This document shows positions 1-30,225 of a DNA stretch of 30,225 nucleotides, one piece after another; position 1 is the stretch's first letter; the number at the start of each line of letters is the position of its first letter. Source of the stretch: Gammaproteobacteria bacterium (lineage in GTDB: Bacteria > Pseudomonadota > Gammaproteobacteria > Berkiellales > Berkiellaceae); assembly GCA_016874315.1 (NCBI GenBank), contig VGTX01000001.1, forward strand, positions 1 through 30,225, given 5' to 3'. The notes beneath the pieces are model-generated. The model worked only from the letters and a program-made list of their open reading frames with translations, did no database searches and had not been told where the DNA came from. The translations under genes and the position numbers were made by a program.

Positions 1-1
1 A

Positions 2-1003
2 CGTCGGTGGAGTAGTGGATTTGCATGGAATAATCCTGATGAAGATTTATCCGGATATGATGGTTATTTTTTCAGAGACGATCTTCTTCGAATTCAACAA
101 TTCTTATCGCAATATGATGATATTGATCGTTGGTCCTCTTCTGAAAATGCACCTGAATGGCTAACGGATTTATTTCCTAAAAAACACGATCGGATTCTCG
201 CGAAAAAACTTATTTCCCGTAAAAGAATGATCAAAGATCCTTATGAGCAATTTCTTTTGAAAGAGGCTGCAGAGCGGTCTGCCAAAGTCCATGCTGCACT
301 CGCTAAAAATAGATTTGAGGCTAAACCACATGAAAATTTCTGGCATGCAGATTGGATTACCTATGGGGCGCAATATAATCTCTCTAAGCAAGCTTATCAA
401 CCAATTATTGCTGGTGGGCCTCGTGCATGCTGCCTACATTACCACGGCAAAACCATGCCCCTTAATCAAGACAGATATATTTTAATTGATGCAGCATTTG
501 AGTATGAAGGATATACGGCGGATATTACTCGAGTATATTTTTGGAAGGCTAATGCTTGGGATCGAATAGTTTATGAAGGCTTGTTAAGTGTTCAAAAAAG
601 AATGATCGAAGCGTCAGTTGAAGGAACATCTTTGCCTAACTTACAGATTCAAACCCAGTATCTTATCGCAGAACTTTTGCAAGAGTGGGGTTGGGCACAG
701 GGCTCTCTTGAAAAAATTGTTGTCGAAGATGTTGCACAATACTATCCACATCGTATTGGCCATCCCTTGGGAATTGATGTCCATGATTTATGTGACGATC
801 GTGGATTAGTGGATGAACCATTACAAAATGGCGCAGTGATTACAATTGAGCCTGGCATATATATCGACCCTACTCTTTTTCCAGAAACGCATCCCGCTTA
901 TGGACTAGGATTAAGAATTGAAGATGATGTTCTTATTCATCACAATCAGCCTATTGTTTTAAGTCAGTTAGCTCCAAAAGAATGGAAAGATGTGGGTGCT
1001 TAA
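2..1003 (+). CDS. pepP: Xaa-Pro aminopeptidase (M24B), 5'-truncated by the window edge
   Basis: The frame is open from position 2 (RRWSSGFAWNNP...RKRMIKDP), upstream of the ORF-track start at 227. Metal ligands of the pita-bread fold are present: IDAAFEYEGYTADITR, HRIGHPLGIDVHD, TIEPGIY, GLRIEDDV. Confidence 0.92.
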   Translation, partial: RRWSSGFAWNNPDEDLSGYDGYFFRDDLLRIQQFLSQYDDIDRWSSSENAPEWLTDLFPKKHDRILAKKLISRKRMIKDPYEQFLLKEAAERSAKVHAALAKNRFEAKPHENFWHADWITYGAQYNLSKQAYQPIIAGGPRACCLHYHGKTMPLNQDRYILIDAAFEYEGYTADITRVYFWKANAWDRIVYEGLLSVQKRMIEASVEGTSLPNLQIQTQYLIAELLQEWGWAQGSLEKIVVEDVAQYYPHRIGHPLGIDVHDLCDDRGLVDEPLQNGAVITIEPGIYIDPTLFPETHPAYGLGLRIEDDVLIHHNQPIVLSQLAPKEWKDVGA

Positions 1004-1092
1004 TATTGAATAGTATTTATTAAACAAGAAGATACACCAATTCTTTTTTATAATTTGCTATTATCAAATAAAGATTATCATAAAGGATCGAA

Positions 1093-1389
1093 ATGTTAAC
1101 CCTGACATTAGAGGTTTTCGGACAAAAACATTATCTGAATATTTCAGACGATCCAAAAGGAATTGGAGCACTATCATGTCAATTTGTGGAGGATGCGGCA
1201 AAAGAAATTACGCAATGGCCTCAGCGCGATAGAATGTATATTCATTTGGCACTACACGCCGCAATGCAATTTTATCAATCATTAAATGCTTCTGAAGATC
1301 GAGCCCGACAACTCGATCTTCACATTACTAAACTCTGTGGTATGATAGATCAGAATCTCGAATATTCGAGAACCGTTCTTGATCAATGA
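1093..1389 (+). CDS. zapA: Cell division protein ZapA-like (divergent)
   Basis: 98 aa with an N-terminal beta strand (LEVFGQKHYLNI), a LALHAA helix in the position of the AALN motif and a C-terminal coiled coil. SD aaagga upstream. Lies directly before 6S RNA, the conserved zapA-ssrS arrangement. Confidence 0.62.
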   Translation: MLTLTLEVFGQKHYLNISDDPKGIGALSCQFVEDAAKEITQWPQRDRMYIHLALHAAMQFYQSLNASEDRARQLDLHITKLCGMIDQNLEYSRTVLDQ

Positions 1390-1550
1390 AGCTTAGGCGG
1401 GGATAGCGATTTTTGAGCCGATGTCTTCCCATATCGGAGGTCTAACCTCTAGTGTGTGTGCATGCCTAAATCTTAGGAAGCCTAATCATTAGCGCGAGAC
1501 TTCCACTTGAACCTTCTGGTTCAACGATAATCCTGTTCTCACTAAGCTTC
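1388..1550 (+). ncRNA. ssrS: 6S RNA (ssrS)
   Basis: Closing stem gaagcttag(1388-1396)/ctaagcttc(1542-1550); ttgagcc(1413-1419)/ggttcaa(1518-1524); inner stem ggaggtct(1436-1443)/agacttcc(1497-1504); apical cctaa-atc-ttagg hairpin. Gammaproteobacterial 6S words tgagccgat, gcatgc, gaagcct and cacttgaacc...ggttcaa are present. Lies downstream of zapA. Confidence 0.9.
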
Positions 1551-2432
1551 TCTTTTATTTTTCTCATTTCTCACAGCTTGAATTGCTGCAATCATAATCA
1601 GAACTCCTCCCAAACATGTGTGAAGAGAAGGCTGTTCAGAGAAGAATATCCATCCACCCATCAATGCTAATAACACTTCAACATATTTCATTGGAGCTAA
1701 GTCAGAGAGCTTAAGAATCGATAACGCTCTTAATAAACAATAAAATAAGGCATTTGCATTACAACCTAAAGCTGCTAATAAAGAAAGCTCATATAATGAT
1801 GGCATTGTGAATGCGTAGAATGTACCTATTGCACAAAAAATAGATGTATACACTGCTGTCCAGAAAAGTGTAGAAACAAATGCTTCTTCACCACCTGATA
1901 TTTTGTTTAATAAATCAACATATGCAAAAAACCATGCTCCAACTAAGAGAGAAAGTTCTGCCATATGTAATGAGCCATGAGCCCAGACATTACCATGCAG
2001 TGTTAATAACACCCCAGCAAACCCTAAAAATGTTGCAATATACTGGCGTGTTGAGATCGACTCTCCTAAAAGCGAACGCGCCAAAACTAAATTCATTAAA
2101 GGAATTGTTAAATTAATCATCGTCGCTTGTACTAAATGCACATGTGGTAATGCCATTGTCCAAATAGACATTCCAGCGCCTAAAAACAAACTCCGTAAAA
2201 TATGAGTTCGATGATGAACACGTGCAGTTGCTTGTAAAGGTTTGTAGCACGTAACTAATAAAATCACAGCTGCAAAGAAAAATCTGAAAAAACTTACCTC
2301 TATCCCTGAGAGACGAAGGCCAATATGTTTAACAATCACGTCATTCGTTGTGGAAATAAGAAGCGATCCTAAAAACCATAGCCAAGCTTGAGTCGATCGT
2401 GATAATGAGATTGATCGTAAAACTAAAGACAT
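1542..2432 (-). CDS. EamA/DMT-superfamily transporter resembling the Rickettsia S-adenosylmethionine importer Sam
   Basis: 296 aa, about 10 hydrophobic segments in two EamA repeats. Segments WFLGSLLISTTNDVIVK, EVSFFRFFF, HILRS, YVDLLNK and LAPMKYVEV match my recollection of rickettsial Sam (WFLLSL..SSINDVISK, EVAFFRFFF, HILRG, LDIINK, TAPYRYLEL). Confidence 0.8.
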   Translation of the reverse strand: MSLVLRSISLSRSTQAWLWFLGSLLISTTNDVIVKHIGLRLSGIEVSFFRFFFAAVILLVTCYKPLQATARVHHRTHILRSLFLGAGMSIWTMALPHVHLVQATMINLTIPLMNLVLARSLLGESISTRQYIATFLGFAGVLLTLHGNVWAHGSLHMAELSLLVGAWFFAYVDLLNKISGGEEAFVSTLFWTAVYTSIFCAIGTFYAFTMPSLYELSLLAALGCNANALFYCLLRALSILKLSDLAPMKYVEVLLALMGGWIFFSEQPSLHTCLGGVLIMIAAIQAVRNEKNKREA

Positions 2433-2634
2433 AATATTCGTTATTATTTAATATAAATCAACATTATAATCGTTTTCCACTGTAAAATATATCAAAAGTT
2501 ATTAAATATCGGTAGATTTGTGATTTTGGATAAAAAATTCCATAAGCGCTTACTCAGTAGGGTGTTTATTTTTTGTACATACACTCTGAATTCAGATAAC
2601 ATGAAAAAATATATGTGAAGTTATCTGGCTATCT

Positions 2635-3171
2635 ATGGATTTTAAATCTCTTACCAATTCCCCTCTATCAATACGTGTTGATTGTTTTGATGAAAATCAT
2701 CAGAAGATAAAAACAAGTTATAACAAAGTGTTGCGGCAACTTAATGCAGTTAAAGTATCCTTTTGTTATGAACAGCCCAGTCAAATAATAAAATTCGAGA
2801 CAGTGTTTAAAGATTATCAAAATCTTCTTTTAACATTTGCTCAGGTCATGAATCATCCAATCCCTGCTACTGTGCTAGAAGCGAATTCTTCGATCGATCT
2901 AAGTATTGAGCGAATAAAATATGATTTACAGTTTTCAAGCTCCAGGGAGATTAATCAATCTAATATGTCAGAGTTAGATGAATTATCTGAAAATTTAGAA
3001 AAATCTTTTACTGAATTTTCAGCATATTTTTCAACTCTTCAAGAGTCGTTAGAAATTGAATTAGAAAAGGAAGTTTTTCAAGATTTTTGGAACAATGCTT
3101 CCGCAAAACCAATGATTTTTAATCGAGATTGTTCAAATTCCGATCTGAAAAAATCTGCTCTTAAAAAATAG
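2635..3171 (+). CDS. Hypothetical helical/coiled-coil protein (178 aa)
   Basis: Fills the gap between the EamA gene and fba. Acidic heptad-like C-terminal half (SELDELSENLEKSF, ESLEIELEKE). No family motif recognised. Confidence 0.7.
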   Translation: MDFKSLTNSPLSIRVDCFDENHQKIKTSYNKVLRQLNAVKVSFCYEQPSQIIKFETVFKDYQNLLLTFAQVMNHPIPATVLEANSSIDLSIERIKYDLQFSSSREINQSNMSELDELSENLEKSFTEFSAYFSTLQESLEIELEKEVFQDFWNNASAKPMIFNRDCSNSDLKKSALKK

Positions 3172-3211
3172 CACTTAACGAAGATACAGTATTTAACGCG
3201 AGAGGTCTGAC

Positions 3212-4207
3212 ATGGCACTTATTTCTTTGAAAAAAATATTAGATTTAGCTGCAGAGCATTCTGCCGCTATTCCAGCTTTTAATGTAAATAATTTGGAGCA
3301 AATTCAAGCAATTTGCGAGGCAGCTCAAGAAATGAATGCGCCAATAATTTTGCAAGCATCTAGCGGAGCAAGATCGTATGCGACCATTCCCTTTCTAAAA
3401 GGTCTCATTCAAGGTGCTTTAGAAAAATATCCTAATTTGCCAATTTGCTGGCATCAAGATCATGGACATACACCTGAAATATGTTTTGAATCTATTCGTG
3501 CTGGATTTTCATCAGTCATGATGGATGGCTCATTACTTGCAGACGGAAAAACCCCAAGTTCTTTTGAACACAATGTCACTGTTACCTCTCAAGTTGTTAG
3601 CGTGGCACATGCTCTTGGAGTCTCAGTTGAGGGAGAAATTGGCTGTTTAGGATCGCTAGAAACCGGCCTGGCTGGAGATGAGGATGGAACAGGTGCTCAA
3701 AATGCTCATTTTTCAGATTTACTCACCGATCCGGAAATGGCATATGAATTCGCTCTTAAAACTCATGTCGATGCTCTAGCTATTGCAATTGGTACCTCTC
3801 ATGGTGTTTCAAAATTTCAAAAACCACCCACTGAGGAAACTCTTTCATTAACACGATTATCTGAAATTCATCAGCGTTTGCCTAATATGCATTTAGTATT
3901 GCATGGAGCTTCAACTGTCGATCGGGCAACAGTTGAAAAAATTAATCAATATGGTGGTGCAATTCCGCTAACGTACGGAGTGCCCATTTCTGCATTGCAA
4001 AAAGCAATCACACTCGGCGTCCGTAAAATCAACATTGATACGGATTTAAGGTTGGCTGTCACTGCTGCAATTAGAGAATATTTCTACCAGCATCCTGAAG
4101 TTTTCGATCCGCGCTCTTACCTCAAGACAACACGTATAGCAATGCATAAAATTTGCTGCGATCGACTCATAGCGTTTGGTGCTGCAGGATTGGCAGCACA
4201 TCTTTGA
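3212..4207 (+). CDS. fba: Class II fructose-bisphosphate aldolase (CbbA/Fba subtype)
   Basis: MALISL..., PAFNVNNLEQ, HQDHG, SSVMMDGS, VEGEIG, AIGTSHG, LVLHGAS, KINIDTD. SD agagg. Confidence 0.96.
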   Translation: MALISLKKILDLAAEHSAAIPAFNVNNLEQIQAICEAAQEMNAPIILQASSGARSYATIPFLKGLIQGALEKYPNLPICWHQDHGHTPEICFESIRAGFSSVMMDGSLLADGKTPSSFEHNVTVTSQVVSVAHALGVSVEGEIGCLGSLETGLAGDEDGTGAQNAHFSDLLTDPEMAYEFALKTHVDALAIAIGTSHGVSKFQKPPTEETLSLTRLSEIHQRLPNMHLVLHGASTVDRATVEKINQYGGAIPLTYGVPISALQKAITLGVRKINIDTDLRLAVTAAIREYFYQHPEVFDPRSYLKTTRIAMHKICCDRLIAFGAAGLAAHL

Positions 4208-4300
4208 TAAGTTAATATAGCTACGTTTTGATATATCAAGAATAGGTATTAAATAATGCTTATCAAAGTTGCGATGTTATAGCATAAGTGAAAGTAGACT

Positions 4301-6877
4301 ATGATGGATGAGATGATAGAAGATATTACTGGTTCAAAATCTGAATCGATAGCATTCACTTTAAATAAGTACGGACTTGTAGAATATGCATCTTGGTTAG
4401 ACTTATTAGAGGAAATGCAAAGAGCAATTATTTTTTTTCAAAAGATACCGCAACAAACTCCTTGGGCTGCATACATTCGCCAAGAAGCAATCATATTGCA
4501 AAAAGATATCGCAATATTGCAGCACAATATGCGCAATACACAACAAGACCAACTTCATTACTTCTTTGAATCCGCATCCTATTTTCAAATGTTTATGTTC
4601 ATCACAGCTATATCTGATTACATAGAGGATTCGACGCTTTTTTTAGATTTTTGTGACTCTATAGAACATATACAAACTCATGATGAGCTATATACTTATC
4701 TCTCTGAATATCAAAAAAAAATCATAATTCCATTTCCTACAGAAGAGGATGATCTGGAGAAAGATCATGATGCACTTGATAAACTTGCTTTAAAAGCTGC
4801 GCAATGGAAAGAGCGCGATCAAAAAAGTTGGATTAATCCAAAGTTGGTAAATATATTTATTACAAGTGTTGAAGACCAGATTGCTGAAAGAAAATTAAAG
4901 TTCGATGCCTTTAAAGAGCAATGCGATATATTGATTGTTCAATTAAGACAATGGCAAGTAGCCTATAATATTCTTTCCTCTATAGAGTCAGACCCAGCAG
5001 CGAACGATCAAAAAACCATAGACCATGTCATTGAGTGGGAACGTGCGCTAGAAATGAGTACTCAGCTATCTGCTCCAATAATATCAAATTATCTCGATCT
5101 TGCGATTGAATATGGATGGATATATTCCGATCGAGTGAGTGCTCATTTAACAGAATATTGGACGCTGAGTGAAGAGGCTATAAAAATCTGTCAACAGGTT
5201 GAGAGAAGGTTAAATAGTTATTTTCCAATTCTTAAAGAATTTGATTGTATAGACCTATATTACGGTTATCGAAACTGGTCAGTACAAATGAGGTACGATC
5301 GTTATCGAAATTATTCCGGCACAAATCTTCATGAATATATCGATCGAAATGAAAAAAGCAATTTTTTAACGTATGCAATCAATGAAGATTTATATTCTGA
5401 ATTGATATTACCATACCTTCCAGAAAAATCGGATTTTTTCAATTCATTAGAATACCATTACAGTATATCTAATGACCTATTAGAACAGGCCAAATTTCAA
5501 TATGATCAATGTTTAAATGCCAATCATAACAACCCTGAAGAAACGCTCGATCGATATCAAAAATGGCGCAACACACTCGAAATTTTACACAGCGCACATA
5601 ATACAGGTATACATATCCAATGGGATAGTCTTCCTCGCATAAGAGAAAAATTCTTTCTAATATTGAAGGCGCATTTTATTGACCGTAACACACATATTAC
5701 CGAGCTTAAATTAAAGTTAAAGAATATATTACAGCACTGGAATTCATTGAGACCCTACAGCGGATACCCAACTCTTGTGTTGAGCGCTGTAGGATTTGTA
5801 TATTCGGGCCCAAGCCTTTGGGGGCGCGGTGTTCTTACGTATGGAATGCTAGAAACACTATTGTGGTTAGATTTTTTCCTTTTACTCAATCCTGCAGAGA
5901 GAGTAACACTCCAATCACCATATCTTCTTGATGATCAATACCAGAATATTACTTATTTGATAGCTGAAGTAGAATTAAAAAACATCATTACAGCATGGGA
6001 AGAATTATTGATTGATTTTTTTCCATCGATAAGATTGCTATCCGATCGATCTATGTCCCTGCAATACCCCTCGATCGAAAAATATAATTTTTCGGATATC
6101 ATTTTCCATGATGATGTCCTTACTCCACCGCTTGATGGAATGGACACATTAGAAACACAACTTCGCTTTATTGCATATGTTTTTCTACTCGTCTGTAAAG
6201 AAAGTCACTCATTAGAAGAGCTTGTCGCTATTGATATTCAAAAAGAACTTGAAGGCTGGATAAAATCTCATCGCGGTTTAGATTGTGTTCGAACAACGAA
6301 AAGCGAGGATGAGCTCTCTGATTTAGATCTCGAATGCATGAAACCTGTAGAGTATTTCTCAGCCGATCGAAGAGTGCCTGAAAAAATACAGCATATTATG
6401 AGCACTATGGTAAATTGCGGCGCGATTAGTCGTATAAAAAATGTGGCTTATTTATGTGAAACGCTCTTTTCGCTGATTTTAGTGAGCCCATATCACCAGT
6501 ATCTTTTTGTTGAAGAATGGAAAAAGACCCTTAACAATGTGGTTAATCTCTCTTCTGGATTACAATTTGTTAACAGTCTTCGGAATTCGTGTAATATCGC
6601 TATTAGTATAATGCGGGATGTATTTGCAAAAATTAATTTTGTGTGGCGTTCAGACACAGATTATATAAAAAAAGAATCGATTCAAGCATACAGTAATGTT
6701 ATAAAAAATATTAATAAAGCCTATAAGCCTGAAAATCAAAAATGCCCGCATCCAACTGAATTGAGATATGAAGCTCAACATCTCCTTTTCTCAAAAGAAC
6801 AGTTTATAGATGCTCATCCGAGTAAAGATAATTTACATAAAGACGCTCTTGTCTATCATATTAAGAATAACATATAG
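4301..6877 (+). CDS. Large hypothetical alpha-helical protein (858 aa), effector-like orphan
   Basis: Uninterrupted 2.6-kb ORF in AT-rich sequence, so almost certainly coding. No signal peptide and no recognisable catalytic motif. One weakly hydrophobic stretch near aa 487-530. Confidence 0.8.
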   Translation: MMDEMIEDITGSKSESIAFTLNKYGLVEYASWLDLLEEMQRAIIFFQKIPQQTPWAAYIRQEAIILQKDIAILQHNMRNTQQDQLHYFFESASYFQMFMFITAISDYIEDSTLFLDFCDSIEHIQTHDELYTYLSEYQKKIIIPFPTEEDDLEKDHDALDKLALKAAQWKERDQKSWINPKLVNIFITSVEDQIAERKLKFDAFKEQCDILIVQLRQWQVAYNILSSIESDPAANDQKTIDHVIEWERALEMSTQLSAPIISNYLDLAIEYGWIYSDRVSAHLTEYWTLSEEAIKICQQVERRLNSYFPILKEFDCIDLYYGYRNWSVQMRYDRYRNYSGTNLHEYIDRNEKSNFLTYAINEDLYSELILPYLPEKSDFFNSLEYHYSISNDLLEQAKFQYDQCLNANHNNPEETLDRYQKWRNTLEILHSAHNTGIHIQWDSLPRIREKFFLILKAHFIDRNTHITELKLKLKNILQHWNSLRPYSGYPTLVLSAVGFVYSGPSLWGRGVLTYGMLETLLWLDFFLLLNPAERVTLQSPYLLDDQYQNITYLIAEVELKNIITAWEELLIDFFPSIRLLSDRSMSLQYPSIEKYNFSDIIFHDDVLTPPLDGMDTLETQLRFIAYVFLLVCKESHSLEELVAIDIQKELEGWIKSHRGLDCVRTTKSEDELSDLDLECMKPVEYFSADRRVPEKIQHIMSTMVNCGAISRIKNVAYLCETLFSLILVSPYHQYLFVEEWKKTLNNVVNLSSGLQFVNSLRNSCNIAISIMRDVFAKINFVWRSDTDYIKKESIQAYSNVIKNINKAYKPENQKCPHPTELRYEAQHLLFSKEQFIDAHPSKDNLHKDALVYHIKNNI

Positions 6878-6931
6878 TGCACATGCACAAATCATTGTTT
6901 AATTGACTGGTAAACTTAGAGAATAGACTCA

Positions 6932-6963
6932 TCAAATTGACAAATTTGAAAAATATCTAAAAT
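6932..6963 (+). promoter_or_regulatory. Candidate sigma70 promoter with a palindrome over the -35 element
   Basis: TTGACA at 6937-6942 and TAAAAT at 6958-6963 (15-nt spacer, short). Inverted repeat TCAAATT-gaca-AATTTGA at 6932-6949. Upstream of the RMD1-miaB cluster. Confidence 0.35.
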
Positions 6964-7014
6964 GATGTAAGATATCTTAGTTAAGAAATAATATATTTGA
7001 GTGAATACACGATT

Positions 7015-7872
7015 ATGAGATGTGCGTCCTTTTGTAGCGCCGAAGCTTATCATATTGATGATTTTTCTAAGTTTTTAAGAAACGAGGGCTTCGAGCCTAA
7101 GTTTTATGATGATGTAATTCATATCCAGAAAAGAGCCCACCACGACGAACGTGTTTCAGATGCGTTCTTTTTTCCTTATGGGTGTTTGGTTACTTGGGAT
7201 ATGGATGAAGACGAAGAGCTCCAAATGCTTGAGCTGGTCGAATCTTTTCAGAAAAATTCTATCGATCCGTTAATTAAAGATCTTTCTTTTTATACAATTA
7301 ATCAAGAAGATAGTGGACAAGAAGAGGCTATTATTGATGAAGAAGATGATTATATCATCCTGCCATCAGACGATCCGCTCATTAAGCTGTCCCTTTCACA
7401 TGCTTTATCTCAATCTGTTAAATTAAGCTCATTTGAACTGTCTATTTCTGAGACAATTGCTCAAACACGTAGCGTTCCAGAAGAATTAGCCACAACAGGC
7501 CGAACTTCGTTATCGAGCGAACAACTCACAAAATTAATGGGTAAGCTCTTTGCACAGCGCGATTCTATGAACTTGGATAGCGATATTTTGGATACACCAG
7601 AGTTTTTCTGGAGACGTCCCAAATATGAATCTTTCTATCAACGAGGATCGCAATATCTTGATATCCAGGCGCGTGTAGCAATTCTCAATCGTAAACTTGA
7701 CCGATTACATGAGCTCTATGAGATTCTATCTAATGAACATAAGCACTTACACTCAACTCGACTCGAGTGGGTTGTGATTCTATTGATTCTTATCGAAGTC
7801 TTGTTCAGTATTGTGCGCGACCGAGATTTATTATCAACATTGATTCTCAGTGTTCTTGGAATGTCGCATTAA
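7015..7872 (+). CDS. RMD1/YagE family protein (DUF155)
   Basis: MRCASFCSAEAY start (ATG 7015 preferred over TTG 6997), FFFPYGCLVTW, SHALSQSVKL, LDTPEFFW, YLDIQARVAILN and a C-terminal TM helix LEWVVILLILIE. Confidence 0.88.
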   Translation: MRCASFCSAEAYHIDDFSKFLRNEGFEPKFYDDVIHIQKRAHHDERVSDAFFFPYGCLVTWDMDEDEELQMLELVESFQKNSIDPLIKDLSFYTINQEDSGQEEAIIDEEDDYIILPSDDPLIKLSLSHALSQSVKLSSFELSISETIAQTRSVPEELATTGRTSLSSEQLTKLMGKLFAQRDSMNLDSDILDTPEFFWRRPKYESFYQRGSQYLDIQARVAILNRKLDRLHELYEILSNEHKHLHSTRLEWVVILLILIEVLFSIVRDRDLLSTLILSVLGMSH

Positions 7873-7919
7873 AGCTGAATCAACACAATAAATAATAAAA
7901 ATATTCTGAGATTTTTTCT

Positions 7920-9383
7920 ATGCTAAAAACTTTTTATATTGAAACCTGGGGTTGCCAGATGAACGTGTATGACTCAGAGAAAATGAGTCAACTTCTAAAA
8001 AATACCCATCAAATGACTGCTGTTTCTAATCCAGAGGATGCAGATTTACTTTTATTGAATACATGTTCCATTCGTGAAAAGGCTGAAGAAAAGGTTTTTT
8101 CACTTCTAGGCCGTTGGAGAAAATTAAAGGCAGCCTCTCCTGAAAAACGTATTGGTGTCGGTGGATGTGTTGCTTCCCAAGAGGGAGAAAGAATCTTCGA
8201 TAGAGCACCCTATGTGGATTTTGTCTTTGGACCACAAACTTTGCAGCAATTGCCATTGTTTATACAGCGGTTGAAAGATGGCCAATCTCATTTCTTAAAT
8301 ATCGATTTTCTCCCGGATGAGAAGTTCGATCAACTTCCAACTCCTCAAACTTCTGGAGTCTCTGCGTTTGTCACCATTCAGGAAGGATGTTCAAAATACT
8401 GCAAATATTGTATCGTTCCTTTTACGAGGGGGCCTGAAGTCAATCGCAAAGTCGAAGATATTTTGAAAGAAGTAGGAATGCTTGCAATTCAAGGTGTTCG
8501 AGAAATTACTCTTCTTGGGCAAAACGTCAATGCTTATCGTGCGATTGATGAGTCTGGTCGATTTTTTGATTTGGCAGCATTGTTGTATCATTGCTCAAAA
8601 ATCCCTGGTATTGGACGACTAAGATTCACAACATCACATCCTGTTGAATTTACAGACACGCTTATTGCTGCATATAAGGATATTCCAGAGCTTGCATCTC
8701 ATTTACACTTGCCAGTCCAAAGTGGTTCCAATGCCATATTACAAGCAATGGGGCGCGGACATACGGCTCAAGAGTATCTTGATAAGATCGCTGCATTAAA
8801 AGCGGCACGACCAGATTTAACAATTACTTCAGATTTTATTATTGCGTATCCAGGCGAGACCGAAGAAAATTTTATGGATACCTTGAGGCTTGTTGATGCT
8901 GTGCAGTTCGATCAATCATTTTGCTTTATATATTCTCCACGTCCAGGAACATTAGCAGCATCGCTTGAGTGCACCATTCCTGATGAAGAAAAACATGCAA
9001 GATTAAAGCGACTACAAGCTAAACTCGATCAACATTCTCTCTCGCATCGTGAAAAGCTAAAAGGGACTATTCAACGAGTGTTAGTGGAGTCTTATGACCA
9101 TGAAACCCAGCGCGCAAAAGCTCGTACAGAAGGGAATGTGATTGTTCATGTGAACGATGCTTCTCCTCGAATGGCGGGGCTTTTTATTGATGCTTTGATT
9201 GAAGATGTTTTTGCTCATTCGCTAAGGGGGCGATTTTTAGCGATTCATGATCCATATTTAGATCAGAGGATGTCAGATCATCGAATGAGTAAGGAAACTA
9301 ATGGCGCACAAAGTATCGAAAAAAATCTCCGAACATCATGCGAATCAAACAACAGCTGTACAAGCCACAGCTGTAGCAGTTGA
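7920..9383 (+). CDS. miaB: tRNA-2-methylthio-N6-dimethylallyladenosine synthase (radical SAM)
   Basis: TWGCQMN, NTCSIREKAE, GGCVA, CSKYCKYC (CxxxCxxC), LHLPVQSGS and a TRAM-like C-terminus, followed by an extra tail of about 45 aa. Confidence 0.96.
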   Translation: MLKTFYIETWGCQMNVYDSEKMSQLLKNTHQMTAVSNPEDADLLLLNTCSIREKAEEKVFSLLGRWRKLKAASPEKRIGVGGCVASQEGERIFDRAPYVDFVFGPQTLQQLPLFIQRLKDGQSHFLNIDFLPDEKFDQLPTPQTSGVSAFVTIQEGCSKYCKYCIVPFTRGPEVNRKVEDILKEVGMLAIQGVREITLLGQNVNAYRAIDESGRFFDLAALLYHCSKIPGIGRLRFTTSHPVEFTDTLIAAYKDIPELASHLHLPVQSGSNAILQAMGRGHTAQEYLDKIAALKAARPDLTITSDFIIAYPGETEENFMDTLRLVDAVQFDQSFCFIYSPRPGTLAASLECTIPDEEKHARLKRLQAKLDQHSLSHREKLKGTIQRVLVESYDHETQRAKARTEGNVIVHVNDASPRMAGLFIDALIEDVFAHSLRGRFLAIHDPYLDQRMSDHRMSKETNGAQSIEKNLRTSCESNNSCTSHSCSS

Positions 9384-10284
9384 GTATGATCGCTTATCAT
9401 CGCGCCAACTTCAACTAATGTGTGGCGCGCTTGATGAGCACTTAGCCCTTATTGAGCAGTTTTATGATATCAATCTCACACGGCGCGGCCATATATTTTG
9501 GTTAACCGGAATGCCAGAGCATATTGTTGCTGCACAAAATTGTTTAAATCAATTGAGTCAGGTGGTCACAAGTGCTCATGTTGATCGCGTGGATTTAAAA
9601 TCCCTTATTTTTGAACCCGATTTGAAAAATCAGTCCATACAGGCACATAGAAACAGTGTGCGTTGCTATCCTAAACATCCATCTCAAAAGAAATATCAAT
9701 TAATGATTCAGTCTCATTGCATTACGTTTGGGATTGGACCCGCCGGAACAGGGAAGACATTTCTCGCCATTGCAGAGGCAGTCGCGGCCTTACAGCAACA
9801 CACGGTTGATCGTATTGTTTTGACTCGCCCTGCTGTTGAAGCTGGAGAGCATCTTGGCTTTCTCCCTGGAGATTTGCAGCAGAAAATCGATCCGTATCTT
9901 CGCCCATTATTTGATGCTTTAAATCAACTTTTGGGGCCTGAAACAGTGCAATCTTTGCTTGTAAAAAATATCATTGAAGTCGCACCTCTTGCATTTATGA
10001 GGGGAAGAACATTATCACACGCATTTGTTATTCTAGATGAAGCCCAAAACACAACTTCTACCCAAATGAAATTGTTTTTGACACGACTTGGTGAAGGATC
10101 GAAAATGGTCATTACTGGTGATTGCTCACAAATTGATTTGCCATCAAATCAATTGTCAGGATTACAAGAGGCTATCAAACTTCTGAAAGATATTCCTGAA
10201 ATAGGCTTTTATTTCTTTCAAAAAAACGATATTGTCAGACATCCACTTATAGGACAAATTATTGAGGCTTATGGAGATACCTGA
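9301..10284 (+). CDS. ybeZ: PhoH-family ATPase YbeZ
   Basis: GPAGTGKT Walker A, LTRPAVEAGEHLGFLPGDL, PYLRPLFDAL, APLAFMRGRTL, ILDEAQN. SD aagga before ATG 9301. miaB-ybeZ-ybeY-ybeX synteny. Confidence 0.95.
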   Translation: MAHKVSKKISEHHANQTTAVQATAVAVEYDRLSSRQLQLMCGALDEHLALIEQFYDINLTRRGHIFWLTGMPEHIVAAQNCLNQLSQVVTSAHVDRVDLKSLIFEPDLKNQSIQAHRNSVRCYPKHPSQKKYQLMIQSHCITFGIGPAGTGKTFLAIAEAVAALQQHTVDRIVLTRPAVEAGEHLGFLPGDLQQKIDPYLRPLFDALNQLLGPETVQSLLVKNIIEVAPLAFMRGRTLSHAFVILDEAQNTTSTQMKLFLTRLGEGSKMVITGDCSQIDLPSNQLSGLQEAIKLLKDIPEIGFYFFQKNDIVRHPLIGQIIEAYGDT

Positions 10285-10753
10285 TTGTAATATTGTGATA
10301 GAAGACGCAAGGTCTTTGCCCACATTGTGTGCGCCCGATCGCATTGAGCAGATTGTTAAAACATGCTACCCGTTGAATTCGGTTAGTATTGTCTTTGTAA
10401 CTCCTGCAACAATGCGACACCTTAATAACCTCTATCGCTCAAAATCTGGAGCAACAGATATGCTCACCTTTGCAGAAGAGCCTGGGACGGGAGATATGAT
10501 TGTCTGTAGTCCTCATATCGCAATTTATGCACGCAGATACGGCATTCCTTTTGAAGTTCGATTTTGGCACCTAATTGCACATGGCCTTGCTCATTTGCAG
10601 GACCTGAATCATTATGAGCCTAAAGAGAGAGAGCATTTCTTTCAGGTAGAGCGAAAGTTTTTTGAAAAAATATCCGAATTTCTGCCTTTTCTTAAAGCAT
10701 GGAGTTGGGATGATTACTATAAATATCACTATCAAATAGGAGAACACAGATGA
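10271..10753 (+). CDS. ybeY: rRNA maturation endoribonuclease YbeY
   Basis: HGLAHLQDLNH (H-x3-H-x5-H zinc motif), LNNLYR.K..ATDMLTF, synteny. ATG 10271 (SD gagg) preferred over TTG 10262. Confidence 0.88.
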   Translation: MEIPDCNIVIEDARSLPTLCAPDRIEQIVKTCYPLNSVSIVFVTPATMRHLNNLYRSKSGATDMLTFAEEPGTGDMIVCSPHIAIYARRYGIPFEVRFWHLIAHGLAHLQDLNHYEPKEREHFFQVERKFFEKISEFLPFLKAWSWDDYYKYHYQIGEHR

Positions 10754-11595
10754 AACCCTTGTCGGCGGTTATACAAGCATTATGGCCAACGTATCAATCC
10801 GATAAACAAGAAAAAATTATGACATTTCTCCAAGAAATGTCCGCAGATGCTACAACCGCCGGGCTTGTTCGTGGAGCATTAAATCTTCATGATTTACGAG
10901 TCGTTGATATCATGATCCCAAAAGCACAGATTGTGAGTTTGAAAATGAATGACTCTTTTGAAAAGATTATGGAAGTCTTTAAAGAGTTTACTCATTCTCG
11001 ATATCCAGTTTTTGACGATCATGGTTTTTACGTCAAGGGTATAGTAATTGTTCGTGATTTGGTTACTATTCTTGCACAAGATGATAAATCAGAATTTACA
11101 TTAGAACCCTATATTAGGCCTCCACTCCTTGTTCCATTTTCTAGACGATTACATGATGTCTTAAACGATTTTAGACGTATGAGAACACACATGGCACTCG
11201 CCACTGATGAGCATGGACTATGTTGCGGACTGATTACTATTGAAAATGTTCTCGAACAAATCGTAGGTCAAATTCAAGATGAACATGATGAGGGAGAAGG
11301 AAATTCACAGCCAGTCATTGCTCAAGCTGAGGCAAATACCTTTTCTGTGCGTGCAGATTGCACATTGAGTGAGTTTTCTCAAAAATTCAATATCCAAACA
11401 TATGAAGAAGATGAATTTGATACATTAGGTGGATTTGTCACCCATCTTTTCGGATACTTGCCAGTCGAGGGCGAAAGTGTAGCTTTTGGCGATTTGACAT
11501 TTAAAGTCCTTGCTACCGACCAGAGAAAATTGAGGCTTATAGAAGTGCAAGATCGACGCTCCGATCGGCAGTCCCATCAAATGATGCCCGAATAA
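10750..11595 (+). CDS. corC: CBS-domain Mg/Co transport protein CorC/YbeX
   Basis: VVDIMIPK, HSRYPV, HMALATDEHG...GLITIENVLEQIVGQIQDEHD, C-terminal DTLGGF CorC_HlyC domain. ATGA overlap with ybeY. Confidence 0.9.
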   Translation: MKPLSAVIQALWPTYQSDKQEKIMTFLQEMSADATTAGLVRGALNLHDLRVVDIMIPKAQIVSLKMNDSFEKIMEVFKEFTHSRYPVFDDHGFYVKGIVIVRDLVTILAQDDKSEFTLEPYIRPPLLVPFSRRLHDVLNDFRRMRTHMALATDEHGLCCGLITIENVLEQIVGQIQDEHDEGEGNSQPVIAQAEANTFSVRADCTLSEFSQKFNIQTYEEDEFDTLGGFVTHLFGYLPVEGESVAFGDLTFKVLATDQRKLRLIEVQDRRSDRQSHQMMPE

Positions 11596-11624
11596 TATCT
11601 GTTTTGATACATTTATAAAAAATA

Positions 11625-11666
11625 AAGTATGGTATTTCTTTGAAACTATAGAGGAAATCCATACTT
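11625..11666. other. Intergenic hairpin between corC and rsfS
   Basis: aagtatgg(11625-11632)/ccatactt(11659-11666), extendable through atttcttt/gaggaaat with G-U pairs and one bulge. No clear U tract. Confidence 0.4.
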
Positions 11667-11718
11667 CATGATAACATTAGGCCTATCTAAAATCCTATAT
11701 TATGTGTAATTAAACATT

Positions 11719-12069
11719 ATGTCTTTGTTAGAAAAAACACTTATTGCTGCTCTTGAAGATCGAAAAGCAGTCGATTTAGCACGAGTAGATGTGCGTCCTT
11801 GGAGCGATCAGTTTCATGTATTCTTAATTGCAACAGCAACATCAGGCCGTCACGCAATGGCAATCGCTGATTATTTAAGTGAAACACTTAAACATCACGA
11901 AGCTTTCGGGAAGCCTGTACGCATCCAAAAAGATGCAGAAGCAGAATGGATTTTGATGGATTTTGACACGATTATTGTCCATATCATGCAACAAGAAGCT
12001 CGTCATTTTTATAATCTTGAAAAGCTTTGGATGACTCCGTCTGCAGGGCCGCGCTCAACATCGCTATGA
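11719..12069 (+). CDS. rsfS: Ribosome silencing factor RsfS (Iojap)
   Basis: ALEDRKAVDL..VDV, FLIATATSGRH..AIA, EWILMDFDTIIVHIM, RHFYNLEKLW. Confidence 0.93.
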   Translation: MSLLEKTLIAALEDRKAVDLARVDVRPWSDQFHVFLIATATSGRHAMAIADYLSETLKHHEAFGKPVRIQKDAEAEWILMDFDTIIVHIMQQEARHFYNLEKLWMTPSAGPRSTSL

Positions 12070-12539
12070 CTCAATGGACAATTGTTTCATTCCAAGATAG
12101 CAAGCTTTCCCCTTGGGTCAATGCTGGCCTCGACCACTATTTGAAAAAAATGCAGCACTGGGTGCAGTTGCGACATATCACAATCTCCCCAACGGGAGGG
12201 CGTGATGAAAATTTTGCAAAACAGCAAGATTGGCGCAAATTTTTAAATCAAAAAAGTTTGCAAGGCCATACTATTGTCTTATGTGATGCTCGTGGGCCCG
12301 ACCGGCAATCCATGCAGTTTGCCGCACATGTTCAGAAGTGGGTTGATTTAAGACCAGGAGTTTGTTTTATCATTGGTCCAACTTATGGCTTAGATCGTCA
12401 GTGGGTTGCTAATGCCCATGAGTGCATCAAGCTTTCAAGCTTGATCTTTACTCATGAGCTTGCTCAGCTCGTTCTGGCAGAGCAGTTATATCGTGGCCTA
12501 ACGATATCTGCAGGCATCCCTTATCATCATGAAGGGTGA
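12066..12539 (+). CDS. rlmH: 23S rRNA m3Psi1915 methyltransferase RlmH
   Basis: LCDARG, CFIIGPTYGL, LSSLIFTHELAQLVLAEQLYRG...PYHH. ATG 12066 overlaps the rsfS stop (ATGA) and is preferred over 12027. Confidence 0.92.
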   Translation: MTQWTIVSFQDSKLSPWVNAGLDHYLKKMQHWVQLRHITISPTGGRDENFAKQQDWRKFLNQKSLQGHTIVLCDARGPDRQSMQFAAHVQKWVDLRPGVCFIIGPTYGLDRQWVANAHECIKLSSLIFTHELAQLVLAEQLYRGLTISAGIPYHHEG

Positions 12540-14212
12540 GCGCGTTGCTCAAGTAAAACTTTTAATTCACGTTTCACAATTTTTCCTACAGGAGATTTTG
12601 GTAGCTGATCGAAAAACAGAAATGTTTTTGGAATCTTGTACCCTGTTAAAAGATGTCGACAATGCTGTTCTAAATCTGATTTCGAGCACTCAAACCCCTT
12701 TCTTACTACACAGCATGCTGTAATTGAAATAATACCATCAGTATCTGTTTCTCCTAAAGCAGCAGCCTCTTCGATTGCAGGATGTTGCAAGAGAACATGT
12801 TCGATCTCTGATGGATAAACTTTGAATCCTGAAATAATAATTAAATCTTTTTGCCGATCGACCAAATAAACAAAGCCTTTTTCATCTTGGTATCCAACAT
12901 CACCAGTATGGAGCCATCCATCTGCACTAATTGTTTCGGCAGTTTCATCTGGTTTTTTCCAATACCCCTTCATAACTTGAGGGCCTCGTACACATAGCTC
13001 ACCGCGCTCTTCATGATTGGTAATCCACTTGCCATCTGGATCGCGAAATTTAATTTCCGTATCATCGATTGGCAATCCAATGCTGCCATTAAAAGCCTTC
13101 AGATCTAAAGGATTAATGCAGACACCTGGAGACGCTTCAGTTAAGCCATACGCTTGAATGATCACCGATTTGGTTTGTTGTTGCCAAGCATCAGCGACTT
13201 TTTGCGAAACAGCCATCCCTCCGCCAAGTACAATTTTTAATCGACTTGTATCAAGATTTTTAAAATCTGGGTATTTTAATAAACCTTGAAATAATGTATT
13301 AACCCCACAAAGAACATCTACTGGGTAACGGCGCCAATCTTTTAAAAAGTTGCGCATATCTCGCGGATTAATAATCAAAACATTTTCCGATCCAAGCACG
13401 AAAAATGCCAGAAAGTTCGCTGTTAATGAAAAGATATGATACAGCGGTAGAGCGGTCATAATCCGGAAATTTTCAGGATGCGCATAGTATTTCTTTATCC
13501 ATTGTGCTGCTTGACGTACATTCGCACCGAGATTTCCATGTGAGAGCATTGCCCCTTTAGGTACACCTGTTGTTCCGCCGGTATATTGAAGAAAAGCAAG
13601 ATCGTCTGTCGTGAGTGTTACATCCAGGGCCTCAGCGTGCGTACTATTAAAAGAATGCAAGAGTGAGCGTAGCCAAAAAGAACGTTGGTATAATTTTGGA
13701 TCCATTTTGGGAATGCTGCGCATGATATAATGCTGAGCAACATATATTGCCCACATTTTCCATGTTGGATGAAAATCGCCAACAGTTGTTGCAATACAAG
13801 TAATGTTTAAATCTGGACACTCTTGAAAAGCTTCAGAAACAACTTGATTAAAATTTTCTAAATATATAAAAATCTTTGGCTCGGCATCTCTTAAAACATG
13901 CTCTAATTCGCGCGCTGTATAGAGTGGGTTAATATTAACCATAACAGCACCAATTTCTAAACCAGCCTGCGCGCAAATAATAAATTGAATAGTATTTGGT
14001 AAGAAAAGGGCAATTCTATCGCCTTTTTGAATGCCAAATTGATGTTGAAATATCGCAGCTAATTTTCGAACATGTAAATCAACATCTTCATAGGTCAAAG
14101 CAGTGTTTTGACTTATCAGTGCAGTCGATTTTTTGTATTTTTTTCGTGAATCGCGCAAAAGATCTCTTAAAATCGGGGAATAACTTGGGGATGTTACAGT
14201 GTCCACAATCAA
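12527..14212 (-). CDS. fadD: Long-chain fatty acid-CoA ligase
   Basis: VNINPLYTARELEH, LQYTGGTTGVPKGAMLSHGN, LPLYHIF, QAYGLTEASP, GWLHTGD, VDRQKDLIIISGFKVYPSEIE, PKSPVGKI. Exact start uncertain (TTG 14212 or GTG 14206). Confidence 0.93.
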   Translation of the reverse strand: MIVDTVTSPSYSPILRDLLRDSRKKYKKSTALISQNTALTYEDVDLHVRKLAAIFQHQFGIQKGDRIALFLPNTIQFIICAQAGLEIGAVMVNINPLYTARELEHVLRDAEPKIFIYLENFNQVVSEAFQECPDLNITCIATTVGDFHPTWKMWAIYVAQHYIMRSIPKMDPKLYQRSFWLRSLLHSFNSTHAEALDVTLTTDDLAFLQYTGGTTGVPKGAMLSHGNLGANVRQAAQWIKKYYAHPENFRIMTALPLYHIFSLTANFLAFFVLGSENVLIINPRDMRNFLKDWRRYPVDVLCGVNTLFQGLLKYPDFKNLDTSRLKIVLGGGMAVSQKVADAWQQQTKSVIIQAYGLTEASPGVCINPLDLKAFNGSIGLPIDDTEIKFRDPDGKWITNHEERGELCVRGPQVMKGYWKKPDETAETISADGWLHTGDVGYQDEKGFVYLVDRQKDLIIISGFKVYPSEIEHVLLQHPAIEEAAALGETDTDGIISITACCVVRKGFECSKSDLEQHCRHLLTGYKIPKTFLFFDQLPKSPVGKIVKRELKVLLEQRAHPS

Positions 14213-14278
14213 TCCTAACTTCAGGTTATAGTGCCGTTCAGTTTAGACTATTGTGTTCAACCTGCGCTATCCTAAGCT

Positions 14279-15112
14279 TTATATAGAAATTTGTGCTTTG
14301 ATGGTTGGATGCGGATCGTAGCCTTCAATAACAAAATCAGATAGCTCATACTCAAATATTGAATTTGGTTTGCGTAAAATTTTCAACGTTGGTAATGGTC
14401 GAATATCGCGCGTTAATTGTAAGCGAGCTTGTTCAAAATGATTTTGATAAAGATGTAAATCACCAATCGATAAAATAACTTCACCAACACCCAAATCACA
14501 TTGATGAGCCAACATATGTGTTAAGAGCGCAGCACTTGCTAGGTTATAAGGGTGTCCTAAAAAAAGATCGTTAGAGCGGATATAAAGTAGGCATGAAAGC
14601 TTATCATCTTGCACATAAAACTGATACAACAAATGACATGGAGGTAGCGCCATACGACCAGCTCGAACATTATCTTGGGGGCTGATTGTTTCATCGGGAA
14701 GATATGCAACATTCCATCCGTGAAACAAGTGACGTCTACTATAGGGATTTGTTTTGAGATTGTGGACAAGCTGTCCAATCTGATCGATTGTGCCGCCTTG
14801 TCTATCTGGCCATTTTCGCCATTGAACACCATATACAGGACCCAATTCTCCATCTTCGGTTGCCCATTCATCCCATATTGTAATTCCATTCTTGTGAAGT
14901 GGTGCAATATTCGATTCGCCCGAAAGAAACCAGAGCAGCTCTCCTGCAATAGATTTCCAGTGTAATTTTTTTGTTGTTAGAAGAGGAAATCCCTCATTTA
15001 AATCGTGTCTGACTTGACGGCCAAATACAGAAATTGTCCCCGTGCCTGTCCTGTCCGATCGTGATTTTCCATTCTTTAAAACATCATTCAGCAGATCATG
15101 ATAAATTTTCAT
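14279..15112 (-). CDS. thyA: Thymidylate synthase (277-aa insert-bearing type)
   Basis: [68 protein letters not shown] 15112 (MKIYHDLL) overlaps the end of lgt. Confidence 0.96.
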
Positions 15113-15917
15113 ATGATAAGTCCTGTTTTTGAGAAAGGTGTAAGAGGTGTAAGACATAAAGTCCAGCAAAAATCATACAAATGCATAACCATTGCCCTAA
15201 TGTTAAGCCAAATGTAAGAAAGCCAATTTGATGGTCGGGCATCCGATAATACTCAAGCATGAGTCGGATAAGACCGTATGATATTAAAAATATCCCAGAT
15301 AAGAATTTAGGGTGTTTTCCATAGTGATAATCTGCGTAATACATAATCCAGCCTAGGATGATCCCCTCTCCGAATGCTTCATATAACTGAGACGGATGTC
15401 GAGGAATAAGTAAACGGTCACCATATGGAAAAATCACGCCAAATGAATCTAATCCCGTTGGACGGCCTAACAGCTCACTATTTAAGAAATTTCCAATCCT
15501 GCCTACAAGCAGACTCCATGGAACCCAGCGAGCCGTTCGATCTAAGAGTGTCCACATTGTTTCAACGCCATATTTTTTATAGCAAATATAACCCGATACA
15601 CAGGCTCCGAGTACTCCGCCATGAAAAGACAACCCATTCAGTGCAAAGAGGGCTTTTAGCCAGATTTTGGGTGATGTATAGAACACGACATACCCAATTT
15701 TGGCGCCTAATAAAATACAGGCAATAACCATGGATAAGAGATTTTCAAATAAAATTTTTTGAGGGCGGATATACTTATCTGATGAAAAAAAGTGAGTGAA
15801 CAAGAACATGCCGGTTGCAAAGCAAATGCCATACCAGCGAATATCAATTGGCCCAATTGAAAATGCAATCGGATGAATGTTCATTGTGAAGATAGCAGAA
15901 TAAGGTAAAAAACTCAC
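15096..15917 (-). CDS. lgt: Prolipoprotein diacylglyceryl transferase
   Basis: [55 protein letters not shown]. lgt-thyA synteny. Start GTG 15917 or ATG 15884. Confidence 0.94.
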
Positions 15918-15975
15918 AAAAGCTCTATTTCACTTTAAGATTGAAGTTATTCTAGCAAGGTTATGCGCGATCGGG

Positions 15976-16033
15976 AAGGTTGATGATGTATTCGACTAAC
16001 TTTCTAAGAATAGAGTCGAATACACCATCCCTT
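15976..16033. repeat. Long imperfect inverted repeat between the MFS gene and lgt
   Basis: Perfect 11-bp core tgtattcgact(15987-15997)/agtcgaataca(16014-16024), extended by gatg/catc and aagg/cctt. Confidence 0.75.
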
Positions 16034-16045
16034 ATCTTAAGAGGA

Positions 16046-17344
16046 TTATTTTGATGTAGATGGGTGAGATTTTTCATCAAATGGATTTGGTTTTTCCATC
16101 ATCATCAACACAATTGAAAGAAATACACTTATCCATAGAGCATATTCAATACAGGAAAATGCTTTCTGATAGTTGTGAAGAACTGATGTTGTCGCCTGTG
16201 GATTCGCAAGACGCTGATCGAGAAGGAATCCAATAAGCTGCTGTGCAATTGCTCCGCACAAGGTGTTCATTGTATTCATAACCCCAGATGCCGTTGCTGC
16301 CATAGATTCATGGTTGGCCTCTTTTGCTGAAGTAAAAGCTAAGATAAAGCCAGCAGATGTTAGTCCTAAAATGAAAAATAGAAACGTCCACATTGAAACA
16401 TCTGTGAGCGCAAAATTTGGCTCCGCAATCATTCGGTAAATGAGTGCCACGCAAAAACTTGAAGAAATCATTAGCCAAGAGCGTTCAATGAATTCTGTTA
16501 AAAATCCAAAAACAAAACTTCCAATTGCCCAGCCAATAAATAATGTTGGCACGATTTGATGTGCTGCTTCGCGGCTGAGCCCAATAGCTTCAACAAGAAA
16601 CGCAATGCCCCATGCTTCGCCTAAGGCTAATGTTGGTGTATACATAAGTCCAGCATAGAAAGCTGCAACCCAAGTGCATGGATTTTTTAGAACAAGGATT
16701 AATTCATCTTTGAGTTGTTTTGTAGATTTTACTTCCTCAACAGGGTGTGCTGAGTGGTTTGGTAATAGTAAAACCATCAGACCTGCGATTCCAACTCCGA
16801 CAAAAAATAAGATATAAAAAACATCTTGCCAATGCGGCATCTTGTGGAGAACCGGTCCAAGTAACGCTTGCCCAAATGCAGCACCAGACATTCCAATCAT
16901 CACTGTGAGTCCAGTAAGCATTGAGAAATGACGAGCTTCAAATTCCATTGCAGCCACCTTAAAGCATCCAATAACAGCAAATGCTCCGCCGATTCCAGTT
17001 AAAAATCTACCGAGAATGGCAGCTTGATACGTTGTGGCCATACCAAAAAGTAGTGAGCCAAAAGCACAAAGAAGTGCAGCATAAGGCAGGATACGACGAG
17101 GACCATAACGATCGAGTAAAAGTCCAACAGGAATTTGCATTGCTGCATAAGCATAGAGAAGGAATGCTGCAATTGCACCAAACCCCTGCGCAGAGAGATT
17201 AAATTGAGATTGAATTTCAGGTTTTAAAACACTAGGAACAACTTGAAGGAGGAATTGATAAAAATAAAAAGCGCAAGCAGTAATCCAAGCAAGGATACGA
17301 TAATGTAGTTGAGCTCTATCTAACGGCGTTAATTTTTTTTGCAT
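16046..17344 (-). CDS. MFS transporter, Pht (phagosomal transporter)-like
   Basis: 12-TM pattern with AFYFYQFLLQVVPSV, YAYAAMQIPVGLLLDRYGPRR, GRFLTGIGGAFA, GLMYTPT..GEAWG..FL and ATASGVMNT. These resemble Legionella/Coxiella Pht proteins as I recall them. Confidence 0.85.
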   Translation of the reverse strand: MQKKLTPLDRAQLHYRILAWITACAFYFYQFLLQVVPSVLKPEIQSQFNLSAQGFGAIAAFLLYAYAAMQIPVGLLLDRYGPRRILPYAALLCAFGSLLFGMATTYQAAILGRFLTGIGGAFAVIGCFKVAAMEFEARHFSMLTGLTVMIGMSGAAFGQALLGPVLHKMPHWQDVFYILFFVGVGIAGLMVLLLPNHSAHPVEEVKSTKQLKDELILVLKNPCTWVAAFYAGLMYTPTLALGEAWGIAFLVEAIGLSREAAHQIVPTLFIGWAIGSFVFGFLTEFIERSWLMISSSFCVALIYRMIAEPNFALTDVSMWTFLFFILGLTSAGFILAFTSAKEANHESMAATASGVMNTMNTLCGAIAQQLIGFLLDQRLANPQATTSVLHNYQKAFSCIEYALWISVFLSIVLMMMEKPNPFDEKSHPSTSK

Positions 17345-17578
17345 GTTGCACTTTCCTTTGATAAATCATGAGCAAGAATGATCTTGTCATATAAAACATA
17401 TAAGAATCAATATGTTCTAGTAAAAATACTTTGGTTTTATTTTATGGTTAATATAATATTCATGAAATTCATAAAGATACATACTTTTATTTAACGATTT
17501 TCAATTCATCCTCTCGTGTTATTTCGCTATTTTTGTTAATCTGTACAACATATTTTATCCAAATATGAGTTCTAAACT

Positions 17579-19987
17579 ATGTCCTATGTTGCTGAGTCTC
17601 TCGTGAGTTATGAAAAAGAATTACAAAAACGCTGGGATGCTGCAAAAGCATTTCATTGCGATCTGACAACAGAGCTGGATAAAGAACCTTTTTATTGTTT
17701 GACAATGTTTCCCTACCCATCTGGACGTGTGCACATGGGACACGTAAGAAATTACACCATCGGCGATGTAATCGCTCGCTCTAAACGGATGGAAGGATAT
17801 AAAGTTTTATTCCCAACAGGGTGGGATGCGTTTGGATTACCTGCTGAAAACGCCGCTTTAAAAAATAAAACACACCCTTCTGTGTGGACAAATAATAATA
17901 TCAATGAAATGAAAACAGAACTGAAGCGATTAGGATTTAGCTATGATTGGGATCGAGAGGTCTCTACTGCAGATGCATCTTACTATGTACATGAACAAAA
18001 ATTATTTTTAGAAATGTATGAGCGCGGATTAGTTTATAAGAAAGAATCTATCGTTAATTGGGATCCGATCGATCAAACTGTTTTAGCAAATGAACAGGTC
18101 ATCGATGGCCGTGGGTGGCGCTCGGGTGCGCTTGTTGAGCGAAAAGCTATTCCTCAATGGTTTTTTAAAATCACAGCATATGCTGATGAATTGCTTAATG
18201 GACTAGAGGACTTACCTCAATGGCCAACACAAGTGAAATTAATGCAAAAAAATTGGATTGGTCGCTCGGAAGGTACTCAAATTAAATTTGTTTATAGTCA
18301 CGATCAGGCGCAATATTGCGATGTCTTCACTACATCTCTTGAAACATTAATGGGTGTAACATTCATTGCTGTTTCACCTCAACACCCTCTAGCCATTCAA
18401 GGACTCAGTTCTGAGATTTTAAAAGATCTATCTGTAGGAAGTGCAAAAGAATCTGACTTAATGACTATGGAAAAGAAAGGAGCATTTACCGGATTTTATG
18501 TCAAAAATCCGTTAACTTCCGAAAATATCCCTGTATGGGTCGCGAATTATGTCTTATCAGATTATGCTTCAGGCTGTGTTATGGGTGTGCCTGGTCATGA
18601 TGATCGCGATCGGGAATTTGCTGAAAAATATAAAATCGATATCAAAATTGTGCTGTCTGACGATCAGGTCCCTGTTCTCATCAATAGTGCTCAATATAAT
18701 GGTTGCGATATTCCAACTGCTCGGTCTCAAATGCTGCTCGTACTTGAAGAGAAAAAATTGGGACATGCCCATACACAATATCGACTAAGAGACTGGGGAA
18801 TTTCCAGGCAGCGTTATTGGGGAGCTCCTATTCCAATCATATATTGCTCTGATTGTGGCACCGTTCCAGTTCCTCAAAATCAGTTGCCTGTTGTATTGCC
18901 TTTGGACTGCCCAATTCATGAAGGGGTACATCTTAAAGATTTTGCGCCATTTATGAATACCACTTGCCCAAAATGTGGAAAATCTGCACGCCGGGAAAGC
19001 GATACATTTGATACGTTCATGGAGTCTTCTTGGTATTATGCTAGATTTCTTTCTCCGCAATCTTCTCATCCTGTAGATTCTGATTTAGCAAAACGATGGT
19101 TGCCAGTCGATCAATATATTGGCGGTGTAGAACACGCTATTTTGCATTTGTTGTACGCAAGATTTATTCATAAAGCAATGCGTGATATCGGCTGGGTGGA
19201 TTCAAACGAACCATTTCAAGCTCTATACACTCAAGGCATGGTTTTAAAAGATGGTGCAAAAATGTCTAAGTCTCTCGGAAACTTAGTAGAGCCATCAGAA
19301 TACTATGAACGTTATGGCTCAGATACAGTTCGTCTTTTTATGATGTTTGCAGCGCCATGCGATCAAGCTTTGGAATGGTCTGACCAAGGAGTTGAAGGAG
19401 CTCATCGATTCTTAATGCGTATGCAGGCAGCTGTACATCGTGTACTTAGCTACGATCGCGTACTTCCATCTTCGTATTCAGATCGTCAAAAAGAAATGAG
19501 ATACTTGATTCATAGCACAATACAAAGTGTTCGTGATGATTACGATCGAAGATTCGCTTTTAATGTTGCTATTGCTCGACAAATGACCCTCCTCAATGCC
19601 CTTTCAACATATATCTGTGAAGAAGATGGTGATTCAGCAATCGTTCGTGAAGGTGTTGAAGCCCTCGTTTATTTACTGCAGCCTGTCACGCCCCACTTTG
19701 CCCAGTATGCATATGAGATTTTGACACAAAATTCAGATTGGATTATGGATCGTGGTTGGCCTACATGTGACCAAGCGGCACTTGTTAAAGATGTAATTAT
19801 TATCCCTGTTCAAATTAATGGAAAACGTCGTTTTGAGTGTTCTGTAAAAATTGGGATTAGTGCAGATGAACTGCGTAATCAATTGATCAGTGATAATGAA
19901 TTTAAAAAATACTTTGATGGCCATGAAATTCAAAAAATGATTTATGTTCCAGAGAAGATTTGTAATTTCGTGCTGAAACCTCTATAA
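17579..19987 (+). CDS. leuS: Leucyl-tRNA synthetase
   Basis: [13 protein letters not shown] (HIGH), [49 protein letters not shown]. The leucine-specific insert before KMSKS is absent ([14 protein letters not shown]). Confidence 0.97.
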
Positions 19988-20018
19988 GAGAAGACAGGTA
20001 ATATAAAAGGGTAATGAC

Positions 20019-20531
20019 ATGATCTCTTATTATAAAATGGTTCTTTTACAGATCAGCCTCTTTCTTTTGGCAGGGTGTCATCTTGTTTACGATCCATTGA
20101 TGTTCGAATGTGAGTTGCCACCGTTTTTTGTAACAACACTGGCATGGCCTAAAGAATCACAGCAAGTCCTTATGGAAAGATTAGATTTTCTAGGCTTAGT
20201 ACCAGCGACAACCCTGCATGATGCGCGGTTTGAAATAGTGCTAGATGATATTCAGCATGACTCTATAGAGCATTGGATTGATACGGTTGATCATGTGTTT
20301 TATCGCAACTACTATTCAAAAATGCATGCAAAATGCGTTGATAGACTCACCGGTGTTGTTATCTTTGATAAAGTTTTTCAAGCTACTCAAACACTCAAAA
20401 CCGATCCACATGTTTATCTGACAAATCAAATGGCTCTTTCAGAGCTCTATTGGAGTCAGCAAATCGATTTATTTGACCAACTTACTCGTGAACTGAAAAC
20501 ATTATGCGTAATGAATCCTTCTGGCAATTAA
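20019..20531 (+). CDS. lptE: LPS-assembly lipoprotein LptE-like (divergent)
   Basis: Lipobox LAGC at aa 17-20, 170 aa, located immediately after leuS as in leuS-lptE-holA. Confidence 0.62.
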   Translation: MISYYKMVLLQISLFLLAGCHLVYDPLMFECELPPFFVTTLAWPKESQQVLMERLDFLGLVPATTLHDARFEIVLDDIQHDSIEHWIDTVDHVFYRNYYSKMHAKCVDRLTGVVIFDKVFQATQTLKTDPHVYLTNQMALSELYWSQQIDLFDQLTRELKTLCVMNPSGN

Positions 20532-21301
20532 ATTGGGACGATTTAGATCAGACGAAATGTATTATCATCCAGAGTGATGATGAAAGTGCTGTTGAAGCGC
20601 TTTTACTTGAGCTGGCAAAGATCTTTCATAAATCTTGGATAAATCCACATGAGCTGTTTTACGACAGCTCAGACTCTGTTAGCCCACAGTGGCAACTTGT
20701 TTCGAATATTAATTTATTACCATATGCCACAGACGATCATATAACTTTCTGTAACCCTTCAGCTAGTCAAAATCGCATGCAATCTCAGAATATACCGGAT
20801 GATACTAGGGTGGTATTTTGTGCTCCTCCATCGCTAGAGCAATGGAATGATTTTCTCAATCATTGCTTTGGGAATTGCAATTTTTCTGAAAAATCGCCTT
20901 GTCCTCAAACACTATGGCTTGCACATACGTATTTGCAGGAGTTAAGGCTTTTTCAAAAAGTTTTGCCATATCATGAAGAAGAGCTTACTGTGGACCGATT
21001 TGATTTAATAGCAAAACTTATGGAATCTCCTGGCCTTATCAATCATCTCTCTCAAACAGAGATGAATCAATTAACTTATTCCTGTGATAAATTAAATCAA
21101 GCTCTCTGCATTCCAATGATTTTCCGAGAAGTGCTCCCCAATTCACTACAACAGATTGTGCAGAAAAAACAAAATGCCAGCCGGTCTGAGCAAGATCTGT
21201 TGCAAGAAATATATCAACGATTTTTAAAGGCGGTCGCACAGTCTGAATTAGATTCTGCACAGACTCTGCTCCAACTTTGGCTCTCACTTTGGGCTAAATA
21301 G
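20504..21301 (+). CDS. holA: Probable highly divergent DNA polymerase III delta subunit
   Basis: Overlaps lptE in the holA position. N-terminal beta-alpha pattern CIIIQSDDESAVEALL and a C-terminal helical pattern ending LLQLWLSL. Short (265 aa) with few conserved motifs, so the call rests mostly on synteny. Confidence 0.5.
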   Translation: MRNESFWQLNWDDLDQTKCIIIQSDDESAVEALLLELAKIFHKSWINPHELFYDSSDSVSPQWQLVSNINLLPYATDDHITFCNPSASQNRMQSQNIPDDTRVVFCAPPSLEQWNDFLNHCFGNCNFSEKSPCPQTLWLAHTYLQELRLFQKVLPYHEEELTVDRFDLIAKLMESPGLINHLSQTEMNQLTYSCDKLNQALCIPMIFREVLPNSLQQIVQKKQNASRSEQDLLQEIYQRFLKAVAQSELDSAQTLLQLWLSLWAK

Positions 21302-21791
21302 CTGTTACATCTTGATTGTGACCATATTTTATTAATGTTAGCTCTGGTCCCATTTGTGTTTGCTCAACGATCTCTCGTTTCTGTAATAATTCCATTGGAA
21401 AATATATATCCGCAACAACTGCTCGATGTATATGTGTAATATATGCATAGTCGCATTGAGACTCGAATAGTCGAAAAACCTCCGACCCCCCAATAACAAA
21501 TGCCTTTTCGCATTGAGTATCCCTGCACCAGGATAAAATATCCTCTACCGAGTTAAACCAATACACATTATCCTTGCTTATGTCCGGAGCCCCTCTGGAA
21601 AGCACTAAGTGCGGGCGGTTGGGCAAGATTCTACCTAGAGAGTGATATGTTTTGCGACCCATAATAATAGGGTGCCCAAAAGTCGTTTCTTTGAAGTGTT
21701 TGAGATCTTCCGGATAATGCCAAGGTAAGCGTCCTGAATAGCCCAACTCGCCGCGTGGCCCAATAGCTGCAATCAAAATCAAGGTAGTCAT
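21294..21791 (-). CDS. folA: Dihydrofolate reductase
   Basis: LILIAAIG, LPWHYPEDLKHFKETT, IIMGRKTY.SLGR.LPNR, FVIGGSEVF, ADIYFP. ATG 21791 preferred, because the track start at 21881 overlaps the kinase gene. Confidence 0.94.
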   Translation of the reverse strand: MTTLILIAAIGPRGELGYSGRLPWHYPEDLKHFKETTFGHPIIMGRKTYHSLGRILPNRPHLVLSRGAPDISKDNVYWFNSVEDILSWCRDTQCEKAFVIGGSEVFRLFESQCDYAYITHIHRAVVADIYFPMELLQKREIVEQTQMGPELTLIKYGHNQDVTAI

Positions 21792-21852
21792 TTTTTTAAC
21801 ACATACTAAACTTCGTATTAGGTCAGTTATCTTAATACAGGAAATAATATAA

Positions 21853-23760
21853 ATGGAACTCTCTTCCTTAAAACATTCCATAGCACGTAAGTTGCTAACA
21901 ATCGTATTCTCGCTTTATACGATCGTAACTGTGACTGTGACTGGATTACATATGTACTTTGAATATCGTGGTGCAGAGGAGCGTATTAATACCGATTTGA
22001 AATTCTATGCGAGCATGATTGTACCGTCCTTGTCAGAATCAATCTGGAATTTTAGTAGCCAGGGGATTCAAACAATTATCCAAGGCATTGCAAAAAGCCC
22101 CTCTTTAGTCGGAGCTAAAGTTCTTGATGAGCGCGGAAATCAATGGAACTCTGCCTTTGCTCCTAGTGACCAAGCTCCTGGTATGTTTGTATACTTCGAC
22201 CCAAAAACCGGAGATGCAGATTTAAACAATAAACAAAGTGCATCACACTCATTTAATTATAAAGAGGAAATTTTCTTTTCTGACGAAACTGGTGAGCGTA
22301 TTAAAATTGGAACATTAATTTTATACTCTTCATCTAGCATTGTGTTCGGACAAGTGCGTGATGCATTTATCATTATTCTTTTAAATGCTGCTATTAAAAT
22401 TTCAGCGCTGTGGGCTCTGTTCTTAATATATGGATATAAGCTTTTGACAAAACCATTAAATGCCTTAACTCAAGCAACGCAAGCTGTTCGTCAAGGAAAC
22501 TTTTCTAATCCAGACCTGCCAGTTGCTTCCTCTTGGCCAACAGAGATTGAGATATTGAATGACAATTTTAATGTTATGACAAAAGACTTAAGTACCGCTC
22601 AATCACGACTTCTTGAAGCTCAAAAAAGAACAAGAAGTATCATTGATTCAATGCCATCTATGATTGTAGGAGTGTCCGCGGACCATCATATTACAGATTG
22701 GAATGCGCATATGGTTGACTTTACCGGGGTAACGCTTGACGCCGCCCAAGGAAAAGTCTTTAATGAAGTCGCTGCAGAATATCAGTTCTTGCTTGAGACA
22801 ATTGACCGCTCTATCAAGGAAAAGAGTATTCAGCGTCTAGAAAAACAATCAATCTACCATGACAATAAACGCTCATTTCAGGATATCCTTATCTATCCTA
22901 TTGCATTAGAAAATGAACTCGGAGCAGTTGTTCGAATGGATGATGTTACAAATCGAATTCAGCTTGAGAAAGTAATGTCACAAAATGCAAAAATGTCATC
23001 CGTTGGAACATTAGCTGCAGGCATGGCTCATCAATTAAGTACACCAATTGGAGCAATTTCTCAGGGTGTTCAAAACATTCATCGCCGACTCGATCCAGCC
23101 TTAGAGGCAAATAAAGACGTTGCAACAGAAATGGCAATCGATTTACAAAAAGTTTCTGAATACTTAGAAAAGAGAAAAGTTACTGAATTCTTAACACAAG
23201 TTGAGCACTCCGTAGAAGATGCAAACAAAATTCTTAATAACCTTCTTGCATTCTCAAAACCCAGTACATCTGTCAAATCAACAGTGGATTTAAAAACATT
23301 ACTTAATCATGCACTCGAGCTTGCAAAAAGTGATTACGATTTAACTAAGAAAATGGATTTCGCTCATACAACTGTGAACTTAAATATGCCTGAATCAGCA
23401 CTGAATGTTTATGTAGCAAGCACAGATATCGAACAAGCTCTGCTTAGTATCATCAAATATAGTGCACAAAATATGCAATATATCGATCGTGCACGTAGCA
23501 TTACAGTGACCGCTAGCCTCGAAGAGGGCTTCGTCTCTCTCGAATTAAGAGATAATGGACCAGGTTTAGAGGCTGAGGTCTTATCTCATGTTTTCGATCC
23601 ATTTTTCACTCAAAAAACTCAAGGAGAGCAAATTGGCATGGGGCTATCTGTGAGTTATAAAACAATTACGGAAGAGCATAATGGCTCAATGAGCATCGAA
23701 AATGCTCAACCCACGGGACTGGTTTTCAAAATCTTATTACCAGTTTCTAGTAATAAATGA
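21853..23760 (+). CDS. Membrane sensor histidine kinase-like protein (TM-periplasmic-TM-HAMP-PAS-DHp-HATPase) with degenerate catalytic motifs
   Basis: Two TM helices; HAMP (KPLNAL...EIEILNDNFNVM); PAS (IIDSMPSMIVGVS.D..ITDWN); H-box AGMAHQLSTP; DNGPG; FDPFFT; GMGLS. Confidence 0.9.
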   Translation: MELSSLKHSIARKLLTIVFSLYTIVTVTVTGLHMYFEYRGAEERINTDLKFYASMIVPSLSESIWNFSSQGIQTIIQGIAKSPSLVGAKVLDERGNQWNSAFAPSDQAPGMFVYFDPKTGDADLNNKQSASHSFNYKEEIFFSDETGERIKIGTLILYSSSSIVFGQVRDAFIIILLNAAIKISALWALFLIYGYKLLTKPLNALTQATQAVRQGNFSNPDLPVASSWPTEIEILNDNFNVMTKDLSTAQSRLLEAQKRTRSIIDSMPSMIVGVSADHHITDWNAHMVDFTGVTLDAAQGKVFNEVAAEYQFLLETIDRSIKEKSIQRLEKQSIYHDNKRSFQDILIYPIALENELGAVVRMDDVTNRIQLEKVMSQNAKMSSVGTLAAGMAHQLSTPIGAISQGVQNIHRRLDPALEANKDVATEMAIDLQKVSEYLEKRKVTEFLTQVEHSVEDANKILNNLLAFSKPSTSVKSTVDLKTLLNHALELAKSDYDLTKKMDFAHTTVNLNMPESALNVYVASTDIEQALLSIIKYSAQNMQYIDRARSITVTASLEEGFVSLELRDNGPGLEAEVLSHVFDPFFTQKTQGEQIGMGLSVSYKTITEEHNGSMSIENAQPTGLVFKILLPVSSNK

Positions 23761-23840
23761 TATGCGCCTTATTTAAGGAATTGGCTGTAAGTTAGGCTTC
23801 ATGTTATGCTTCTGAGTAAGTTATTTTTCTCAGGAGCAAC

Positions 23841-25289
23841 ATGACTCTAAACTTTCAAGATATTGCCGAGAGATTTTATAATCCATGGCATCTCGATACA
23901 CAAACATTGCTCAATGTTGTTGATAATATGTACTCACCAGGTATGATTTGCGCAGACTTGTATTTAGAATACAATAAACGCCACTCCTGGAGCGTAGAGG
24001 ATTCACTCTTCAAAGACGGTTGTGCACAGCAAGGCTATGGCGCAGGATTAAGAGCAGTCCATGGTGAGCAGATTGGTTTCTCATCTACATCAGATTTATC
24101 TCCTTCTTTACTTATGAAGAAAGCCGCTGAAACACGTGCATTTGTATCTGCAGATGAGCATAAATCTAGACGGCTAGAAATGCATTCTATACCGACTTAT
24201 GCGGCATATTATAACCAAGAAATATTAAATATTGATCTGAACGAAATTAAAGATTTGCTTTTATCCATTGATGCCGCGGCGCGTGCACGCTCTCCAATGG
24301 TGTCACAAGTTCTCATCGATCTAGTCTATTCACAATCCGAATGCATTATTGTGCGTGAGGATGGACGTATTGGCTTCGACCGGCGGCCACTCATTCGTAT
24401 GAATGTCACGATGTTGATTTCAGATGAATCTGGAAAAACATACCATGGATACTATGGATTCGGAGGGCGATATGATTGGGCACAATGGCGCAGTTTATGG
24501 AATATTCCCGATCTTATCGAGGAAATTTATCGTTTAGCATGTTTAGAAAAAACAGCACAACCCGCACCTAGTGGGGTAATGCCTGTGATTGTAGGTGCTG
24601 GTTGGCCTGCTGTTCTTATTCATGAAGCTGTTGGTCATGGAATTGAAGCCGATTTCAATCGTAAAAAGACATCTATTTATCACGATCAGAGAGGGCAGCT
24701 TGTTGCTTCACCACTCTGCACCATTATTGATGATGGTACAGTCACAGGATTGCGTGGTTCTTTAAATATTGATGATGAGGGTGAGCAAACTCAGAAAACT
24801 GTTTTGATTGAAAACGGTATTCTAAAAAATTATTTATTTGATAGACAAAATGCAGCTCTAATGGGAGAGAAAACAACAGGTAATGGACGACGTGAATCCG
24901 CATTCCACTGCCCTATGCCTCGTATGACCAATACATATCTACAAGCTGGATCGGATTCTGTCGAAGATATGATTGCGTCTGTAGATGATGGAATATATGC
25001 TGCAAACTTTGAAGGTGGCAGTGTAGATATTACATCTGGCCAATTCGTTTTTAGTGCTCATGAAGCTTATCGTATTCGTAATGGTAAAATCGCAGAGCCT
25101 GTGCGCGGCGCCACTTTGATTGGGATCGGACCAGAAGTGCTTAAACAAATCTCCATGGTTGGTAAAGATTTTAAACACGACCCTGGTGTGGGCACATGTG
25201 TGAAAAATGGACAGTCTGTTCCTGTATCTGTAGGACAGCCTGCAGTTAAGATCGATCAACTCGTTGTTGGAGGTGAAAATGAAAAATGA
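23841..25289 (+). CDS. tldD: Metalloprotease TldD
   Basis: ADLYLEY, DRRPLIRMNV, GWPAVLIHEAVGHGIEADFNRK, DDGT...RGSLNIDDEG, GNGRRES, PMPRMTNT, GTCVKNGQSVPV. Confidence 0.95.
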   Translation: MTLNFQDIAERFYNPWHLDTQTLLNVVDNMYSPGMICADLYLEYNKRHSWSVEDSLFKDGCAQQGYGAGLRAVHGEQIGFSSTSDLSPSLLMKKAAETRAFVSADEHKSRRLEMHSIPTYAAYYNQEILNIDLNEIKDLLLSIDAAARARSPMVSQVLIDLVYSQSECIIVREDGRIGFDRRPLIRMNVTMLISDESGKTYHGYYGFGGRYDWAQWRSLWNIPDLIEEIYRLACLEKTAQPAPSGVMPVIVGAGWPAVLIHEAVGHGIEADFNRKKTSIYHDQRGQLVASPLCTIIDDGTVTGLRGSLNIDDEGEQTQKTVLIENGILKNYLFDRQNAALMGEKTTGNGRRESAFHCPMPRMTNTYLQAGSDSVEDMIASVDDGIYAANFEGGSVDITSGQFVFSAHEAYRIRNGKIAEPVRGATLIGIGPEVLKQISMVGKDFKHDPGVGTCVKNGQSVPVSVGQPAVKIDQLVVGGENEK

Positions 25290-26661
25290 TTTTATCATTA
25301 GCGCACGAAGCGTGCGCAACGAACACACATCAGAAAAAATAATATCCCAACTTCGTAATTTTATCGATCTGATAAATACTCGATCGGAATGCACTGATTG
25401 GGAAATAACTTATAGTGAAGAAGATAGCCTCTCTTTAACAGTGCGTAATAGCCTTACAGAAGAATGTATGCAGTCTGCAACGCGCCAGCTGGTAATTAAT
25501 GTATTAATTGGTGCGCAAAGCGGAACTGCAACATGCTTAGGAGCTCAATGGTCTGATTGGCTTGAAACATTAGAACATGCTATTGGAATTGCACAGCTAT
25601 CTCAACCAGATCCATTTCATGCACTTCCTCCGGAGCAGTATTTTTCACAACCCATTCCAACACTCGAAATATGCAGTCCTGAAGAGGTCTCTTTTCAAAG
25701 TCTTGTTAATCGCGCAATAGATCTGGAAAAGATCGCATCAGGATTACAAGGACACCACCAAAAAGGGACTCGTCTTCAATCTGATGGAGCGTCTATTGGT
25801 GCTGATTTTCATTGGATTGTTCGTGCAAATAGTAAAGGGTTATGGGCAATCATACCGTCTAGTTCATTTGCTCAATCTGTATCGCTTTTGGCGCATTTGG
25901 ATGACTATCATGAGTCAGATGGTGCTTATGAATATTGTCGCCGGTTCACAGATTTAAAAAATATAGATACGTTTGCTCTACTCGCTCAAGATCGTGTTTG
26001 TGGAAAAATTGGAAAGAAAAAAATTCCAACAGGGAATTATCCAGTGATTTTTAGTCCTCGTTGTGCAAGAGGCTGGATTAAGCATCTATGCTCAGCATTA
26101 TCAGGTCGTTCACAGTATTTAAAATCGACATTTTTACTCGATTATTGTGATAAACCCATTTTGCCTCAATGGGTGAATATCTCAGATAATCCACATAGCC
26201 CATGGGGGAAATCATCATATCCTATCGATAGTGATGGCTTAGTGACTAGGCCTCATGAATTTATTGTCGACGGAGTGGTAAAAGAATATTTACTATCATA
26301 TTATTCTGCGTTGCGATTAAATCGTACACCAAATGCCCTAGGTGATGGATTAAAAAATGTCCACATGACAACTAACATTGAGTCTCTTAATGAAATTGTA
26401 AAAAAATATCCTCAATGCATCGTCGTGGATGGTGTTATGGGTAACGGTGTAAATTTGATTCAGGGCTCATATTCGCAAGGAATTGAAGGGTTTTTATATC
26501 AAAATGGAGAAAAGATTCATCCCTTACAAGAAGTAACAATCGCTACAACATTGTTGCCATTTTATCAGTCGCTTGAATATCATGCTAATGATGCTGAAGG
26601 TGATTCTGGCTTTCAAATCGGTAGTCTTGCATTTCCAATGATGCGCGTATCATCTCAATAA
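25279..26661 (+). CDS. pmbA: Metalloprotease subunit PmbA/TldE
   Basis: SD ggaggt then ATG 25279 overlapping the end of tldD; YPVIFSP, LSGRSQYLKSTFL, DSDGL, YSALRL, VMGNGVNLIQGSYSQGIEGF, EVTIA. Confidence 0.88.
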   Translation: MKNDFIISARSVRNEHTSEKIISQLRNFIDLINTRSECTDWEITYSEEDSLSLTVRNSLTEECMQSATRQLVINVLIGAQSGTATCLGAQWSDWLETLEHAIGIAQLSQPDPFHALPPEQYFSQPIPTLEICSPEEVSFQSLVNRAIDLEKIASGLQGHHQKGTRLQSDGASIGADFHWIVRANSKGLWAIIPSSSFAQSVSLLAHLDDYHESDGAYEYCRRFTDLKNIDTFALLAQDRVCGKIGKKKIPTGNYPVIFSPRCARGWIKHLCSALSGRSQYLKSTFLLDYCDKPILPQWVNISDNPHSPWGKSSYPIDSDGLVTRPHEFIVDGVVKEYLLSYYSALRLNRTPNALGDGLKNVHMTTNIESLNEIVKKYPQCIVVDGVMGNGVNLIQGSYSQGIEGFLYQNGEKIHPLQEVTIATTLLPFYQSLEYHANDAEGDSGFQIGSLAFPMMRVSSQ

Positions 26662-26666
26662 CAAGA

Positions 26667-26709
26667 TTCAGCAGAAAAGCCTTCATGATGAATGAAGGCT
26701 GCTGCTGAA
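26667..26709. terminator. Probable bidirectional terminator hairpin between convergent pmbA and hpf
   Basis: ttcagcag-aaa-agccttcat-gatga-atgaaggct-g-ctgctgaa: 9-bp plus 8-bp stems. U tracts are weak. Confidence 0.55.
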
Positions 26710-26717
26710 GACCAATG

Positions 26718-27110
26718 TTAGTCGTGCTGACATCCTGAATGATCGCCATGGTGGTGATGATGTCCATGATGTCTTTGATAAGCTTTCCCTCTCAAATGCT
26801 CAACATGATTCTCAAAAGCCTCAAATGTTTCAAGGAGTGTAGAGAGCATATCTAGACCGGTTTTTTTGATTGGCTCACAGTTTAAATGACTAAATTTTGG
26901 ATCCCACTTGATCTCGAAATGATGATGATCGTCATGATGCTGTCCAGTTTTATTCACTGTAATATCCAGTTTTTGCAAGTCAGGATAAACATGGCTGAGA
27001 TGTTCATAACGATGATGAATCCAGTGCTCACATTCAGTTTTTTCATGGCCAGAAAGCGACCCATTTAAATGAATATGCATATCAAGTTTCTCAGTACGCT
27101 TTTGCGACAT
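26718..27110 (-). CDS. hpf: Histidine-rich HPF/RaiA-family (ribosome hibernation) protein
   Basis: Directly downstream of rpoN. MHIHLNG, WIHHRYEHLSHVYPDLQKLDITV and GLDMLSTLLETFEAFENHV map onto HPF MQLNITG, FVTAKFAKLEQYFDRINQVYVVL and GQDMYAAIDGLIDKLARQL. SD aggag lies 9 nt before ATG 27110 (track start 27119). Confidence 0.72.
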   Translation of the reverse strand: MSQKRTEKLDMHIHLNGSLSGHEKTECEHWIHHRYEHLSHVYPDLQKLDITVNKTGQHHDDHHHFEIKWDPKFSHLNCEPIKKTGLDMLSTLLETFEAFENHVEHLRGKAYQRHHGHHHHHGDHSGCQHD

Positions 27111-27122
27111 AACTTTCATCTC

Positions 27123-28370
27123 CTATTCTTTGACTTTATGATTCGACTGCTCGCGTGTTCGACGTTGATGTGAATTTGCGATCCCTAGTTCTTCACGATA
27201 CTTCGCAATTGTTCTTCGCGCAATACAAAATCCTTGTCGATTGAGAATTTTTGTCAATGCTTCATCTGAAAGCGGGTTATTTTGGGGTTCATGTTCAATA
27301 ATATTATTCAGAATATGCTTAATGGCTCGATCGGAGACAGTGTCTTGGTGGTGCTTGATTGAGCGTGAAAAGAGTTTTTTACAGTCCCAAATTCCAAACG
27401 GAGTTGCAATCGTTTTGTGTTGAAGTGTGCGAGATATCGTTGACTCATGTAAGTTTAATTTCAGCGCAATATCGCTCAAAATCATCGGCTGTAAAGCCGA
27501 TTCGCCATAGGTAAAAAAATCTTTCTGATATTCAGCAATTGCTGAGGCTACTCGTAACATCGTATTAAATCGCGTTGTGATCATTTTTTTTAAAACCACT
27601 GCTTCTTGATAATGCTTTCGGCATTCCTCTCGTTTTGAAAGATTTTCTGGCCAATCAAGAATCTCAATATTTGGGACAAGTGCCGGGTTTAATCGCGCGC
27701 TATATCCATGCTCATTTTTTTCAATAAGAATATCAGGGAGATTGTATTTTTCTTCTATGGATAGAGTCGGCTCATAATGCATAATCATATTAGCTGGACT
27801 CCAGTACAATAAATTAAGCTCTTTTGTATTTAATTCTTCTAATTTATGGCTAAAATCTCCATGACTCAGATACTCATAAAGAGCTTGATATTGTTTTAAA
27901 CCTTGAAGCTCAGGTCGATACTGTAATTGCCACAGTAGACATTGGCGCGTCGTGCGAGCTCCTAAGCCTATGGGAGATAAACTTATCAACCATCGATCGA
28001 GGGCATTTTGTGTGTTGCTTGAAAAACTTTCAAATACCTCTATTGGACAAAAGCCTCTTGCATCAATCGCTTCAATAAGTTCCATGGCAGCGGGCCAGTA
28101 AGAGTAATCTAATATTGTTCGATCTAATGAATCATGCATGAGAGCTGCGATTGGGCAGATCGAGCGATCGGGAATATTTTCTAAAAAAGATTCATCTGAT
28201 TTTGATGATGATGGATATGTAAAATCAAAAAATGGATTTTGCTCTCTCCAAGTGGACAATGTGCGCTCAATTTCTTCATGGGAAAAAGATAATAATTCAA
28301 TAGCTTGCTTTAACGATGGAGTTAAGCTGAGATGCATGGATTGATGCATTTTCAGCGCTTGTGTTTTCAT
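27123..28370 (-). CDS. rpoN: RNA polymerase sigma-54 factor
   Basis: Region I LSLTPSLKQAIELL, PIGLGAR..RQCLLWQL, PDILI, LQPMILSDIA..LNLHESTISR, PLSDEAL, RpoN box ARRTIAKYRE. ATG 28370 preferred over TTG 28382. Confidence 0.95.
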   Translation of the reverse strand: MKTQALKMHQSMHLSLTPSLKQAIELLSFSHEEIERTLSTWREQNPFFDFTYPSSSKSDESFLENIPDRSICPIAALMHDSLDRTILDYSYWPAAMELIEAIDARGFCPIEVFESFSSNTQNALDRWLISLSPIGLGARTTRQCLLWQLQYRPELQGLKQYQALYEYLSHGDFSHKLEELNTKELNLLYWSPANMIMHYEPTLSIEEKYNLPDILIEKNEHGYSARLNPALVPNIEILDWPENLSKREECRKHYQEAVVLKKMITTRFNTMLRVASAIAEYQKDFFTYGESALQPMILSDIALKLNLHESTISRTLQHKTIATPFGIWDCKKLFSRSIKHHQDTVSDRAIKHILNNIIEHEPQNNPLSDEALTKILNRQGFCIARRTIAKYREELGIANSHQRRTREQSNHKVKE

Positions 28371-28435
28371 ATGCTCTCTCAAAAATATTACGCAAATTCA
28401 CGACTCTATTAAAAGAATATGCGTTTTCAATCTGA

Positions 28436-28487
28436 GATAGGAGCATGTTCACGTGCCTATCAAAGCATAGCAAGCGTTTCGGCTATG
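28436..28487 (-). terminator. Tandem hairpins after the 410-aa gene, candidate terminator
   Basis: On the minus strand right after the stop: catagc/gctatg stem (28466-28487) followed by cttt, then a gatagg/cctatc stem (28436-28461). Confidence 0.35.
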
Positions 28488-29720
28488 TTAAAAGCAGTGG
28501 TGTGTCGAATAGAACTCTTGAATATCCTCTCTCGGATTAAATCTTAATATTTTTATTTTTCTCGGGCTTGAAGCCTCAACAGCATGAGATAATTCTGCAA
28601 TCTCTTCTAGACATTCTTCTGGTTTGAGAATGTGGAGAGGACTCGTCACTTCTTCAGCTGATGAAAAGGATAGACTGCTTTGAATATGATTGCAGCGCTC
28701 TGCAATATCTGGTTGCTCGCTAAACGTTAAAACTTGCTGAACCCGATTGAGTTGATGGGTTGCGGCGAGTAACGCACTCTCTTCTAAAACACATTTGTAT
28801 TGTTCCATGATACTTCTGTAGTTGCTTTCATGTAATTCAAGCTGAGCGATATAATGCTCTTGATCAAGAGAGAGTTTTGTTTGTATATCCCTGTATTTTT
28901 TTAGAGATTCTAATATTTCCTGTAAGTTTTTATTTAGGCGGCGGTATTCACTGATTTGTGTTCGATGACCAATATGATCTAAATTTGTATGACTATAATG
29001 TGGTTGAAGAACACGCAATTTTGACAAGATGTGATTTTTCTCACACTCCAATTCTCTAATTTTTTGAATATTATCCATATATTCTTGAGCAATTCTCGCA
29101 TGATTTTTGATCTTCGAATTATATCGCTGAACTATTTTGTTCTTTGATATCTTATCATTATCAACTTGCCAATCGGTTTTGATATTGTCTCGATTTTGCC
29201 TCATATGCTGAATGGAGGTAATGATGCTGTCACGATCGGAGTCTTGTATATTTTCCTGCCCAAGCATGAGAGGATTGTGAGATTTTTTTTCTAGAATGCT
29301 TGTATAGACATCCTCGGTCAGGCGCATAACCCATTCCATATCAGAAAAGTCATCAAACGCACTTAAGAGTTCGATTGCAAAAAGCGATGGATATTTCACA
29401 AGATGATAATAAAAAAGACTATAAAATCTCAAAGTTCCAGCATGGATATATAAATCTATAAAGCCTTTTTGCAAAATGCTTTCTCTATGCTCAATGAAAG
29501 GAAAATTCTCCATATACAGAAATTCTAAGCCATCGTATATAAAGACAAGCTTCGAAAACACCCCAATACCGGCCTCAATCACGTTATTGTCGAGTTTGGT
29601 TTTTGATAAGTCAACGATCAGTTCTTTGAGCTTTTCAATTTGCTCAGCAGAGAAAGTATGATTAGGAGATTCTATCGCAATTGTAATAATGTCACGGATA
29701 TCAGAGAGAATATGAGCCAT
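28488..29720 (-). CDS. Hypothetical coiled-coil protein (410 aa), effector-like orphan
   Basis: Long ORF with an N-terminal helical domain, a central heptad-rich region and an acidic C-terminal tail. No family motif recognised. Confidence 0.78.
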   Translation of the reverse strand: MAHILSDIRDIITIAIESPNHTFSAEQIEKLKELIVDLSKTKLDNNVIEAGIGVFSKLVFIYDGLEFLYMENFPFIEHRESILQKGFIDLYIHAGTLRFYSLFYYHLVKYPSLFAIELLSAFDDFSDMEWVMRLTEDVYTSILEKKSHNPLMLGQENIQDSDRDSIITSIQHMRQNRDNIKTDWQVDNDKISKNKIVQRYNSKIKNHARIAQEYMDNIQKIRELECEKNHILSKLRVLQPHYSHTNLDHIGHRTQISEYRRLNKNLQEILESLKKYRDIQTKLSLDQEHYIAQLELHESNYRSIMEQYKCVLEESALLAATHQLNRVQQVLTFSEQPDIAERCNHIQSSLSFSSAEEVTSPLHILKPEECLEEIAELSHAVEASSPRKIKILRFNPREDIQEFYSTHHCF

Positions 29721-29781
29721 GCAGCAAATTTAAAGTATGAATAGAGATATTATCTCAATGTTTTAAATATATTTCAATATA

Positions 29782-30225
29782 TCAATGAGATGTGCTTTTT
29801 TTCGGTTTGTTTTTTATAACATTGCTTATCGGGTTGATATTTGGAATATGAGCTGTATGCAGAATTTTTTGATATGTTTTATGTGCATTCTGATATTCTT
29901 GTGTTCTAAAAATCAAACTCTCATGATTGGTTTGTATATGAGATTCTACTACAGACATAAAGTGTGCAATTAAACGGAGGTTTTTTTTCAACACTTGTAT
30001 ATCCGATTCTATCTTATTGATATATGTTCCTTGAAGCATAAGTTCTTTTTGAAATTTTTTGATTTTATCTTGTATGGCTGTTTTATTGGAATAGCACCTG
30101 ATTTGCGTGAAAAATGATTGGCTCTTAAATTCCGAATATACAGTCTCAACTTCTTCAATGCAGGCTTCGAGATTACGATAATATTCTTTTTCCGCATCGA
30201 GTTTTTTTTGCAGAAGGTGAATTTG
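29782..30225 (-). CDS. Hypothetical coiled-coil protein, 5'-truncated by the window end
   Basis: The frame of the 85-aa track ORF stays open to position 30225 (QIHLLQKKLDAEKEYYRNLEACIEEVETVYSEFK...IQDKIKKFQKELMLQGTYINKIESDIQVLKKNL), so the gene starts outside the window. Confidence 0.75.
   Translation of the reverse strand, partial: QIHLLQKKLDAEKEYYRNLEACIEEVETVYSEFKSQSFFTQIRCYSNKTAIQDKIKKFQKELMLQGTYINKIESDIQVLKKNLRLIAHFMSVVESHIQTNHESLIFRTQEYQNAHKTYQKILHTAHIPNINPISNVIKNKPKKSTSH

Follow-up and report, generated by a model that had tools for sequence, protein, structure and literature searches.

A probable hpf descendant with two histidine-rich tracts directly downstream of rpoN in a genome-reduced gammaproteobacterium

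Introduction

Short HPF/RaiA proteins (S30AE, PF02482) are the closest described relatives of the system considered here, and our comparators among them were E. coli HPF (PDB 4v8h, 6h4n), L. pneumophila RaiA (Lpg0476; PMC12977618) and F. tularensis RaiA on the 70S ribosome (bioRxiv 10.1101/2025.11.25.690415). In intracellular gammaproteobacteria devoid of RMF, the short factor linked to rpoN is a RaiA that silences 70S ribosomes (PMC12977618; bioRxiv 10.1101/2025.11.25.690415). The rRNA contacts of F. tularensis RaiA comprise R8/H9, K23, K26, H29, R83, K87 and H96; among them, His9, His29 and the C-terminal His96 are histidine contacts, and His96 stacks on G692 (bioRxiv 10.1101/2025.11.25.690415).

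Two further systems connect histidine-rich sequence or metal status with related functions. The His/Cys-rich C-terminus of SlyD binds Ni2+ and Zn2+ (PMC3292732). In mycobacteria, hibernation through Mpy and Mrf is controlled by zinc, which acts via the stability of Mrf and its degradation by Clp (PMC6094098, PMC7431043). The latter system also ties metal status to a ribosomal protein of the HPF family, but it is a separate protein, Mrf, that responds, and not His tracts on the HPF homologue itself, so that it offers a conceptual precedent only. The original prediction for the locus studied here had further described Mrf as His-rich, a description that the Mrf paper never uses.

Here we analyse an open reading frame (ORF) that follows rpoN in a window of 30,225 nucleotides (the whole stretch of DNA that was analysed), taken from a single draft genome of 1.15 Mb that is 86% complete (G000). 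Its product resembles a short HPF/RaiA in its place directly after rpoN, its size class and its predicted fold, and it belongs to a genome in which, as in Legionella, RMF was not found. Unlike a short HPF/RaiA, it has no sequence match to the family, its His content is twice the family mean, and it has extra residues at three sites, 8 in a His loop, 17 in a His/Cys tail and 10 at the N-terminus.

Results

The gene and its transcription unit

The HPF-derived ORF is a real coding gene and not a chance ORF. With a codon model trained on the genome, its per-codon coding score is 0.247, next to 0.25-0.29 for rpoN, pmbA and tldD; the five alternative frames at the same site give -0.12 to -1.2. Only 2 of 20000 shuffled versions of the ORF stay open, and an ORF of 116-133 aa is retained at this site in all three congeners (G000 and its relatives G001 and G002). 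Since codon usage is typical of the genome, the frame is open, and both a Shine-Dalgarno sequence and a terminator are in place, we read it as a live gene. A His-tag of vector origin was considered as an artefact and ruled out by the interrupted tract (HHGHHHHHGDH), the mixed codons and the 30-kb contig with conserved synteny.

The first cistron of the unit encodes a sigma-54 factor with Sigma54_AID, Sigma54_CBD and Sigma54_DBD domains (Pfam; DBD E=3e-52) that scores 252 bits against TIGR02395 (NCBIfam). A gap of 3 nt without a terminator separates it from the HPF-derived ORF. Translational coupling to rpoN, which had been claimed from the sequence, was confirmed, as the rpoN stop TAG lies inside a TAGGAG that abuts the first ATG (Table 1). 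The spacing from AGGAG is 0 nt to the ATG at 27119 and 9 nt to the ATG at 27110, which makes the 130-aa product the likelier one; this is also the form carried by the protein databases. The hairpin past the stop codon is the sole terminator-like site within 26400-28700.

Table 1. Features of the rpoN unit and of its histidine-rich second gene (positions in the window)
Feature	Position	Strand	Basis
HPF-derived ORF, maximal frame, 133 aa	26718-27119	-	ORF and residue counts
Probable CDS of the HPF-derived ORF, 130 aa (protein P0002)	26718-27110	-	
rpoN (sigma-54), 419 aa, first cistron of the unit	27123-28382	-	Pfam and TIGR02395
TAGGAG, rpoN stop TAG (27123-27125) overlapping Shine-Dalgarno AGGAG	27120-27125	-	Read from sequence
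Intrinsic-terminator-like hairpin, 9-bp stem then TTTCTGCTGA, 18 nt past the stop codon	26678-26700	-	
C-terminal tail HHGHHHHHGDHSGCQHD, 9 His and 1 Cys in 17 residues	26721-26771	-	Translation
His-rich insertion QHHDDHHH, beta2-beta3 loop	26919-26942	-	Translation
Helix alpha-1 segment HWIHHRYEHLSH	26991-27026	-	Translation; helix predicted by AF2
pmbA, convergent with the rpoN unit	25264-26661	+	Pfam PmbA_TldD
tldD, convergent with the rpoN unit	23841-25289	+	Pfam PmbA_TldD

Position after rpoN and the congener series

In the relatives' loci, hpf lies directly downstream of rpoN in 34 of 34 cases, and a PF02482 gene is present in all 40 sampled relatives. The arrangement is shared by the three congeners, in each of which rpoN is followed by a small His-rich ORF and by convergent pmbA and tldD. 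By its protein identities (30-35% for RpoN, 37-45% for PmbA and 56-73% for TldD) the genus is very divergent. The slot is occupied in G001 by a bona fide HPF (L037 2557-2907, 116 aa) that scores 60.9 bits with Pfam and matches the sequences of solved HPF structures at E=1e-12, and in G002 by a barely recognisable HPF-like ORF (L038 2833-3204, 123 aa, 18.3 bits) that overlaps the rpoN stop. With nothing scored in G000, one syntenic site therefore holds a graded series of recognisability. The G002 gene is also contained in NCBI assemblies GCA_013573075.1 and GCA_013558375.1 and in sequencing runs SRR10036032 and SRR10036039, accessions for which a literature search gave no paper.

A similar trend was seen across the family. 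The Pfam score of HPF falls with shrinking genome (rho 0.73, n=25), and its His content rises as genomes shrink (rho -0.67, n=25), both values being descriptive because the lineages are not independent, yet G012 and G013 combine small genomes with ordinary HPFs. Histidine makes up 15.5% of the G001 HPF and 13.8% of the G002 HPF-like ORF, and three other small-genome genera have His-enriched HPFs (11.7-13.3%). The original prediction had allowed that it would be refuted if His-rich HPFs were common and already characterised in this clade; they do occur, in the congeners and in these three genera, and none of them is characterised.

In the source genome, ptsN and the remaining canonical rpoN-operon genes were not found, which is consistent with a general decay of the locus. 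On the other hand, RsfS is well conserved (93.8 bits), so that decay has not reached all small ribosome factors.

Sequence searches

The HPF-derived protein has no sequence homology to HPF detectable by any method that we tried. Pfam and NCBIfam returned no match at all even at E<=1, and a six-frame search of the 86%-complete genome with PF02482 gave neither a match nor another hpf candidate. A custom HMM made from 33 HPFs belonging to its family and class gave 1.9 bits, a score that 7% of shuffles of matched composition also reach (4% when only the core is used), and hhalign against HPF gave a probability of 0.6%. Nothing was retrieved by phmmer among all PDB chains, and pairwise BLAST against the G001 and G002 proteins found no significant similarity. 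In a word-based protein search and an exhaustive phmmer search of 1.84 billion representatives, the protein retrieved itself alone; the G002 HPF-like protein was likewise an orphan in the protein search. A protein search through the genomes of 40 relatives returned just short, His-rich chance matches. Because it fails both the profile tests and the test of conserved residues described below, we do not file the protein as a recognisable member of the HPF family.

Predicted fold

The ESM Atlas holds a single-sequence model of the exact protein (pLDDT 0.73, pTM 0.68), whose nearest neighbours are HPF/YfiA clusters, with a TM of 0.76 both ways over 120 residues. The core (residues 9-113) reaches a TM of 0.82 to several PF02482 clusters, and archaeal CBS-HPF fusions are among the matches too. 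AF2 run without an alignment gave a low-confidence model (pLDDT 52.7 for the whole protein and 56.5 for the core), in which the elements (beta 12-19, alpha 24-44, beta 48-56, beta 68-71, alpha 88-116) follow the HPF order with beta4 missing. Foldseek of the AF2 models against the PDB produced weak, unrelated rows only. In an exhaustive VIA structural search of the PDB, HPF/RaiA/pY chains made up 10 of the best 50 entries (85-103 aligned residues, Z 4.2-5.0), below top rows of thioredoxin-like proteins at Z 6.2. Weighed together, these predictions lean towards the HPF beta-alpha-beta-beta-beta-alpha fold as the probable one.

The earlier identification of the protein as an HPF thus holds in part. 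It agrees with the position after rpoN (34/34) and with the predicted fold, and it fails at the level of detectable sequence homology.

Considering the position adjacent to rpoN, the graded congener series and an ESM Atlas model near the HPF/RaiA folds, we conclude that the ORF very probably descends from hpf. One could instead propose that hpf was lost and that an unrelated or de novo small gene took the slot after rpoN. Such a replacement would explain the nil sequence similarity to HPF and to the congeners' proteins, and an exhaustive search that finds the protein in its source genome only. We nevertheless regard it as highly improbable, since the predicted fold and the order of secondary structures match HPF, the best HMMER alignment stays collinear from one end of the domain to the other, the loop and the tail have counterparts in the recognisable G001 HPF, and the graded series from G001 through G002 to G000 lies at one syntenic site.

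Residue register against HPF

As a probable descendant of hpf, the protein can be read residue by residue against the family. We used HMMER's own best alignment to the custom HPF HMM as the register, which is collinear over the whole domain and agrees with the predicted secondary structure. Its offset is +14 through beta1, alpha1 and beta2 and +20 in alpha2, the change corresponding to insertions in the beta2-beta3 loop and ahead of alpha2. Invariant columns were those of the HPF family alignment (G7, T13, F31, Y72, D76, K81, R84, K90). A MAFFT register was rejected because its N-terminal 60% was wrong, with helix alpha-1 shifted by 7 and beta2 once placed on the family's beta3.

In this register, four positions are kept or conservatively exchanged (G7 = G20, F31 to Y45, K23 to R37, K90 to R110), three basic residues have become His (K/R26 to H40, R29 to H43, K88 to H108), and four residues are lost (Y72 to L92, D76 to L96, K81 to A101, R84 to N104). 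The G-H-H motif past beta-1 (H8/H9) reads G-S-L. The protein therefore resembles a short HPF/RaiA in having a basic residue at the K23 equivalent, His at the equivalents of K26 and R/H29, and a His pair in place of the canonical C-terminal rRNA-stacking His; it differs in the replacement of Y72, D76, K81, R84 and G-H-H. It does not pass the test of conserved rRNA-contact and core residues, and the replacement of invariant or near-invariant residues counts against canonical rRNA binding.

About half of the Lys/Arg residues that make the canonical helix contacts with rRNA are His or lost. The original prediction had pointed to changes at such positions, and this stands for several of them. The total of Lys and Arg, however, is 15 and remains in the family range of 12-20, which indicates a change of positions with no wholesale loss of charge.

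Histidine content and the two tracts

The maximal frame of 133 aa contains 25 His (18.8%) and 3 Cys. Translation bears out the count that had been given for 130-133 aa, as well as the His-rich tail and the loop QHHDDHHH. Ranked by His content, the HPF-derived ORF comes first among the 1104 genome ORFs that reach 100 aa (proteome 2.9% His), ahead of a Dps-like protein with 10.6%; its C-terminus is also the most His-rich among 1134 genome frames. Given this genome-wide top rank, the enrichment is not due to chance.

Canonical short HPFs of gammaproteobacteria are themselves rich in His, with a mean of 8.9% and a range of 5.7-11.1% (n=120). Against this baseline the whole protein is enriched (p ~2e-4), and the excess is confined to the loop (5 of 9, residues 59-67) and to the tail (9 of 17). 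Outside these tracts, 94 residues have 11.7% His, no significant rise over the HPF baseline (p=0.21). The claim of His along both helices is therefore correct as a count and not as an excess, and helical His is largely a trait of the HPF family. The core His nevertheless occupy new positions, given that the canonical ones (G-H-H, R-H-F, K-H-K) are gone. In the helix alpha-1 segment they are found at i, i+4, i+8 and i+11 (H32, H36, H40, H43), together with H35 and R37.

Both tracts have counterparts in the congeners, and, as far as sequence can tell, the His excess is one of two low-complexity tracts that are a lineage trait of the genus. The beta2-beta3 loop, QHHDDHHH in the source genome, reads THHHNFH in G001 and KEGDHH in G002. 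The G001 HPF also ends in a similar His-rich tail, RHHHGKRHDDHLDLHHDQE, and the tails of G000 and G001 both begin at the conserved C-terminal R/D-H-H. The proteins of the two congeners thus share the slot and the His-rich loops, G001 being tailed and still a clear HPF and G002 tail-less. In the G001 HPF, helix alpha-2 keeps Y72, D76, K81, R84 and K88, and the presence of a tail next to this intact helix implies that the tail was acquired by a hibernation factor that still worked. The tail of the HPF-derived protein has low pLDDT in the single-sequence AF2 model.

The computed net charge of the HPF-derived protein is near -4 at pH 7.5 and near +13 at pH 6.0, and the same swing in HPFs from the large genomes of the family amounts to 3.6-5.5 units; these are calculations and no evidence of a switch. 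Protonation in an acidic vacuole had been put forward as part of such a switch, an argument that ignores that cytoplasmic, and not vacuolar, pH would matter.

A different reading sees a decaying relic, with hpf under relaxed selection in a permanently host-fed symbiont and heading for loss, and with functionless His tracts produced by neutral slippage or mutation bias. Hibernation factors have been reported to evolve fast, to degenerate and to be commonly lost in small genomes (bioRxiv 10.1101/2025.11.04.686544), and several of our data point in the same direction: the HPF Pfam score falls with genome size, the proteins of the three congeners have no detectable similarity to each other, ptsN was not found, and CAT, in short runs, accounts for 21 of the 25 His codons. 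We consider a decaying relic improbable, though, because the frame is open (2/20000 shuffles) with codon usage equal to that of the neighbouring genes, an ORF of similar size is found in all three congeners, the Shine-Dalgarno sequence and the terminator are intact, and a compact fold is predicted. Moreover, no DNA-level tandem repeat was found under the His tracts, mutation bias does not explain 19% His in a proteome with just 2.9%, and RsfS of the same genome is well conserved.

His/Cys tails elsewhere in the genus and metal-related genes

Only three real proteins of the source genome have in-frame tracts with 5 or more His in 10 residues, namely the HPF-derived protein, ZnuA in its metal-binding loop, and an ORF in the trigger-factor position. 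The latter is 5'-truncated, lies ~770 nt upstream of clpP and has a His/Cys-rich tail. Its full-length homologues in G001 and G002 contain the Trigger_N domain and have His/Cys-rich tails too; the motif GCQH is common to the G001 trigger-factor tail and the tail of the HPF-derived protein. In 28 other genomes of the family, the last 25 residues of trigger factor contain 0 His. Cys/His-rich C-terminal tails are also present on the Dps-like proteins (ferritin domain) of G000 and G001. In the literature searched, no publication pairs hibernation factors with His-rich tracts, and the occurrence in a single host-restricted genus of His/Cys tails on HPF, on trigger factor and on a Dps-like protein is an unreported pattern.

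ZnuA is present in the source genome, and its His-rich loop, HSHHHHCSCGHHHAH, is close in composition to the tail of the HPF-derived protein. In the same 86%-complete genome, no Fur/Zur regulator was found and no CobW/HypB/UreG-type GTPase of Ni-enzyme maturation scored over the cut-off; neither a SlyD-type FKBP nor the C-terminal domain of long HPFs was seen. With ZnuA present and the Ni maturation GTPases not found, zinc is the more plausible metal, and Ni storage was judged unlikely for the same want of a GTPase over the cut-off. The protein is similar to the SlyD tail and the ZnuA loop in that a disordered tract rich in His, Gly, Asp and Cys sits on a folded domain, metal binding being suggested here by composition only. 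It differs in its carrier, which is an HPF fold and not an FKBP or a solute-binding protein, and in the Ni-enzyme maturation genes, none of which was found.

These observations raise the possibility of a repurposed scaffold, an HPF descendant that has left the ribosome and handles Zn/Ni in the cytosol as a buffer, a store or a chaperone, much as Hpn or the SlyD tail does. The losses at K81, R84, D76, Y72 and the G-H-H motif would be expected of such a protein; the His spacing of i, i+4, i+8, i+11 in helix alpha-1 and the likeness of the tail to the ZnuA loop of the same genome are in line with it, and a genome with neither Fur/Zur nor a CobW-type metallochaperone over the cut-off (at 86% completeness) may need other metal buffering. 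We believe that this is rather unlikely, considering that no HypB/UreG-type Ni-maturation GTPase passed the cut-off, that in G001 the same type of tail accompanies an HPF with intact helix alpha-2 contacts, and that the gene is still coupled to rpoN, as hpf is elsewhere.

Discussion

Our preferred reading is that the HPF-derived ORF is a fast-evolving, RaiA-like positional ortholog of the rpoN-linked hpf/raiA, with metal-binding appendages, in a genome-reduced, host-associated gammaproteobacterium. As a whole, we give this description an even chance of being right. Its components differ in strength. Metal binding by the loop and tail tracts, judged from their composition, appears somewhat favoured, and a retained ability to bind the ribosome, judged by analogy with the described factors, could equally well be true or false.

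On this preferred reading, the gene would be cotranscribed with rpoN up to the downstream terminator and translated from the ATG at 27110 by coupling to rpoN, and the product is predicted to fold into the HPF beta-alpha-beta-beta-beta-alpha domain. Two His tracts would have been added to this scaffold, one as the beta2-beta3 insertion and the other as the 17-residue His/Cys tail, which seems to grow from the C-terminal His pair used by canonical HPF/RaiA for stacking on 16S rRNA. We infer that the protein may act as a RaiA-like factor in the 30S decoding channel, silencing 70S ribosomes without RMF, and that the loop and the tail may chelate Zn2+ or a similar divalent metal. Beginning at the His that stacks on 16S rRNA near the platform, the tail would follow the path of the mRNA, where metal binding or protonation could strengthen its contacts with RNA.

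The presence of His/Cys tails on HPF, trigger factor and Dps-like proteins may reflect a genus-wide habit of placing such tails on abundant proteins associated with the ribosome or with dormancy. One may go further and see in these tails a zinc buffering and sensing layer centred on the ribosome and on dormancy, with the HPF derivative as a single-protein metal/pH switch. This extension is speculative and, in our opinion, improbable. If it were true, metal loading or protonation of the His in helices, loop and tail would tune the affinity for the 30S subunit and would thereby tie translational silencing directly to metal or energy status, with no need of RMF, Mrf or Zur. The tail pattern itself suggests a link between metal handling and the ribosome/dormancy machinery in intracellular bacteria.

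The three congeners offer a natural set of constructs. With a canonical core and a tail in G001, and the G002 and G000 proteins beside it, they bear on how much of its basic face an HPF needs and on what a His tail adds.

Finally, surveys based on homology find that most small genomes have lost HPF (bioRxiv 10.1101/2025.11.04.686544). The locus described here would count as such a loss, and yet its gene is intact and coding-like and has a predicted fold like that of HPF. Hibernation factors that seem extinct may thus in some cases have diverged past recognition, which can be checked by looking directly after rpoN in small genomes.

Cys- and His-rich C-terminal tails in the genus

We found that His- and Cys-rich C-terminal tails also occur on the trigger factors of both congeners of the window's genome, ending in KKHQHHEGCQHHHDHHDEDHHH in G001 and ETAHQHSSECAHIGCDH in G002. 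The window's own genome, G000, encodes a 5'-cut ORF about 770 nt upstream of clpP, which is the trigger-factor position. This ORF itself gave no Pfam match, and it too carries a His/Cys-rich tail, KPHEHVHGPDCKHHHHSE. Across the 28 other genomes of the family, no His was found in the last 25 residues of trigger factor.

Tails of this kind, Cys/His-rich and metallothionein-like, were likewise observed on the Dps-like (ferritin-domain) proteins of G000 and G001, whose C-termini read ...CCKEKENDCGKKHEQHSSCCHKKDDCSPCS and ...NSCNSCCPEKHDHHHDHHCQDHHKTKSC, respectively. With 10.6% His, the G000 protein ranks second for this residue among the ORFs of its genome. The C-terminus of a YfgM-like protein of G000, DHFHDLMLHNHHTHEEGASL, is moderately rich in His and takes third place in the genome's C-terminal His ranking.

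Features discussed in the text (G000, the window's own genome; G001 and G002, its congeners)
Feature	Location	Strand	Pfam result or context
Trigger factor with His/Cys-rich tail, G001	L062 1474-2829	-	Trigger_N present
Trigger factor with His/Cys-rich tail, G002	L061 1420-2799	-	Trigger_N present
5'-cut ORF with His/Cys-rich tail, G000	C75:3-725 (L058)	+	clpP-linked position
Dps-like protein, G000	C33:5594-6148 (L095)	+	21.5 bits, weak, below cut-off
Dps-like protein, G001	L099 937-1623	+	52.5 bits
YfgM-like protein, G000	C41:5816-6505 (L094)	-	TPR_21
858-aa ORF	window 4301-6877	+	no family at E<=0.001
RsfS, ribosome silencing factor	window 11719-12069	+	93.8 bits
170-aa ORF	window 20019-20531	+	no family at E<=0.001
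265-aa ORF	window 20504-21301	+	no family at E<=0.001
410-aa ORF preceding rpoN	window 28488-29720	-	no family
Partial ORF further upstream of rpoN	window 29782-30225	-	no family

Gene content around rpoN and in the window

While lptB, encoding an ABC ATPase, precedes rpoN in both congeners, this place is taken in the window by the 410-aa ORF and the partial ORF. Furthermore, ptsN, the usual downstream partner in the rpoN operon, was not detected in a search of the whole G000 genome (86% complete). The rpoN operon of the window is reduced to rpoN and the HPF derivative. In contrast to this derivative, RsfS is well conserved in the same window.

Orphan genes are abundant in the window, an expected trait of a host-associated bacterium. 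The exact HPF-like protein of G002 is also encoded on contigs of GCA_013573075.1 and GCA_013558375.1, assemblies whose contig accession numbers reach hundreds of thousands, and is found in runs SRR10036032 and SRR10036039 (loci L052-L055, G002 relatives). Its presence in these assemblies and runs suggests that the genus has been sequenced as a passenger within eukaryotic host assemblies.
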